Positions 1 through 64,000 of a stretch of DNA of 64,000 bases are shown piece after piece. Positions within the stretch are counted from its first letter, which is position 1; every line of letters starts with the position of its first letter. The stretch comes from Anaeromyxobacteraceae bacterium. GTDB taxonomy: Bacteria > Myxococcota > Myxococcia > Myxococcales > Anaeromyxobacteraceae. Made by a program: the position numbers and the translations under genes. Where the stretch lies: contig JASGHJ010000002.1 in the NCBI GenBank assembly GCA_047602405.1, positions 2,208,001 through 2,272,000 on the forward strand, read 5' to 3'. The notes below the pieces were generated by a model. The model made no database searches and had not been told where the DNA came from. It saw nothing but the letters and a program-made list of their open reading frames with translations.

Positions 1-873
1 CTCCTTGATGCGCGGGCCCAGGCCGGGCTCGTCGGCCTCGAGGTCCATGCCCTTCGCGACCGGCCGGACGCCGCCGGTGATCTCGCCGTCCTTCGCGACG
101 AACCGCACGTAGACGTCGAGGGTGCCCTTCCGCGGGACGACGTCGCTCTTGGTCGCGGCGAAGCCGGCGAGGGACCCGGCGGGGAGCCCCACGAGCTCGC
201 CCTGCCCGGCGAACGTGGTCGTCTTCGCGAGCGGGTCGGCGGTCGCGAAGAACGTGAGCTTCCCCTCCCCCTGCACGAGCCCCCGGATCGCGATCACCGT
301 CGGCTGCCCCTCCGCGAGCGCCTTCGAGAATGCCCAGTTCTCGAGCGTCCCCTCGATCCGCGTGACGCGCAGGCGCGGGTGCTCCGGCTCGGTGAGATCG
401 GTGAAGCGCAGTTCCCCGTCCTTCACCTGCAGCCGGTCGATGCGGAGCGGCGTCGCCTCCTGCACGCCGCGCGCGACCTCCGGCGCCTCCTTCGGCGTCT
501 GCTGGCGCGCCTTCGCGTGCGCCGCCACGAGGTTGATGCGCGGCGCCTCGGCGCGGATGTCCGCGACCACGTGGCCGCGCACGAGCTCGCGCCAGTACAG
601 GCCGACCTCGACGTACGGGATGGTCAGGTACGGCAGCGAGTGCCCGCCCGGGACCTCCTTCGTGATCCGCAGGTCGCGCACCTCGGAGGTGAGGTCGAGG
701 AGGCGGACGTGGACCCCCTCGAACGTCGCCGCCATGCCGTGCATCTTCGAGAACCCCTTGCGAAGCTGCCAGGCCATCAGGGGATCGGCCGCCAGCCGCA
801 CCGCGACCGCGAGGAGGACGAGCACGCCGAGGACGGCGAGCGCGATCCTGCCGGCTCTCGGGATGCGGCGCAC
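1..873 (-). CDS. DUF748/AsmA-like membrane-anchored protein (3' end runs off the window)
   Basis: Not in the ORF track. Manual translation from GTG at 873 gives MRRIPRAGRIALAVLGVLVLLAVAVRLAADPL...YWRELVRGHVVADI...LRIDRLQVKDGELRFTD..., open to position 1, with an N-terminal TM anchor and DUF748-like beta-rich repeats. Confidence 0.7.
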   Translation of the reverse strand, partial: MRRIPRAGRIALAVLGVLVLLAVAVRLAADPLMAWQLRKGFSKMHGMAATFEGVHVRLLDLTSEVRDLRITKEVPGGHSLPYLTIPYVEVGLYWRELVRGHVVADIRAEAPRINLVAAHAKARQQTPKEAPEVARGVQEATPLRIDRLQVKDGELRFTDLTEPEHPRLRVTRIEGTLENWAFSKALAEGQPTVIAIRGLVQGEGKLTFFATADPLAKTTTFAGQGELVGLPAGSLAGFAATKSDVVPRKGTLDVYVRFVAKDGEITGGVRPVAKGMDLEADEPGLGPRIKE

Positions 874-897
874 CCCCGTAACCTGCACACGCCGGGG

Positions 898-1377
898 TCA
901 CTCGATGGCGACGTCCACCGGGACCGGCGAGAGCACGCGCACGAGGTCGGCGGGCGCGAGCCCCACGAGGAAGCCGCGCGAGCCGCCGTTCACGTAGATC
1001 CTGGGCAGCTCGAGGATGCTGCGCTCGACGTGCACGGGCATGGGCTTCCTCGTGCCGAAGGGGCTCGTGCCGCCGACCTGGTAGCCGGTGTGGCGGTTGG
1101 CCACCTCTGGCCTGCAGATGTCGATCGCCTTCTTGCCGAGCTGGCGGGCGAGGGCCTTCGTCGACACCTCGCGATCGCCGTGCATGAGCACGATCAGCGG
1201 CGCCTTCGCGTCGTCCTCGAAGACGAGCGTCTTCACGACCGCGTGCTCCTCCACGCCGAGCTCGCGGGCCGAGACCCGCGTCCCGCCCTTCTCCTCGTAG
1301 CGGTACAGGTGCTCGGTGTACGCGACGCCCGCCTCGCGGAGCAGCCGGGTGGCGGGCGTGGACGGCGTCTTGCTCAC
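898..1377 (-). CDS. ybaK: Cys-tRNA(Pro) deacylase, YbaK/EbsC family
   Basis: C-terminal part of ORF 898..2151; VVKTLV, GYQVGGTSPFG and YVNGGSRG motifs; GTG start overlaps the upstream stop (GTGA). Confidence 0.9.
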   Translation of the reverse strand: MSKTPSTPATRLLREAGVAYTEHLYRYEEKGGTRVSARELGVEEHAVVKTLVFEDDAKAPLIVLMHGDREVSTKALARQLGKKAIDICRPEVANRHTGYQVGGTSPFGTRKPMPVHVERSILELPRIYVNGGSRGFLVGLAPADLVRVLSPVPVDVAIE

Positions 1378-1955
1378 GGCAGGATCCCCTTCGCGCGGAG
1401 CGCGTCGACGAGCGCGCGGCTCGCCGCCGCGTGCCGGGCCCTCCACTCCTCGTGCGCCGCCGGGCCGACGCGGTTCGCGACGGCGAGCGCGGCCGCGGCC
1501 GGCACGCCGGCGGCGGCGCACGCGGCGAAGACGCCGGAGAGCTCGAGGTGCTCGGCGGCGGCCACCGCGGCGAGCCTCCGCGCGCCGTCCTCGGTGCGGG
1601 TGATGGCGGGCGTCACGGCGACCGGGTGGCCCGGGAGCGGCAGCGCCCAGCCCGGCGTCCAGCGCACGACCTCGACCGCGGGGCGGAACGCGCGGCCCTC
1701 GGCCTCGTCGAGCGAGGTCGCGACCACCTCGGAGGCCGCGAGGAGGTCCCCCGGCCCGAGCCGGTCGTCGTAGGCGCCGCAGGTCCCGACGAAGAGCACG
1801 CGCGCCGGGCGCTCCACCGCGATCAGGTGGGCGGTGGTGGCCGCCGCGGCGACCGCGCCGACCCCCGAGAGCGCGACACGCCAGCCCGCCGGCGGCGCGG
1901 CGTCGAGGCCGGCGAGCTCGGGCGGGAAGGCGGCGAGGAGGAGGGAGGAGGCCAT
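1374..1955 (-). CDS. Purine nucleosidase/phosphorylase family protein (futalosine hydrolase MqnB / MTA nucleosidase-like)
   Basis: SGVGAVAAA, LFVGTCGAY, AEHLELSGV and AVANRVG match the PNP_UDP_1 fold pattern. Confidence 0.7.
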   Translation of the reverse strand: MASSLLLAAFPPELAGLDAAPPAGWRVALSGVGAVAAAATTAHLIAVERPARVLFVGTCGAYDDRLGPGDLLAASEVVATSLDEAEGRAFRPAVEVVRWTPGWALPLPGHPVAVTPAITRTEDGARRLAAVAAAEHLELSGVFAACAAAGVPAAAALAVANRVGPAAHEEWRARHAAASRALVDALRAKGILP

Positions 1956-2005
1956 CTCGCGGGCATCCTAGCGTCGAGCGGGCCGTTCGTGTTGAATGCC
2001 GCGCC

Positions 2006-2638
2006 GTGCGCGAGCGCTGCCCCCGCTGCCTGAGGTCCCCGCCCTTCTGCCCCTGCGCGACGCTCCCGCGCGTGGAGACCCGCACGCGGGTGCTCCTCCT
2101 CCAGCACCCGCGCGAGGCGCGGCTCGCCATCGGGAGCGCCTGGCTGCTCAAGGCCGGCCTCGCGAAGGTCGAGTCGTACCGGGCGGTCCGCTTCGCGGAT
2201 CACGAGCGGGTGCGCGCGCTCTGCGCGGAGCCCGGTGCGGTGCTGCTCGCCCCCGGCGGCGCCCCGGCGGCCGCGGTCCCCGCCGCCGCCCCCCCGCCGC
2301 TCCTCGTGGTCGTCGACGCCACCTGGCCCCAGGCCGAGAAGATGGCCCGCGCGAACCCCTGGATGGACGCGCTCCCTCGCGTGTCCGTCGACGCCGGCCG
2401 CCCGAGCGGCTACGGCGACCTCCGCCGCGAGCCCGCCCCCGGCTTCCTGCCCACCGTCGAGGCCGTGGCGTTCGCGCTCGGCGCGTTCGACGGCGCCCCC
2501 GAGCGCTTCGACCCGATGATCACCGCCTTCCAGCGCGCCGTCGCCCTGCAGCTCGAGCACGCCCGCGGCGAGAACCGCTCCCCTCGCCACCGCCCCGGCG
2601 CCGCAGCGCGCCGGGCGGGACGGGTGAAGGCGGGATAG
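2006..2638 (+). CDS. DTW-domain tRNA-uridine aminocarboxypropyltransferase
   Basis: N-terminal CPRC...CPC zinc site, LLQHPRE, VVDATW and TVEA motifs. Confidence 0.85.
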   Translation: MRERCPRCLRSPPFCPCATLPRVETRTRVLLLQHPREARLAIGSAWLLKAGLAKVESYRAVRFADHERVRALCAEPGAVLLAPGGAPAAAVPAAAPPPLLVVVDATWPQAEKMARANPWMDALPRVSVDAGRPSGYGDLRREPAPGFLPTVEAVAFALGAFDGAPERFDPMITAFQRAVALQLEHARGENRSPRHRPGAAARRAGRVKAG

Positions 2639-2702
2639 CGGGCGTGGCCGCGGTCGAGGCCACACCCTCCAGTGCCGGTGAGCCCGTGCCCGCCAGCTCG
2701 CA

Positions 2703-2757
2703 CCGTCAGCCCCGAGCGTAGCCCCGCCGGAGGCGGGGCGGAGACGAGGGGCAGCCC
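2703..2757 (+). repeat. GTAG-type REP-like palindromic element, copy 1
   Basis: CCCGAGC-GTAG-CCCCGCC-GGA-GGCGGGG-CGGAGACGAGGGG; related copies at 2844-2898 (inverted) and 51335-51386. Confidence 0.7.
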
Positions 2758-2843
2758 ACGCATCCCCTTCTCCATTCACTATCTGTAACTCGGCTGAGGT
2801 TTCGCGGACAAGGCCCGCGGTTCCGCACTCGAGCCCATCTCCG

Positions 2844-2898
2844 GGGCCGCCCCTCGTCTCCGGGGCCGCTTCGCGGCCCCTACGCTCGGGGCGAACGG
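2844..2898 (-). repeat. GTAG-type REP-like palindromic element, copy 2 (inverted relative to copy 1)
   Basis: Reverse complement reads CCGTTCGCCCCGAGC-GTAG-GGGCCGC-GAA-GCGGCCC-CGGAGACGAGGGG. Confidence 0.7.
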
Positions 2899-2910
2899 CT
2901 TCAGGTTCAA

Positions 2911-3126
<216 letters not shown>

Positions 3127-4912
3127 CTACGCGCTCCTCCGTTCCTTCGCGTCCTCGTCGAACAGCCGCTCCAGCTCCTCTCTCCCCCTCGCGGCCGTGC
3201 TCTGCAGCCGGTCGAGGTCGTTCCGGTGCTGCCAGCTCTCCTCGAGCAGCGCCTCGTCGTGCAGGCGGAACCGCTCCACCGACGCCCGCGCGCTCGCCGT
3301 CTCCTCGCCGAGCGCCTCCAGCACCTGCCCGGTGAGGTCCAGCGACGCCGCGAAGGTCTCGCGCACGATCCGGGTGATCCCGAGGCCGCGCAGCGCGTAG
3401 GCGTGCTGGCGGTTCCGGGCGCGGGCGAACACGGTGAGGTGCGGGAAGTGGTCGCGCAGGAGCTCGGCCGTGCGCACCGAGGCCGCGACGTCGTCGATGG
3501 CGAGCACGAACACCTCGGCCTTGTCGGCCCGGGCCGCGCGCAGGAGCTCGAGGCGCGAGACGTCGCCGAAGAACACCTTGTTGCCGAACCGCTGGATGAA
3601 CTCGATGTGCTCGGAGGACGCGTCGATCGCGGTGAACGGGATGCGCTTCGCCCGGAGCACGCGGGCGACCACCTGCCCCACGCGGCCGAAGCCGGCCACG
3701 ATGACCGGCGGCTCGCCGTCCGGGGCGACGTCGTAGGGGCGCGCCTCGCCGCGTCCGAGCCAGGGCCGGACGACGCGCGCGTGCAGGGCGAAGAGGCAGC
3801 GGCGTCGCCCCCATCGAGAGCGTGACCGCGAGCACGAGCACCTGGGCGAGCTCGGGGTCCATGATCCGCTGCCCGACCGCGAGCGAGAAGAGCACGAACG
3901 CGAACTCGCCGCCCTGCGCGAGCAGGACCCCGAGGGAGAGCGCGGGATCGCCCCGGCCCACGAGGAGGCGGCCCACGGCCCACCCGGCGAGCGCCTTCAG
4001 GGCGTGCATGCCGGCGACGAGCCCGAGGACGAGCAGCGGGCGATCGATCACGAGCCGGAGGTTGGCGCTCATGCCGACCGCGATGAAGAAGAGGCCGAGC
4101 AGGAGCCCCTTGAACGGCGCGATGTCCGCCTCGAGCTCGTGCCGGTACTCGGAGCCGGCGAGCAGGACGCCGGCGAGGAAGGCGCCGAGCGCCATCGAGA
4201 GCCCCGCGGCGGAGACCCCGAGGCCGGTGCCGACCACGAGGAAGAGGGACGCCGCGGTGAACAGCTCCGGGTTGCGCAGCGCGGCGAGCCGGCGGAGGAG
4301 CGGCCGCACCACCCAGCGGCTGCCGAGCGCCACGGCCGCGATGACCGCCACCGCCACGAGCCCGGTGCGCCACGCGGGCGGCGCGCCGGGCGACGCGGCC
4401 CCCCCGGGCGCGAGGAGCGGCAGCACGGCGAGCACCGGGATGACCGCGAGGTCCTGGAACAGGAGGATCCCGAACGCGGCCCGGCCGTGCGGCGCGCCGA
4501 GCTCGCGACGCTCGGAGAGCAGCTGGACCACGAGGGCGGTCGAGGAGAGGGACAGCCCGAGCCCGGCGACCAGCGCCTCCCGCCAGGGCAGCCCGAGCGC
4601 CAGCGCGCCGCCGCCGAGGAGGAGGGTCGCGCCCGCGACCTGGGCCGCGCCGAGGCCGAAGACGTCGCGCTTCAGCTCCACCAGCCGGCGGGGCTCGAGC
4701 TCGAGGCCGACCAGGAAGAGCAGGAGCACCACCCCGAACTCGGAGGCGTGCAGGACCGACTCGGGGTCACCCCCGAGCCCGAGCCCGAATGGACCGATGA
4801 CCGCCCCGGCCGCCAGGTACCCCAGGACGCTCCCGAGCCCGAGCCGGGTCGCCAGCGGGACGGCCAGCACGGCAGCCGCGAGGAACACGAACGCCTGTCG
4901 GAGAAGGTCCAA
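3127..4912 (-). CDS. KefB/KefC-type CPA2 K+/H+ antiporter with C-terminal KTN (TrkA-N) domain; one +1 frameshift at ~3796
   Basis: LLFQDLAV, HELEADIAPFKGLLLGLFF and QGGEFAFV in ORF 3110..4912; AGFGRVGQ...FGD in ORF 3127..3699; removing one base at ~3796 joins them. Confidence 0.85.
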
Positions 4913-5012
4913 AATTCACACTCCAGGGCACTCACACCCGTGGTCCTCACGCGACGTTTCGCGCGTGCGACGGGACGGGCGCCGCGCGCGCCCTTCTTCT
5001 AAGATGCGCGCC

Positions 5013-6200
5013 ATGGCCAAGCGAATCGCAATCCTCACGGGAGGCGGGGACGTCCCCGGCCTCAACTCCGTCATCAAGTCGGTCACGTATCGCAGCGCGG
5101 AGCACAAGCTCGAGGTCGTGGGCATCCGCCGCGGGTGGGAGGGGCTCACGCACCTCGACCTCGACGATCCCGAGTCGAAGGCCCGCTACCTGTGGCCGCT
5201 CGACCGGGACAACACCCGCACCATCGACCGCACCGGCGGCACGGTGCTGCACTCGTCCCGGACGAACCCGTCCAAGATGAAGAAGCTGCCGAAGCACCTC
5301 GAGGCCCGCGCCGCGGACTTCCCGACCGCGGAGAGCACGAAGGGCGGCATCACCACCAAGACCTTCGACATCTCGAAGGCCGTCCTCAAGAACCTCGACC
5401 GGCTCGGCGTCGACTGCCTCGTCGCCATCGGCGGCGACGACACGCTCTCCTACGCCGCGAAGCTCCACGAGCTCGGCGTGAAGGTGATCGCGATCCCGAA
5501 GACGATGGACAACGACGTCCGGAACACCGAGTACTGCATCGGGTTCTCGACCGCGATCACCCGCGCGATGAGCGCCATCGAGCGGCAGCGCACGACCGTC
5601 GGCTCGCACGAGCGCATCGGCGTGTTCCGCGTGTTCGGCCGCGACGCCGGCTGGACCTCGCTCTACACCGCCTACGTCACCTCGATCCGCTGCCTGATCC
5701 CCGAGTACAAGGCGAACGTCGGCAAGCTCATCGACCTGCTCGTCGCCGAGAAGCGGGAGAACCCGTCCAACTACGCGCTCGTGATCCTCTCCGAGGGCGC
5801 CGAGTGGGAGGGCTACAAGGTGCAGGAGTACGGCGAGCCCGACGCCTACGGCCACCGCAAGAAGGCGTCCGTCGCCGAGTCGCTCGCCGACGAGATCAAG
5901 CGCCGGGCGGGCGAGGAGACCATCGTCTCCGACCTCACCTACGACCTGCGCTCCGGCGACCCGGACTTCATCGACCGCCTCACCGCCAGCACCTTCGGCA
6001 CGATGGCGTTCGACGCCGTCCTCGAGGGCAAGAGCGGCCTCATGTCGGCGCTCGTGGAGGGCCGCTACGCGATGATGCCGATCCCGGACCCGAAGCTCGG
6101 GCCCCGCAAGGTCGACGTCGCGACGATGTACAACACCGAGCGTTACCGCCCGATCTACGCGAACAAGATGGGCCTGCCGGTCTTCCTGAACCGGTCGTAG
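5013..6200 (+). CDS. 6-phosphofructokinase family protein with a PPi-type signature
   Basis: LTGGGDVPGLN, TGGTVLHSSR, IGGDDT and IPKTMDND motifs. Confidence 0.9.
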   Translation: MAKRIAILTGGGDVPGLNSVIKSVTYRSAEHKLEVVGIRRGWEGLTHLDLDDPESKARYLWPLDRDNTRTIDRTGGTVLHSSRTNPSKMKKLPKHLEARAADFPTAESTKGGITTKTFDISKAVLKNLDRLGVDCLVAIGGDDTLSYAAKLHELGVKVIAIPKTMDNDVRNTEYCIGFSTAITRAMSAIERQRTTVGSHERIGVFRVFGRDAGWTSLYTAYVTSIRCLIPEYKANVGKLIDLLVAEKRENPSNYALVILSEGAEWEGYKVQEYGEPDAYGHRKKASVAESLADEIKRRAGEETIVSDLTYDLRSGDPDFIDRLTASTFGTMAFDAVLEGKSGLMSALVEGRYAMMPIPDPKLGPRKVDVATMYNTERYRPIYANKMGLPVFLNRS

Positions 6201-6204
6201 CCGC

Positions 6205-7278
6205 CTACCGGGGAGCGGGCTCGCCCACCCGGGCGAGCCCCTCCGCGAGGTCCCGCTCGAGATCCTCGGGGTCCTCGATCCCCACGGCGAGCCGCACGAG
6301 GCCGGGCGCGGCCTCGGGGTCGTACTTCCGGCGCCACTCCGCGAGCGACTCGACGCCGCCGAGCGACGTGGCGTCGTGGAAAAGCCGCAGCGCCGCCGGC
6401 AGCGCCTTCGCCCGCTCCTCGCTCGAGAGCTCGATCGCGAGCATCGGCCCGCCGCCGCGCATCTGCGCCCTCGCGAGCGCGTGGCCGGGGTGCGAGGGCA
6501 GCGACGGGTGCCACACCCGGGCGACCCGGGGCTCGAGGAACGCCGCCAGCCGCCCCGCGGTGTCCGACTGCCGCCTGACCCGCAGGGACAGCGTCCGCAC
6601 CCCGCGGAGCGTGAGCCAGGTCTCGAGCGCGCCCATCACGCCGCCCGAGATGGTGCGCGCGTCGTGGAGCGCCTTCCCGAGCGCCGGGTCGCGGGCGACG
6701 AGCACGCCGCCGAGCGCGTCGGAGTGGCCGGCGAGGAACTTCGTGGACGCGTGCATGACGAGGTCGGCGCCGAGGGCGAGCGGCGACTGCAGCACCGGCG
6801 TCGCGAAGGTCGAGTCGACCGCGAGCGCGGCGCCGGCGGCGCGGGCCCGGACCGCGTGGGCCGCCACGTCGGCGAGCTCGCAGGTCGGGTTCTTCGGGGT
6901 CTCGAGCCAGACGAGGTCCCCCTCCCCGGGCGTCGCGTCGAGGCCGACCTCGGGGATCCCGAGCTGGGCGATGGCCGCGTGGGTCGCGTGGTAGCCGCCG
7001 CGTGCGATGGCGACCCGCCGCGGCCGGAGCTGCAGGAGGGCGGCGAAGGTCGCCGCCTGGCCGGAGGCGTAGGTGACCGCGGTGCCGCCCTCGAGCGCGG
7101 AGAGCACCGCCTCGAGCCGGCGGCGCGTGGGCTGATCCTCGCGGCTGTAGAAGAAGCCGCCGGGCGCGCCCGCCGCGAAGGTGGTCGAGACGTGGATGGG
7201 CGGCGCGACGTCGGCGGTGTCCTCGAGGCCGGCGTCGGCGTGGAGGGCGAGGGTGTCGGGGCGGTCGCGCGTGGCCAT
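6205..7278 (-). CDS. Cystathionine gamma-synthase/lyase family PLP enzyme
   Basis: PPIHVSTTF, WLETPKNP, VDSTFATP, HASTKFLAGHSD (PLP lysine) and SLGGVESL. Confidence 0.88.
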   Translation of the reverse strand: MATRDRPDTLALHADAGLEDTADVAPPIHVSTTFAAGAPGGFFYSREDQPTRRRLEAVLSALEGGTAVTYASGQAATFAALLQLRPRRVAIARGGYHATHAAIAQLGIPEVGLDATPGEGDLVWLETPKNPTCELADVAAHAVRARAAGAALAVDSTFATPVLQSPLALGADLVMHASTKFLAGHSDALGGVLVARDPALGKALHDARTISGGVMGALETWLTLRGVRTLSLRVRRQSDTAGRLAAFLEPRVARVWHPSLPSHPGHALARAQMRGGGPMLAIELSSEERAKALPAALRLFHDATSLGGVESLAEWRRKYDPEAAPGLVRLAVGIEDPEDLERDLAEGLARVGEPAPR

Positions 7279-7410
7279 GCAGCGCATCCTCGGGCGAAGC
7301 GCCGCGGCCGGCAAGCGTCCCGCGCCTCCGCCTGCCCCGAGCCCGCCGGAGGGCCCGGGATCGAGAAGGACCGAGCGTCCGCGGCCGCCCTCCGCTAAGC
7401 TCCCGCCCCC

Positions 7411-7942
7411 ATGGAGCTCGTGAAGGACGACGTCGCCGCCCTGCCGGTCACGGGCCTCGACGGCAAGCAGAATCCCGCTCGGCAGCCTCTGGGCCAGGGG
7501 CCCCGCGGTGGTGGTGTTCCTGCGCCACTTCGGTTGAATGTTCTGCCGGGAGCAGGCGGTGCAGTTGCACCGCGACAGGGCCCGCTTCGACGCCGCCGGC
7601 GCGCGCATCGCGTTCGTCGGGAACGGCACCCCGATGTTCGCCCGGACCTTCCAGGAGGACTACGGCCTCGACGAGCCGGTGCTCGTCGATCCGACGAGGA
7701 AGGTCTACAGGGCGCTCGGCTTCGGCCGGCTCACGCTCGGCTCGCTCGTCTCGCCGCGGTCGGTCCTCGCCGCCGCCCGCGCCCTCGCCGGCGGCTTCAT
7801 CCAGGGCCGCACGCAGGGCGACGCGCTCCAGCTGGGCGGCGTGCTGGTGGTGAAGCCGGGCGGCGAGATCGCCTACCGGTACCGCTCGGAGTTCGCCGGC
7901 GACCACCCGAAGCACGATGACGTGCTCGCGGCGCTGGGCTAG
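7411..7942 (+). CDS. Peroxiredoxin-like (AhpC/TSA, PRXL2/SelU-like) selenoprotein, U42-x-x-C45; in-frame TGA at 7535-7537; +1 frameshift at ~7471
   Basis: Reconstructed MELVKDDVAALPVTGLDGKQIPLGSLWARGPAVVVFLRHFG-U-MFCREQ...VDPTRKVYRALG...QGDALQLGGVLVV...GDHP; the TGA falls at the first Cys position of the family's LRHxGCxxC motif. Confidence 0.85.
7556..7573 (+). promoter_or_regulatory. Candidate bacterial SECIS hairpin
   Basis: GCGGTGCA-GT-TGCACCGC perfect inverted repeat beginning 18 nt after the UGA, with a G in the apical loop. Confidence 0.7.
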
Positions 7943-7966
7943 GGTCTCGCGCCCAAGGAGACGACC

Positions 7967-8212
7967 GTGCCGACCGAGGAAGACCTGAAGGCGGAGCTGG
8001 AGAAGCTGAGGGCCGAGAACGCGGCGCTGAAGGCGCGCGGCGCGAAGGGCGTCAGCATGAAGGTGAGCGAGAAGGGCGCCGTGTCCGTCTACGGCCTCGG
8101 CCGCTTCCCGGTCACGCTCTACCAGGAGCAGTGGCTGAAGCTCCTCGACATGGCCGAGGACATCCGCGGCTTCATCAAGGAGAACGAGGGCCGGCTCAAG
8201 AAGAAGGAGTAG
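7967..8212 (+). CDS. Conserved small protein (coiled coil plus KVSEKGAVSVYGLGRFPVTLY module)
   Basis: AAGGAG RBS, typical codon usage, non-shadow amino-acid composition. Confidence 0.8.
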   Translation: MPTEEDLKAELEKLRAENAALKARGAKGVSMKVSEKGAVSVYGLGRFPVTLYQEQWLKLLDMAEDIRGFIKENEGRLKKKE

Positions 8213-9020
8213 GCCAGAGCCCCTGCGTCGCGGCGAGCGCCTCGAGATCCGCGGCGAGGGCGTCCGCGGTGTGGACCACGTCCGCGCCGCCGGCGAGGAG
8301 CTCGCCGACGTCCTCCTCGAACCCGAACGGCCGGAGCGGGCAGTCGCGCAGCGCGAGCTCGAGGAGGCGCTTCTCGCCCGGGTTCGGCCGGCGGTTGAGC
8401 GCGAAGAGCACGTCGAAGGCGCTCGCGAGCAGCGCGGCCACCCGGTGGTTCACCGCGACCGCATCGCCGCGCTCGCGCGCCTTCTCGAGCTGGTGCACGC
8501 AGCTCGAGAGGTCGCGGCGCAGGAGCGGCAGGTTGAGGGCCACGACCGCGCGGCGGAGCGGCTCGGGGTACTCCGCCTGGGCCCGGGCCTTCAGCGCGGC
8601 GAGCCAGCCGTCCCGGTCGAACACCGGCTCGCAGGTGCGGACGTTGTGCCACAGGCAGGTGCTCCACCCCACCCTCGCCTCGTGCCGCACGAGCACCCGG
8701 TCGAGCTCGCCCTCGATCCACCCGCAGTCCCTGAACATCACGTCCACGTGCAGGAGCGCCTCGCGCTCGACCCACTCGTCGCCGGGCTCGAAGCGCAGGT
8801 GAAAGAGCTCGGGGTGCGCGGAGCGGTCGCGGGCGACCGCCTCGCGGTGCTCCCGCGGCACCTCGCCGCGCGCGTACACGTAGAGGTCGAGGTCGCTCTG
8901 GCCGTCCGCCGCGCCGGTCGCCTGCGAGCCGCCGACCGCGACCCCGAGGACGGCGGCGTGCTCCGCGTACCGCGCGGCGAGCTTCCGGGCGATGTCGAGG
9001 ACGAGGTGGCGGGCCATCAC
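8196..9020 (-). CDS. Pol-beta-type nucleotidyltransferase with DUF4037-like C-terminus
   Basis: GGSQATGAADGQSDLDLYV (GS-x-DxD) and FDVLFALNRRPNPGEKRL. Confidence 0.75.
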   Translation of the reverse strand: MMARHLVLDIARKLAARYAEHAAVLGVAVGGSQATGAADGQSDLDLYVYARGEVPREHREAVARDRSAHPELFHLRFEPGDEWVEREALLHVDVMFRDCGWIEGELDRVLVRHEARVGWSTCLWHNVRTCEPVFDRDGWLAALKARAQAEYPEPLRRAVVALNLPLLRRDLSSCVHQLEKARERGDAVAVNHRVAALLASAFDVLFALNRRPNPGEKRLLELALRDCPLRPFGFEEDVGELLAGGADVVHTADALAADLEALAATQGLWPTPSS

Positions 9021-9126
9021 CGGAGGGAATACGACGCCCTGCCCTCCGCCGGGCAGACCCGGACGGGTCGAGGGCGAACCCCCGATTTCCAGGCATCATG
9101 GTGACCCACCCGCAGGAGGTCTCGCA

Positions 9127-9813
9127 GTGAACGTTCCGCTCGGAGGCGCGCGTGCCGTCGTGTTCGACGCGTACGGCACGCTCTTCGACGTCGGGAGCGC
9201 CGCCGCCCGGGCGAAGGACGAGCTCGGCGACCGGTGGGAGGCGCTGTCGGAGACCTGGCGCGCGAAGCAGCTCCAGTACACGTGGCTGCGCTCGCTGATG
9301 GGCCGCCACGCCGACTTCTGGCGGGTCACCGGCGACGCGCTCGACTTCGCCCTCGCCGCCCACGGCCTCGGCGACCGCGGGCTCCGGGACCGGCTCATGG
9401 CGCTCTACGAGCGGCTCTCCGCGTACCCCGACGCCCGCCCGGCCCTCGAGGCGCTCCGCGGGCGGGAGCTGAAGCTCGCGGTGCTGTCGAACGGCGCGCC
9501 GCGCATGCTCGCCGCGGCCGCCGAGAGCGCCGGGCTCGCCCCGCTCCTCGACGCCCTCCTCTCGGTCGAGGAGGTCGGGATCTACAAGCCCGCGCCGTCC
9601 GTCTACCGGCTCGCCACCGAGCGCCTCGGCGCCTGGCCCTCGGAGATCGCGTTCGTGTCCTCGAACGGCTGGGACGCCGCCGGCGCGAAGGCGGCCGGCC
9701 TCCGGGTCGTCTGGTGCAACCGCGCCGGCCTGCCGGCCGAGCGCCTGCCCGACGCTCCCGACGTCGAGATCCGCTCACTCTCCGAGCTCCCCGCGCTCCT
9801 CGGGAACCCATGA
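9127..9813 (+). CDS. Haloacid dehalogenase type II
   Basis: FDAYGTLFD, WRAKQLQY, LSNG, YKPAP and VSSNGWD; AGGAGG RBS before GTG. Confidence 0.9.
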   Translation: MNVPLGGARAVVFDAYGTLFDVGSAAARAKDELGDRWEALSETWRAKQLQYTWLRSLMGRHADFWRVTGDALDFALAAHGLGDRGLRDRLMALYERLSAYPDARPALEALRGRELKLAVLSNGAPRMLAAAAESAGLAPLLDALLSVEEVGIYKPAPSVYRLATERLGAWPSEIAFVSSNGWDAAGAKAAGLRVVWCNRAGLPAERLPDAPDVEIRSLSELPALLGNP

Positions 9814-9932
9814 GCCGGCCGCCCGGACCTCCCTCGCCTGGCCGGACCTTCGCGCCGGCCGCCCGGCCGGTCTATCCTCGCAACCAGCCCCAGAACGCCG
9901 CCCCACGCCCCCCGCGCACGGAAGGTCACGAC

Positions 9933-11684
9933 ATGTCCACCCCGCGAGTTCCCTCCCACGGCCGCCGCCAGGCGCTGAAGGCCCTGCTCGCCGGCGGCGC
10001 CGCGACGGCGGTGTTCGCCCGCGCGCTCACCGCGATGGCGGCAGGCCCGGGGCGGGTGACCGCCGAGATGGTGAAGCAGGCCGAGTGGGTCGCCGGCATC
10101 ACGCTCACCGACGCGGAGCGCGAGCTGATGCTCGCCGACCTCGCGGAGAACGGCGCCCTCCTCGACAAGCTGCGCTCGGTCGACGTGCCGAACGACGTCC
10201 CGCCGGCGGTGCACTTCAAGCCGCTCTCGGCGCCGCCGCCCGCGAAGGCCCCGGCCCCGAAGCCCTGGTTCCCGGACCGCAAGCCGTCGCGCATGCCCTC
10301 CTCCGACGAGGACCTCGCCTACGGCTCGGCGGTGGAGCTCTCCTACCTCGTGCGCAAGCGCCAGATCTCGCCGGTGGAGCTCGCGCGCCTCTCGCTCGAA
10401 CGCATGCAGCTCCTCGACACGCGGCTCGCCGCGGTGATCACCCGCACCGCCTCGCTCGGCTTCGAGCAGGCGCGCGCCGCCGAGAACGCCGCGAAGAAGG
10501 GCAACGCGGGCCCGCTCGCCGGCCTGCCCTGGGGCGCGAAGGACCTCCTCGCCGTGCCGGGCTACCCGACGACCTGGGGCACCCGCATCTACCAGAACCG
10601 CCAGCTCCCCGACGTCAGCGCCGCGGTGGTCGACAGCGTCACGGCCGCCGGCGGCGTGCTCATGGCGAAGACGGCGGTCGGCGAGCTCGCCTGGGGCGAC
10701 ACGTGGTTCGGCGGCATGACCAAGAACCCCTGGAAGCTCGACCAGGGCTCCTCCGGCTCCTCCGCCGGCTCGGCCGCGGGCGTCGCGGCGGGCTACTTCC
10801 CCTTCGCGATCGGCACCGAGACCTACGGCAGCATCCTCTCGCCCGCGACCCGCTGCGGCGTCACGGGCCTGCGGCCGACCTTCGGCCGCGTCAGCCGCCA
10901 CGGCGTGATGTCCCTCGCCTGGTCGATGGATAAGGTCGGCGTACTCGCGCGCTCCGCCGAGGACTGCGCGCTCGTCTTCTCGGTCATCCACGGCGCCGAC
11001 CCGCGCGACCCCACGTCGGAGACGCACCCCTTCCTCTGGCCGTCGGAGATCGACCTGAAGGAGCTCAAGCTCGGCTTCGTCGAGCGGCTCTTCGACGGCC
11101 CCGGCGCGGAGGTCGCGACCGCCGATCCGGCGGAGCTCGCGAAGCGGCAGCGCGCCCGCGACCAGCTCCAGTTCGACCAGGCCGTGCTCGACGTGCTCCG
11201 GCGGCTCGAGCTGAACCTCCTCCCGGTCCAGCTCGGCGGGAAGGTCCCGGCGAACGTCCTCGGCTGCATCCTCACGGCCGAGGCGGCGACCGCGTTCACC
11301 GGCCTCCTGCGCGCCGGGCGGCTCGGCGAGATGACGCGCCAGACCGCCGACGCGTGGCCGAACACCTTCCGGCAGGGCCACCTCATCACGGCCGTCGACT
11401 ACCTGCGCGCCCAGCGCGTGCGGACGCTCCTCATGCGCGAGCTCGAGGACCGCCTGCGCGACGTCGACGTGCTCGTGACGCCGACCTTCGGGGGCGACCT
11501 CCTCCTCCTCACGAACCTCACCGGGCACCCGGCCATCACCGTGCCGAACGGCTTCCACGCCGACGGCACCCCGGGCAGCATCACCTTCATCGGCAAGCTG
11601 AACGGCGAGGCGGCGATCCTGCAGGCCGCGATGGCCTACCAGGAGGCCACGCCGTTCCACAAGCGCCGCCCGCGGCTCGGCTAG
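9933..11684 (+). CDS. Amidase signature family enzyme with a twin-arginine signal peptide
   Basis: N-terminal GRRQALK; GAKDLL, GSSGSSAGS, GTETYGSI and GLRPTFGRVS. Confidence 0.88.
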   Translation: MSTPRVPSHGRRQALKALLAGGAATAVFARALTAMAAGPGRVTAEMVKQAEWVAGITLTDAERELMLADLAENGALLDKLRSVDVPNDVPPAVHFKPLSAPPPAKAPAPKPWFPDRKPSRMPSSDEDLAYGSAVELSYLVRKRQISPVELARLSLERMQLLDTRLAAVITRTASLGFEQARAAENAAKKGNAGPLAGLPWGAKDLLAVPGYPTTWGTRIYQNRQLPDVSAAVVDSVTAAGGVLMAKTAVGELAWGDTWFGGMTKNPWKLDQGSSGSSAGSAAGVAAGYFPFAIGTETYGSILSPATRCGVTGLRPTFGRVSRHGVMSLAWSMDKVGVLARSAEDCALVFSVIHGADPRDPTSETHPFLWPSEIDLKELKLGFVERLFDGPGAEVATADPAELAKRQRARDQLQFDQAVLDVLRRLELNLLPVQLGGKVPANVLGCILTAEAATAFTGLLRAGRLGEMTRQTADAWPNTFRQGHLITAVDYLRAQRVRTLLMRELEDRLRDVDVLVTPTFGGDLLLLTNLTGHPAITVPNGFHADGTPGSITFIGKLNGEAAILQAAMAYQEATPFHKRRPRLG

Positions 11685-11731
11685 CGCGCCGGCCGCGAGC
11701 CACGCCGGACCGAACCGGAGCGAAGGCGAGC

Positions 11732-12913
11732 GTGAGCCACCAGCACCTCTACCGGCGCAGCCTCGAGGGGCTCTCCGGCCGGCTCCACGCCGCCGCGCAC
11801 AGCCACCACCCGTGGCCGGACGTCAGCCGCGACGCCACGCTCGCGTGCTGGGACGACGCCGCCCGCCTGCTCGACCACAAGTGGGAGCGGATCCTCGGCG
11901 AGGTGCTGCCCGAGGCGCAGCGGCGCGTCGCCGGCGTGCTCGGCCTGCCCGACCCCGCCCAGCTGGCCTTCGGGCCGAACGTGCACGGGTTCCTGGTGCG
12001 CCTCTTCTCCTGCCTGCCCGCCGCGGGCCCGGGTGGCCGGCGCGCGCGGATCGTCTCCACCGCGAGCGAGTTCCACAGCTTCTCGCGGCAGGCGCGCCGC
12101 TGGGAGGAGGCCGGCCTCGCGGAGGTGGTGCGCGTCCCGGCCCTGCCCTTCGACGGCTTCGCCGCCCGCCTCGAGGCCGCGCTCCGCGCCGGGCCGGCCG
12201 AGCTCGTCTACGTCTCGCACGTCTTCTTCGACAGCGGCCTCGCGCAGGCCGATCTCGGCTGGCTCGCCGCCGTCCCGGAGGGCGCCCTCGTCGCGCTCGA
12301 CGGCTACCACGCGTTCCGGGCGCTCCCGGTGGACCTCGGCCCCGTGGCGCGCCGCGCGTTCTACCTCGCCGGCGGCTACAAGTACGCGCAGGCGGGCGAG
12401 GGCGTCTGCTTCGTGGCGGTCCCGCCCGGCTCGGCGGTGCGGCCCGTCGACACCGGCTGGTTCGCCGAGTTCGACGACCTCGCCGCCGCGCGCGCGGACG
12501 CGGTCGGCTACCGGCCCGACGGCGGCCGCATGATGGGCGCGACCTTCGATCCCGCCGGCCTGTACCGCCTCGTCGCCGTCGAGCGGATGCTCGAGCGCGA
12601 GGGGCTCGACGTCGCGGCCGTGCACGCCCACGTCCGCGGGCTGCAGCTCCGGTTGGTCGAGGCGCTCGCCGACCTCGGCGGCCCCTGGCGCGCGGGCGAA
12701 AGCCCGCTGTTGCCCGCGGGGCTCCCGTGGCACGGCCACTTCCTCGCGTTCGAGGTCGGCGACGCGCAGGGCTTCCTGCGCGGGCTCGAGGCCCAGGGGG
12801 TGCTCGCCGACGCCCGCGGCCCCCGGCTCCGGCTCGGGCTCGGCCTGTACCACGACGAGGCCGACGTGGACCGGCTGGCCCGGGCCGTGCGAGCCGTGGC
12901 GCGGGGCGGCTGA
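11732..12913 (+). CDS. Aminotransferase class V / kynureninase-like PLP enzyme
   Basis: AAHSHHPWPD, SHVFFDSG, LDGYH, AGGYKY and GWFA. Confidence 0.75.
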   Translation: MSHQHLYRRSLEGLSGRLHAAAHSHHPWPDVSRDATLACWDDAARLLDHKWERILGEVLPEAQRRVAGVLGLPDPAQLAFGPNVHGFLVRLFSCLPAAGPGGRRARIVSTASEFHSFSRQARRWEEAGLAEVVRVPALPFDGFAARLEAALRAGPAELVYVSHVFFDSGLAQADLGWLAAVPEGALVALDGYHAFRALPVDLGPVARRAFYLAGGYKYAQAGEGVCFVAVPPGSAVRPVDTGWFAEFDDLAAARADAVGYRPDGGRMMGATFDPAGLYRLVAVERMLEREGLDVAAVHAHVRGLQLRLVEALADLGGPWRAGESPLLPAGLPWHGHFLAFEVGDAQGFLRGLEAQGVLADARGPRLRLGLGLYHDEADVDRLARAVRAVARGG

Positions 12914-12916
12914 GCC

Positions 12917-13120
12917 TCACCAGCGCAGGTCCCGGAGCGCGATCCAGGGCGACGGCGGCTCGCAGCGGGGCCGCCTCGCCGGCGCGTCCTCCCGGCGGAC
13001 GAGGTAGAGCGCGGCGCGGGCCATCGCACCCGCGGCGCCCGCGCGCTCCGGCTCCGCCCGGACCCGCGGGGTGGGCTCGAGCGGCTGGGTCGGCTGGAAC
13101 TTCGAGGCGGCTTCGGCCAT
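12917..13120 (-). CDS. Small hypothetical protein (67 aa)
   Basis: GAAGGGAG RBS upstream of the ATG; fills an intergenic gap. Confidence 0.4.
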   Translation of the reverse strand: MAEAASKFQPTQPLEPTPRVRAEPERAGAAGAMARAALYLVRREDAPARRPRCEPPSPWIALRDLRW

Positions 13121-13229
13121 GACGGGCTCCCTTCGTGCTGCGTGAGCCCGGATCCTGGCCCCCGCGCGCGCGCCGCGCGCCGGGATGATCCGCGCGCGGG
13201 GGGCGCGCCGATGCCCGCCCCCGGCGGGG

Positions 13230-15528
13230 TCAGACGTGCACGTCGAGGGCGTCGTCGTGCGCGGCGAGCGCCGACGCCGCGAGCGTCCCGGCCTTCACGC
13301 GCCGCACGATCTCGTCGCGGTCGAGATCGAAGACCGCGTCGAGGATCCCCGCCCGCTCCGCGGCCGGGGCCTGCCCCACCGCGAACAGCACGCGCGCGGA
13401 GTGCTGCAGGTACCGGCGCGAGAGGAGCTGCCGGCGGAGGAGCTCCATGATGACCGGCGCCTTCGAGCGGTCGAACCGGCCCGGCTCGCCCCGCCGGTCC
13501 TGCTCGGCGAAGAACGCGGCGGTCCACTCGTCGTGGTAGGCGATCACCTTCCCGAAGATGCCCGGTCGAGCCGCGTGCCGGCCTTCACCGGCTCCGCCGG
13601 CGCCCCGAGGACCACACCGTCCTCGGTCAGCACCGCGCGCAGGAGGCGGCCGTCCTTCGTCACCGGCGCCTCGTGGCGCAGGAGCGACCAGAGCCAGGAG
13701 ACGTAGATGCGGTAGGTGGCGAGGTCGTTCATGAAGCGCAGGCCGAGCTCGTAGTCGTCGATCGCGGCCGCGAAGTTGCCGTTGAGGATTCTGGAAGCCG
13801 TAGTTCGCGGCCATGTAGAGCGAGTGCTGCACGTGCTCGATGGTGACCTCGCCCTTCGGGACCCCGTAGATCGCGTCCCAGCGCTCCGCCGAGAGCAGCC
13901 GCTCCGGCGTGGCCACGTCCGCCGGGTCGAGGACCGTGGGCGTGATCCGGCCCTGCGCATCGACGAGCCCGCGCGCGCGGAACACCTCGCGCTCCGCATC
14001 GGAGAGGCCGGAGGCCGGCATCGGCACCGGCTTCCCCTTCACCTCCACCGTCGCGAAGGGCGCCCAGACGAGCCCCTGCAGCTCGCCGACCTCCGCCTGC
14101 AGGGGGCGGTTGCCGGCGGCGACGTAGTGCGCCTCCGGGCTCGCCACCCAGCTCTGCCGGTAGGTGTCGTGGAGCTTCCCCTTCACCCGGCCCTCGAGCA
14201 CGTCCTCGAGCGTCGGGCGCGCGCCGGCCGGCAGCGGCGTGGCCGGCACGAAGGTGAGCCCGAGCAGCCGCTCGCGGAGCTTGTCGATCGTCATCGCGCG
14301 GAGCGCGATGGGGTTGTACCGGGAGCGGCCGTACAGGTCGTTCGCCTGGTAGATCATGACGGCGGCCATGCCGCCGATCGGCGCCCCGTTCGCGAGCTCC
14401 CCGCCCTTCATGCCGGCCATCAGCATCGTGAGCGCGTTGAAGCGCTGGTACGCGATCATCCCGGGCGTCGCCATGCCCACGCCCTGCGGGTCCGGGAACA
14501 CGCCCGCGGGATCCTCGCGCCACATCTCGATGAGGCTGCCGAGGTAGTCCCACCGGCCGACGTTCGTGCCGAGCAGGCGGCGGCGGAGCACCCACACGAT
14601 CGCGGGCAGCTGCCGGCCGGCGTTGCCCTCCTCGTAGAGCATCTTGCACTTGAAGGATCCGACCGGCACGCCGGCGATCCCCTCGAGGCGCGACAGGAGC
14701 CGCTCGACCACGAGCGCCTCGCGGGGCGTCTGGAGCTTCGGGAGGTAGAAGTAGACGCCGTGGCCGCGGCGCGCGAGCGCGTCGAGGTTGTTCATCGCCC
14801 ACAGCGTCGTGACGACCGCGATGCCGGGGGCGGGCCGCCCGTCCACCGTGACCGTGTCGAAGAAGATGTGGAGGCCGGGCGGGCGGGCGAGGCGGCCCGG
14901 CCACTCGGCGGGCGGCTTCTCGACGCGGTAGGAGCGGGTCTTCCCCTTCTTCGCGACCTCGTACGGCCGCTCGTCCCACCGGCCCTCGAAGAGGCTCCTT
15001 CGCGTTCTGGAGCGCGGCGAACACGCCGACCGGATCCTTCGTGGACGCGCCCTCGGGCCGGAAGTGCGGCGGCGAGGCGTCCTCGAAGTCCGGCATGTTC
15101 ATCGGCGCCGCGCTGTTGAGCGCGTTCATCGCCATGTCGAGCGGGTACCAGGGGCCGGTGAGCTCGAGGCCGGCGACCTTGCCCGGGTGCACGTGGGCGG
15201 GGACCGGCACCTCGTCGTTGAGGCGCCAGCGCAGCGGCGTCTCCTTCCCGAGGAAGTTGTCGATCATGCCCTGCACGACGTCCTTGAACGGGACCTCGCG
15301 GCCGGTGACGGGATCGGTGAAGCGCTCGTCGAGCGGCCAGCGGTACTTCTCGCGGACCGGCGCCGGCGAGGCGAGCTGCTCGCGGCGCAGGTTGAGCACC
15401 GCGTCGATCTCGGGCCTCAGCTCGCGGGTGAGCGTGTCGATGGTCTCCTCGACGCTCACCTCGCGCCCGTTCACGGTCTTCCTGCCGAAGAGCTCCGGGA
15501 ACCGCGACAGGACGTCGTTCCGGATCAT
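13230..15528 (-). CDS. Malate synthase family protein (~765 aa); three frameshifts at ~14994, ~13790 and ~13560
   Basis: Segments in three ORFs join: MIRNDVL...LELTGP...MPDFEDA / FYLPKL...YEE...GRWDYLGS...IGGMAAV...QSWVASP / MNDLATYRI. Confidence 0.8.
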
Positions 15529-15724
15529 GGGTGCTCCTTTCTCGTCCGCGGGGGTGATCACAGTATGCGCCCGCCGCCCGCGTCCGTCAGTCGTGGGGCA
15601 CGGCCGGCCGGCGCCGCCCGGAGGCCCCCGCGGGGACGCCGGCGGGAACCGGTCTCGCATTGCCTTCGGGGCGGCCCCGGCGGTATGGAGGGCCACCCCT
15701 TTTGCCACCCCGGAGGCTGCGCAG

Positions 15725-16843
15725 ATGGTCATCGGCGTCCCGAAGGAGATCAAGGTCCGCGAGTACCGGGTCGGCCTCGTGCCGGCGAGCGTGCGCGAGC
15801 TGACGCACCAGGGCCACCAGGTGCTCGTCGAGACCGGCGCCGGCGCCGGCATCGGCATGTCCGACCCGGCCTACGAGGCCGCGGGCGCCCGCATCGTCCC
15901 CTCGGCCGCCGAGGTGTTCGAGAAGGCCGAGCTCGTCGTGAAGGTGAAGGAGCCGCAGGCCGAGGAGCGCAAGCGCCTGCGCCCGGGCCAGGTGCTCTTC
16001 ACCTACCTCCACCTCGCCCCCGACGCGCCGCAGACGAAGGACCTCGTGGCCTCGGGCGCGACCTGCATCGCCTACGAGACCGTCACCTCGCCCTCCGGCG
16101 GCCTCCCGCTGCTCGCGCCCATGTCCGAGGTCGCGGGCCGGCTCTCGATCCAGGCGGGCGCGTACTACCTCGAGAAGGCCCACGGCGGCCTCGGCCTCCT
16201 CATCGGCGGCGTGCCCGGCGTCGACCCCGCGAAGGTGGTCATCATCGGCGGCGGCGTGGTCGGCACCCACGCCGCGCACATCGCGCTCGGCATGGGCGCG
16301 GAGGTGTTCGTCCTCGACCGCTCGACCGACGTGCTCCGCGCGCTCTGGAAGCAGTTCGGGCGCCCGCTCAACACGGTCTTCTCGACCCGCGACGCCATCG
16401 AGCAGCACTGCATCTCCGCCGACCTCGTGATCGGCGGCGTGCTCGTGCCCGGCGCCGCGGCGCCGAAGCTCGTGACGAAGGACATCGTGAAGCGGATGAA
16501 GCCGGGCTCGGTCATCGTCGACGTGGCGATCGACCAGGGCGGCTGCTGCGAGACGTCCCGGCCGACCACCCACGACGACCCGACCTACGTCGTCGACGGC
16601 GTCATCCACTACTGCGTCGCGAACATGCCCGGCGGCGTGCCGCGCACCTCCGCGGTCGCCCTCAACAACGCCACCCTGCCCTTCGTGCTCGCGCTCGCGA
16701 ACAAGGGCTGGAAGAAGGCGCTCGGCGACGACCCGCACCTGCGCAACGGGCTCAACGTGCACAAGGGCCTCGTCACCCACCGCGGGGTCTCCGACGCCCT
16801 CGGGTACACGTTCGTGGAGCCGGCCGCCGCGATGGAGCGGTAG
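15725..16843 (+). CDS. ald: Alanine dehydrogenase
   Basis: [45 protein letters not shown] and YCVANMPG. Confidence 0.95.
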
Positions 16844-16851
16844 CCGGCCCC

Positions 16852-16924
16852 CTGCCAGGGGTGGGGCCCCGACCCAGCTTCGCTGGTCGGGGCGGGGGCG
16901 CGCCGAGCGCCCCCGTGAAATTCA
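16852..16924. repeat. MITE-like palindromic element (family B), probably also a terminator between convergent genes
   Basis: CTGCCAGGGGTGGGGCCCCG...hairpin...CGAGCGCCCCC..GAAATTCA; shares both ends with the element at 51247-51404. Confidence 0.6.
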
Positions 16925-17830
16925 GTTCCCCTGGATGCAGCCGCCGGAGGCGTAGCCGGTCCCGGCCGTGTAGGCGGCGTTCGACCAGTTGCCCTGGATC
17001 TTCCAGGTCGAGCCGTTCGAGAGCGTCACGTCCCCGTCGAACGTCCAGGCGCACTTGTCGGCGTTCTCGGCGCCGCTCGCGTCCCACCAGCCGCCGTTGC
17101 GCGGATCGGTCACCGCCTCGGACAGCTCGTGGCCGGAGACGTTCGCGAGCGCGGCGAGCGCCTGCGACTGCCCCGCGACGTTGCTCCCGGGATCGCAGCC
17201 GGGATCGCCGGCGAGGTCGAAGAAGAACGCGAACTGCACCGGCACGCCGTTGCAGCTGCCGTAGCTGTGCCAGGCGCAGTAGCCGGCGTGGCCGCGCGGG
17301 AGGTCGGTGTAGACCGGGTAGTAGCCGTTCGCGACCGGGTTCGAGACGTTGCGGCACACCGCGGCCGCGACGTCGCTCGTCCTCGGGGCGTGCCGGGGCG
17401 TCGCGCTCGTGTCGAACACGGCGCCGCCGTAGGAGACGCCGGCGCCGACCTGCCCGTTCGTGCCGGTGTACTCGGTGTTCGTGCCCATGTAGCGCGAGCC
17501 GCCGAAGCCGCCGTAGAGCGTGGCGAGCCCGGAGACCTTGTCGCCCTGGTACGACGCGCTCGCCCAGCTCGGGCCCCAGTAGACCGCCTGCACCGCCGAC
17601 GAGGTCATGATCTCCCCGCCGTGCCAGACGAGCTGTGGCGACCCGCCGCCGCCCGGCTTCGCCTGGCCGCGCGCCCAGTGGATGCCCAGCATCGGCGGCT
17701 CGGGCTGGCCGCGGGGGCCCTGCGTGTCGAGCGCGTCCCCGCCGCTCGTCACCCCGGGCTCCGGCTGCCCTCCGCACCCCGCGATCACCGCCGCGACGAC
17801 GACCCCGACTCCCCACCTCGTCCCGTGCAT
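16922..17830 (-). CDS. Lipoprotein resembling the phosphate-induced protein 1 / EXORDIUM (Phi_1) family
   Basis: Lipobox VIAGC; WHGG, YCAWH, HELSEAVTDP, ENADKCAW and WKIQGNWSN. Confidence 0.7.
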   Translation of the reverse strand: MHGTRWGVGVVVAAVIAGCGGQPEPGVTSGGDALDTQGPRGQPEPPMLGIHWARGQAKPGGGGSPQLVWHGGEIMTSSAVQAVYWGPSWASASYQGDKVSGLATLYGGFGGSRYMGTNTEYTGTNGQVGAGVSYGGAVFDTSATPRHAPRTSDVAAAVCRNVSNPVANGYYPVYTDLPRGHAGYCAWHSYGSCNGVPVQFAFFFDLAGDPGCDPGSNVAGQSQALAALANVSGHELSEAVTDPRNGGWWDASGAENADKCAWTFDGDVTLSNGSTWKIQGNWSNAAYTAGTGYASGGCIQGN

Positions 17831-18054
17831 CTCGTGCCTCCTGGGCAAGGCGCGGCCCACGGCCGCCCGACGGCCGCGGAGCGTGAGCGCGCGCGTTCGG
17901 CGGTGAGGTGGCCCTCCCCCGGGCGATCCGCCGCGCCCGGAAGGAGGGCGCCCCCACGCGAGCCTGCCCGGCGGGTGGAGTACGGTCCCGTACGCCACGG
18001 AAGGTGAATACCGGCGAGGGCCTGCCCGTCCCCCCGGACACGAGGGAGACCACC

Positions 18055-18471
18055 ATGCTGCGCCAGGCCTGGGCCATCATCTCGCTGCTCCTCTGCTCCG
18101 CCTGCGTCCCCGTGGACGCAGCGCTCGTCGACGGCACGCGCCCCTGCAGCCCGGAAGAGGCGCTCGCCGCCGGCCTCAACGATGGCAGGGCGGGAAGGGA
18201 GGCCGACCTGGCCTTCGCGACGCGCTGCGACCCCGCCGCGGGCCCGGCCGCCCGGGCGGGCTACCTCGACGGCTACCGGGAGGGCCTCGCGGCCCGGGCC
18301 GCCGAGGGGAGCCAGGGCCGCGGGTTCACCTGCGAGGTGACGCCGTTCACGAAGACCTACTCCGGCGCCGCCGCCACCGAGGCCCGGGCCGCCGCCCTCG
18401 CGCGCGAGCGCTGCCTCGCGAGGGAATCGGAGCTGTTCTGTCGCGACGTGACGTGCCGGGTCGGCGGGTGA
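18055..18471 (+). CDS. DUF2799-like lipoprotein
   Basis: Lipobox CSAC; C...GLNDGRAG...C...YLDGYREGL pattern; GAGGGAG RBS. Confidence 0.6.
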   Translation: MLRQAWAIISLLLCSACVPVDAALVDGTRPCSPEEALAAGLNDGRAGREADLAFATRCDPAAGPAARAGYLDGYREGLAARAAEGSQGRGFTCEVTPFTKTYSGAAATEARAAALARERCLARESELFCRDVTCRVGG

Positions 18472-18530
18472 GCCACCGCTCCCCGCGCGGAGTTTGACCC
18501 GTCCGCCCCGCCGGGCGACGCTCCCGCCCG

Positions 18531-19019
18531 ATGCGCCTCTCGCCGTTCCTCCTCGCGGGCCTCGCCGCTGCAGGCTGCGCCTCGGCGCGCGCGAGGCCGG
18601 CCTCCGCGCCCGAGCCTGCGCCGGAGATCGCGCCCTTCACCACCGACGGCTGCTCGCTCTTCCCCGACCGCCGCCTCGTCCTCTCGGGCGACTGGTGCGA
18701 CTGCTGCGTGCGCCACGACCTCGCCTACTGGCGCGGGGGCACCGAGGCGGACCGGCTCGCAGCGGACGAGGCCCTCCGGGCCTGCGTGCGCGAGCGCACC
18801 GGCGACCCGGTGCTCGCCGAAGGCATGTTCGTCGGCGTCCGCGCGGGCGGCACGCCGGCCTTCCCGACGACCTTCCGCTGGGGCTACGGCTGGCCGCCTG
18901 GCCGCGGCTACGCGCCGCTCACCCCCGCGGAGCGCAGGGCGGTGGACGCGGCGATGGCCGCGGTGCGCCGGACCAACCCGGACCTCACCTGCAAGGGCGC
19001 GGGCGTCAACGCGCGCTGA
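18531..19019 (+). CDS. Cys-rich lipoprotein with a phospholipase A2-like CCxxHD motif
   Basis: Lipobox AAGC; TDGCS...WCDCCVRHDLAYWRGG...ADEALRACV...WGYGW. Confidence 0.65.
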   Translation: MRLSPFLLAGLAAAGCASARARPASAPEPAPEIAPFTTDGCSLFPDRRLVLSGDWCDCCVRHDLAYWRGGTEADRLAADEALRACVRERTGDPVLAEGMFVGVRAGGTPAFPTTFRWGYGWPPGRGYAPLTPAERRAVDAAMAAVRRTNPDLTCKGAGVNAR

Positions 19020-19100
19020 CGCGCGCCCCCCCACCTCCCCTCCCGGGCGACACACTGGACCGTTCCCGTCCGGGCCGACCTGGGGCAGAATCCGGGCCCC

Positions 19101-20229
19101 ATGACACGCGCCCTGAACTTCAACGCCGGCCCCGCCGCCCTCCCCCTCCCCGCGCTCGAGCGCGCCCGCGACGAGTTCCTCGACTTCGCGAAGAGCGGCA
19201 TGTCGGTGATGGAGCACTCGCACCGCGGCAAGGAGTACGAGGCGGTCCACGACGAGGCCCTCGCCCTGCTCCGCGAGCTCACCGGGCTCCCGGCCACGCA
19301 CGAGATCCTGTTCCTCCAGGGCGGCGCGTCGCAGCTGCTTCGCGCAGGTCCCGATGAACCTCGTGCAGAAGGGCCAGACCGCCGAGTACGTCGTGACCGG
19401 CGCGTGGGGCGAGAAGGCCCACGGCGAGGGCAAGGTGGCGACCGCGATGCTCGGCGGCGCGGCGAAGGTCGCGTTCACGACCGGCACCGGCGAGGGCAAG
19501 GAGAAGTCCTACGTCCGCGCCTCGAAGGCCGGCGAGGTGAAGGCCGACCCCGCCGCCGCGTTCCTGCACGTCACCACGAACGAGACCATCCACGGCGTGC
19601 AGTACGGCGTCGACCCCTCGCGGCCGGTCCCGGACGCGGGCGGCGTGCCGCTCGTCGCCGACATGTCGAGCGACTTCCTCTGGAAGCCGATGGACCTCGG
19701 CCGCTACGGGCTCGTCTACGCCGGCGCCCAGAAGAACATCGGCCCCTCCGGCATCGCGGTCGTCATCGTCTCGAAGGCGCTCCTCGAGGCGGGCCGCAAG
19801 GACATCCCGAAGATCTTCCAGTTCCGCACCGCCGCGGAGAACAAGTCGCTCTACAACACGCCGCCCACCTTCGCGATCTACATGATCCGCAACGTGCTCG
19901 CGTGGCTGAAGGGCTCGGGCGGGCTCGCGGCCGTCGAGGAGCGCAACCGCAAGAAGGCCGCGAAGCTCTACGGCGTCATCGACGCGAACCCCGGCTTCTT
20001 CCGCTGCCCGGTCGAGAAGGAGAGCCGGTCGGTGATGAACGTGGTCTTCCGCCTGCCCACCGAGGCGGACGAGGAGCGCTTCGTCTCCGAGGCGAAGAAG
20101 CAGCGCATGATCGGGCTCAAGGGGCACCGCTCGGTCGGCGGGATCCGCGCGTCGATCTACAACGCCTGCGAGCCGGCCTGGGTCGACGCCCTCGCCGACT
20201 TCATGGCGGCCTTCGCGAAGAAGGGCTAG
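19101..20229 (+). CDS. serC: Phosphoserine aminotransferase; +1 frameshift at ~19338
   Basis: NFNAGPA, MEHSHR, LQGGAS / [32 protein letters not shown]. Confidence 0.93.
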
Positions 20230-21062
20230 CCCGCGCGCGGGCCCGGCGCGGCGGGGAGCCGCCTCACCCGCCGCCCGATGAGCCGCGCGAGCCTCGCCTC
20301 CGTGGGCGGCGGCCCGGTCGCGACCTGGCGGTCGTCCACCCACAGCGCCTCGCCCTCGCCCCACGCGAGCAGGTTCGCGCGGTCGAGGGTGTCGACGTGG
20401 CGCACCTCCACCCGGTCGCCGAAGGCAGCGGCCGCGCGGCGCGCGCGCTCGAACGCGAGGTTCTGCGCGGGGCACCAGCCGCTCAGGCAGCCCGTCACGA
20501 CCACCTTGCCCGGCACGGGCTCCGGACGGCGGCCGGTCGCCTCCGGCCACCGCGGCGGCGTCGCGGCGGGAGAGAACGGCTTCCAGACGAGCCGGGCGAG
20601 CCCGCGGCGCCCGGCGTTCCGGAAGCCGTGCCGGCGGAACCAGGCCGCCCGCATCCAGAACGGGACCGCGAGGCCCCAGGCCGCGAGCCCCGCGACGCCG
20701 CGGGACCGGGCGTCGGCCTCCGCCGCCTCGAGCAGCGCCGTGCCGAGGCCGTGGCCCTGCCGGTCTCCCCGCCCCTGCGCGTGGCCGTGGACCCAGATGC
20801 ACAGGATGGCCTCGAGCCCCTCGCCCACGAAGGGCGAGCGCTCGATGGGCACCGACTGGATCATCCCGGCCGGCTGCCCGTCCGCGTCGAGCGCGAGCTT
20901 CACGCGCAGGCCCTGGTCGCGCATCCGGGAGAGCCAGCGGGCCTTGTGGTCCCCCGCCTCCGCGAGCTCGGAGCCGGGCCAGTCCTCCAGGCACACGAGG
21001 TACGCGGCCTCGTGCTCCTCGGTGAGCGCGATCACGCGCGGGGCCGTTCGCGAGGTGTCCAT
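20226..21062 (-). CDS. GNAT acetyltransferase with a thioredoxin-like C-terminus (YoaP-like)
   Basis: [16 protein letters not shown] acetyl-CoA motif, C-terminal GWCP. Confidence 0.75.
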
Positions 21063-21153
21063 GGAGACCTCCTGCCACCCCGCAGCTTCCCTCCCGGCGC
21101 GCCTCGCCCCGCCGGGGCTCTCGGGTTCGCCCGAAGCGCCGCGACGGAACTCC

Positions 21154-21963
21154 TCACGGCCCCGCCTGGCACCGCGGGCAATGGTAGGTGAGCCGCGCGT
21201 CCGGCCCGCGGCGCGTGAGCGCGATCGGCGCGCCGCAGCGCCGGCAGGGCTCCCCGGCGCGCCCGTAGACCCACAGCGCGCCGCCCGGGCGGAGGCTGCC
21301 GGTGGTGTTGCGCGGCCCGCGGTGACCGGGGGCCGCGTTGACCGCGAGCTGCTTGCGCGCCACCGCGAGGATCCGCTCGAGCTCGGGCGCGGTCACGTCG
21401 GCCACCGCCCGCCGCGGGTGGATCCCGGCGACGAACAGCACCTCCGACTTGAACACGTTGCCGATCCCCGCCACCGCGCGCTGGTCGAGCAGCGCCTCCT
21501 CGATCGCCCGCGCCGGCTCCAGCCTGAGCCGGCGCGTCGCCTCCCCCGCGTCGAAGTCCGGGGCGAGGAGATCCGGCCCGAGCGCGCCGAGCGGTCCGCG
21601 CGGGAGCGCCGAGGCGGGCACGAGCTCGGCCACCGGGATCGCGAAGCCCACGGCGACCGCCTCGGCGGTGTGCACGGCGACGCGCATGAACGCGCGCGGC
21701 CTCCGCCACGGCGCGCCCGCGGGGTAGACGTGCCACGTGCCGTGCATGCGCAGGTGCGTGCGGAGCACGAGGCCGCCCGAGAAGCGCACGAGCAGGTGCT
21801 TGCCGACCGCCTCCACGCGCTCGACGGTGCGCCCCGCGACGGGCGCGTCGGCGTCCGCGCGCGCCAGCGGCGCGAGCACCGTCTCGAAGCGCGTCACCTC
21901 CCGGCCCGCGAGCGCGCGGTGCAGGGTCCGCGCGGTGCGCAGCAGCGTGTCGCCCTCGGGCAT
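21154..21963 (-). CDS. nei: Fpg/Nei family DNA glycosylase (endonuclease VIII-like)
   Basis: N-terminal [30 protein letters not shown] and C-terminal CxxC...CPRCQ zinc finger. Confidence 0.9.
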
Positions 21964-22107
21964 GCATACCCGATAACCCGGATGCCCACCCCGTGCCCTG
22001 CCGGCGCCAGCGTGGGGTGGCCCCCACCCCCGGGTACGACCCCGGCACTCGGCAACGCCGCGTGGCGCGGGCTTCCCACCGGCACGCAGCGTGCTAGGAG
22101 TCGAACC

Positions 22108-22671
22108 GTGCCACCGCAGGTCGACATCAAGGGCGCCAACGTCCAGTACTCCGTCGCCGGCGCGCGCGAGCGCCTGGGCGACGAGGGGTACGCGCGCATC
22201 CTATCGACGCTCACCCCGGAGCACCGCGAGGCGCTCCTCGAGCCGATCCTGGCCGCGGCCTGGGTCCCGCTCGACGCGTACTGCGCGCTCCTCGAGGCGC
22301 TCCTGCGGGAGGAGGACCACGGCTTCACCGGCCGCTTCGTGAAGCGGGCCGAGCTGCTCGGCCAGCGCCACTTCAACACGCTCTATCCGCACCTCGCCCG
22401 GTGCGAGTCGGCGGAGGACCTGCTCCGCAAGGCCGCCGCGGCGCACCGGCTGTACTACCGCGGCTCGGAGGCGAACCTGGCGAGCGTCGAGGCGCGCCAG
22501 GCCGTCGTGCGGTTCACCGGCTTCACCACCCGCCACCGGCTCATGCAGCTCACCATCGAGGCCCTCTACCGCGTGGGCCTCGAGCTCGCGGGGGTGAAGG
22601 GCGCCACGGGGCGCTTCACGGCCCCGATCGAGGACGGCCGCCCCGCCGAGCTCACCCTGCGCTGGAAGTGA
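22108..22671 (+). CDS. Myxobacterial hypothetical protein (DUF2378/V4R-like ligand-binding fold)
   Basis: AGGAG RBS; IKGAN...ARERLGDEG...ILAAAWVPLD...LRWK pattern typical of this myxobacterial family. Confidence 0.6.
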   Translation: MPPQVDIKGANVQYSVAGARERLGDEGYARILSTLTPEHREALLEPILAAAWVPLDAYCALLEALLREEDHGFTGRFVKRAELLGQRHFNTLYPHLARCESAEDLLRKAAAAHRLYYRGSEANLASVEARQAVVRFTGFTTRHRLMQLTIEALYRVGLELAGVKGATGRFTAPIEDGRPAELTLRWK

Positions 22672-22681
22672 CCGCCGCCGG

Positions 22682-23557
22682 ATGCCGACCCGCCCCGCCA
22701 ACCGCCAGAGCTACCGGGCCTTCCTCGCGAGCCGCTGGGCCCCGCGCGCGAGGACGCTCGCGGCGCGCGCGCTGGTCGGGACGCCGCTCCTGCTCCCCCT
22801 CGACGTCCTCCTCACCCGCGGGCTCGCCGAGCCGCCGGGCCTCGGCCGGGTCGCCGCGATCCGGCTCGCCTCGCTCGTGTTCCCCTCCCTCGGCTGGCTC
22901 GTCGCCTGGCGCGCACCCCGCGCCCGCTGGCTGCCCGCGGTGGTGGTGGCGCTCTCGGTCGCCTGGTCCTGGTACACCGACTGGTCCTACCCGGCCCTGG
23001 GCCTCGGCGGGACGAACGTCCAAGCCATCGTCGTCCTGCTCTGCTTCATCACGGCCGCCACGTTCATCCCCGTCCGCCTGCGCGGCCGGCTGGGCGTGTT
23101 CGCCCTCATCGCCGCAGGCCACCTCGCGATCGATCTCGGCACGCCCCAGGCGCGCTCCCTGGCGGCGCGGCTCGTGGACGACGTGGTGCTCCTCGCGCTC
23201 GTCGCCGTGCAGACGGTGGTCTTCGAGCAGTTCGCCGAGAGCAGCCGCCGCCGGTTCATCCTGCACCACAAGCTCGAGGCCAAGGTCTTCGCCCTCGACG
23301 CCGCCCGCCGGGGCGCCGACCGGGCCCTCGCGAAGCTCGGGAGCCTCGCCGCCCGGGTCGCGCACGAGATCAACAACCCGCTCGCCGCCATCAAGGTGAA
23401 CGTGCGGTGGCTCTCGGAGCCGCACGATCCCGCGGAGCGCGGCGAGGTGGTCGCGGACACCCTCGAGGCGGTCGACCGCATCGCGCGCAGCGTGGCCGAC
23501 CTGGAGGCGCCCGCCGTCACGCCCGCGCCGCCCGGCCGCACCCGGACGGTAGGTTGA
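22682..23557 (+). CDS. Membrane protein with a HisKA (H-box) domain but no HATPase domain
   Basis: Several TM helices, then LGSLAARVAHEINNPLAAI; the ORF ends about 55 aa after the His. Confidence 0.75.
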   Translation: MPTRPANRQSYRAFLASRWAPRARTLAARALVGTPLLLPLDVLLTRGLAEPPGLGRVAAIRLASLVFPSLGWLVAWRAPRARWLPAVVVALSVAWSWYTDWSYPALGLGGTNVQAIVVLLCFITAATFIPVRLRGRLGVFALIAAGHLAIDLGTPQARSLAARLVDDVVLLALVAVQTVVFEQFAESSRRRFILHHKLEAKVFALDAARRGADRALAKLGSLAARVAHEINNPLAAIKVNVRWLSEPHDPAERGEVVADTLEAVDRIARSVADLEAPAVTPAPPGRTRTVG

Positions 23558-23652
23558 CCCGCGCCCTCGGGCCCACCCCTGGGTCCAGGTGCGGTCACGC
23601 TCGCCTGGGGCAGAACCCCGTCCCGGCGCGGAGCTAGCCTCGCCGCCGCTCG

Positions 23653-26389
23653 ATGCGCTGCTCCTTCCTCCTCGCGGTGGCCCTCGCGGCCGCGCCCGGG
23701 CCCGCGCCACGCGCCGGCGAGCCGCCGCGCCTCGAGGGCACCGCCTGGCTCGAGGATCCCACCGGCGCGCTGGGCCCCGGCGACGTGCTCGCCCTTCCCC
23801 CGTCCTCGCTCCGCCCGCTCGTGGGCACGGCGAGCGCCGGGTTCGGCAGGTCGCCGCGCTGGATCCGCGCCGAGCTCGTGAACCCGCGGGTCGAGTCCGC
23901 CGACGCGGTGCTCGCGTTCGAGTTCCCGCTCGTCGACACCCTCGATTCTGTTCCTCGCGCGCGGCGAGGGCGGCTTCGAGGCCCGGGCCGGCGGCCTGGG
24001 CCGGTCCACGGGGACGCGGGCGATCGCGTTCAGCGCGGGGGCGCACGTCACGACGATCCGGCTCGCCCCGGGCGAGCGCAGGGCGCTCGCGCTCCGGATC
24101 CGGACCCCGAGCGCCGGCTTCCTCGGGCTCGGGGCCTACGACGCGGACGGGTGGCGGCGCCGGCAGCTCGTGCTCGTGCTGTCGGCCCTGGGCGTCGGCG
24201 GCCTCCTCGTCCTGCTCGTCCTGTCGGCGCGGTTCGGCCTGCGCCGGCGGCGCCGGCTGGACCTCGACGCCTGGGCCTTCCTCGCCTGCCAGACGGTGCA
24301 CGTGGGAGTGGCCTCGGGCCTCGTCCCGACCCTCCTCGAGCTGCCGCCCGCCGCGCTCGCGGGCGGGAAGGCGCTGTTCGCCGGCGTCTCCGCGGGCGCG
24401 GGCGTGCTGTTCCTGCGCGCCTTCGCCGACACCCGGGCCCGGCGCCCCCTGCTCGACCGCGTGCTCGTCGCGGGCGCGGCGCTCGCGTTCGCCGCGAACC
24501 TCCTCCTCCCGTTCGACCTCGTCGCCGGCAACCTCGCGGTCAGCTGGACCGGCCTCCTCGCCATCGGGCTCGCCGCGGTCGGCCTCGGCGAGGCGCTCCT
24601 CTCCGGCCAGAAGGCCGCGCGCACGCTCCTGCCCGGCCTGGTGCTCTTCGCGGGCGCCACCGGGTGGTACCTCCTGTCGCTCGTGACGCTCGCGCCGCCC
24701 TCGCCGTACGTGGTGCTCGTCGAGACCCTCGGCGCGGTGGTGACGGGCGTCTTCATCACGCTCGCGATCTCGCGGCAGGACGAGCTCGAGGTGGGGTCCC
24801 GGACCGGCGCGCTCGAGGCGCTCGTCGCGGAGCGGACCTCCGGGCTGCGCGAGGCGCTCGGCGCGCTCCAGGCCGAGAGCGCCGAGCGCCGGGACGCCGA
24901 GGAGCGCTTCCGGCTGGCCTTCGGCACGAGCCCCGACCCCATGGTGATCACCCGCCTGCGGGACGGGCTCGTGCTCGCGGTCAACCACGGCTTCTGCGCG
25001 CTCCACGGCGTCGCCGAGGCGGGCGTGCTCGGGCGCACCGTGGTCGACCTCGGGCTCTGGCTGGACGCCGGCGCGCGCGCCCGGTTCACGGCCCAGCTCG
25101 CGGCGATCGGCGCGGTGCGCGACTTCGAGGCGGTCTTCCGGGGCGCCGGCGGGGAGGCGCGCACCTGCCTCGTCACCGCGGGCGTCCTGCGCCAGGGCGG
25201 CGTCGACTACGTGTTCTCGGCCGGCAAGGACGTCACCGAGGCGCGGGCCACCGCCGCGCGGCGCCAGCGCCTCGAGGAGGACCTCCGGCAGGCCCAGAAG
25301 CTCGAGGCGGTCGGCCGGCTCGCGGCCGGGGTCGCCCATGACTTCAACAACCTCCTCACCGCCATCAGCGCGAACGTGGGCATGGCGCACGCGAGCCTGG
25401 CCATCGACCAGGCCGATCGCGAGCACCTCGACGACGCGCTCGAGGCGGTGCGCCGGGCGACCGGGCTGACGCGGCAGCTCCTCACCTTCACCCGGCGGCA
25501 GGCGACCGCCCCGAGGCCCGTGGACCTCGACGAGCTCGTGCGGGGCATGGCCCGCATGCTCGGGCGCCTCCTCGGCGAGGACGTCCACCTCGACCTCGCC
25601 CTCGCGGGCGGCCTCCCGCGCGTCCAGGCCGACCCGGGCCAGCTCGAGCAGGTGGTCCTCAACCTCGTGCTCAACGCCCGCGACGCCGTCGGGCCGGGCG
25701 GCCGCATCGTGCTCTCGACGGGCCTCGACCGCGGCGACGGCACCGGTGGCCGGATACGCCTCACCGTCCGCGACGACGGCGCCGGCATGGACGGCCCCAC
25801 GCTCTCCCGGATCTTCGAGCCCTTCTTCACGACGAAGCCCTCGGGCCAGGGGACCGGGCTCGGGCTCTCGACCGTCTACGGCATCGTGCAGGCCCACGGC
25901 GGCTCGATCGTCGTCCACTCCGAGCCGGGCCGCGGCTCGACGTTCGAGGTGTTCCTCGCGGCGCTGCCCGAGGGGACCCGCACGCCGGTGCCCGCGGGCG
26001 CCGCGCGGGCGCCGCTCGGCACCGGCGAGACCGTGCTCGTCGTGGAGGACACCGACATGGTGCGGGAGGCGGCCCGCGCCGCGCTCCGCCGCGCCGGCTA
26101 CCAGGTCCTCGCCGCCGCGAGCGGCCCCGAGGCCCTCGAGCGGCTGGCCGCGCACGCGGGGCCGGTGCACCTCCTCCTCACCGACGTCCGGATGCCCGGG
26201 ATGAACGGCCCGGAGGTGGCGACCCAGGTCAGGCTCGCGCGCCCGGACGTGAAGGTCCTCTTCATGACCGGCTACGGCGGCGAGGTGCTCGACGACGCCC
26301 ACGTGGACCCGCGCGACATCGTCGAGAAGCCATTCGCCCTCGACGAGCTCGCCCGGCGCGTGCGCGAGCGGCTCAGCCGCCCGGCGTGA
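23653..26389 (+). CDS. Hybrid sensor histidine kinase (7TM-DISM-like extracellular/7TM, PAS, HisKA, HATPase, receiver); +1 frameshift at ~23947
   Basis: Signal peptide; WLEDPTGAL..WIR; TM block; AHDFNNLL, NLVLNARDA, FEPFFTTK..GTGLGL, LLTDVRMPGMNG. Confidence 0.85.
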
Positions 26390-29300
26390 CGCGGTCGCGG
26401 CGGCCGAGCTGGAGCCCCTGCGCCCCCGGGGTGAAGCCCGCGGCGACGAGGTAGGCCGCGAGGGGGTGCGCCGGCGCAGGGGCGCCGTCGATCTCCTCGA
26501 CGAGCGCGCCCTCCTGGCGGGCCTGGGCCGCGCGCGCGAGCTCCGCCACCGCGCCCGCCACCGCCTGGCCCACCCGGGAGCGCTCCGGCTCCTCCTCCGG
26601 CAGGAACGCGAGCAGCTGGCGCCCGCCCTTCGCGACCCACGCCCCGGGCGCGCCGTCCACCAGCACCACCTGCGCCCCGACCGCGCGCGCTGGGCGCCGC
26701 GTCGCCTCCGGCCGCGCGGCCGGCCACTCGAGCGCGGCGCCCCACGGGTTCGCGGGATCCGTCGCCGACAGCACCACCACCTCGGGCACCTCGGGCGGCG
26801 CCCGCAGCGAGCGGAGGAGATCCAGCACCGCGGGCTGCGCGAACTGCAGCGCGCCCACCCCCGCCACGAAGTAGCCGCGCCGGATCCGGCCGCTCTCCTC
26901 GAGGTGCCGGAGCACGTCGTAGACGGCGGAGAACCCGCCCGGCAGCCCCTCCCACGCCGCGATCCCGCGGGTGACGACCCCGTGGCGCGCGAGGAGCTGC
27001 TGGGCCATCGCCGCGCTCCACTCGGTGGGGCTCGGCCGCTCGGCGCCGGCTCGCCGGGCCTCGACGAGCGTCCAGCGGCCGCCGCCCGCGGGCGGCGTCG
27101 CGAGCCGCGACCGGAAGCGCTCGGGGCGCCCGGTCGCGACGCGGCGGGCCCGCTCGCGCGCGCCGCCCGGCCCGGCGGCGTAGGCGCGCAGCGCCTGGAA
27201 CGTGTCGTTCGTGACCAGCCCGCGCCACACGAGGCTCCAGAGGGCGTCGAGGGTGGCCTGCTCGTAGCCGCCACCGCACGCGGCGTGGAGCTCCGGGAAG
27301 AAGGAGGCGCCGCGCGCGGCGAGGTGCTCGAGGAGCGCCGCCTCCCGCCCCTCCGGCGGCGGGCCGGCGGGCGCACCCGGCGGCAGGAGGCGCGGCAGCG
27401 CGTCCGCGAGGTAGAGGGCCACCCGCCCGTCGCGCTCGCCGAGCGGCTCGAGCCCCACCCAGGCCACCTCGCCGCCCGCGGCGAGCCGGTCGAGGTCGCC
27501 GCGGAGGTAGCCGTCCACGCGCGCCGGCAGGAGCTCCGTCTCGAGCAGCGACGCCGCGAGCGGCGCGCCCTGCAGCTTCTCGACCGCGTCGAGCACCGCG
27601 TCGAGGCCCCGCCCGCGCCGCACGACGCCGTGCCAGCTCGCGAGGAGCCGCCCGAGCACGGGGGGCTCCACCGGCTCCACCTCCTCGCGCAGGCGCGCGA
27701 GCGAGCGGCGCCTGAGCGAGCGGAGCACCTCCGGATCGCACCACTCCCGCTCGGTGCCGTGCGGGCGGAAGGCGCCCTCGAGGAGCCGGCCCCGCGCGTG
27801 GAGGCGGCGCAGCACCTCCTCGGCCGCGGCCCGGGCGAGGCCGAACCGCGCCGCGAGGTCGCCGGTCGGGAACGGGGCGTGGCGGCGGGCCCACCGCGCG
27901 GCGAGGCCGTCGAGCGCGTCCGGGACCGGCCCGAGCAGCGCCTCCGGGATGCCGGGCGGCAGCGGCACCCCGAGGCCGTCGCGGTAGCGCGCCGCGTCCT
28001 CCACCGCGCAGAGCCGCTCCTCCCCCGCGACCCGGAGCGGCACCGCCCGCCGCTCCTCCACGAGCCGGTCCACCGCCGCGGCGACCTCCGGGGTCGCGGA
28101 CCGCGCCACGAGCTCCGCGCGGGTGAGGTCGCCGAGGCGCAGGAGCAGGTCGGCGAGGCCGTCCACGCTCCGGGCGCGCAGCTCCGGGTCGAGGTGCTGG
28201 AGCTGGGCCTCGAGCGCCGCCATCGAGTCGGCGTCGAGGAGCTCGCGCAGCTCGGCCTCGCCGAGGAGCGCCCGGAGCTGCGCCTGGTCGATCGCGAGGG
28301 CCTGGGCCTTGCGCTCGGCGAGCGGCGCGTCGCCGTCGTAGATGAAGCTCGCGACGAAGCCGAAGAGCAGCGACGCGGCGAAGGGCGAGGGCACGCGCGA
28401 GTCGACGGTCACGGTCCGCACCCGCCGGCCGCGCACGTCGCGGAGCAGCTCGACGAGCGCCGGCAGGTCGAACTGGTCCTGGAGGCACTCGCGGTAGGCC
28501 TCGAGCAGGATCGGGAAGCCCGGGTAGCGGGAGGCGACGTTGAGGAGGTCGGAGGCGCGCTTGCGCTGCTGCCAGAGCGGGGTCCGCTGCCCGGGGCGGC
28601 GGCGCGGGAGCAGCAGCGCGCGGCCGGAGGCCTCCCGGAAGCGGGCCGCGAAGAGCGCGCTCGCGCCGAGCTGGCGCACGACGAGGTCCTCGGCCTCCTC
28701 CGGGTCCGGGAACAGGAAGGAGACGTCGGGCGGCTGATCGGACTCCGGCATCCGCAGCGCGAAGCCGTCGTTCGTCCAGAGGAGCTCGGGATCGACCCCG
28801 TCGCGCTCGCGCAGCCGCGCCGCCGCCGCCATCGACCACGGCGCGAGCACCTGCCCGCCGAAGGGCGTGAGCAGGCACACCCGCCAGTCGCCGTACTCGT
28901 CCCGCGTGCGCTCCACGACGATCGTCCGGTCGTCCGGCACCGCCTTCGTGGCCGCCTCCTGGTCCTCGAGGAACCGGAGCAGGTTCTCGGCCGCGCCGGG
29001 GTCGAGCCGGTGGCGGGCGACGAGCCGGTCACGCGCCGCCGTGCGCGGCACCTCGCGCAGCTCGCGCACGAGCCGCCCGATGCGCCGGCCGAGCTCGAGC
29101 GGGCGCCCGACCTGGTCGCCCTTCCAGAAGGGCATCTTCCCCGGCTCGCCCGGGGCGGGCGAGACGAGCACCCGGTCGTGCGTGATCTCCTCGATGCGCC
29201 AGGTCGAGGCGCCGAGGAGGAACGTCTCCCCGGGGCGCGACTCGAACACCATCTCCTCGTCGAGCTCGCCGACCCGGGTCCGCCCGGCCTTCTCGCCGCC

Positions 29301-30893
29301 GGCGAGGAACACGCCGTAGAGCCCGCGATCCGGGATGGTGCCGGCGTTCACGACCGCGACCCGCTTCGCGCCCTCCCGCGCCCGGAGCACGCCGGCCACG
29401 CGGTCCCAGGTCACGCGCGGCCGGAGCTCCGCGAACTCGTCGGACGGGTACCGGCCGGAGAGCATGTCGAGGACGTTCTCGAACGTGCTCGCGGCGAGGC
29501 CGGCGAACGGGGCGGCGCCGCGCACGCGGGCGAGGAGCGCCTCGGCCGGCCAGTCCTCCGCGGAGACCATCGCCACGACCTGCTGCGCGAGCACGTCGAG
29601 CGGGTTCCGCGGGTAGCGCGTCGCCTCGACCTCGCCCTCCTCCATCGCCGCGGTGAGCGCCGCGCAGGCGACGAGGTCGGCCCGGAACTTCGGGAAGAGC
29701 ACCCCGCGGCTCGTCGCCCCCACGTGGTGGCCGCCGCGGCCGATGCGCTGCATCCCGCTCGCGACCGACGGCGGCGCCTCGATCTGCACCACGAGGTCGA
29801 TCGCGCCCATGTCGATGCCGAGCTCGAGCGAGGAGGTCGCGACGAGACCCCGCACCTTGCCGGCCTTGAGCGCGTCCTCGATGGCGAGCCGCTGGGGGCG
29901 GGCGATGGAGCCGTGGTGGGCGTAGACGAGGTTCTCGCCGGCGAGCTCGTTGAGCGCCGCCGCGAGCCGCTCGGCCACGCGGCGCGAGTTCACGAAGACG
30001 AGCGTGCTCCGGTGGGCGCGCACGAGCTCGAGCAGCCGCGGGTGGATCGCCGTCCAGATCGACGCGCGCTGGGTCCCGGAGGCCGGCCCGTCGGGCACCT
30101 CGAGCGGCTCGCCGAGCCGCGCCATGTCCTCGACCGGCACCTCGACCTTGAGCTCGAGCGCCTTCTTCGCCCCGGCGTCGACGACCGTGACCGGGCGCCA
30201 GGCGGGGGGCGCCTCGACGCCGCCGGGCTCCGCCGGCGCCGTGCCGCCGAGGAACCGCGCGACCTCGTCGAGCGGCCGCTGGGTCGCGGAGAGGCCGATC
30301 CGCTGCAGCGGCCGGCCCACGAGCGCCTCGAGCCGCTCGAGCGAGAGCGCGAGGTGGGCGCCGCGCTTCGTCGGGACGAGCGCGTGGATCTCGTCGACGA
30401 TGACGGTCTCCACCGCGCGCAGCGCCTCCCGGCTCCGCGAGGTCAGGAGGAGGTACAGCGACTCGGGCGTGGTGATGAGGATGTCGGCCGGGTCGCGCGC
30501 GAGGCGGGCGCGCTCCTTCGGCGGGGTGTCGCCCGTGCGCACGGCGACCGCGGGGGCGCGGTGGGGCTCGCCCGCCGCGGCGGCGGTCCGGACGATGCCG
30601 GCGAGCGGGGCGCGCAGGTTCCGCTCCACGTCCACCGCGAGGGCCTTGAGCGGCGACACGTACACGACCCGCAGCCGGCTGCGGCGCTCCGGCTCGGGCG
30701 AGAAGACGAGGCGGTCGAGGCAGGCCAGGAAGGCGGCCAGGGTCTTCCCGGAGCCGGTCGGGGCGAGGAGGAGCGTCGATTCGCCGCGGGCGATGGCCGG
30801 CCACGCGAGCGCCTGCGCGCGGGTCGGCGCGCCGAACGCCCCCTCGAACCACGTGCGCACCGCCGGCCGGAACGACGCCAGGGCGGAGGACAT
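26373..30893 (-). CDS. lhr: Lhr-family ATP-dependent DEAD/H helicase (full length, ~1506 aa)
   Basis: APTGSGKT, SPLKAL, TTPESL, DEIH, SAT, HHGS, SSLELGID, QRIGR; C-terminal winged-helix/glycosylase-like region. Confidence 0.92.
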   Translation of the reverse strand: MSSALASFRPAVRTWFEGAFGAPTRAQALAWPAIARGESTLLLAPTGSGKTLAAFLACLDRLVFSPEPERRSRLRVVYVSPLKALAVDVERNLRAPLAGIVRTAAAAGEPHRAPAVAVRTGDTPPKERARLARDPADILITTPESLYLLLTSRSREALRAVETVIVDEIHALVPTKRGAHLALSLERLEALVGRPLQRIGLSATQRPLDEVARFLGGTAPAEPGGVEAPPAWRPVTVVDAGAKKALELKVEVPVEDMARLGEPLEVPDGPASGTQRASIWTAIHPRLLELVRAHRSTLVFVNSRRVAERLAAALNELAGENLVYAHHGSIARPQRLAIEDALKAGKVRGLVATSSLELGIDMGAIDLVVQIEAPPSVASGMQRIGRGGHHVGATSRGVLFPKFRADLVACAALTAAMEEGEVEATRYPRNPLDVLAQQVVAMVSAEDWPAEALLARVRGAAPFAGLAASTFENVLDMLSGRYPSDEFAELRPRVTWDRVAGVLRAREGAKRVAVVNAGTIPDRGLYGVFLAGGEKAGRTRVGELDEEMVFESRPGETFLLGASTWRIEEITHDRVLVSPAPGEPGKMPFWKGDQVGRPLELGRRIGRLVRELREVPRTAARDRLVARHRLDPGAAENLLRFLEDQEAATKAVPDDRTIVVERTRDEYGDWRVCLLTPFGGQVLAPWSMAAAARLRERDGVDPELLWTNDGFALRMPESDQPPDVSFLFPDPEEAEDLVVRQLGASALFAARFREASGRALLLPRRRPGQRTPLWQQRKRASDLLNVASRYPGFPILLEAYRECLQDQFDLPALVELLRDVRGRRVRTVTVDSRVPSPFAASLLFGFVASFIYDGDAPLAERKAQALAIDQAQLRALLGEAELRELLDADSMAALEAQLQHLDPELRARSVDGLADLLLRLGDLTRAELVARSATPEVAAAVDRLVEERRAVPLRVAGEERLCAVEDAARYRDGLGVPLPPGIPEALLGPVPDALDGLAARWARRHAPFPTGDLAARFGLARAAAEEVLRRLHARGRLLEGAFRPHGTEREWCDPEVLRSLRRRSLARLREEVEPVEPPVLGRLLASWHGVVRRGRGLDAVLDAVEKLQGAPLAASLLETELLPARVDGYLRGDLDRLAAGGEVAWVGLEPLGERDGRVALYLADALPRLLPPGAPAGPPPEGREAALLEHLAARGASFFPELHAACGGGYEQATLDALWSLVWRGLVTNDTFQALRAYAAGPGGARERARRVATGRPERFRSRLATPPAGGGRWTLVEARRAGAERPSPTEWSAAMAQQLLARHGVVTRGIAAWEGLPGGFSAVYDVLRHLEESGRIRRGYFVAGVGALQFAQPAVLDLLRSLRAPPEVPEVVVLSATDPANPWGAALEWPAARPEATRRPARAVGAQVVLVDGAPGAWVAKGGRQLLAFLPEEEPERSRVGQAVAGAVAELARAAQARQEGALVEEIDGAPAPAHPLAAYLVAAGFTPGAQGLQLGRRDRVTPGG

Positions 30894-31042
30894 CGTCGTC
30901 CCGTCCGAGCGTCCCTGCCCTCCGGAGCCTGCCATTCGGATGTTTGTAACCGATCCCCCCGTCGCGGGCCCGGGTGCGCGCGCCCGCCCCGCATGTTCGG
31001 TGGCGCGCGCGGCCGGCGCCTGCGAGGCTGGGGATCCCGCGC

Positions 31043-33342
31043 ATGGCGAGCTTTCCCCAGACCCTCGCGACGACCGGCCGCAACGCCGCGCCGGCCCTCG
31101 TGCTCGCGACGGCGCTCGTCGCGACGGGGCTCTCCTACCTCTCGGCGCGCTCCGTCGCGGACGTCCAGGTGGCGCGGCGGTTCGAGGACATCGGCGAGGG
31201 CGCGACGGGCGCGCTGCGGCAGCGGATGGACGCGTACCTCCTCATGCTCCGGTCGCTCGCCGGGCTCTCGAACGCGCTCGACCGGGCGCCCACCCGCGCC
31301 GAGTTCCGCGCCCAGTACGAGGCCCTCGAAGCGGCCTCGCACTTCCCGGGCATCCAGGGGCTCGGATGGGTGACCTTGCTCTCCCCGGGGAGCTCGAGGC
31401 GCACGAGCGCGCGGTGCGGGCCACCGGGATCCCGGGCTACCGGGTCTGGCCCCCCGGCCCGCGCGCGGTGATGACGAGCATCGTCCACATCGAGCCGCTC
31501 GACTGGCGCAACCAGCGCGCGGTCGGGTTCGACATGTACTCGGAGCCCGTCCGCCGCGAGGCGATGGAGCGCGCCCGGGACACCGGGCAGCCCGCCGCCA
31601 CCGGCCGGGTCGAGCTCGTCCAGGAGGCTGGCGCGACCCGGCAGGCAGGCTTCCTCGTCTACCTGCCCGTCTACCGCGGCGGCGACCCGCCGGAGACCTT
31701 GGAGGAGCGTCGGGCGCGCCTCATCGGGTGGGTCTACGCGCCCTTCCGGGCCGGCGACCTGCTCGCGGGCACCCTCGCCGTCGCCGACATCCCCGGGATG
31801 CGGCTCGACATACACGACGGCCAGGGCGCGGAGCCGGGGACGCTCCTCGCGGCGCTGGGCGAGCCCGAGGCGGCGGAGCCGCCGGTGCGCGTGCGGGTCA
31901 CGCACGTGGAGGTGGGCGGCCGCACGTGGACGCTGCGCCTCTCGGCCGGGCCCGCCTTCGCGCAGCCCGCCGAGCGCCAGCTCCCGCGCATCGTGGCGGC
32001 GATCTCGGCGGCGATCGCCCTCCTCCTCTTCTGGATCTCCTGGCGGGAGGCCCAGGCCCGCGGCCGCGCGGAGCGCACCGCGCTCCGGAACGCCTTCCTC
32101 GCCGACGCGGGGCGGCTGCTCGCCGCGTCCTTCGACTACTTCCGCACGCTCGACGACGTCGTGCGGCTCGCGGCGGGCCAGATCGCCGACGGGGCGATCG
32201 TCCAGCTCGTGGAGCCGGCCGAGCCGCTCTGGCTCGTCGCGCACCGGGACCCCGCGGCCGGCCGGGCCATCGCGTCGGCGCTCCGGGGCTGGCGCCCGCG
32301 CAGCGAGGACGCGGTCGGCCCGCTCGCGGCGCTGCGCACCGGCGCGCCCATCGTGGTGCGCCGGATCGCCTGGGACGCCCCGCCCCTCGCCGGCAAGCCC
32401 GAGCTCGCCGGCGCGCTCCGCGCGGCGGGGGTCCGCGCCGCCCTGGCCGTGCCGCTCGTCGCCCGCGGCGAGCCCCTCGGCGCCGTCGTGCTGCTCTCCT
32501 CGCGCCGCCTGCGGCCCTTCCCGCCGGAGTCGGTCGCGCTCGGCGAGGATCTCGCCCGCCTCGTGGTCGCCGCCGTCGAGAGCGCCCGCCTCTACCGGCG
32601 CGCGCAGGACGCGGTCCGCAGCCGCGACGAGTTCCTCTCCATCGCCTCCCACGAGCTCAAGACCCCCATCACCTCGCTCGCGCTGCAGGCCGACAGCCTC
32701 CGCTCGTCGGCGACGCGCGGGGACACCGACGCCCTCGTGCGCAAGATCGAGGTGGTCCGCCGGAACGTGCGCCGCCTGTCGAACCTCGTCTCCACGATGC
32801 TCGACCTGTCCCGCATCCAGGCCGGCCGCCTCGACCTCGAGCCGGAGCTCGTCGACCTCGGCGAGCTCGCCCGGGAGGTCGTGGTGCGCCACGGGGAGGA
32901 GGCCGAGCGGGCCCACGTGACGCTGCGGCTCGACGCGCCCGAGCCGGTGATCGGCCGGTGGGACCGGCTCCGCCTCGAGCAGGTGGTCACGAACCTCGTC
33001 ACGAACGCCCTCAAGTACGGGCGGGGCCATCCGGTCGACGTGCGGGCGCGCGGCGCCGGGGACCGGGCGGTCCTCGAGGTGCGGGACCGCGGCATCGGCA
33101 TCGCGCTCGACGACCAGCCCCGCATCTTCGAGCGGTTCGAGCGCGCGGTCTCCGACCGGCACTACGGCGGGTTCGGGCTCGGGCTCTGGATCGTCCGCGA
33201 GGTGGTCGGGGCGATGGGCGGCCAGATCCGGCTGCAGAGCGCGCCCGGCGAGGGCTCCACGTTCACGGTCGAGCTCCGGCGCGCGCCGGACGAGGCCTCA
33301 CCCGCACCGGCGCCGTCGCGCGCCGGCCCAGGAGCCGCCTAG
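31043..33342 (+). CDS. CHASE-GAF sensor histidine kinase; -1 frameshift at ~31388
   Basis: FPGIQGLGW / IEPLDWRNQRAVGFDMYSEPVRREAM (CHASE), GAF, ASHELKTP, NLVTNALKY, GFGLGL. Confidence 0.85.
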
Positions 33343-33345
33343 CGC

Positions 33346-34260
33346 ATGACCGGCAACCTCTCCCGCTTCGCCTGGCTCTCCATCGCCGCCGCGATCGTGA
33401 CGATCGCGCTCAAGACCCTGGCCTGGCGGGTCACCGGCTCGGTCGGCCTCCTCTCCGACGCGCTCGAGTCGCTCGTGAACCTCGCCGCGGCGGTGATGAC
33501 CCTCCTCATGCTGGGGCTCGCCTCGCGCCCGGCGGACGAGGCGCACGCCTACGGCTACTCGAAGGCCGAGTACTTCGCGAGCGGCGTCGAGGGCGCGCTG
33601 ATCCTGCTCGCCGCCGCCGGCATCGCCTGGACCGCGGTGCCGCGCCTCCTCGCGCCGCAGCCCGTCGAGCAGGCGGGGCTGGGCCTCGCGATCTCGACCG
33701 GCGCGTCGCTCGTCAACCTCGCGGTGGGCCAGGTGATGCTCCGGGCCGGGCGCCGCCACCGGTCGATCGCGCTCGAGGCGGACGGCCACCACCTCATGAC
33801 CGACGTCTGGACCTCGGCCGGGGTCATCCTCGCCGTCGGCGCCGTCGCGGTGACCGGCTGGGTGCGCCTCGATCCGCTGATCGCGCTCCTCGTGGCCGCG
33901 AACATCGTCTGGACCGGCGTCCGCATCGTCCGGCGCTCCGCGCTCGGGCTGCTCGACCGCGCGCTCGACCCGGAGGAGCTCGTGCGGGTGCACCAGGTGA
34001 TCGAGGGGCACGCCGCCCGCGGGGTGCAGTTCCACGCGCTGCGCACCCGGCAGGCGGGCTCGCGGCGCTTCGTGTCGATGCACGTCCTCGTGCCGGGGGA
34101 CTGGACCGTCACGCGCGGCCACGACCTCGTCGAGGAGATCGAGGCGGAGATCCGCGCGGCGGTGCCGAACGTCAACGTGCTCACGCACCTCGAGCCGGTC
34201 GAGGATCCGGCGTCGTTCGAGGACGTGGAGCTCGACCGCTCCGCCGCGCCGCCCGGCTGA
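33346..34260 (+). CDS. Cation diffusion facilitator (FieF-like) metal transporter
   Basis: [31 protein letters not shown]-terminal HLEP dimerisation domain. Confidence 0.9.
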
Positions 34261-34279
34261 GGCGCCGCCCGGCCGCGGC

Positions 34280-35095
34280 TCACTGCACGAGCTGCTCGTC
34301 GGCGTGCTGCGCCGCCTCGAGCTCGCCCATCCAGGCCCTGAGGCCCTCGAACTCGCGGACGACCCGGCCGTGGGGGAGGGGCTCGGGCCATTCCCCGCGG
34401 CCGCCCACCACGAGCTCGACCCCGCGCTGCCGGCAGGCCTCGCCGACGACGGTCGCCTGCTCGGCGAGCGTCGACCGGTTCGCGACGACGCTCGCGGACA
34501 GCACGACCGCGTCCATGCCGCCCTGCGCGACCATCCGCTGGATCTCCCCGGTCGGCGTGCGCCGGCCCGACCACCGGACGTTCCAGCCGGCCTCCTTCAG
34601 GCAGACCTCCACGAGCCCGAGGCCCAGCATGTGCTCCTCGCCCTCGGCGGTGGCGAGCAGCACGCGGGGCGCGGAGGGGCGCGCCGGCAGCGACTCGGCG
34701 CAGCGGCTCAGGGCGCGCGAGAGGCGCTCGGAGGCGAGGTGCTCCTCCACGATGCCGATCCGGCCGTCCTGCCAGCGGCGGCCCAGCTCCTCGATCTCGG
34801 GCGCGACCCAGATCGCGACGCGCCACCAGGCCCCCAGGCGGGCCCGCTGCTCGAGGAGGGTCGCCTGGATGCCGAGCACGTCCTCGTCGCCGAGCAGGCG
34901 GTCGACGAGGCTCGGGCTGTGGCCCGTGACCCCCTCGCGGCTCCGCCGGAAGCGCTCCACCGCCTCGAGCGTGTAGCGGCGGTGGCGGCCGGCGGTGCGG
35001 ACGCACTCGATCTTGCCGTCGTCCGACCACCGCTTGACGGTGCCCGTGGAGACGCCCAGGAGGGAGGCCACGTCGCTGCTCGTGAGGAGGCGCAT
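34280..35095 (-). CDS. CarH/LitR-like regulator: MerR/excisionase-type HTH plus cobalamin-binding domain
   Basis: HTH VASLLGVSTGTVKRW...RTAGRHRRY; W-x9-EH (WQDGRIGIVEEH); E-x-H-x-x-G (EEHMLG); LSAS and VGGRG. Confidence 0.85.
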   Translation of the reverse strand: MRLLTSSDVASLLGVSTGTVKRWSDDGKIECVRTAGRHRRYTLEAVERFRRSREGVTGHSPSLVDRLLGDEDVLGIQATLLEQRARLGAWWRVAIWVAPEIEELGRRWQDGRIGIVEEHLASERLSRALSRCAESLPARPSAPRVLLATAEGEEHMLGLGLVEVCLKEAGWNVRWSGRRTPTGEIQRMVAQGGMDAVVLSASVVANRSTLAEQATVVGEACRQRGVELVVGGRGEWPEPLPHGRVVREFEGLRAWMGELEAAQHADEQLVQ

Positions 35096-35111
35096 CGAGG
35101 AGACTCCGTGC

Positions 35112-35843
35112 TCAGGCTGCGGTGCGCTCCGGGTCGGCGCTCGACTCCGCGAGGGCCGTGGCGAGGTACCGGTGCAGGTACTGCTTCGCCTTCAGCTCCA
35201 CCTGGCGGACCCGCTCGCGCGAGACGCCCCAGCGCTTGCCGATGTCCTCGAGGGTGGTGGGATCGTCCTGCTGCAGGCGGTTGTGGATGATGTCCCAGCC
35301 GAGCTCGCCGATGCGCTTGCGCACCTTCACGAGCGCAGCGCGGATCTCGTGATCGCCCTCGGCGGAGAGGAAGCGGTCCTCGGGGCCGGGGCCGTCGTCC
35401 TCGAGCCGGTCGAGGTGCGTGACGTCGCCGTCGTCGTCGAAGGTCAGGTCGAGCGAGAGGTCGGACTGCGCCACGGTGCCGCTCTGCGGGCGCACCGAGG
35501 AGCGGACCTCCTTGAGGTACTTCCCGATGTACGCGCGGATCCACCAGACCGCGTAGGTGGAGAAGCGCGTGCCGGCGTGCGGGTCGAACTTCTCGATCGC
35601 GCGCATCAGGCCGACGTTGCCCTCCTGGATCACGTCGTCGAGCCGCACCGATCCGAGCCGCTGGCGGCGGGCGATGGCGACGACGAACGCGAGGTTGTGC
35701 TGCGCGAGCTGCTGCTTCGCGCGCACGTCGCCGCCCCTCGCGCGGACGGCGACCGCGTGCTCCTCGTCGCGCGAGAGCGGCGGGTGCGCGCGGATGGCGC
35801 GGAGGTACGGCGCGAGCTCGTCGGAATCCTTCCTGGTGCGCAT
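35112..35843 (-). CDS. Alternative sigma-70 family RNA polymerase sigma factor (RpoH/RpoS-like)
   Basis: Region 1.2 YLRAI, region 2 DVIQEGNVGLMRAIEKFD..RFSTYAVWWIR, region 4 TLEDIG..GVSRERVRQVE; GAGGA RBS supports the 35843 start. Confidence 0.88.
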   Translation of the reverse strand: MRTRKDSDELAPYLRAIRAHPPLSRDEEHAVAVRARGGDVRAKQQLAQHNLAFVVAIARRQRLGSVRLDDVIQEGNVGLMRAIEKFDPHAGTRFSTYAVWWIRAYIGKYLKEVRSSVRPQSGTVAQSDLSLDLTFDDDGDVTHLDRLEDDGPGPEDRFLSAEGDHEIRAALVKVRKRIGELGWDIIHNRLQQDDPTTLEDIGKRWGVSRERVRQVELKAKQYLHRYLATALAESSADPERTAA

Positions 35844-35889
35844 GAGCATTCCTCGATCTCCCCGTCTGCGTTCGTTCTTGACGGAGGTC

Positions 35890-35929
35890 ATTATGGACGG
35901 AAAAGACGTTTCATTGCAACCGAAACGTC
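35890..35929 (-). promoter_or_regulatory. Sigma70-type promoter (TTGCAA-N18-CATAAT) with an overlapping inverted repeat GACGTTTC-N9-GAAACGTC
   Basis: AT-rich island; -35 at 35914-35919, -10 at 35890-35895; palindrome arms at 35905-35912 and 35922-35929. Confidence 0.55.
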
Positions 35930-36062
35930 CAAATCGGCGCTTCCATGGTCGTTTCGGCCGTCATGCTGCGCCAGATGCGTCCCCCTAAGGGTCGCATCCG
36001 GGCGCCTGGGGCTCGGAGGAGGGCTCGGCGGGAGCTCCGGCCAGGTCGGCCGGGAGGGCGCT

Positions 36063-36539
36063 TCAGGGCTGGCGGGACGCCTGATCCACGGAGAGCGTCA
36101 CCCGCCCCGCGCGCACGCGCACGGTCGCGGCGACGGACAGGCCGCGGACGGCGAGCGGGACGGCGTCGATGGCGAGCGGCGCGGGCGCCGAGTCGTTGCC
36201 GGCGAGGGCGCGCGCGGCGACGACGGCCGCCTCCACCGGACTCGAGGTCACCGCGGGGCGCGGCGGCGGCAGCGCCCCGCCGGCCGTCGGCACCGGGCGA
36301 GGCGCGGCCACGGCAGCGGGCGGCGGCGGGTGCGCCGGCACGGGGGCGGCGCCGGGCGGCGGCGCAGGAGCGGGCGCGGGCTTCGCGGGCGCGGCCTTGC
36401 GCGGCAGGAGCCCGGCCCGCGCGCGCCGCTCGTTCTCCGCGTCGATGCCCGAAGGCTGCTGGGGGCGCGCCAGGGCCGGCGCACCGGCGGAGGCCGCCAC
36501 CGCGAGGGCCACCCCGACGGCGAGTCCGGCGCGCGTCAC
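36063..36539 (-). CDS. Secreted proline-rich hypothetical protein
   Basis: Signal-peptide-like N-terminus; GTG start overlaps the upstream stop (GTGA). Confidence 0.5.
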   Translation of the reverse strand: MTRAGLAVGVALAVAASAGAPALARPQQPSGIDAENERRARAGLLPRKAAPAKPAPAPAPPPGAAPVPAHPPPPAAVAAPRPVPTAGGALPPPRPAVTSSPVEAAVVAARALAGNDSAPAPLAIDAVPLAVRGLSVAATVRVRAGRVTLSVDQASRQP

Positions 36540-37009
36540 CGGCCCCCTCCGGCGGCGGCCTCTCGCGCGGGCAGCGTGCGGATGGAGGCGGCGGCCCGCC
36601 GCGCGTCGGCGAGCAGGCCGTCGAGGGCGTCCGGGGTCGCGACGAGGAAGACGCGCAGGCTCACGTCCCGGTAGGCCACCCCCGGCTCCGGTCGCCCCGG
36701 GAGGTTCACGCGCTCGACCCGCCAGGTGGCGCCGCGCGGGCCCTCTCCCGGGCGGAGCCGGATGGCGGGCAGCGCGTCGAACACGACCTCGCGCACCGCG
36801 ACGTCGAGCGAGAGCTCCACCGCCGGTGCGCCGTCCGCCCCCGGCCCGTCGACGCCGAGCGGGAGCTGCCCCGCGCCGGGCGCGGCGGCGAGCGCGAACG
36901 CGAGGGCGGTCAGGGCGACGTCGTCGCGGGGATCGGGCGAGCCCGCGCGGGCGGGGACGGCCAGGGCGACGGTGAGGGCGACGGCGGCGAGCGTGCGGCG
37001 AAGGTGCAA
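36536..37009 (-). CDS. Secreted hypothetical protein
   Basis: Signal peptide ending AVPARA; GGAG RBS; coupled to the next gene. Confidence 0.55.
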   Translation of the reverse strand: MHLRRTLAAVALTVALAVPARAGSPDPRDDVALTALAFALAAAPGAGQLPLGVDGPGADGAPAVELSLDVAVREVVFDALPAIRLRPGEGPRGATWRVERVNLPGRPEPGVAYRDVSLRVFLVATPDALDGLLADARRAAASIRTLPAREAAAGGGR

Positions 37010-37136
37010 GGCGGCTCCGGTGCTGCGGCGAGGACCGAGTTGTAAGGTCGGCCGGGACCCGGCCGCAAGCCGTCACGCGCGGGGGGAGGTCGGACGGCGC
37101 CGCACACCCGGCACGGTCGCGGCGTATCCTCGCCGG

Positions 37137-38519
37137 ATGCACCTGGACCCCGCCGCCCCGGCCGCCGCGCGCCCCGGCCTCCTCGACCGGCTGGGGCTCG
37201 GCCGGCCCGAGCTCCGCGCCTGGGCGATGTACGACGTCGCGAACTCGGCGGCGGTCACCACGATCGTCACGGCGGTGTTCCCGATCTACTTCGCGAAGGT
37301 CGCCGCGGCCGGCCTGCCGCCCACCCGCGCGACCCAGGCGGTCGCGGTCGCGAACACGGTGTCGCTCGTCCTCGTCGCGGCGCTCGCGCCGGTGCTGGGC
37401 GCGCTCGTGGACCTCAGGCCCTGGAAGAAGCGGGTGCTGGCCGCGTTCGCCGCCGTCGGCGTCGCCGCCTCGGCCGCGATGTTCCTGGTCGGGCGGGGCG
37501 ACTGGCTGCTCGCGGCGGCGCTGCTCGCGCTCGTGTCGGTGGGCCTCAACGGCAGCTTCGTCGCGTACGACGCGCTCCTCCCCCACGTCGCGCGCGAGGA
37601 CGAGCTCGACCGGGTGTCGACCGCCGGCTACGCGCTCGGCTACCTGGGCGGCGGCGCGCTCCTCGCGGTGCAGCTCGCGATCATCCTCTCGCCCGGCCTC
37701 GCCGGCATCCCGTCCGGCCCGGGCGCCTCCCCGGACGCCCTCACCCTGCCCTCCCGGCTCGCCTTCCTCACCACCGGGCTCTGGTGGGCGCTGTTCACCA
37801 TCCCGCTGCTCCGTCGCGTCCGCGAGCCCGCCATCTCCGGCGGCGGCGTCGTCGAGGGGGTCGGGGCCGCGGTGAGCGCCGCGCTCCGGCGGCTCGGCGG
37901 CACCTTCCGCACGCTCGCGCGCCACCGGCAGGCGCTCCTCATGCTCGCCGCGTTCCTGCTCTACAACGACGGCATCGGCACGATCATCCGGATGGCCGCG
38001 GCCTACGGCACCGAGATCGGGCTCGGGCAGGGCACGCTCGTCGGCGCGATCCTGATGGTGCAGTTCCTGGGCATCCCGTTCGCGTTCGCCTTCGGCGGGC
38101 TGGGCGGGCGCTTCGGCGCGAAGCGGATGGTGGTGGTCGGGCTCGCCGTCTACACGATGATCGCGGTGCTCGCCTACTTCACCACCACCGCCGCCCACTT
38201 CTGGACCCTCGCGGTGCTGGTCGCCGCCGTCCAGGGCGGGACCCAGGCGCTCTCGCGCTCCCTCTTCGCGACCCTCGTCCCGCGCCACCTCTCCGGTGAG
38301 TTCTTCGCCTTCTTCTCCGTCTCGGAGAAGTTCGCGGGCATCTTCGGGCCGCTCCTGTTCGCGCTCGCCATCGAGGCCTCCGGCTCGTCCCGGGCGGCCA
38401 TCCTGTCGGTGATCCTGTTCTTCGTCGCCGGCGGCGCGCTGCTCGCGCGGGTCGACGTGGCGCGGGGGCAGGAGGAGGCGCGCGCGGCGGAGCGCGGCGC
38501 GGCGCCACGGGCGGGCTGA
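37137..38519 (+). CDS. MFS transporter, ATG22/UMF1 family
   Basis: AWAMYDVANS, YDALLPHVA..DRVSTAGYALGYLGG, YNDGIGT, GGTQALSRS. Confidence 0.88.
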   Translation: MHLDPAAPAAARPGLLDRLGLGRPELRAWAMYDVANSAAVTTIVTAVFPIYFAKVAAAGLPPTRATQAVAVANTVSLVLVAALAPVLGALVDLRPWKKRVLAAFAAVGVAASAAMFLVGRGDWLLAAALLALVSVGLNGSFVAYDALLPHVAREDELDRVSTAGYALGYLGGGALLAVQLAIILSPGLAGIPSGPGASPDALTLPSRLAFLTTGLWWALFTIPLLRRVREPAISGGGVVEGVGAAVSAALRRLGGTFRTLARHRQALLMLAAFLLYNDGIGTIIRMAAAYGTEIGLGQGTLVGAILMVQFLGIPFAFAFGGLGGRFGAKRMVVVGLAVYTMIAVLAYFTTTAAHFWTLAVLVAAVQGGTQALSRSLFATLVPRHLSGEFFAFFSVSEKFAGIFGPLLFALAIEASGSSRAAILSVILFFVAGGALLARVDVARGQEEARAAERGAAPRAG

Positions 38520-38521
38520 CC

Positions 38522-39322
38522 CTACTCCGAGTCGTGCACGTGGTAGTGCGCGTGCACGTGGGCCGCGCCGCCGTGGCGGTGCTGGTGCCGGTGGGCGAGG
38601 CCGCTGCGGACGAGGAGCGGCTCGTTCCCGAGCAGGCGCTCCGGGGAGCCGTCGAACAGCACGCCCTCGCCGCGGGGGTGGAGCAGCACCGCGCGGGTCC
38701 CGAGCTCGGAGGCGATCGAGAGGTTGTGGGTGGACGCGACGATCGTCACGCCCTCGAGGCCGGCGAGGAGGTCCACGAGCCGGGCCTGCGCGGCCGGGTC
38801 CATGTTCGCGGTCGCCTCGTCGAGGAGGAGCGCGCGCGGGTGCATCGCGAGCACGGCGGCGAGGCCGACCCGCTTCTTCTCGCCGCCCGAGAGCTCGAAC
38901 GGCGGCCGGTCCGCGAGCGCCGTCACGTCGAGCGCGTCGGCCCAGCGGGCCACCCGCGCGTCCACGTCCGGGATCCCGAGCTGGCGCGGGCCGAAGGCGA
39001 TCTCGTCGGCGACGGTGGGGTTGAAGACCATCGCGTCGACGTTCTGGAAGAGGAGCCCGACCGCGCTCCGGAAGCTCCGACGGAACGCGGGGTCCTCGAG
39101 CGCGCGGGCGTCGAGGCGGGTCCCCTCGAACCGGACCTCGCCGCGCGTCGCGAAGGCGAGCCCGTCGAGCACGCGCATGAGCGTGCTCTTCCCGCAGCCG
39201 TTCACGCCGAGGAGCACGAGCCGCTCGCCGCGGTTGATCGTCAGGTCGAGGTCGCGCAGCACCGGCCGGCCGTTGACCTCGACGGTGATCCCCCGGAGCT
39301 CGAACGCGGGCGCGGCCGCCAT
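38522..39322 (-). CDS. ECF-type (CbiO/NikO-like) ABC ATPase with a His-rich C-terminal tail
   Basis: GVNGCGKST, LFQN..FNPTVADEIAFGP, LSGGEKKR, LLDE; tail HRHQHRHGGAAHVHAHYHVH. Confidence 0.88.
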   Translation of the reverse strand: MAAAPAFELRGITVEVNGRPVLRDLDLTINRGERLVLLGVNGCGKSTLMRVLDGLAFATRGEVRFEGTRLDARALEDPAFRRSFRSAVGLLFQNVDAMVFNPTVADEIAFGPRQLGIPDVDARVARWADALDVTALADRPPFELSGGEKKRVGLAAVLAMHPRALLLDEATANMDPAAQARLVDLLAGLEGVTIVASTHNLSIASELGTRAVLLHPRGEGVLFDGSPERLLGNEPLLVRSGLAHRHQHRHGGAAHVHAHYHVHDSE

Positions 39323-39936
39323 CAGAACCCCCTCGCGCGCATGGCGTCGGCGACGTCGCGCGCGTTCCGGAGCGAGAGCGTCATGAGCGCGGCCGTCGCG
39401 CCGCCGGCGCCCCGCACCGCGTCCAGCGCGCCGGGCCGGCGCAGGAGGCGCGAGCGCAGGCCCTGGGCGGACTCCGTCGCGAGGAGGCGCAGCGCGTGCG
39501 TCTGGGCGAGCGTGAGGACGAGGAGCCGGCTCGCGGCGGGCCAGGGCGCCGCGGCGGCGAGGAGGTCCACCCGGGCGACGACCCCGAAGGTCGCGAACGC
39601 GATGACGAGCGCGCGCAGGGCGAGCGCGAGCCAGGGCCACGGGTCGGGCCAGGCCCCGCGCGTCACCCGCTCGAGGCCGAGGGAGGCCGCCGCGAGGAGG
39701 AGGACCACGGGCGCGACCGCGAGGAGCGCCCGGCGGAGCGCCGCGACGGCGCCGTCCGCCAGCAGCACGAGCGCGACCGCGCCCGCGAGCGCGAGGTGCG
39801 AGGGCGCCCGGAGCGCGGAGACGGCGAAGACCCCGACGGCCCAGGCCGCGAGGATGCGACGGCTGCGGCCGGGCTCGCCCGCGCGGCGGCGCGGGAGCGG
39901 GGGCGGCGGCGCGCCGTGGTCGTGCCCGAGCGACAT
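39322..39936 (-). CDS. ECF transporter T component (CbiQ/NikQ-like)
   Basis: Hydrophobic; LRSR and C-terminal AMRARGF motifs; stop overlaps the ATPase start. Confidence 0.75.
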   Translation of the reverse strand: MSLGHDHGAPPPPLPRRRAGEPGRSRRILAAWAVGVFAVSALRAPSHLALAGAVALVLLADGAVAALRRALLAVAPVVLLLAAASLGLERVTRGAWPDPWPWLALALRALVIAFATFGVVARVDLLAAAAPWPAASRLLVLTLAQTHALRLLATESAQGLRSRLLRRPGALDAVRGAGGATAALMTLSLRNARDVADAMRARGF

Positions 39937-40000
39937 CTCGTGGCCCGTTGTAAGGCCAACGCGGCGATCCCGGCAACTCCGCGCTAAGAAGGACGGGAGG

Positions 40001-40972
40001 ATGGCCTCTCTCCAGCTCGACCTCTTCGGCGCCGCAGCCCCGCCGGCCCTCGCGGCCGCGCCGTCGGACCCGGCGCACGAGGCCCTCGCGGCCCGCCTCC
40101 CGGCGACGCTCCGGCTCGGGACCTCCTCGTGGTCGTTCCCGGGCTGGGCCGGGCTCCTCTACGACCGCGCCGCGAGCGAGGCCGCGCTCTCGAAGGCCGG
40201 GCTCCCGGCCTACGCCAGGAACCCGCTCCTGCGCGCCGTGGGCCTCGACCGCACCTACTACGCGCCGCTCGACGCCGCGGCCTTCGCGCTCCACGCCGCC
40301 CAGGTGCCCGAGGGGTTCCGCTTCCTCGTGAAGGCGTCGCAGGAGTGCACCTCGCCCACCCTCCTCACCGCCGCGGGCGGCAGCGCCGTGAACCCGCGGT
40401 TCCTCGACGCGGCGTGGGCCCGGGAGGCGGTGGTCGCGCCGGCGGTCGAGGGGCTGGGCGCGAAGCTCGGCGTGCTCCTGTTCCAGTTCCCGCCTCTCAC
40501 CTTCTCGGCCTCGCGGCGACCGGAGGCGGTGCTGGAGCGGCTCCGGGCCTTCCTCGCGGCGCTGCCCACGGGCGTGCCGTACGGCGTGGAGCTCCGGAGC
40601 CCGGCGCTGTTCACGCCCGCGTACGCCCGGCTCCTCGAGGAGACCGGCGCGCTCCACGCGTACGTCGTACACCCCGCCGCGCCCGACCTCGAAGCCCAGG
40701 CGCGCCTGTTGCCGCCGGAGGCGCAGCCGGCGCTCGTGCTGCGCTGGATGTTAGGGCACGGCCGCGGCTACGAGGAGGCGCGGGAGCTCTACCGGCCCTT
40801 CGATCGCCTCGCGGCGCCGGACCCAGACACGCGGGAGGCGGTCGCGCGGATCTGCGCGCGGGCGGTGGGGAAGGGCCGGCCCGGGATCGTCATCGTGAAC
40901 AACAAGGCGGAGGGCTGCTCGCCCCGGTCGGTGTTCGCGCTGGCGGAGCGGATCGTGGGGGAGCAGGCGTGA
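40001..40972 (+). CDS. DUF72 domain protein
   Basis: LGTSSWSFPGW, DRTYY, FRFLVKA, LFQFPP, VELR, NNKAEG. Confidence 0.88.
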   Translation: MASLQLDLFGAAAPPALAAAPSDPAHEALAARLPATLRLGTSSWSFPGWAGLLYDRAASEAALSKAGLPAYARNPLLRAVGLDRTYYAPLDAAAFALHAAQVPEGFRFLVKASQECTSPTLLTAAGGSAVNPRFLDAAWAREAVVAPAVEGLGAKLGVLLFQFPPLTFSASRRPEAVLERLRAFLAALPTGVPYGVELRSPALFTPAYARLLEETGALHAYVVHPAAPDLEAQARLLPPEAQPALVLRWMLGHGRGYEEARELYRPFDRLAAPDPDTREAVARICARAVGKGRPGIVIVNNKAEGCSPRSVFALAERIVGEQA

Positions 40973-40974
40973 GG

Positions 40975-41175
40975 GGTTAGAACCAGAACGGTTCAGCCGG
41001 CTGAACTGGAAATGCAAACCAGCATCGGCCGCGAGATGCGGGCGCGCATGAGCATTGCGCGCTTTGCCTCGCGTGACTCCGCACGGAGGCAGAGACCCGC
41101 GCCCGAAGATCGCGCGCCCCATCCGTTACACCACTGGTGGAGGGGCTTACGGAATCCGGGTTCACCCGGAGGAAG
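40975..41175. other. Hairpin-dense, compositionally atypical intergenic element (candidate ncRNA or mobile-element remnant)
   Basis: At least six stem-loops in series between convergent genes; more A/T than the flanks. Confidence 0.35.
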
Positions 41176-41208
41176 GACGCCGAGCAGCCGGCGGCCGCGC
41201 GCCCTCCC

Positions 41209-41967
41209 CTACTTCGGAAACAGCGGATTCCCCTCCCGCGGGTCCACCGACAGCGGCTGGCCGGGCGGGACGAGCGCGGGGTCGGCGCCGAGGCCGCGGA
41301 GCGAGGCCTTGAAGACGGTCCAGACCGCGGAGGGGCGGGCCTTCGGCGGGAGCGGCAGCGCGCAGGAGACCATCAACGACGCGAGGCCGTGCACGCCGGC
41401 CCAGGTCGAGAGCTCCGCGCCGATGCGGTCCTCGCGCGTGATCGCGCCGGCGGCGACGAGGCCGTCGAGCGTGTCGAGCAGGATCTGGAACGCGTCGCGG
41501 CCGGACTTCGCGGCGCCGGGCTTGAAGCCCTCGAGCGAGCGGATCTCGCCCCGGAACATGATGCGGAAGTGCTCGGGGTGGCGGACGGCGTGGTCGACGT
41601 AGGCCTCGCCGATGGCCTGGAGCGACCGCACCGCGTGGGCCTTCGTGCCGGGCGTCCCCTCCACCGCGGCGAGCGCCCGCTCCATGTGCGTCGCGAGGCG
41701 GGCGTGCGAGTCGATCGAGAGCGCGGCGAGGAGGTGCAGCTTGTCCGGGAAGTGCCGGTAGGCGGCCGCCGGCGAGACGCCGACCACCCGGGCGGCCTCC
41801 CGCAGGCTGAAGCCGTCGGGGCCGTCCTGCTGGACGAGCTTCACCGCGGCCTCGAGGAGTGCGTTCCTCAGATCGCCGTGGTGGTAAGCGTCCCTTTCGG
41901 CGTTGCTGCGCGAAGCCTTGCTGCTCGGGGCACCGGCGCTGCGCGGGGCTCTGTTGGGGCGTGCCAT
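41209..41967 (-). CDS. TetR family transcriptional regulator (WHG-like C-terminus)
   Basis: YHHGDLR, FSLREAARVVGVSPAAAYRHF and WAGVHGLA. Confidence 0.9.
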   Translation of the reverse strand: MARPNRAPRSAGAPSSKASRSNAERDAYHHGDLRNALLEAAVKLVQQDGPDGFSLREAARVVGVSPAAAYRHFPDKLHLLAALSIDSHARLATHMERALAAVEGTPGTKAHAVRSLQAIGEAYVDHAVRHPEHFRIMFRGEIRSLEGFKPGAAKSGRDAFQILLDTLDGLVAAGAITREDRIGAELSTWAGVHGLASLMVSCALPLPPKARPSAVWTVFKASLRGLGADPALVPPGQPLSVDPREGNPLFPK

Positions 41968-41977
41968 CGCGGTCCAT

Positions 41978-42053
41978 GTTGACATCGTTCACTCGGGTTG
42001 GCAAGAGTACCGGCACCACGATGAACACCGTTCACATTGTGAACGACGTTCAC
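41978..42053. promoter_or_regulatory. Three copies of a palindromic operator GTGAAC-N3-GTTCAC (probable TetR sites)
   Basis: GTTGACATCGTTCAC 41978-41992, ATGAACACCGTTCAC 42021-42035 and GTGAACGACGTTCAC 42039-42053, between divergent tetR and efflux genes. Confidence 0.75.
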
Positions 42054-42074
42054 CCGAAGCTCCGGGAGCCCCCG

Positions 42075-43115
42075 ATGACCCGCACCGCCCTGCCCCTCGC
42101 CCTCTCCGCGGCCCTCGCCGCCCTCCTCGCCTCGGGCTGCGCCCGCACCGCGGCCGCCCCGGCGTCGCCGGACCCGGCCGTCGCCGTCCGCACCGTCCCG
42201 GTGGACCGCAGCCCCGTGCAGCGCTCGGTGCGGGTGGCCGGCACGGTCGCGGCCCGGGACGCCTGGACCCTCGCCTTCCCGGCGGGCGGCGTGGTCGCCG
42301 CCGTGAACGTCCGCGAGGGCCAGGCCGTCCGCAGGGGCGACCTCCTCGCCTCGCTCGACCTCACGCCGCTCGAGGCGCAGGCGCGCCAGGCGCACGAGGC
42401 GCTCCAGAAGGCCACCCGTGACGCCGGGCGGGTCCGCTCGCTCGTGGCGGGCGAGGCCGCGCCCGCGGCCGCGGCCCAGGACGCCGAGACCGGCCTCGAG
42501 GTCGCCGCCGCCGCGGTGCGCGCGGCCGACTTCGCGCTCGCGCGCGCCCGCCTCGTGGCGCGCGACGACGGCTGGGTGGACCGGCGCTTCGTCGAGCCGG
42601 GCGAGGTCGTCGGGCCGGGCCAGCCCATCGTCTCGGTGAGCGGCCGCGCCGGGGGCTGGATCGTGAAGGCCGGGCTCGCCGACCGCGACGTCCTCGGCCT
42701 CGCGGTGGGCGACCCCGCCACCGCCGTGCTCGACGCGCGGCCCGGCGCCCCGCTCGCCGGGCACGTCGCCGAGATCGCCCGCTCGCCGTCGCCGGCCACC
42801 GGCACCTACGAGATCCAGCTCCGCCTCGACCACCCGCCGGCCGACCTCGTCGCGGGCCTCACCGCGAAGGTCGAGCTGCGCCGCGCGTTTCCCGCCGCCG
42901 GCAGCGTGCCGCTCGCCGCCGTGCTCGACGGCGACGGCGACCGGGGCGCGGTCTTCGCGCTCGCCGGCGGCCGGGCCCGCCGCGTCCCCGTCCGGATCGC
43001 CTTCCTGCAGGGCGAGCGCGCGGTGCTCGCGGGGGGCCTCGAAGGGGTCGATGAGATCGTGCTCGAGGGGGCGTCGAAGCTGGTGGACGGCGCGCCCGTG
43101 CGGCGCGCCCCGTAG
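42075..43115 (+). CDS. RND efflux periplasmic adaptor (MFP) lipoprotein
   Basis: Lipobox LASGC; GGVVAAVNVREGQAVRRGDLLA lipoyl half; VEPGEVVGPGQP. Confidence 0.88.
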   Translation: MTRTALPLALSAALAALLASGCARTAAAPASPDPAVAVRTVPVDRSPVQRSVRVAGTVAARDAWTLAFPAGGVVAAVNVREGQAVRRGDLLASLDLTPLEAQARQAHEALQKATRDAGRVRSLVAGEAAPAAAAQDAETGLEVAAAAVRAADFALARARLVARDDGWVDRRFVEPGEVVGPGQPIVSVSGRAGGWIVKAGLADRDVLGLAVGDPATAVLDARPGAPLAGHVAEIARSPSPATGTYEIQLRLDHPPADLVAGLTAKVELRRAFPAAGSVPLAAVLDGDGDRGAVFALAGGRARRVPVRIAFLQGERAVLAGGLEGVDEIVLEGASKLVDGAPVRRAP

Positions 43116-43151
43116 CCCCTCGACGACCGACCGACCCGCCCGGAGCCGCCC

Positions 43152-46100
43152 ATGCACGTCGCCGAGTTCGCCGTCCGCCGCTGGCAGTTCACCCTGGTCG
43201 TCTTCCTCGGGATCGCCCTCCTCGGGGTGTCCTCGCTCCTCTCCATCCCGAAGCAGGAGGACCCGTCGTTCGACTACCCGAACTTCGCGGTCGTCGCCGT
43301 GATGCCCGGCGCCGCGCCCGCGGACGTCGAGCGGCTCGTCGTGCAGCCGGTCGAGACCCGGCTCGCGTCCCTCGAGGACGTGAAGTCGATGAAGACCACC
43401 GCCTCCGACGGCCTCGCGGTCACCCAGCTCGAGTTCACCGCCGGCACCGACCCGGCGAGGAAGCGCGACGACGTCCTGCGCGAGCTCTCCGCGCTCCGCC
43501 CGACGCTCCCGCGAGAGCTCGCCCGGCTCGACGTGAACGAGTTCAACGCGAGCGAGGTCAACATCGTGCAGGTGGCGCTCGCGAGCCCGACCGCGCCGTA
43601 CGGCGAGCTCGACCGCCTGTCCCGCGCGCTCAAGCGGCGCCTCGAGGGCGTGCCCGGCGTCGCGAAGGTCGTCGTCGACGGCCTGCCCCCGCGCGGGGTC
43701 CAGGTGGCGGTCGATCCGGAGCGGCTCGCCGCGATGGCGGTCTCCCCGCTCGAGGTCATCGGCGCGATCGGCGCCGAGGCACAGAGCATCCCCGCCGGCT
43801 CGCTCGACGCCGGGGCCCGGCAGCTCTCGGTGAAGACGAGCGGCGACTTCCGCTCGGTCGAGGAGATCGCCGAGACCGTGGTCCGGAACGCGGGCGGCAG
43901 GACGATCCGGGTCCGCGACGTCGGGACCGTCGCGCTGCGCGACGCGGAGCCGGTGCACCTCGTGCGGGTCGACGGCGTGCGCGCGGTCTCGATCGCCGCG
44001 AACCAGAAGCAGGGCCAGAACATCTTCGACGTCCGCGCCGGGATCGAGAGGGAGCTCCGCGGCTTCGAAGGGGAGCTCCCCGCGGGGGTCTCGCTCGTGG
44101 GCGCGTTCGATCAGGCCGAGAACGTGAAGCACCGCCTGGGCGGGTTCAGCCGCGACTTCGCGATCGCCATCTTCCTCGTGCTCCTCACCCTCCTGCCGCT
44201 CGGCGGCCGGGCCGCGATCGTGGTGATGGTCTCCATCCCGCTCTCGCTCGCGCTCGGCGTCGTGCTCCTCCAGCTCACCGGCTACACCATCAACCAGCTC
44301 TCGATCGTCGGCTTCGTGATCGCCCTCGGGCTCCTCGTCGACGACTCGATCGTCGTGGTCGAGAACGTCACCCGCTGGATCCGCCAGGGCCACGCACCGC
44401 GCGAGGCCGCCGTCCGGGCCACCCGGCAGATCACGCTCTCGGTGCTGGGCTGCACCGCCACGCTCGTCTTCGCCTTCCTGCCGCTGCTCGCGCTGCCGGG
44501 CGCGCCGGGCTCTTCATCCGCAGCATGCCCATCGCGGTGGTCTTCACGATCCTGGCCTCCCTCGTGGTCTCGCTCACGGTCGTGCCGTTCCTGTCGAGCC
44601 TGCTGCTCAGGCCCGAGGCGGAGCACGGCAACGTCTTCCTGCGCGGCCTCACCTGGGCGATCGACCAGAGCTACGGCAAGATCCTCTCCCTCGCGATGGC
44701 GCGGCCGGCCCTGACGATCGGCGGCTCGGCGCTCCTCCTCGCCGGCGCCCTCGCGCTCGTGCCGTCCATCGGCTTCAGCCTCTTCCCGAAGTCCGGCCTC
44801 CCCCAGTTCCGGGTGACCATCGAGGCGCCGGAGGGCGCGAGCCTCGCCGCGACCGACGCCGCCACCCGCTTCGCCGAGGCGGCGCTGCGCCGCCACCCGG
44901 AGGTCGTCCGCACCGTCGCGAACGTCGGCAAGGGCAACCCGCGCGTCTACTACAACGTGGCGCAGAAGAACGAGGTCTCGAGCGCGGGCGAGATCCTCGG
45001 CGTGCTCGACACCCGCGAGGAGGCGAGCATCGAGCGCGTCCTCTCCGCCATCCGGGCCGAGGTGTCCGGCTACCCCGGCGCGGTCATCGAGGTGAAGGAG
45101 TTCGAGCAGGGGCCGCCGGTCGACGCGCCCATCGCGGTGCGGGTCCTGTCCGAGGACCCGGTGAAGCTCGAGGCCGCCGCCCGCGAGGTGGAGGCGGTCA
45201 TGCTCGCGACCGAGGGCACCCGCTACGTGAAGAACCCGAGCCGGGACCGCAAGAGCGACCTCCGCGTCCGGATCGACCGGGACCGGGCGGCGCTCGCCGG
45301 CGTCGCGGTGCCCGACGTGGACCGCGCGGTCCGGCTCGCGGTGGGCGGCATCACCGCCGCGACCTACCGCGACGAGGGCTCCGACGTGGCCTGGGACGTG
45401 CGGGTCACGGCCCCGCGCCTGGACGGCCCCGCGCCGCTCCCGGGCGGCGCCCGGCCCGGCCTCGACGTCCTCGAGCGGCTCTACCTCCCCGCCGCGCGCG
45501 GCGCGGTCCCGCTCGCGCAGGTGGCGGACCTCGTGCTCGAGCCATCGCCGGCGCGCATCGACCACTTCGACCGGGTGCGCTCCACGACGGTCACCGCCTG
45601 GACCCGCGAGGGCTTCAACACCGACCGGCTCACGAAGCAGATCCTCGCGGCGATCGAGGGGAAGCGCTTCCCCGGGGGCGTGACGATCCAGGCGGCCGGC
45701 GAGCTCGAGAGCCGCCAGCAGAGCTTCGGGGGGCTCGGGAGCGCCATCATCGTCGCGATCGCGGGCGTGCTCGCCGTGCTCGTGCTCGAGTTCCGCACCT
45801 TCCGCTCGACGCTCATCGTCGCCTCGGTGATCCCGCTCGGCGTGATCGGCGGGCTCGTGGCGCTCTGGCTGACCGGTTACACCCTCTCCTTCACGGCGGT
45901 GGTCGGGTTCGTCGCGCTCATGGGCATCGAGGTGAAGAACTCGATCCTGCTCGTCGACTTCACGAACCAGCTCCGCCGGGAGGGGCTCGGCCTCGAGGCC
46001 GCCATCCACCGCGCCGGGGAGGCCCGCTTCGTGCCCATCCTGCTGACGACGCTCACCGCGCTCGGCGGGCTCGTGCCGCTCGCCCTGGAGCGCTCGGCGC

Positions 46101-46264
46101 TTTTCTCCCCGCTCGCCGTCGTGATCATCGGCGGGCTCGTCTCGTCCACCCTCCTCGCCCGCGTGGTGACGCCGGTGCTGTACCGGCTCCTGCCGCCGGA
46201 GCTCGAGAATGCACCCGAGCCCGACGCCGCGACGGTGCCGGGCGCGCTCCCCGCTCACCCCTGA
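43152..46264 (+). CDS. RND efflux permease (AcrB/AcrD/AcrF family); -1 frameshift at ~44508
   Basis: IALGLLVDDSIVVVEN, VKNSILLVD, RFVPILLTT; two ORF halves join by one base. Confidence 0.9.
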
Positions 46265-46366
46265 AGGCGCCGCCCATGATGGCCCTCTTCTGGCTCACGC
46301 TGCTCACCCCGCTGCCGCCCGCACGAAGCTTGCCCGGGTCCCGGGCGCGTGGTGGAGTGGCCTCCG

Positions 46367-47464
46367 ATGCTCGGGTGGCTCCAGCGCTGGCTCCGCGGTC
46401 CCGCCGCCGACGCGCCACCCCGCGCGGCGCCGGCGGCGCGGCGCCACGCCCCGGCCCCGGCCCCGGCGCCGGCGCCCGCCGAGCCCGCCGCGCCGGAGGG
46501 TGAGCCCGCCTCGCCCTTCGCGCCGTTCGCGAAGGTGCTCGGCGTCGCCATCCCGCCGCCGCCCCCCGATCCGGACGCGACCGAGCCGGACGCCGCCCTC
46601 GAGGAGGCCGCGGCGCGGGTCCTCGCCCACTTCCAGAAGAACCGGCCCGGGCCGGCCTCCGCCCCATCGCTCTCGCTCCGGGTCCTGAACCTCGTCGCGA
46701 CGCCGAACGCGGACATGACCGAGATGGTCCGCCTCATCTCGGCGGACCCCGCGCTCTCGGCCGGGCTGCTCACCGTCGCGAACTCGGTGCAGTACCGGGG
46801 CATGCAGGAGATCGAGACCGTCCGGGCGGCCGTCGTCCGCCTCGGCCTCGAGGAGGTCGCCCGCGTCGCCGGCGCGCTCGCCGCGAAGAGCCTCTTCAAC
46901 CCGAAGCTCAAGGCCGAGATCGCCGCGCACCAGGGCCGGTTCGCGGCGCTGTACCACCGCTCGATCACGGTCGCGAACGGCGCCGCCTTCGTGGCCCTCC
47001 AGCGGCGCGAGGCGAGGGCCGACCGGGCGTTCCTCGGCGGGCTCCTGCACGACGTGGGGCGGTCGGTCGCCCTGCGGTCGGTCGCCGCGCTCGCGTTCGC
47101 GGGCGAGGCGATGCCGGAGGCCGAGGCCCTCGACCGGCTCCTCGACCGCGTGCACGTCGAGGTCGGCGCCGAGTGTCACCAGGAGTGGTCGATGCCGCAG
47201 TACCTCACGGTCATCGCGGTCCGGCACCACGAGCCGGCGATCCCGGCGGGGGCCGAGTTCGCCGACCTCCACTCGGTGCGGCTCGCCTCGGCGCTCGCCT
47301 GCCTGCGCGAGCCGACGATGGCCTCACGCGCAGCCGCCGAGGTCGTCCAGAGCGCGCAGGCGCTCGCCATGGACCCTTACGCGGTCCGCTCGGTCGACGC
47401 CGAGCTCCGCGAGGCCGGGCAGCGGGCCGCGGCGGCGTTCGGGATCGTGCCCGCCCGCCGGTGA
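46367..47464 (+). CDS. HDOD domain protein
   Basis: ISADPALSAGLLTVANS, AVVRLG, AFLGGLLHDVG, H..VG...W.MP...HH. Confidence 0.85.
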   Translation: MLGWLQRWLRGPAADAPPRAAPAARRHAPAPAPAPAPAEPAAPEGEPASPFAPFAKVLGVAIPPPPPDPDATEPDAALEEAAARVLAHFQKNRPGPASAPSLSLRVLNLVATPNADMTEMVRLISADPALSAGLLTVANSVQYRGMQEIETVRAAVVRLGLEEVARVAGALAAKSLFNPKLKAEIAAHQGRFAALYHRSITVANGAAFVALQRREARADRAFLGGLLHDVGRSVALRSVAALAFAGEAMPEAEALDRLLDRVHVEVGAECHQEWSMPQYLTVIAVRHHEPAIPAGAEFADLHSVRLASALACLREPTMASRAAAEVVQSAQALAMDPYAVRSVDAELREAGQRAAAAFGIVPARR

Positions 47465-47481
47465 GCGGCCACCGCCGCGCC

Positions 47482-48468
47482 CTACTTCAGCGCGGAGCGC
47501 TTCAGGTAGCCGCTCTCGACGAGGACCGCCTCGAGGTTCTCCTTCGTGACCGCCGCCGGGGCGAGCAGGACCGAGGGCACCGGGCGCCGGCCGTTCGAGG
47601 TCACCTTGCCGCCGGTGTCCACCGGCTTCCCCTCCGCGAGCGCCACGGCGAGCTCGATGGCGCGGCGGCCGAGCTCGCGGGTGTCCTTGAAGACCGTCAT
47701 GCCCTGCGTACCGGCGAGGATCCGCGCCGCGGCGGAGGCCTCCGCGTCCTGGCCGGTGACCGGCACCTTGCCGGCGAGCCCGTGCGCCTTCAGCGCCTCG
47801 ATGCAGCCGCCGGCGGTGCCGTCGTTCGGGGCGAGCACGGCGTCGATCGCCCCCTTCTGCGCGACGATCGCCTGCTCGCAGAGCTTCTTCGCCTCGGCCG
47901 GCTGCCAGTCCTTCACCGCCTGATCCATGACCACCCTCACGTCGCCGCGGTCCTGGAGCGGCTTCAGCACCTTCATGGCGCCGAGCGCGAAGAGCATCGC
48001 GTTCGAGTCGGTGGGAGCGCCGGAGAGCACGACCCACGCGCCCTTCGGCGCCTTGCGGGTGAGCCACTCCGCCTGGAGCTCGCCGACGCGGGTGTTGTCG
48101 AACGACAGGTACAGGTAGTCCTGCGGCGAGTTCGTGACGAGGCGGTCGTAGCTGATGACGCGGACGCCCGCGCGCGTGGCGCGGTCGACGATCGCGGCCG
48201 CCGCCGCGCCGTCGTGGGGGGCGATGACGAGCACCTTCACGCCCTTCGCGATGAGGGCGTCGCACTGGGCCGCCTGCTTCGAGGCGTCGTTGTCGGCGAT
48301 CGCCACCTCGAGCTCGGCGCCCGCCTTCTTCGCGGCCGCCTCCATCACCTGGCGGTCGCGCACCCAGCGCTCCTCGCGCTGGGTCGGGAGGGAGACGCCG
48401 ATCTTCGGGCCGGCGAACGCCGGGGCGGCGAGGAGGAGCAGGGCGAGGGACGTGGCGAGGCGCTGCAT
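47482..48468 (-). CDS. Sugar-binding periplasmic protein, XylF/ChvE-like (no ABC permease nearby)
   Basis: Signal peptide; ERWVRD, ISYDRL, SFDNTRVGELQA, GAPTDSNA, PNDGTAGG, TGQDAE, MTVFKD. Confidence 0.88.
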   Translation of the reverse strand: MQRLATSLALLLLAAPAFAGPKIGVSLPTQREERWVRDRQVMEAAAKKAGAELEVAIADNDASKQAAQCDALIAKGVKVLVIAPHDGAAAAAIVDRATRAGVRVISYDRLVTNSPQDYLYLSFDNTRVGELQAEWLTRKAPKGAWVVLSGAPTDSNAMLFALGAMKVLKPLQDRGDVRVVMDQAVKDWQPAEAKKLCEQAIVAQKGAIDAVLAPNDGTAGGCIEALKAHGLAGKVPVTGQDAEASAAARILAGTQGMTVFKDTRELGRRAIELAVALAEGKPVDTGGKVTSNGRRPVPSVLLAPAAVTKENLEAVLVESGYLKRSALK

Positions 48469-48487
48469 GGTGACCTCCGGGGTGCGC

Positions 48488-51088
48488 TCAGGCGCGGGCG
48501 AGCCGCGCGGGGCCGGCGGCCCGCGCCGGCGGGTGGTGGGGGCCGTCCGCGTCGAGCCGGAACGCGGAGACGAGGGCGGCGAGATCGTCGGACTGCGAGG
48601 AGAGCTCCGCCGCCGCGCTCGAGGACTCCTCGGCGCTCGCGGCGTTCTGCTGGGTGACGCGGTCCATCTCGGCGACGGCGTCGGTCACCCTCGCCACGCC
48701 GGCGTCCTGCGCCTTCGCGGCGGTCTCGATCTCGTCCACGATCGTCGCGACCTTCGCGACGCCGTCGACGATCTCGGCGAGGCGGCCGGCGGTCTGCCGC
48801 GCCGCCTCGTCGCCCTCCCCGGCCTGGGCGACCGACTGGCGGATCAGCGCCTCGGTCTTCGTGGCGGCCTCCTTCGCGCGCAGCGCGAGGGAGCGGACCT
48901 CCTCGGCGACCACCGCGAAGCCCCGGCCCGCCTCGCCGGCCCGGGCGGCCTCGACGGCCGCGTTGAGCGCGAGGAGGTTGGTCTGGAAGGCGATGTCCGA
49001 GACGTCGCGGATGATCTGGCTCGTGCCCTCCGCGGAGGTGCGGATCCCGCCCATGACCCCCTGGAGCTGGGCGACCGCGGTCGCGCCCGCGCTCGCGGCG
49101 GCGCTCGCGTCGCGCGCGAGGTGGCTCGCCTGGCGGGCGTGCTCGGCCGCGCTCCGGCTCACCTCGGCCACCCCGTCCATGGCGGTGCCGGTCGCCTGCA
49201 GCGAGGCCGCCTGCTGCGAGGCGCCCGCCGCGACGGCCTGGGAGGACGCGGCGATTTGGCTGGCCGCGCCGCGCACCTGACCGACGGCGCGGGCGACCTG
49301 CGCGAGCGCGTCGTGGAGCGCGCCGGCGGTCGCGTTGACCGCCTCCTTCGTCCGCGCGTGCTCGCCGGCGTAGGCCCCGGTCATCCGGGCGCGCAGGTCC
49401 TTCGCGGCCAGCCGCTCGAGGATGGCCGCGGCCTCGTGGATGGGCGCCCCCACCGCGTCGAGCGTCCGGTTGAGCCCGTCCACCACCCGGCGGAAGTCGC
49501 CCTGGTGACGGGCGGCGTCGGCGCGCACGTCGAGCCGGCCCGCCACCGCCGCCTCGACCACCGCGTCGGCGTCGCGGACGAGGGCGCGGATGGCGGCCGA
49601 GCAGGTGTTGAGGTTGTCCCGCAGCCGGGAGAAGTCGCCGCGCCAGTGCTCCTCGATGGGCGGAGGCAGGTCGCCCCGGGCGATCCGGTCGACGCAGCCC
49701 GCGGCGACGCCCAGCGGGCCGGTCACCGCGTCGAGCGTGCGGTTCATGCCCTCGACGATCCGCCGGAACTCGCCCCGGTGACGGTCGGCGTCGGCGCGCA
49801 CCCCGAGCTCCCCCGCCACGCCCGCCTCGGCGAGCCGGTTCACGTCGACGACGAGCAGGTTGACCGCCTCCACGCAGCGGGAGAGCCCCTCCTCGAGCGC
49901 CGCGAACTCGCCGCGTCCGCCGCCGGCGAGCCTCGCCGGGACCTTCCCCGCGGCGAGGCCCGTCACGACCGCCGACGCGTCGCGGAGCGGCCCGACCACG
50001 GCGTCGAGCGTGGCGTTCACGCCCTCGACCACCCGGCGGAAGTCGCCCTGGTGCCGGGCCGGGTCGGCCCGGACCTCGAGGCGCCCCTCGACGCCGGCGC
50101 GCGCGAGCACGCCCGCGTCCTCGACGAGCGCGTTCACCGCGTCGATGCAGCCGTTCAGCGCGCTCGCCACCCGCTCGAAGTCGCCCTCGAAGCGCTCGGT
50201 GATCCGGGGCGGGATCTCGCCGCGACCGATGCGCGTGACCGCGTCGGCGGTGAGCCCCATCGGGCGCGCGAAGGCGTCCATGGTCTCGTTCATGCCCTCC
50301 ACGATGGGCTGGAACTCCCAGCCGACCGAGGTGGGGTCGGCGCGCACCGAGAGCTCGCCCGCGTGGACGGCGTCGCGGAGCACCGCCGACTCGCGCTTCA
50401 GCCCCTCGATGGCCTGGCGGGCCTGCCGGACGAGCCGGGCCCCCGCGGCCCCGAGCACGGCCGCCGCGAGCGCGAAGGCGACGACGATCCAAATCCGGGC
50501 GCCCCGGGCGGTGCCGTGTGCGTCGGCCGCGAGCGCGTCGCCCGCGGCCCGGGTGGCCTCGGCGGTGGCGGAGAGGCTCGCGAGGAGGTCCGGCGCCTGC
50601 GCCCGCATCGCCTCGTACTGCTCGGTGAGCCTCGTCTGCACGAGGGCCGCCTCCGCGAACTTCCCGGCCGCGGCCGTGCGGTCGCGCGCCGACCGGGCGA
50701 GGCCGTCGAGGCTCGTCGCCCAGGCGTCCACCGCCTTCCTGGTCCGGGCCCAGGCGGCGGAGACGGCGTCCGGCTGCGGCAGCCGCTGGAATGCGTCGGC
50801 CTCGGCGCGCACGCGCTGCACGTCCTCGACGAGGCGCCCCAGGGCCGCCTCCTGCGCGGCGGGGTCGGTGTACTGGTTCTCGACGATGGAGGCGTGGCCG
50901 GTCGCCGAGGCGACGGCGGTCGCGAGCGCGGCCACCGCCTGGAGCGAGGGCAGGCGCCCCTCGCCGTACCCGGTGACGACGCGCCCGAGCGAGGCGCTGG
51001 CGAGGAAGCCCGTCGCGGCCACCACCGCCACGAACGCGAGCGACGTCGCGAACAGCCCGAGGATCTGCGACCGCAAGGTCAAGCGCAT
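48488..51088 (-). CDS. Methyl-accepting chemotaxis protein with a 4-helix sensor domain and poly-HAMP linker
   Basis: Two TM helices; repeated VRAD..HxGxF..VxGxNxTLDA units; [34 protein letters not shown]. Confidence 0.92.
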
Positions 51089-51246
51089 CGGTGAACGCCT
51101 CCGTGTGGGAGGGCCGATGCGAACGGCGGGCCGTCACCTCATACGCCGAGCAAAAACGATCAACTCCGCGAAAACCGGCCCGTCGTCGGGCGATCCGCGC
51201 TCCGGGTCGTCCACCGGCGGTGCGGGTCACGGCGGCCGGTGGGTCG

Positions 51247-51404
51247 CGCTGCCAGGGGTGGGGCCCCGGCGAGCCGAGCGCCCCCTGACCGCTGCCAGGG
51301 GTGGGGCCCCGGCGAGCCGCCTCGCCGGGGGCGTCCGCTCATCCCGAGCGTAGGGCCCGCTTCAGCGGGCCCGGAGTCGAGGGACGAGCGCCCCCTGGAA
51401 TTCA
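51247..51404. repeat. Tandem MITE-like family B elements (30-bp direct repeat), the second containing a nested GTAG-REP copy
   Basis: CGCTGCCAGGGGTGGGGCCCCGGCGAGCCG at 51247-51276 and 51290-51319; both units end in AGCGCCCCCTG; REP at 51335-51386. Confidence 0.75.
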
Positions 51405-52310
51405 GTGTTCCCCGAAGCGCTTCTCGCCCGCCTCGACACGCACCGCGAGGACGTTCTCGGGCCGCGGCAGCGGGCAGGTCGCGTGCGGCGTGAACGCGCA
51501 GGGCGGGTTGTACGCCTTGTTGAAGTCGAGCACGACCTTCCCGTCCTTCGGGAGCGGCGCGTAGAGGAACCGGCCCGCGCCGTAGGTCTCCTTCCTCGAC
51601 GTCTGGTCGCGGAACACGAAGAAGAGATCGCCGCCGGGCTCCTCCTGCGTGGGCTCGAGCGTGTACACCTTCCCGTCGATCGTGAAGCGCACGCGGCCGG
51701 GGACCTTCTCCTTCGACGGGATGCCGACGACGCTCGGCGTCTCGACCTCCTTCGGGACCGGGAACGGCTCCCAGGTGCCCTCCAGGCGGTAGCGCGGGTC
51801 GTACGGGAACGTGTCGATGCCGTGGAAGCTCGCCCGCACCGGCGAGGCCGCGTCCCAGACGCGCAGCGCCACCTTCGGGCCGCGCTCGATGACCTGCACC
51901 TGCACCGTGCCGCGCCTCAGCCGGTCGGGCTTCTCGGCGGCGTCGGAGGCGAGCACGCGCGACGTCACGGGGGCGCCGTCGAGGGTCCAGCCGTCGGCGG
52001 CGGCGGCCTCGAGCCGGACCTTCCAGCCGCCGGGGCCGCCCTCGAGCACGAACCTGCCGGGGAGGTTCGCGACCCGGTTCTCGCCGGGGTCGAGCCAGTC
52101 GAGGGCCACGAGGGCGAGCCAGCCGTCCTCGCGCTTCAGGTTGGTCTCGCGCCGCTCGCGCCAGGCCTTCCACTGCTCGGCGGGGCTGGCGGGGGCCGCG
52201 GCGCCGGCGGGCTGCGGGGTCTTCGCGGGCGCGGTCGGGGCGGCGTGCGCGGAGGTCGGGTCGGACATCGTGATCACCAGAGTCAGGGCGGCGAGGGCAG
52301 GATTCTGCAT
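51402..52310 (-). CDS. DUF1684 domain protein
   Basis: GWLALV, FVFRDQTS..ETYGAGRFL, LDFNKAYNPPCAFT..ATCPLP..N. Confidence 0.88.
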   Translation of the reverse strand: MQNPALAALTLVITMSDPTSAHAAPTAPAKTPQPAGAAAPASPAEQWKAWRERRETNLKREDGWLALVALDWLDPGENRVANLPGRFVLEGGPGGWKVRLEAAAADGWTLDGAPVTSRVLASDAAEKPDRLRRGTVQVQVIERGPKVALRVWDAASPVRASFHGIDTFPYDPRYRLEGTWEPFPVPKEVETPSVVGIPSKEKVPGRVRFTIDGKVYTLEPTQEEPGGDLFFVFRDQTSRKETYGAGRFLYAPLPKDGKVVLDFNKAYNPPCAFTPHATCPLPRPENVLAVRVEAGEKRFGEH

Positions 52311-52374
52311 GCCGTCGGTTCTAGCCCGGAATCGCGGGGCGTGCAGGGCCTCGTCCTCACGTTAGGTTCCCCGG

Positions 52375-53175
52375 GTGCCCGAGGTCCTCCTCCCCGCGTC
52401 ACCCGTGCTCCCCACAGGCGGCCCCGTCCGCATCCACCTCCGTGACCGGGGGGCCGGTCCCCCGGTCGTGTTCCTGCACGGCGGCTGGGGCGAGCGGGCC
52501 TACCCCTTCGACGACGCCGCCGCGGCGCTCGCGGCGCGCCACCGGGTGCTCGTGCCCGACCGGGCCGGCTACGGGCGCTCCACGCCGCTCGAGGCGCTGC
52601 CGGCCGGCTTCCATCGTGCCATGGCGGGCGAGACGCTCGCGATCCTCGACGCGCTCGACCTGCCGCGCGCGGCGCTCTGGGGGCACAGCGACGGAGCCGT
52701 CGTCGCCGCGTGGGCCGCGCTCCTCGCGCCGGACCGGGTGACCGGGCTCGTGCTCGAGGCCGTGCACGTCCTGAAGGCCAAGGTCGGCTCGCTGCGGTTC
52801 TTCGAGGACGGCGTCGAGGCGCCGGAGCGCTACGGGGCGGCGGCGCTCGCCGCGATGGAGGCCGACCACGGCCCGGCGTGGCGCCACGTCTGCGCGCGCG
52901 GCGCGCGCGCCTGGCTCCGCATCATCGACGAGGGCCGCCGCGCGGGCGGCGATCTGTACGACGGGCGCCTCGGGGAGCTCCGCTGCCCGGTGCTCGCGAT
53001 CCACGGCGCGCGCGACCCGCGGACCGAGCCCGGCGAGCTCGACGCGCTCCGGGCGGCGGTGCCGCACGCGCGGGTGGAGCTCCTCGACACCGGGCACGCC
53101 CCGCACGCGAGCGCGCGCGTGGGCGCCCGCTGCACGGCGCTCGCGGCGGAGTTCCTGCGAGGTCTTCCGGCTTAG
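52375..53175 (+). CDS. Alpha/beta fold hydrolase
   Basis: FLHGG, PDRAGYGRS, GHSDG nucleophile elbow, HGARD, GHAPH. Confidence 0.85.
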   Translation: MPEVLLPASPVLPTGGPVRIHLRDRGAGPPVVFLHGGWGERAYPFDDAAAALAARHRVLVPDRAGYGRSTPLEALPAGFHRAMAGETLAILDALDLPRAALWGHSDGAVVAAWAALLAPDRVTGLVLEAVHVLKAKVGSLRFFEDGVEAPERYGAAALAAMEADHGPAWRHVCARGARAWLRIIDEGRRAGGDLYDGRLGELRCPVLAIHGARDPRTEPGELDALRAAVPHARVELLDTGHAPHASARVGARCTALAAEFLRGLPA

Positions 53176-54296
53176 AAGGAGAGGCTCAGCGCCGCGTACG
53201 CGCCGCCCCGCGTCGGGGCGACGTCGAGCGAGGCCGTCTCGCGGTACCCCGCGTAGCGGCCCGGGTTCTCGCCGGAGATCCAGAAGTAGGTCGCCGCGAC
53301 CGCGGCCGCCGCGCCCACGCCGCCCGAGACCATCGACATCGTCTGGCGCGACTCGATCGTGGACTTGAGCGAGTTCGCCTGCGCGCGGACCGCGGTGGGA
53401 TCGGAGGCGGTGCCGTCGACGAGCTGCCGGCGCAGGTAGAGGAACGTGCCGGGCGAGGTCTCGTTGCCGTACTTCGAGGACGCGCTCATCTGGAAGTAGA
53501 CGGCGCTCGCGAGCCCGGCGGCCGCGACGCCGGTGGAGATCCAGGCGCCCATGCGGATCTTCCGCTGCCGGGACTCGTACTGCGCGATGAAGTCGGGGCT
53601 CGGCACGAGGCTCACCCGCTCCTCGAGCGTCTTCGCCGGCTCGATGTTGAGATCGCGCTGGTAGGTCACGAAGCCCTGCTTCTCGACGGAGATCGTGTGG
53701 GGGCCCGACGGCAGCGAGACCGCGGCCTGGAGCGGGGTGGTGCCGCGGATCTGGTCGTCGATCTTCACGACCGCGCCGCGCTCCTCGGTGGCGACGACGA
53801 GCCGGCCCGCCCGGCCGGCCAGCACCTTCTGCACGAGCCGGGCGACCGCCTTCTGCACCTTCGTCATGAGCTGCGCCTCGGAGGCGGCGGTCTCGATGGA
53901 CGAGCCCTCGCGGCTCCCCTTCTTCACCGACGAGAGCGTGAGGTCGAGCGACACCGTCTCGGGCACGCCGGCCGAGGCGGCGAGCTTCGTCACCTTGCCG
54001 GAGACGACGTAGTCCGCGCCGAGCGCGCCGCCGATCTCGGTGACGCAGCCGGCGTCCGAGCAGCCCAGCATCTGCTTCTGCTTCTCGTAGGCGAGGAGCG
54101 ACCGCACCGCCTCGCTCGTGATGACCTTGAACGCCTGCAGGCGGTCGAGCTCGTTCGCGGTCGAGCTCGACGCAGCGCTCGCGAGCTCCTTCGTCGCGCC
54201 GTTCGCCGTGAAGTCCATGACGGCGACCGTCGGCCGCGCCTGGGCGAGGGCCGCCGCCGGGAGGGCGGCGAGGACGAGGACGGAGAGCATGCGCAT
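53172..54296 (-). CDS. PEGA domain protein with an N-terminal TolB/CsgG-like domain
   Basis: Signal peptide; VAVMDF...GC...C..EIGGALGADYVVSG; GAVVKID..RGTTPL...GPHTISVEKQGF; C-terminal YAALSLSF. Confidence 0.8.
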   Translation of the reverse strand: MRMLSVLVLAALPAAALAQARPTVAVMDFTANGATKELASAASSSTANELDRLQAFKVITSEAVRSLLAYEKQKQMLGCSDAGCVTEIGGALGADYVVSGKVTKLAASAGVPETVSLDLTLSSVKKGSREGSSIETAASEAQLMTKVQKAVARLVQKVLAGRAGRLVVATEERGAVVKIDDQIRGTTPLQAAVSLPSGPHTISVEKQGFVTYQRDLNIEPAKTLEERVSLVPSPDFIAQYESRQRKIRMGAWISTGVAAAGLASAVYFQMSASSKYGNETSPGTFLYLRRQLVDGTASDPTAVRAQANSLKSTIESRQTMSMVSGGVGAAAAVAATYFWISGENPGRYAGYRETASLDVAPTRGGAYAALSLSF

Positions 54297-54385
54297 GGCG
54301 GGCATCATAACGTGTCCTCCGGGACCCCTGCAGGGTCGTCCGGTGTCGGGGAGCACCGCGGCGGCCGGTCGGGCGTCGAGGGCGA

Positions 54386-57300
54386 TCATGGGAGCGGTGG
54401 CGGCAGCGCGTCCACGGCGCGGTACACGAGGCGGAGCGTGTGGTTCTGGTAGTCGGCGACGACCATGTCGCCCGCGGGCGTGAAGGCGACGGCCATCGGG
54501 TTGTAGAGCTGGATCGTGGCCCAGTCCGTCACGACGCTCCCGTAGTTCCCCGAGTAGCCCTGCGTCCCGGCCCCGAACCAGGTGCGGTTGCGGGGCGTGG
54601 AGCCGAGGTGGTCGAGGAAGCGGATCACGTCGTTGCCGGCGTCGGCGAGGAAGAGCTCCCCCGGGCCCGAACGAGAGCCCCGGTGACTCGGAGAGGTAGA
54701 TGCTCGTCGCAGGCGCGCCGTCGTTGTCGGTGCTGCCCGCGGCGGGGCGCCCCGCCACGTGCGTGAGCGTCGTGCCGTCCCACTTCACGATGCCGTAGGT
54801 CGAGCTGCCCGGGCCCGTGCCGCAGACGTAGGCGGAGGCGTAGAGCGCGCCGGCGGCGTCCACGGCGAGCCCGCAGCCGTTGTTGCCGCCGCAGTTGCGG
54901 AACTGGATGGCGCCGGTGCAGGTGCCGGCGTCGGAGAGCACGGCCGAGATCGTCGGCGGGCTGGCGGTGAGGTCCACCACCCGGATCCGCTGGCCGCTCT
55001 CGGAGAGGTAGAGCTTCCCGCCCCGCTGCGCGAGCCGCAGCGGGTAGTAGACGCTCGCGGAGAGCGCGGGGCCGCCGTCGCCGGTGCTGGGGTTCGTCCC
55101 GAGGCCGTTCCCGGCGAGCGTCGAGATGATCCCCGTCGTGAGGTCCACCACGCGCACGCGCAGGTTGTACTCGTCGGCGATGTAGAGGTGCGTGCCGGCG
55201 TCGTCGAGCGCGAGCCCCGCGGGGTAGTACAGCTGCGCCTGGGTCGCGAGGCCACCGTCGCCGGAGAACGCCGCGCTGCCGGTGCCCGCCACCACGCGGA
55301 CGTAGCCCTCCGGCGTGACCGCGAACACGCGGTGGTTGTACTGCCCGGTGTAGTAGACGGTGCCGTCGGCGGCGACCGCGAGGCCGAACGGGTAGGACAG
55401 GTGCGCCCGCGGGCCGAACCCGGGCACGTTCGCCGTGTCGGCGATGCGGTCCTCGTTGACGACGGTCATGATCGTCCCGGCCGGCGGCGCGGTCGCGGTG
55501 ACGGTGAAGACCTGCGGGCTCCCGTTCACGTGGGCGCCGAAGAGGTCGCGGTACGAGGCCTCGAAGGTGTACGGCCCGGGCTTGAAGCCGACCCGGAGGT
55601 CGAACCCCACCGTGCCGCCCGCCGAGGTGGGGCCCTGCTTCGCGACGAGGAAGCCGGGGGTCGCCGAGGTGGCGTTGAGGTTCACGAGGTAGCCGGCGAG
55701 CGGGCTGCCCGCGGGATCCACGAGCTTCGCGGTCGCGAACGCGGGCGCCGTCTGCCCGAGGAGCGCGGACTGGGCGCCGCCCGACACCGTCGACAGCGTG
55801 CCGCGCTCGACCACCGTCGAGCCGAGCCCGAGCACCAGGCGGAGCACGTTGCCCTTCGACTCGGCCACCACCACGTCGGTGGGTGCCGAGCCGCCGAAGG
55901 CGAGCGACGACGGACCGTTGAAGGAGGCCGCGAGCGCGCTGCCGCCGTCGCCGGTCGTGCCCTGGGCGCCGGTGCCCGCGACCGTGCTCACCGTCCCCGT
56001 GGGCGTGACCCTGCGGACCACGTTCGTCCCGTAGTTCGTGTAGTAGAGGTTCAGGGCGGGGTCGACCGCGATGCCGCCCGGATCCGGCATGCTGGTGTCG
56101 AGGCAGTACCCGTTCTCGGTCGTGATCCCGGGCGACCTCCCGAGGACGTGGACGATCGGGCCGCCCCCCGGCGGCGGGACGCGGACGATGCCGTAGGTCG
56201 AGGTCCCCACGTCGGTGCCGCAGATGTAGCCGGAGACGAACATGCCGCCGTCCCCCGCGGAGGCGAGCCCGCAATCGTTGGCGGCGCCGCCCCCGCTGCA
56301 GCTCGACACGGAGACCGGCGCGGTGCACCCGGGCATCACGGCCCAGGCGTCGATGCGGGCCGGGTCGGTGAGGTCGACCTTGCGGAACCGGCCGTGGCCG
56401 GAGTCGAAGACGTACAGGTAACGCTTCGTGCCCTCCTTCCCGAGCGCCATCGAGGTCGGCGTCGAGAGGGTCGCCTGCGCCGCCGCGCCGCCGTCCCCGT
56501 AGCCCGGCGCGGGCTGCGCGCCCCCGCCGGCCACGTTCACGATCCACCGGTTGCCGTTCAGCTGCACGGCCCGGATCCGGTTGTTGTAGGCGTCGGAGAC
56601 GTAGAGGAGCGCGTTCGCCTCGTCGAGCGCCACCGCGAACGGGTAGTAGAGCTTCGCCTGGACCGCGGGCTGGTTGTCCGCCGAGGCGCCGGCCTGGCCG
56701 GAGACGCCCGCGATGATCTCGGGCGTCGACTGGCCCGCGAGCAGCCGCTTCACCGTGTGGTTGTACTCGTCGGCGAAGTAGACGTCGCCGTTCGAGGCGA
56801 CGACCGGGTTGCGGATGGACACGCTCGTGCTCGTCACCGTCGCGAGCGTCGAGACCTGGCCCCCCGCCGGCGTGCAGAAGCCCTGCCGGCAGATCTCGGC
56901 TCGCGCCGCAGGCGGTGCCGTCCGGCTTGTTGCCGCCGTCGGCGCAGACGAGGAAGCCGGTCCCGCACTGCACCACGCCGAGCTTGCAGAAGTTGTCGTG
57001 CATGCAGCCCACGCCCGCCGCGCAGGCGTTGCAGGCGCCGCCGCCGCAGACCTGGTTCGTGCCGCAGCCGGTGCCGTCGGGCTTCGCGAGCCCGGTGTCG
57101 GCGCAGGCGCCCGCGACCGTGCCGCTGCAGGTCCGGGTGCCCTCGTGACACCGGTTCGCGTCGGGCGTGCACGAGGTCGTGCAGGTGACGGGCTCGCAGG
57201 CGGTCCCGGTGCACTCCGTGCACACGCCCGCGAAGCACTTCGAGTTCGTGCCGCACACGGTCCCGTCCCGCAGGACCGCGAGGAGATCGAGGCAGCTCGA

Positions 57301-58486
57301 GGAGCCGTCCGCGGCGCACACGTTCTGGCCGAGGTGGCACCGGTTCGCGTCGGGGACGCAGACGGTCCCCTCGGCGCAGATCGGCTTGCACACGCCGGAC
57401 TTGCACGTCGCCCCCGGACCGCAGGGCTTGCCCTCGAGCGCGTTGCCGGTCTGGACGCAGGTCGTGCCGCCCGTGCAGTCCAGGCGGCCCGTCCTGCAGA
57501 CGTTCTCGGCGCCCTCCGGCTGGCAGAACAGGTCCTTGATGCAGGTGGAGCCCGACTGCTGGACGAGCCGCAGCCCGGCCACCGAGACGTCCCCGCCCGG
57601 CGCGAGCGCCACGTTCGAGGCGATGGCCGGCTCGTACCCGGTCCGCGAGGCGGTGACCTGGTAGATGCCCGGCGCGAGCGCATCGAGGAGGAAGGTCCCG
57701 TCCGTCCCCGCGACCACGCTCGTCTTCTTCCCGCCGGGATCGGCGGCCACCACGGTGGTGTCCCCGCTCGCCGCGGGCGCCGGGTCGAAGGTCACGGTGC
57801 CGCGCAGCTTCCCGGGCGCCCCGGCGTCGCTGCCCTGCACGACGTCCAGCGTGAAGTCGCGCATCTGCACGAGCTCGCCCGCGCGCAGCGTCACGTCGTC
57901 GACGACCACGCTCTGGAACCCGGTGCGGAAGGCCGCGACGCTGATGGTCCCCTCGGGCAGGTTCGTGAGCTCGAAGGAGCCGTCGTCCGCGGTGAAGGTC
58001 GTGAAGGGGCCCTGCGGGACGTAGACCACGGTCCCGGCGTGGCCGCCGGAGGCCGCGTTGTCGCCGCGCAGGAACCTGCCCCGCAGCTTCGCGTTCTCGC
58101 TCACCGCGACGTCGCCGAGCGAGAGCTGGAGCCCGGCCTTCGGCGAGAACGCGCCGAGGTCGACGAGCTTCTGCTTCGAGGGCACCCCGGTGCCGCCGGG
58201 ATCGTACCTGCAGGAGCAGCGGCGGGTTCTTCGCGGGATCGGGCGTGAAGTCGATCTTCTCGAAGACGAAGCGCCCGTCGACGTCGGCGTAGATCACCCG
58301 GCCCGTGCCGAGCAGCTCGACCCGCGCGCGCGACGCGGGCTGCTTGTCCTGCGAGCCCGGCTGCGCGAAGACCACCCGCCCCGAGAGCGAACCCTCCCCC
58401 ACCTGCGGCGGCGGCGGGAGCGAGGTGTCGCGCCTGCAGCCGGAGGCGGCGGCGAGCGCTGCGGCGACGAGGACGATGTTGCGCAT
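54386..58486 (-). CDS. Large surface lipoprotein (~1365 aa): carboxypeptidase-regulatory-like Ig domains, Cys-rich repeats and two NHL/teneurin-like propellers; three +1 frameshifts at ~58207, ~56898 and ~54660
   Basis: Lipobox ASGC; ADDGSFELTNLPEG; repeats PDANRCH/DGTxCG; many GDGGxA...P.GLA.D...LYIAD NHL repeats; pieces lie in four ORFs. Confidence 0.8.
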
Positions 58487-58576
58487 CCCCGGAGCCTAGC
58501 AGGGCCCGCTCGCCTGGTTTGTGTCCGGGCTCACGGAGGGCGCCCTCCCGGGCGGGGCGCCCTTCCCGGGTGTTCG

Positions 58577-60577
58577 CTAGCGGGCCGCGCTCGCGCCCGC
58601 CGCCTGCAGGTGCTGCTTCAGGAAGAGCAGCGACTTGCCGAGCATGTGCACCTGGTTCTCGCGCTTGCCCGCGCCGTGCCCCTCGTCCGGGTAGATCACG
58701 AGCTCGACGGGCAGGCCGCGCCCGGCGATCGCGTCGTGGATCTGCACGGCCTCGCCGACCGGCACGCGCGGGTCGTTCGCGCCCTGGAGCACGAGGAGCG
58801 GCCCCTTCACGCGCTCCACGTAGGTCACCGGCGAGAGCTTCACGAGCGCGTCGCGATCCTTCTCCGGATCGCCGTACTCGGTGGCGCGCAGGATCCGGCG
58901 GTACGGGGCGGTGTTCTCGAGGAACGTGACGAGGTTCGCGATGCCGACGATCGAGACGCCCGCGTCGTAGGCGCCGGCGAACAGGGTCATGCCGACGAGC
59001 GCGGAGTAGCCGCCGTAGCTGCCGCCCTCGATGGCGACCTTCGGCTCCTTGCCGTCGACGGCGAAGGCCTTCCTCGCCCAGTGCGCCGCGTCCTCGATGT
59101 CGGTGATGATCTGGAGCCGCTTCGGCCCGTTGTCGGCGTCGATCCAGGTCCGGCCGTAGCCGTCGCTCCCGCGGACGTTCGGCTGCACGAACACGAAGCC
59201 CTGGTCCACGAACGCCTGCGCCCAGGTGGAGAACCCCGCCTCGGACTGGCCCTCCGGGCCGCCGTGGAACTCCACCACGACCGGGCAGGGCGCGGGCTCG
59301 CAGCGCGCGGGCCGGCGCACGAACGCCGGGATCCGCGTGCCGTCGCGCGCCGGGTAGCTCTCGAGCGTGGCGCGGGCGAACCGCGAGGTGTCGATCTCGG
59401 GCGAGCTCGGGACCACCCACCGCGCGAGCTTGCCGGTCTTCCAGTCGAGCACGTAGCTCGAGCGCGGCGCGGTGGCGGTGACGATGCCGAAGGCCTGGAA
59501 GCGCCCGTCGCGCGTCGCGGCGCCCGCGAAGACGTGGTCCGCCTCCTTGAAGGACGGGACCGGGAGCGCCCGGTAGGTGCGGGCGTCGAGGGCGAAGAGC
59601 CGCGTGTAGCCCGCCTCGTTCACCGTGTAGGTGATCCGGGCGCGGGAGCGGTCGATCGAGAAGCCCGACACGTCCCACTTCAGCTCCGGCGAGACCGGCT
59701 CGAGCTTGCCGCCGCGCGGGAGCCGGTAGAGCCGGCGGAACTCGCCCAGGCGCGGGGTCTGCACGAGGAGCACGCCGGGCTGCGCCGCGTAGGCGGCCTC
59801 GTACTCGCCCTTCTCGGCCTCGCCCACCCCGAGGAGCGCGGTGAGCTTGCCGGCGGGGTCGCGCTCCCACCACTCGCTCGTGAGCGAGCCCGTCTCCTTC
59901 TTGAGGAGGAGCGTCCCGTCGTCGCGGAGGTCCGCCACCGACCAGAGCCCGGGCTCCTCCACGAGGAGCTCCTTCCTGCCGGTCGCGAGCTCGTACCGGT
60001 AGACGGCGTAGGCGTCGGGCTTCCGGTCGTTCGCGTGGTAGTAGAGCCAGCGGCCGTCGCGGGACGTGGTGTCGGCGAAGGTCTGGACCCCGGCGACGTG
60101 CTGCACGGCGACCGGGGTGCCGCCGTCCGCGGGCATGAGGTAGACGCCCGGGTTCTCCTCGCCCTTGCGGTCGCGCTGCAGGACGAGGGTCTTGCCGTCC
60201 GGGGTGATCTCGACGAGCGACGTCCGCTCCTCCCCGCCGGTGAGCTGCACGGGGAAGCGATCGGGGCCGTCGAGCCGCCAGAGCTGCGGCGTGCCGGTGA
60301 CGCTCCACGTGAAGAAGAGGCGCTTGCCGTCGTCGCTCACCTGGCCCATGCCCGGCGCGCGCACGTCCATGAGCGACTGGATGCGCCGGGTGAGGACCGG
60401 ATCGAACGGCTTCGGCGCGAACCGGGCGAGCGTCTCGGGGGTGACGCTCGCGAGGCCGTGGCCCGCGTAGCCCTGGGGCTTCGCGGCGGCGGGCGCGGCG
60501 GCGGCCGCGGGCTTCGGCGCCGGCGCCGCCTGGGCGGCGGCGAGCGCGAGGAGGGTCGAGGCGGTGAGGAGGTTCAC
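58577..60577 (-). CDS. Secreted S9 family (prolyl oligopeptidase-like) peptidase
   Basis: FHGGPE, NVRGSDGYG, GGSYGG, QGANDPRV, DEGHG; N-terminal propeller. Confidence 0.9.
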   Translation of the reverse strand: MNLLTASTLLALAAAQAAPAPKPAAAAAPAAAKPQGYAGHGLASVTPETLARFAPKPFDPVLTRRIQSLMDVRAPGMGQVSDDGKRLFFTWSVTGTPQLWRLDGPDRFPVQLTGGEERTSLVEITPDGKTLVLQRDRKGEENPGVYLMPADGGTPVAVQHVAGVQTFADTTSRDGRWLYYHANDRKPDAYAVYRYELATGRKELLVEEPGLWSVADLRDDGTLLLKKETGSLTSEWWERDPAGKLTALLGVGEAEKGEYEAAYAAQPGVLLVQTPRLGEFRRLYRLPRGGKLEPVSPELKWDVSGFSIDRSRARITYTVNEAGYTRLFALDARTYRALPVPSFKEADHVFAGAATRDGRFQAFGIVTATAPRSSYVLDWKTGKLARWVVPSSPEIDTSRFARATLESYPARDGTRIPAFVRRPARCEPAPCPVVVEFHGGPEGQSEAGFSTWAQAFVDQGFVFVQPNVRGSDGYGRTWIDADNGPKRLQIITDIEDAAHWARKAFAVDGKEPKVAIEGGSYGGYSALVGMTLFAGAYDAGVSIVGIANLVTFLENTAPYRRILRATEYGDPEKDRDALVKLSPVTYVERVKGPLLVLQGANDPRVPVGEAVQIHDAIAGRGLPVELVIYPDEGHGAGKRENQVHMLGKSLLFLKQHLQAAGASAAR

Positions 60578-60650
60578 GGTCGGCTCCGATCGAGGGTCCC
60601 GTAGATGGAGACCTCGACCGGAGCCTCGTGACAAGGGCCTGGGCGGGGGC

Positions 60651-62462
60651 TCAGGCCGGGTTGGAGGCCCGCGCCCCGGAGGCGGCGGACGTGCCCCTCG
60701 CCCAGAACCGGGGAGGCACGTAGGCGAGGCCGATGATGAGCGCCTGCGACGCGCTGAACGCGGCGAGCGCCCAGAAGGCCTTGTCCATGAAGCCGTACGA
60801 GTGGAGGCCGACCCCGAGCATGTTCACCCCGAACCAGGACAGGCTCGTGATGACGTTGCCGACCACGGCCATCGCCATGATCCCGCGCTCGCGGGCGTAG
60901 CCGCCCCAGCGGGCGTGCAGGATGATCGCGTTCCAGAGCACGATGAGGAGCGCGCCGTTCTCCTTCGGGTCCCAGCCCCAGAACCGGCCCCAGGACTGGT
61001 CGGCCCAGATGCCGCCGAGGACGGTGCCGACGAAGCTGAAGAACACGGCGAAGCAGACCACGCCGTAGGTCATCGAGTAGAGCGTCTTGCTCACCCCGGC
61101 GTCGGTGCCGCCGAAGAGCCTCCAGACGATCCACGCGATGGCGAGGATCCCCGCGAAGTACGTCCCGGCGTAGCCGATGGTGATGGTGGTGACGTGGGTC
61201 GCGAGCCAGAAGTTCGAGTCGAGCACCGCCCGCATCATCTCCATCGTGTCGCCGTCCCGGGCGAGGTGATGGGCGATGATGAGCGTCGCGAAGCCGGACG
61301 CGGCGCCGACGAGGACGCCGAAGCCCTTCCTGTACATGCGCTCGAGCACGACCGCGACGATCACGGCGACCCAGCCCACGAACACGGCGGAGCTGTAGAG
61401 GTTCGTGACCGGCGGGCGGCCCTGCAGGATGGTGCGCGAGACGAGGCCGCCCGTGTGCACGATCGCGCCGGCGACGAGGAGGCCGAACGCGAGCGGGCGC
61501 AGGAGCTCGGGCTTCCAGAGCCAGGACGCGAAGAGCGCCAGCATCGCGAGCACGTAGATCACCATGCCCGCGTAGAACGGCTGGGCCTGGTTGAAGAGCC
61601 ACTCGTGGTTCGCCTGGCCGGTGAGGTCGGGGCGCAGGGTCCGCGCGTCGGCCTCGAGCGTCGCGAGCGCCGCGTTGAAGCTCGCCGGGTCCTGCCCGGT
61701 CCAGGCGAGGCCGAGCCGCGCCCAGTGCTCGAGCGCCGGGCCGGGGGCCCCGGCGGCGCCGGCGAGCGCCTCGCCCGTGGAGCGCCAGCCGTCCTCGCTG
61801 CCGGGCGGCGGCAGGAGGGGCCGGAAGTAGGCGAGCTGGGCGAGCGCCTGCGTCCGCTGGAAGCCCTCGGTCGTGCCACGCACCGCGAGCTCGACGGCGA
61901 GCCCGCCGCCGCCCGCGAGCTGCACGGTGTTCTTGAGCCGGTGGTACAGGTACACGCGCTCGAAGAGGTTCACGACCGCCGACTCGAACCGGCTGCGCTC
62001 CTTCGGGTCCTTGGGCTGCGCCGCGAGCGCCTGGGACTGGATCTCGTCGATGAACGGCAGGATCTGCTCGAAGCTGTAGTAGCGGTTCGTGCTCTGCGGG
62101 ATCTTCATGAGCCCGAGCACGTCCGGATCGTTGATGACGAAGATCGGCTGCTTGTCGGCGACCTCCGGCCGGAAGAGCACGTCGAGGAGCCACTCGTCGG
62201 CGTCGACCGTGCGCGCCTTCTCGGGCCCCGCCTCGCCGTCCGGGTCGAACCGGAAGCTCTGCTGGCTCCGGATCATGAGGAGCACGTTGCGGGCGATCGA
62301 GTCGACCGGCTTCACGCGCCCGCCCTCGAGCACCGGCAGGTGCCCGAAGCCGGTCACGTCGAACCCGCGCACGGGGCTCGCACCCCGCGCGCCGGCGAGG
62401 ACCGCGAGCACGGCGACCGCGCCGGCGACCCAGGGGAGCCACTTCACGAGCTTCGCGTTCAT
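60651..62462 (-). CDS. ccsA: Cytochrome c biogenesis protein CcsA/ResC with a large periplasmic domain
   Basis: GRVKPVDS, RPPVTNLYSS, WLATHV, WADQSWGRFWGWDPKE (WWD domain), GLHSY. Confidence 0.9.
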   Translation of the reverse strand: MNAKLVKWLPWVAGAVAVLAVLAGARGASPVRGFDVTGFGHLPVLEGGRVKPVDSIARNVLLMIRSQQSFRFDPDGEAGPEKARTVDADEWLLDVLFRPEVADKQPIFVINDPDVLGLMKIPQSTNRYYSFEQILPFIDEIQSQALAAQPKDPKERSRFESAVVNLFERVYLYHRLKNTVQLAGGGGLAVELAVRGTTEGFQRTQALAQLAYFRPLLPPPGSEDGWRSTGEALAGAAGAPGPALEHWARLGLAWTGQDPASFNAALATLEADARTLRPDLTGQANHEWLFNQAQPFYAGMVIYVLAMLALFASWLWKPELLRPLAFGLLVAGAIVHTGGLVSRTILQGRPPVTNLYSSAVFVGWVAVIVAVVLERMYRKGFGVLVGAASGFATLIIAHHLARDGDTMEMMRAVLDSNFWLATHVTTITIGYAGTYFAGILAIAWIVWRLFGGTDAGVSKTLYSMTYGVVCFAVFFSFVGTVLGGIWADQSWGRFWGWDPKENGALLIVLWNAIILHARWGGYARERGIMAMAVVGNVITSLSWFGVNMLGVGLHSYGFMDKAFWALAAFSASQALIIGLAYVPPRFWARGTSAASGARASNPA

Positions 62463-63649
62463 ACCGCCTCCGTCGTCGCGGCCCGGCCCGCCGCCGCTTC
62501 CGCCTTCTCCCGGCGCGCCATCGAGCGCCGGAACGTGATGCCGAAGTGCACGAGCAGCCCGAGGGCGACGAGCACGCACGAGACGTAAGGGACGAGCCAG
62601 CCCGGGTTCTCCACCACCTGCAGGATGGAGAGCGTGTCGTTCTCGCCGAAGCTCGACTGGTAGAACGTCTTGCCCTCGTAGCGCAGCGGCTGGTTCATGT
62701 AGATGAGCACGTCGCGGGACTCGCCGCGGACCGGGTTCGTGATGTGCACCTGGGACGAGAAGTTCTTCGGGATCTGCGTCCCCATGTAGACGTCGTGCCG
62801 GAACTCCCGGAGCGTGAGCGCGTACGGGAGGTACTCCCGGAGCGACCGCATCTGGAGCTCGTAGGTCCGCCCCAGGGCCTGGAAGCCCTGGGCCTGGCCG
62901 AGCGCGTTCGAGACGAGGAACGTGCCCATGCTCTGGCCGCCCACGAGCGGCTCCACGAGCGCGACCGACCGGTTGATCTCCTCGTCGCGCGAGACCGGCG
63001 GCAGCGGCGAGAACACGAGGTCGGTGCCCATCCCGGCGGTCGCGGCGCCGGGCGGATCCCCCTGCTTGCGCATGCCGAGGAACGCGTTGCGGTGGTAGGC
63101 GTGGATCTTGAGCGTGACGGGCGTGCCCGGCACCGGGATCGTGTCCCGGCGGGCGAGCGTGACCGCGGCGACCGAGTACACGTCGTCGGTCGCGGCGTCC
63201 GTCGTGTCGACGAGCGTGAGCTCCATCTCGCGCGGGCTCTGCACGAAGTTCACGGTCTCGCCGTTGTGGAAGGCGAGCTGCGTCTCCCGCTGCGCGAGGG
63301 CGGTGATGAACTCGCCCATCACGAGCAGCACGAGGCCGGCGTGGGCGATCCAGATGCCCGCCTTCGACCAGGTGCGCTGGAGCCTGCGGACCTGGGCGGA
63401 GATGAGGTTCACGAGGAGCACGAGCCCCACGAGGGCGCCGCCGGGCATCACCGGGATCCCGAAGCCCGAGCCGGTGGGGTGCCACCAGACGAGCCAGCTG
63501 CGCATGTACACCTCGACGGCGCCCCAGGTGCCGAGCGAGACCTGCGCGAGCGTGCAGGCGACGACGAGCACCATCAGCGCCGCGAGGCACACGATGGTGA
63601 GCTTCAGGGACGTGAAGAAGTCCCACACGAGCTCAGTTGGACGCTTCAC
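62459..63649 (-). CDS. Cytochrome c biogenesis protein ResB/CcsB-like
   Basis: SLKLTI..L, GIWIAHAG, MNQPLRYEGKTFYQSSF; overlaps the ccsA start (ATGA). Confidence 0.85.
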   Translation of the reverse strand: MKRPTELVWDFFTSLKLTIVCLAALMVLVVACTLAQVSLGTWGAVEVYMRSWLVWWHPTGSGFGIPVMPGGALVGLVLLVNLISAQVRRLQRTWSKAGIWIAHAGLVLLVMGEFITALAQRETQLAFHNGETVNFVQSPREMELTLVDTTDAATDDVYSVAAVTLARRDTIPVPGTPVTLKIHAYHRNAFLGMRKQGDPPGAATAGMGTDLVFSPLPPVSRDEEINRSVALVEPLVGGQSMGTFLVSNALGQAQGFQALGRTYELQMRSLREYLPYALTLREFRHDVYMGTQIPKNFSSQVHITNPVRGESRDVLIYMNQPLRYEGKTFYQSSFGENDTLSILQVVENPGWLVPYVSCVLVALGLLVHFGITFRRSMARREKAEAAAGRAATTEAV

Positions 63650-64000
63650 GGCGCAGGCTCCTGACGATCTCGAGGAAGTCCGGGCGCGCGGCGGCCACCG
63701 GGGCCGCCTCGCCGGTCATCTTCACGAACCACGAGTTGCCGTCGACGAGGCCGAGGCCCGCGACGAGGCGCTTCCCCTGCCCCTCGCTCGCGAAGTCGTA
63801 GACGTTGAACGCCCCCGCGGGCGTCTGGACCGCGCTGCGCGCCTTCGCCAGCGCGGCGTCGTCGATGGGCGCGAGCCCGATCTGGCCGCGCCAGCGGTTG
63901 ACGTTGGCGAGCTCGCCGCCGGCGTCGCCGGGCAGGAACGTGACCGAGACGTCGACCTTGCCCTGCACCGGCGCCCTGAGCGTCGCGTAGCGCATCCCGC
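63633..64000 (-). CDS. Conserved hypothetical protein upstream of the ccs genes (5' end outside the window)
   Basis: GGELANVNRWRGQIGL and SWFVKMTG motifs; overlaps the resB start. Confidence 0.65.
   Translation of the reverse strand, partial: GMRYATLRAPVQGKVDVSVTFLPGDAGGELANVNRWRGQIGLAPIDDAALAKARSAVQTPAGAFNVYDFASEGQGKRLVAGLGLVDGNSWFVKMTGEAAPVAAARPDFLEIVRSLRREASN

Follow-up and report, generated by a model that had tools for sequence, protein, structure and literature searches.

A SelL-related, PRXL2-like gene with a predicted selenocysteine codon and a likely assembly frameshift in an Anaeromyxobacteraceae genome

The stretch of DNA analysed here (the window, 64,000 nucleotides) is G000:C2:2208001-2272000 of an Anaeromyxobacteraceae bacterium, whose assembly, G000, comprises 6.16 Mb in two contigs (C1 and C2) with 74% G+C and is 98.4% complete. 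The locus under study and its nearest neighbours are arranged as follows, in positions of the window.

6205-7278, minus strand: gene for a Cys/Met-metabolism PLP enzyme, divergent (PF01053, E 8e-80; scoring under each of the equivalog cut-offs listed).
7411-7942, plus strand: SelL-related (PRXL2-like, AhpC-TSA_2) redox selenoprotein gene, predicted 176 aa, from ATG at 7411-7413 to TAG at 7940-7942, with one extra base in the assembly.
7411-7470, plus strand: first 20 codons, lying in another frame than the remainder in the assembly.
7471-7472, plus strand: AA within AGAATC; relatives read AGATC, with one A, so that the frame is shifted by +1, likely through an assembly error.
7535-7537, plus strand: in-frame TGA, predicted selenocysteine (Sec), residue 42, first position of UxxC.
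7544-7546, plus strand: TGC, Cys45, second UxxC position, Cys in 45 of 45 TGA alleles.
7556-7573, plus strand: predicted bacterial SECIS, with arms at 7556-7562 and 7567-7573 and the loop AGUU at 7563-7566 (G at 7564), a gap of 25 nt between UGA and loop, and a folding energy of -12.7 kcal/mol.
7967-8212, plus strand: 81-aa gene, 25 nt downstream of the selenoprotein gene, with no NCBIfam match and a sub-threshold Pfam match.

As an earlier note on this DNA had pointed out, the open reading frame (ORF) track breaks the gene in two, into an ORF at 7411-7920 that runs out of frame and another at 7538-7942 that begins after the TGA. The first 20 codons encode the same amino acids as the ortholog of genome G010, with two synonymous and no non-synonymous differences, and from 7472 a run of 156 codons leads to the TAG with a single in-frame TGA, in FLRHFG-TGA-MFCRE. 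The two parts together make 176 codons, the approximate length that had been proposed. The active site reads VFLRHFGUMFC, that is U42-M-F-C45, and the TGA does lie at the redox-motif position claimed for it, the first Cys column of the CxxC. The segment 7411-7942 is very probably one gene, with a UGA that is likely read as Sec and, at 7471, an additional A that is a likely error of the assembly.

The extra A, which the earlier note had marked for checking, is present in the assembly and missing from G010, a genome of the same genus (92% protein identity) with an unbroken 176-codon gene, and from the related-strain contigs of all eight sequencing runs, filed under eight study codes. These runs represent a relative about 93-96% alike, probably of one species but of another strain than the source, and their best word share with the window was 0.22; the runs listed included no RNA data set with this sequence. 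Programmed +1 frameshifting was rejected, since the base is absent from G010, G021, G031 and the eight runs. A TAA inside an EF-Tu match was also considered as a sign of assembly error and was discarded, the two copies aligning gap-free.

A 108-kb alignment of G000 and G010 contained 42 isolated out-of-frame indels, of which 18 shifted the phase of G000, 3 shifted that of G010 and 21 were unclear. GAATC or GATTC stood in G000 at 5 of 598 GATC sites of G010, against 0 of 594 in the reverse direction. This pattern was spotted after the fact and then tested outside the alignment stretch, where a +1 shift was found at 213 of 426 clearly coding GAATC/GATTC sites, compared with 190 of 18,563 control pentamer sites (1%). 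The insertion, with examples at 7471, 13790 and 23947 of the window, was strongest after A (AGATC/GATCT), and in the AGAATC context, that of 7471, the genome-wide count was 145 of 171. The pattern is read as a systematic sequencing error, because so many real frameshifts in one motif would be implausible. Long-read errors near methylated motifs are described in PMC12710330, and methylation may be the cause here; a search of the genome for a Dam-type (PF02086) methylase returned one weak match, below the cut-off.

A real +1 insertion, which would make the gene a recent pseudogene in the source strain, is improbable. The gene is patchy, 54 of 301 same-phylum genomes having any match to the NCBIfam family NF040769 at E <= 1e-20, so loss does occur, and the run data come from a relative rather than from the source strain; however, the insertion bears a genome-wide signature that shifts the frame at more than 200 clear coding sites, and the rest of the gene is undecayed, differing from G010 by 23 synonymous and 12 non-synonymous codons. 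The +1 frameshift is very likely an artefact, and other frameshift findings in assembly G000 should be discounted for the same GATC insertion error.

Other isolated indels that shift the phase of G000 but not of G010 lie at 1960, 3796, 13560, 13790, 14994, 19337 and 23947 of the window, and further ones at 31384, 34262, 44505, 54658, 56897 and 58208. The indel at 3796 splits what we take to be a K+/H+ antiporter-like gene, and those at 13560-14994 break a gene that is presumably malate-synthase-like. The gap before the antiporter-like gene holds a short-unit repeat tract (about 2910-3100; RSRSRS... on the minus strand). Within the selenoprotein gene, 7494-7501 encodes W-A-R-G-P in G000 and W-A-E-R-P in G010, and the related contigs have one base inserted and one omitted there, possibly a compensated pair of indel errors or plain substitutions.

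Four of the run contigs span 7380-7700, and all four kept the TGA and the hairpin letters unchanged, with neither TGC nor TGT nor any other letters at the TGA. Allele comparisons were based on 301 same-phylum genomes at least 90% complete, of which 42, the source genome included, had an NF040769 match with one TGA. The loci analysed were 49 of the 56 matches and two extra loci, giving 45 TGA and 6 TGC loci of the same phylum; the seven weakest stop-free matches (E >= 1.8e-24), five of them from a more distant subfamily (R[YH][AV]GCPxC), were left out of the allele counts. As a control, 80 further Cys loci from many phyla, one of which duplicates a locus of the first set, were retrieved with a Cys-only pattern. 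The earlier note had expected Cys homologs at the TGA column, and that column holds Cys or TGA in 131 of 131 loci, although the 80 loci retrieved by a Cys-demanding pattern are no test of it. The TGA aligns with TGC/TGT of the 86 Cys loci and with Cys44 of human PRXL2B, and hence with a catalytic Cys, and in all 45 TGA loci it occupies the same column with Cys at +3.

The TGA could instead be a true stop, the product being the 134-aa ORF with a single Cys that begins at the next ATG (7538-7942). Here an ATG does follow the TGA directly, and 108 of the 120 database homologs among the matches listed begin past the Sec column, but such shortened entries are the expected product of a gene caller at a Sec codon, and the 12 listed homologs that span the column all have Cys. 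Furthermore, just 15 of 45 loci have an ATG directly after the TGA, all 45 keep an open upstream frame of 37 codons or more, and RH[FY]G immediately precedes the TGA in 44 of 45 (RHLL in one). A true stop is therefore very improbable.

The genome encodes the machinery for Sec insertion that the earlier note had predicted to lie elsewhere, with selA, selB and selD above their curated cut-offs.

C1:314866: selA.
C1:301733: selB.
C2:257287, plus strand: selD, with its own in-frame TGA.
C2:1906940: tRNA-Sec (selC), anticodon TCA, 76.7 bits.

The genome thus holds all four of selA, selB, selC and selD, as expected for a bacterial selenoprotein. It is highly unlikely that UGA is instead read as Cys, Trp or another residue through an altered code or a suppressor tRNA. 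Cys fills the column in many homologs, as such a code would allow; however, TGA is the commonest stop of the genome (2,455 of 4,060 ORFs), tRNA-Sec is the sole TCA-anticodon tRNA among the 65 called, and the TGA alleles found here all belong to genomes with selA or selB and themselves bear a SECIS-type loop. Either selA or selB was present in all 43 other TGA-carrying genomes, and both in 40, whereas 4 of the 6 same-phylum genomes with the Cys allele lacked both. This co-occurrence supports Sec decoding without proving it and is weaker than it appears, since the genomes are not independent of one another and the phylum as a whole is rich in selA (232 of 301 genomes, 77%, a tally that includes one unpublished genome, G199). 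A crude scan of the genome for TGA plus a hairpin gave 122 candidates, most of them spurious; likely further selenoproteins among them are two BCP/Prx-like genes with PxxxTxxU and one rhodanese-like gene with CKNERU, with families assigned by eye, at C1:1570133 (plus strand), C2:707865 (plus strand) and C1:1183060 (minus strand); selD, with its in-frame TGA, is likely another. A same-order genome encodes a different Prx-like protein (L040, G042:C84:36485) with FLRGFG-U-PFC and a GUU-loop hairpin.

The earlier note had described a perfect stem starting 18 nt downstream of the TGA. The complementary 8-mers GCGGTGCA (7556-7563) and TGCACCGC (7566-7573) are there, and the first begins 18 nt past the TGA, but the 8-bp stem cannot form, because it would close a loop of just 2 nt; the computed fold is a 7-bp stem with the 4-nt loop AGUU, at -12.7 kcal/mol. 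The bacterial SECIS model given in the Fig 2 legend of PMC13188914 comprises a loop of 3-9 nt, a stem of 4-16 bp, G in the first two loop positions, a spacing of 16-37 nt and a minimum free energy of at most -7.5, and the present hairpin, with its 25-nt spacing, falls within each of these ranges. The note had further taken the rare TTG Leu codon as a sign of selection for the stem. Its rarity is borne out (903 of 64,042 Leu codons, 1.4%, over 4,060 ORF tails of the genome), and so is selection, with a different target: the first T of the TTG sits in the loop and CTG would keep the stem intact, and thus the constraint is on the G-U loop, the selected base being the loop U.

Compared with shuffled sequences, the 18-nt piece folds at z -4.35 and a 31-nt piece at z -3.29, both pieces having been picked after the fact, and the whole 60 nt after the TGA folds no better than shuffles (z 0.15). 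In the same genome, the loose SECIS rules were satisfied after 411 of 2,114 ordinary Cys codons (19%) and 201 of 800 ordinary TGA stops, and a strict version (equally stable, with a G[G/U] loop) after 22 and 18 of these, respectively. The hairpin by itself is no more than suggestive, since loose-rule hairpins are frequent after Cys codons in a genome of 74% G+C, and the comparative evidence bears the case.

In that comparison, a hairpin within the SECIS model followed the column in 39 of 45 TGA loci, the other 6 falling outside the rules, compared with none of the 6 Cys loci from the phylum and 6 of the 80 in the control set (6 of 86 Cys loci in total). G[G/U] at +27/+28 was present in 43 of 45 TGA loci versus 11 of 86 Cys loci, and the Leu codon at Sec+10 was TTG in 19 of 20 TGA loci versus 8 of 65 Cys loci, where the Cys genomes have other codon habits. 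In the register of G000, 65% of cells were paired (51.7% when shuffled; 60% after a slide of +1), and double-sided pair changes numbered 40 against 18.3 +/- 2.6 in shuffles, none of 500 reaching as high a count. RNAalifold, run over the 45 TGA loci, yielded no consensus hairpin. Loops of 3, 4 or 5 nt surround the same G-U according to lineage, and this variation in loop size accounts for both the missing consensus and the pairing of 60% at the +1 slide. Considering that the TGA takes the place of the catalytic Cys, that the protein matches the family, that selA, selB, selD and tRNA-Sec are present and that the hairpin is tied to TGA alleles, the UGA at 7535-7537 is very likely a Sec codon, as predicted from these sequence comparisons. 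All three points on which the earlier note had staked the claim, namely Sec machinery in the genome, Cys or Sec at this column in homologs and the absence of TGC/TGT at the site, here in related-strain contigs, came out in favour of a selenoprotein.

Sec and Cys alleles were interleaved in a quick-search tree, with 14 changes of which at least 5 are forced, and this tree is too weak to order the events. Two Cys alleles without a SECIS, L155 (in G162) and L181 (in G107), occur in genomes with selA and selB; the quick tree places the former among Sec alleles, so that it may have changed from Sec to Cys.

The earlier note had likened the protein to PRXL2 and SelU. With the TGA taken as U and the first 20 residues absent, it scored 136.6 bits against NF040769, 'SelL-related redox protein' (cut-off 120), over profile positions 19-172, compared with 102.4 bits for the 134-aa ORF alone and 139.7 bits for the intact G010 ortholog (L024). 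In Pfam, it matched AhpC-TSA_2 (PF13911) at E 4e-21 and, weakly, PF00578 at E 1e-8. The closest PDB relative by a 6-sequence profile was human PRXL2B (E 5e-23), the TGA column falling on Cys44 of its CxxC. In an AlphaFold model of moderate confidence (pLDDT 71, pTM 0.68; 6 sequences, covering residues 21-176 with Cys in place of Sec), a strand (12-17 in the P0001 numbering of the model) precedes the site, with Sec at 22, and a helix begins at 23; the top Foldseek match of the model was again PRXL2B (E 6.5e-9, TM 0.64). The predicted protein thus combines a Trx-like fold with the motif R-x-F-G-(C/U)-x-x-C where the active-site helix begins, the features of PRXL2/SELENOU-like proteins, and human PRXL2B being the closest solved structure by both sequence and modelled fold, the PRXL2/SelU-like assignment holds. 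It is not a true peroxiredoxin (Prx/BCP), as VFLRHFGUMFC lacks the peroxidatic motif PxxxT/SxxC(U), nor SELENOL (SelL) proper, which requires two Sec where all 45 TGA loci have Cys at +3. The best reading of the predicted product is a 176-aa U42-x-x-C45 thioredoxin-fold reductase with PRXL2B as its closest solved relative.

The genomic neighbourhood, which includes a nucleotidyltransferase/DUF4037 gene, was surveyed over 130 loci, 17 of which spanned only about 1.1 kb. A conserved operon or a link to the PLP enzyme was rejected, as that enzyme adjoins the gene in 2 of the 130 loci (G010 and one planctomycete), and the other three neighbours are kept beside it only in G010. The neighbours offer no clue to the substrate, because their association with the gene is essentially confined to G010. 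A search of 7200-8400 revealed neither a sigma-70 promoter nor an intrinsic terminator.

In established Sec biology, SelB in complex with Sec-tRNA recognises the apical G-U loop of a SECIS, and UGA is decoded as Sec. We propose the following scenario for the present gene, in which the steps of peroxide attack are modelled on the fold and on the human enzyme PRXL2B. SelB with Sec-tRNA would bind the G-U apical loop 25 nt past the UGA and deliver Sec at the UGA. The selenolate of Sec42, where the active-site helix begins, may then attack a bulky organic (hydro/endo)peroxide that would be positioned by Arg38/His39, which align with Arg40/Arg41 of PRXL2B; Cys45 would resolve Sec42 with formation of a selenenylsulfide, and re-reduction of the enzyme would fall to a thioredoxin-type or small-thiol system. 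In PRXL2B, according to PMC12938796, the PGH2 endoperoxide is positioned by Arg40/Arg41 and reduced by Cys44, with formation of a 44-47 disulfide. Given Sec, the same selenoprotein may instead be a protein-disulfide reductase or isomerase (Trx/ResA-like), a less probable role that deserves consideration. Its two-residue UxxC box is that of thioredoxins, the PxxxTxxC/U of true peroxiredoxins (motif as given in PMC13188914) is absent, and ResA structures are among the next profile and Foldseek matches. However, PRXL2B is far closer (E 5e-23 versus 2e-5 for ResA in the profile search) and, as described in PMC12938796, reduces an endoperoxide with the R-x-F-G-C box in common. By this analogy, a peroxide is somewhat favoured over a disulfide as the substrate.

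The feature is real, and the gene very likely adds one more ordinary member to a bacterial selenoprotein family that was catalogued before. This family is curated as NF040769, and the result is a sound annotation correction for a gene of a known kind. It matters mainly as an annotation fix, the 108 of 120 listed database homologs lacking the catalytic residue since gene callers start past the UGA. In addition, the 45 TGA and 86 Cys alleles form a natural set for SECIS rules, because the G-U loop position is fixed, the stem register is variable and the amino acids are constrained to build the loop. A literature search for the NF040769, SelL-related or PF13911 family returned no dedicated paper; supplements, which lay outside the search, may list the subfamily.

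Among known systems, the NF040769 family shares with the gene a score above the curated cut-off, and nothing substantive differs except the +1 insertion in the assembly's copy. The bacterial selenoproteins tabulated in PMC13188914 and PMC9312934 include a 'Prx-like thiol:disulfide oxidoreductase' (UxxC/UxxU) and an 'AhpC/TSA family protein' (pfam13911, UxxS), both given as functionally uncharacterised; like the present protein, they are predicted to have a Trx fold with Sec first in the motif. The pfam13911 entry of the table is, however, UxxS, whereas UxxC is found in 45 of 45 loci here, and the tabulated UxxC entry is filed under PF00578. Prx-like UxxC and pfam13911 selenoproteins were found earlier in genomes and marine metagenomes, as reported in PMC1794560 and PMC2398784. 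Eukaryotic SELENOL (SelL), the source of the NF040769 name, has a peroxiredoxin-like motif with Sec in common with this family but, as described in bioRxiv 2025.05.29.656587, carries two nearby Sec forming a diselenide, where the second position here is Cys; according to the same source, SELENOU1/PRXL2A contains Sec in fish and birds. Human PRXL2B (FAM213B prostamide/prostaglandin F synthase; PDB 9US9, 9USA) has the Trx-like fold in common with the present protein, and its LRRFG-C44-x-x-C47 aligns with LRHFG-U-x-x-C, as do the C-terminal QxGG and GD boxes, at about 24-32% identity, although PRXL2B carries Cys instead of Sec and its substrate is prostaglandin H2. The family described here is the nearest bacterial relative of PRXL2B found in this study and offers a tractable system for work on the PRXL2/SELENOU enzymes, which have received little study.

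Follow-up and report, generated by a model that had tools for sequence, protein, structure and literature searches.

The window analysed here (the whole stretch of 64,000 nucleotides; positions without a contig label are counted from its first letter) comes from genome G000 of an Anaeromyxobacteraceae bacterium (6.16 Mb, 74% GC, 98% complete), and the nearest named relative is an Anaeromyxobacter MAG whose copy of the regulator discussed below is 94% identical. ORF inspection places two adjacent genes on the minus strand, a short sigma factor gene and, directly behind it, a gene for a regulator with B12-binding domains (Table 1); third-codon-position GC is 0.97 in the sigma and 0.99 in the regulator ORF, and both ORFs are real. 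A previous sequence-only reading had the sigma gene end 16 bp before the regulator, and this is exactly the gap that we find. No terminator-like site was found in the sigma-regulator region, and contig X4 (612 nt, 80 differences, 27 gaps), assembled from an RNA library of a relative, bridges the junction between the two genes, which as a contig is no proof of a single transcript and carries no weight here; 14 RNA runs came up, all with word shares of at most 0.07, and X4 was the one among four aligned. The two genes likely form one operon. Elsewhere in the window, a CHASE-GAF histidine kinase (31043-33342) is split over two frames, while its G010 copy is one ORF of 766 aa, which points to a frameshift or an assembly error, and an AcrB-family transporter (43152-46264) shows up as a pair of ORFs that overlap each other and match profile positions 2-457 and 463-1020, likely another frameshift.

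Table 1. Features of the sigma-regulator locus, in the direction of the two genes
Feature	Position in window	Strand	Basis and remarks
Predicted operator: GCGCCGATT TGGACGTTT, 11-bp spacer with -35 box, AAACGTCTT TTCCGTCCA	35894..35940	-	Matrix and repeat-only model; two head-to-tail 9-bp repeats, two inverted
Predicted sigma-70-type promoter, TTGCAA-18-CATAAT	35890..35919	-	Overlapped by predicted operator; sole match in 33200-36200, against a mean of 0.0 over 50 shuffles
Short sigma-70-family factor, 243-245 aa, regions 1.2/2/4, region 3 mostly missing; duplicate of core copy behind rpoC	35112..35849	-	Start 35843 or 35849; Pfam, alignment, tree, 77% to G000:C2:1624860
Intergenic spacer with GGAG ribosome site	35096..35111	-	16 bp; GGAG 8 nt before regulator ATG
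Probable CtMerR-type cobalamin-binding regulator, 271 aa	34280..35095	-	Profiles, PDB match, AlphaFold/Foldseek
BldC/excisionase-type winged helix, residues 3-53, TVKRW...RTxGxHRR	34937..35089	-	HTH_17 E 1.6e-11; BldC NF033787 49.8 bits; 6AMK/6AMA E 1e-5
Predicted upper (adenosyl) face of B12 pocket: G105xxW108, W108-x9-E118H119	34739..34783	-	Motif match
Rossmann B12-binding domain, residues 144-233: G152xxH155, E153xH155x2G158, G177xxxP181, S200, G231G232	34397..34666	-	Pfam and motifs

The regulator combines HTH_17/MerR, B12-binding_2 and B12-binding domains, all at or above the Pfam cut-offs, the second one barely so (23.5 vs 23). Four signatures, GxxW, EH, GxxH and GxxxP, are named as marks of the light response in adenosylcobalamin (AdoCbl) photoreceptors (PMC11796333), and the regulator has all four (G105/W108, E118/H119, G152/H155, G177/P181). 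They are also maintained in the 36-sequence clade that holds the sigma-paired regulators, with G105, W108, E118, H155, G177 and P181 present in 36 of 36 members and H119 and G152 in 35, in an alignment from which loci with less than 34% identity, fewer than 220 aligned residues, stops or a sequence identical to another row had been dropped. By analogy, W108, E118 and H119 may contact AdoCbl from above and H155 from below. In the classic motif D/ExHx2G-x41-SxT/V-x22-27-GG, E153xH155x2G158 and S200 are exact, position 202 is S rather than T/V and the GG follows after 28 residues. So the motifs listed in the sequence-only reading are all there, W108-x9-E118H119, E153-x-H155-x2-G158, S200 and G231G232 as well as the helix K21RWSDDG in place of the RxWERRY of CarH; in contrast, its suggestion of tetrapyrrole gating found no echo, with nothing pointing to haem or another tetrapyrrole.

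The best sequence match among PDB entries is CtMerR from Chloracidobacterium thermophilum (8JBS, E 3.7e-25), with Thermus thermophilus CarH behind it at E 1e-14, and the VKRWSD helix is common to the regulator and CtMerR; within the clade, K21-R22-W23-x-D25 is kept in 36 of 36 members. The AlphaFold model (pLDDT 95) shows a helix bundle and a Rossmann fold, for which CarH and CtMerR are the top Foldseek matches. In the alignment, E154/R179 falls on the salt bridge of the CarH dimer, albeit with charges swapped relative to the Glu-Arg form described there (PMC9304148), and R179 is kept in just 15 of the 36 clade members. Identity with canonical CarH can be rejected, based on the lack of RxWERRY, a score of 61.2 bits against the NF052513 cut-off of 400 and the lack of an 11-bp operator; nor is the regulator a stand-alone BldC, its score against NF033787 (49.8 bits) lying below the cut-off of 77 and its HTH being fused to a B12 domain. 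CtMerR (8JBS/8JBT), whose B12 domain binds AdoCbl and, under green light, dissociates from a tetramer into monomers, likewise has a KRW-type DNA-binding domain and four of four signatures and, like the regulator with its Q109, is without the light-state His that follows the Trp in CarH; it differs in length (327 vs 271 aa), and the accessible part of its description speaks of 'an alternative DNA-binding site' and gives no operator or target, whereas here an operator and a sigma target can be predicted (PMC11796333). Judged from sequence, the regulator is likely an adenosyl-B12 photoreceptor of the CtMerR type. A paralogue (L035:7721-8977; G000:C2:473048-474276, the latter copy split over three frames) has the same KRW-type helix and, at its C-terminus, a hemerythrin domain; its B12-like domain has lost W and EH (Q...LE in their place), and the protein is possibly an oxygen sensor on the same scaffold.

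The sigma factor shows regions 1.2, 2 and 4 in Pfam searches, with region 3 short by about 40-50 residues, so that the span from region 2.4 to 4.2 amounts to 108 aa, compared with 150 for RpoD and 160-161 for the pair of RpoH-type sigmas in the genome. The box QRKLFF is a mark of RpoH, and it is found in both RpoH-type sigmas of the genome but not in the linked sigma. With region 3 mostly gone and a score of 145.6 bits where the rpoH cut-off is 323, we reject an RpoH identity, and with it the earlier description of the sigma as 'RpoH-like'. Instead, the linked sigma is 77% identical to a core copy (G000:C2:1624860) situated behind rpoC, and regions 2.4 (STYAVWWIRAY) and 4.2 (RWGVSRERVRQVE) are the same or near-identical in both. 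Since these are the promoter-reading regions, the linked and the core copy likely share their target promoters; promoters read by the linked sigma itself were not identified in G000.

Relatives of this short sigma occur, at E <= 1e-40, in 38 of 41 genomes of the order. One of them, 59% identical and located in L158, stands in a row of genes that runs GTP cyclohydrolase - FAD oxidase - sigma - ORF - acyl-CoA ligase - tatA (neighbours named by eye from translations), which is the gene order of MXAN_2955-2960 around MXAN_RS14320 in Myxococcus xanthus, where a 750-bp sigma gene encodes the same domains (PMC9548883) and its mRNA goes up late in development (PMC6791715). That sigma is likewise short, with regions 1.2/2/4, and has no B12 sensor beside it, whereas here an extra copy would stand under a predicted light operator. 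The linked sigma fits the myxobacterial short-sigma type in length (~240-250 aa), in its regions 1.2/2/4 and in its M. xanthus orthologue, which lies at the folE-FAD oxidase-tatA locus. We take MXAN_RS14320 to be the gene with the old tag MXAN_2957, that is SigD, which presumably is a stationary-phase and stress sigma. Thus the linked sigma is a duplicate of a core myxobacterial short sigma, likely of the M. xanthus SigD type. The linked sigmas group together with weak support (bootstrap 65) in a sigma tree that kept a meaningless row, the wrong-strand translation G020_extra, by which supports may be disturbed. Other short-sigma duplicates (L040, L041, L042; ~62% identical, with a WKYLKQ variant of region 2.4) adjoin what by eye appears to be a squalene/hopanoid-type cluster.

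Upstream of the sigma gene, a predicted housekeeping-type promoter is overlapped by an array of 9-bp repeats (Table 1), whose layout is common to relatives of the regulator: two head-to-tail units (~TGGWCGRTT), a spacer of 10-12 bp (in 22 of 28 training sites) with the -35 box, and two inverted units between -35 and -10. This array lies within the region 35880-35960 that the sequence-only reading had put forward for DNA binding. A 50-bp matrix was trained on 47 de-duplicated upstream regions (of 66), all from regulators without a sigma neighbour and with the best 70% used, and its highest-scoring site in all 6.16 Mb of the genome is the sigma promoter, with 29.5 and 25.4 bits on the two strands and 17.6 bits for the next site. 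The same non-sigma matrix scores the four other paired sigma promoters at 24.8-35.8 bits, and the promoter of the core short sigma is absent from its top 40 sites genome-wide. A second model made of four 9-bp units, which ignores the spacer and -35 box and was trained on 28 of 39 non-sigma regions starting from a seed unit read from the first result, also puts the sigma promoter first (31.1 bits vs 22.9 for the next separate site); the site in metagenome locus L046 fits it less well (22.0 bits, 7-bp spacer). In a pattern search, the sigma promoter was the only match in G005, G010 and G014 and there were zero matches in G004 and G019, a result that is not independent, the pattern having been composed after those sites and missing known weaker ones. 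A wide regulon of the regulator in G000 was considered and rejected, for the full and half sites that score next best, C2:3619729, C1:1714413, C1:1117891, C1:526159 and C2:2354007, precede unrelated genes or misfit the 2+2 layout. This leaves the sigma promoter as the one place in G000 with a strong full operator, weaker sites being possible.

Given that the site is conserved among non-sigma relatives and recurs over the sigma promoter, the operator seems to have accompanied the regulator and now stands ahead of the sigma gene, with binding itself being what we infer. The make-up of the repeats is that of Streptomyces BldC sites (6AMK/6AMA), to which BldC is reported to bind head-to-tail on 9-bp repeats with an AT tract and CG; the winged helices are related, but BldC is a lone DNA-binding domain with direct repeats and no sensor, while the regulator has its B12 domain fused and an inverted 2+2 array (PMC5859096). 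CarH of T. thermophilus, Bacillus megaterium and Myxococcus (5C8D-F) shares the fold, Wx9EH, ExHx2G and an operator over a housekeeping promoter, yet differs in its RxWERRY helix and in tandem 11-bp nAnnTnnACAn repeats instead of the 9-bp 2+2 array (PMC9304148, PMC8156234). A search of G000 with an 11-bp doublet pattern of the CarH type gave six matches genome-wide, none of them at the sigma promoter. Together, the KRW helix with a 9-bp array as against the CarH helix with 11-bp repeats suggests that the changed helix goes with a changed operator, and the claim of the earlier reading, a B12-photoreceptor-type regulator with a DNA specificity unlike that of CarH and tied to a sigma gene, thereby holds as a prediction from signatures and operator. 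The DNA site of a CtMerR-type regulator is, to this extent, newly predicted. Where no sigma is present, the end of the operator is in many cases ~20 nt from the regulator start (L074, L080 and L138 are examples), a distance that suggests leaderless mRNAs there.

The regulator family comprises 305 proteins at E <= 1e-20. Among 92 family genomes, 39 carry the regulator type, at 62 places in all; when the best 8 candidates per genome were scored, it was matched in 36 of 91 family genomes vs 1 of 209 other genomes of the order. The pairing with a sigma is rare but not unique to this genome, a case that the sequence-only reading had named as a refutation: a sigma lies directly ahead of the regulator in few soil bacteria of the Anaeromyxobacter type, G000, G005, G010 and G014, that is 4 of the 62 regulator places and 4 of the 92 family genomes, as well as in one of 80 metagenome loci (L046), many of which are short; among the genomes searched, no pairing was found outside the genus. 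Regulator P0009 and sigma P0174 may make up a further pair, as the longest contig has a length of 30951 for both. All paired regulators fall into the 36-sequence clade (support 0.84), which contains no unpaired locus, its other 31 members being proteins without DNA context. At L046 (5261-6790) a trehalose-6-phosphate synthase gene follows 96 bp past the pair on the same strand, which as a single case fits a stress output. One may ask whether the sigma copy is a working activator of the core regulon at all, or rather a passenger caught between an autoregulated promoter and its repressor, a sigma with targets of its own or a competitor of the core sigma. Short sigmas are indeed often duplicated in the family, with up to 5 copies per genome in unrelated settings, and the operator precedes the regulator in most relatives and so is explained without a sigma. 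But in five of five paired loci the sigma has an unbroken reading frame and keeps every region that contacts polymerase or DNA, and the pair is kept at regulator identities as low as 60-64% despite flanking genes that vary between species, so to our minds a passenger or otherwise diverted sigma is quite improbable.

Outside the clade, relatives adjoin cfa/DUF1365/amine oxidase operons, UvdE, lipocalin, fasciclin and photolyase genes. Among KRW-type metagenome loci of at least 3 kb, 23 of 51 have photolyase, cfa/DUF1365, lipocalin, DUF1295 or similar genes nearby (photolyase in 6 of 51) vs 1.1% of random windows of G000 with the same light-linked markers, a comparison that is partly circular as the marker list was taken from those same neighbourhoods. 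The remaining 28 of the 51 larger loci lack any such marker, and many close relatives adjoin PAP2/MFS or methyltransferase/glutaredoxin genes. As for the window, the previous statement that it is free of crt and photolyase genes stands, with zero matches to carotenoid or photolyase families among 40 other proteins scanned. Genome-wide, phytoene synthase (PF00494) has no match in G000, and a photolyase-like gene far outside the window (C2:588473, 25.2 bits) stays below the cut-off of 26.6.

G000 also has a canonical CarH (C1:1937764-1938663, L004) with RAWERRY and W-H-x8-EH, in a genome without crt genes. Three tandem 11-bp repeats of the TnnACA type were seen at C1:1813545 and C2:2177505, before an amine oxidase-DUF1365-cfa operon and in a cfa/DUF1295 divergent promoter, and the pattern for the 11-bp repeat search was written from these cfa sites; the 9-bp array is not found at either promoter in G000. 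Canonical CarH therefore likely controls membrane-lipid cfa/DUF1365 genes via 11-bp repeats. Searches of G005 (94% complete) and G014 (74%) for CarH, DUF1365 and the photolyase FAD domain gave no match. The CarH-type repeats at the cfa genes and these absences imply that the sigma is probably not there for the cfa/DUF1365 or photolyase genes, which in turn favours a broader stress output. In G010, a second B12 regulator of the 9-bp type (L031:7078-9201) lies directly before the amine oxidase-DUF1365-cfa operon, a place where G000 has none, and this suggests operator swapping between two B12-sensor types at the cfa operon.

With operator and repression unchanged, the natural signal might also be cobalamin supply or a redox or ligand state rather than light, with the sigma on when AdoCbl is scarce. 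CarH-type repressors require AdoCbl to bind DNA (PMC8156234), so a B12 shortage would open the operator too; G000 lacks a match for a BtuR/CobA-type adenosyltransferase, and the absence of CarH, DUF1365 and the photolyase FAD domain from G005 and G014 may be read in the same direction. G000 does have a gene for a PduO-type adenosyltransferase and two for methylmalonyl-CoA mutase, so AdoCbl is likely available in the cell. Against the supply reading, every photoreceptor signature is kept, relatives adjoin photolyase and UV-endonuclease genes, and inspection of the four genome loci revealed zero B12 uptake or synthesis genes beside the pair. On balance, control by B12 supply or redox state seems unlikely to us, though less so than a passenger sigma.

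Instead, with a family-conserved repeat lying over its predicted promoter, the sigma is likely turned on by light, and we consider it rather probable that the regulator represses its own operon in the dark and that light releases the sigma. First, as signatures and the precedents of CtMerR and CarH suggest, the regulator would bind AdoCbl between H155 and W108/E118/H119 and oligomerise in the dark. Second, its BldC-like domains would line up head-to-tail on the 9-bp repeats, two on each side of the -35 box at the conserved site, and block the housekeeping polymerase. Third, light would split the Co-C bond and dissolve the oligomer, upon which sigma and fresh apo-repressor would be made and the switch be reset. 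In the fourth and weakest step, the extra sigma may fire core short-sigma promoters, as the helices with which it reads promoters are like those of the core copy, and light would thus be added as an input to that regulon.

In such a scheme the closest functional parallel is LitR-LitS of Streptomyces, where in the dark an AdoB12 sensor likewise holds down both its own gene and that of a sigma, and the sigma relays the light signal (PMC11519972). LitS, however, is an ECF sigma that drives crt genes, and its own gene is transcribed from a bidirectional promoter region that it shares with litR (PMC11519972), whereas the sigma here has region 1.2, derives from a core-sigma duplicate, stands in tandem ahead of its sensor and belongs to a genome without phytoene synthase; the shared trait, a site of the B12 sensor on the promoter of the adjacent sigma gene, is present here by prediction only. 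The pair works like LitR-LitS but is no member of that system, as sensor subtype, operator, sigma class and output differ. Light-state LitR has been described as an activator of the litS promoter (PMC11519972), and the order of a sigma followed by its partner is generally typical of anti-sigma pairs, so the regulator could in principle also or mainly act on the sigma protein or switch on the promoter in the light. Yet two of the repeats sit between -35 and -10, a blocking position, and relatives without any sigma neighbour have the same protein architecture, which makes an anti-sigma or activator role highly improbable compared with dark repression.

Both a B12 sensor gating a sigma gene and a CtMerR-type regulator are already known (PMC11519972, PMC11796333), and to speak of an 'undescribed system', as the earlier reading did, is therefore too strong. 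A literature search, with most subscription journals outside its scope, found no published account of the sigma-regulator pair or of a CtMerR-type operator. What appears to be new is a predicted operator and, by the same kind of evidence, a light-gated duplicate of a core sigma. The model species of the Anaeromyxobacteraceae has been reported to be without CarH and carotenoid genes (PMC9304148), while the regulator type in 39 of 92 genomes suggests light sensing in the family. A wider scenario may be envisaged, which we put forward tentatively as a fair way short of probable, in which B12 photoreceptors of a separate class, reading a DNA code of their own (BldC-style 9-bp repeats, 2+2 about the -35 box) and orthogonal to CarH within one cell, captured a core stress-sigma duplicate in one lineage, so that in a carotenoid-free facultative anaerobe light would fire the whole stationary-phase regulon pre-emptively; light would then warn the cell that it is exposed at a surface and not serve to induce pigment. 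Our data provide CtMerR-type B12 photoreceptors with a testable operator, and their changed recognition helix with an explanation by predicted BldC-like binding. If the two sensors of G000 ignore each other's operators, they would make an orthogonal pair of green-light switches and, if true, the light-gated short-sigma duplicate would be a handle for mapping the regulon of that sigma.
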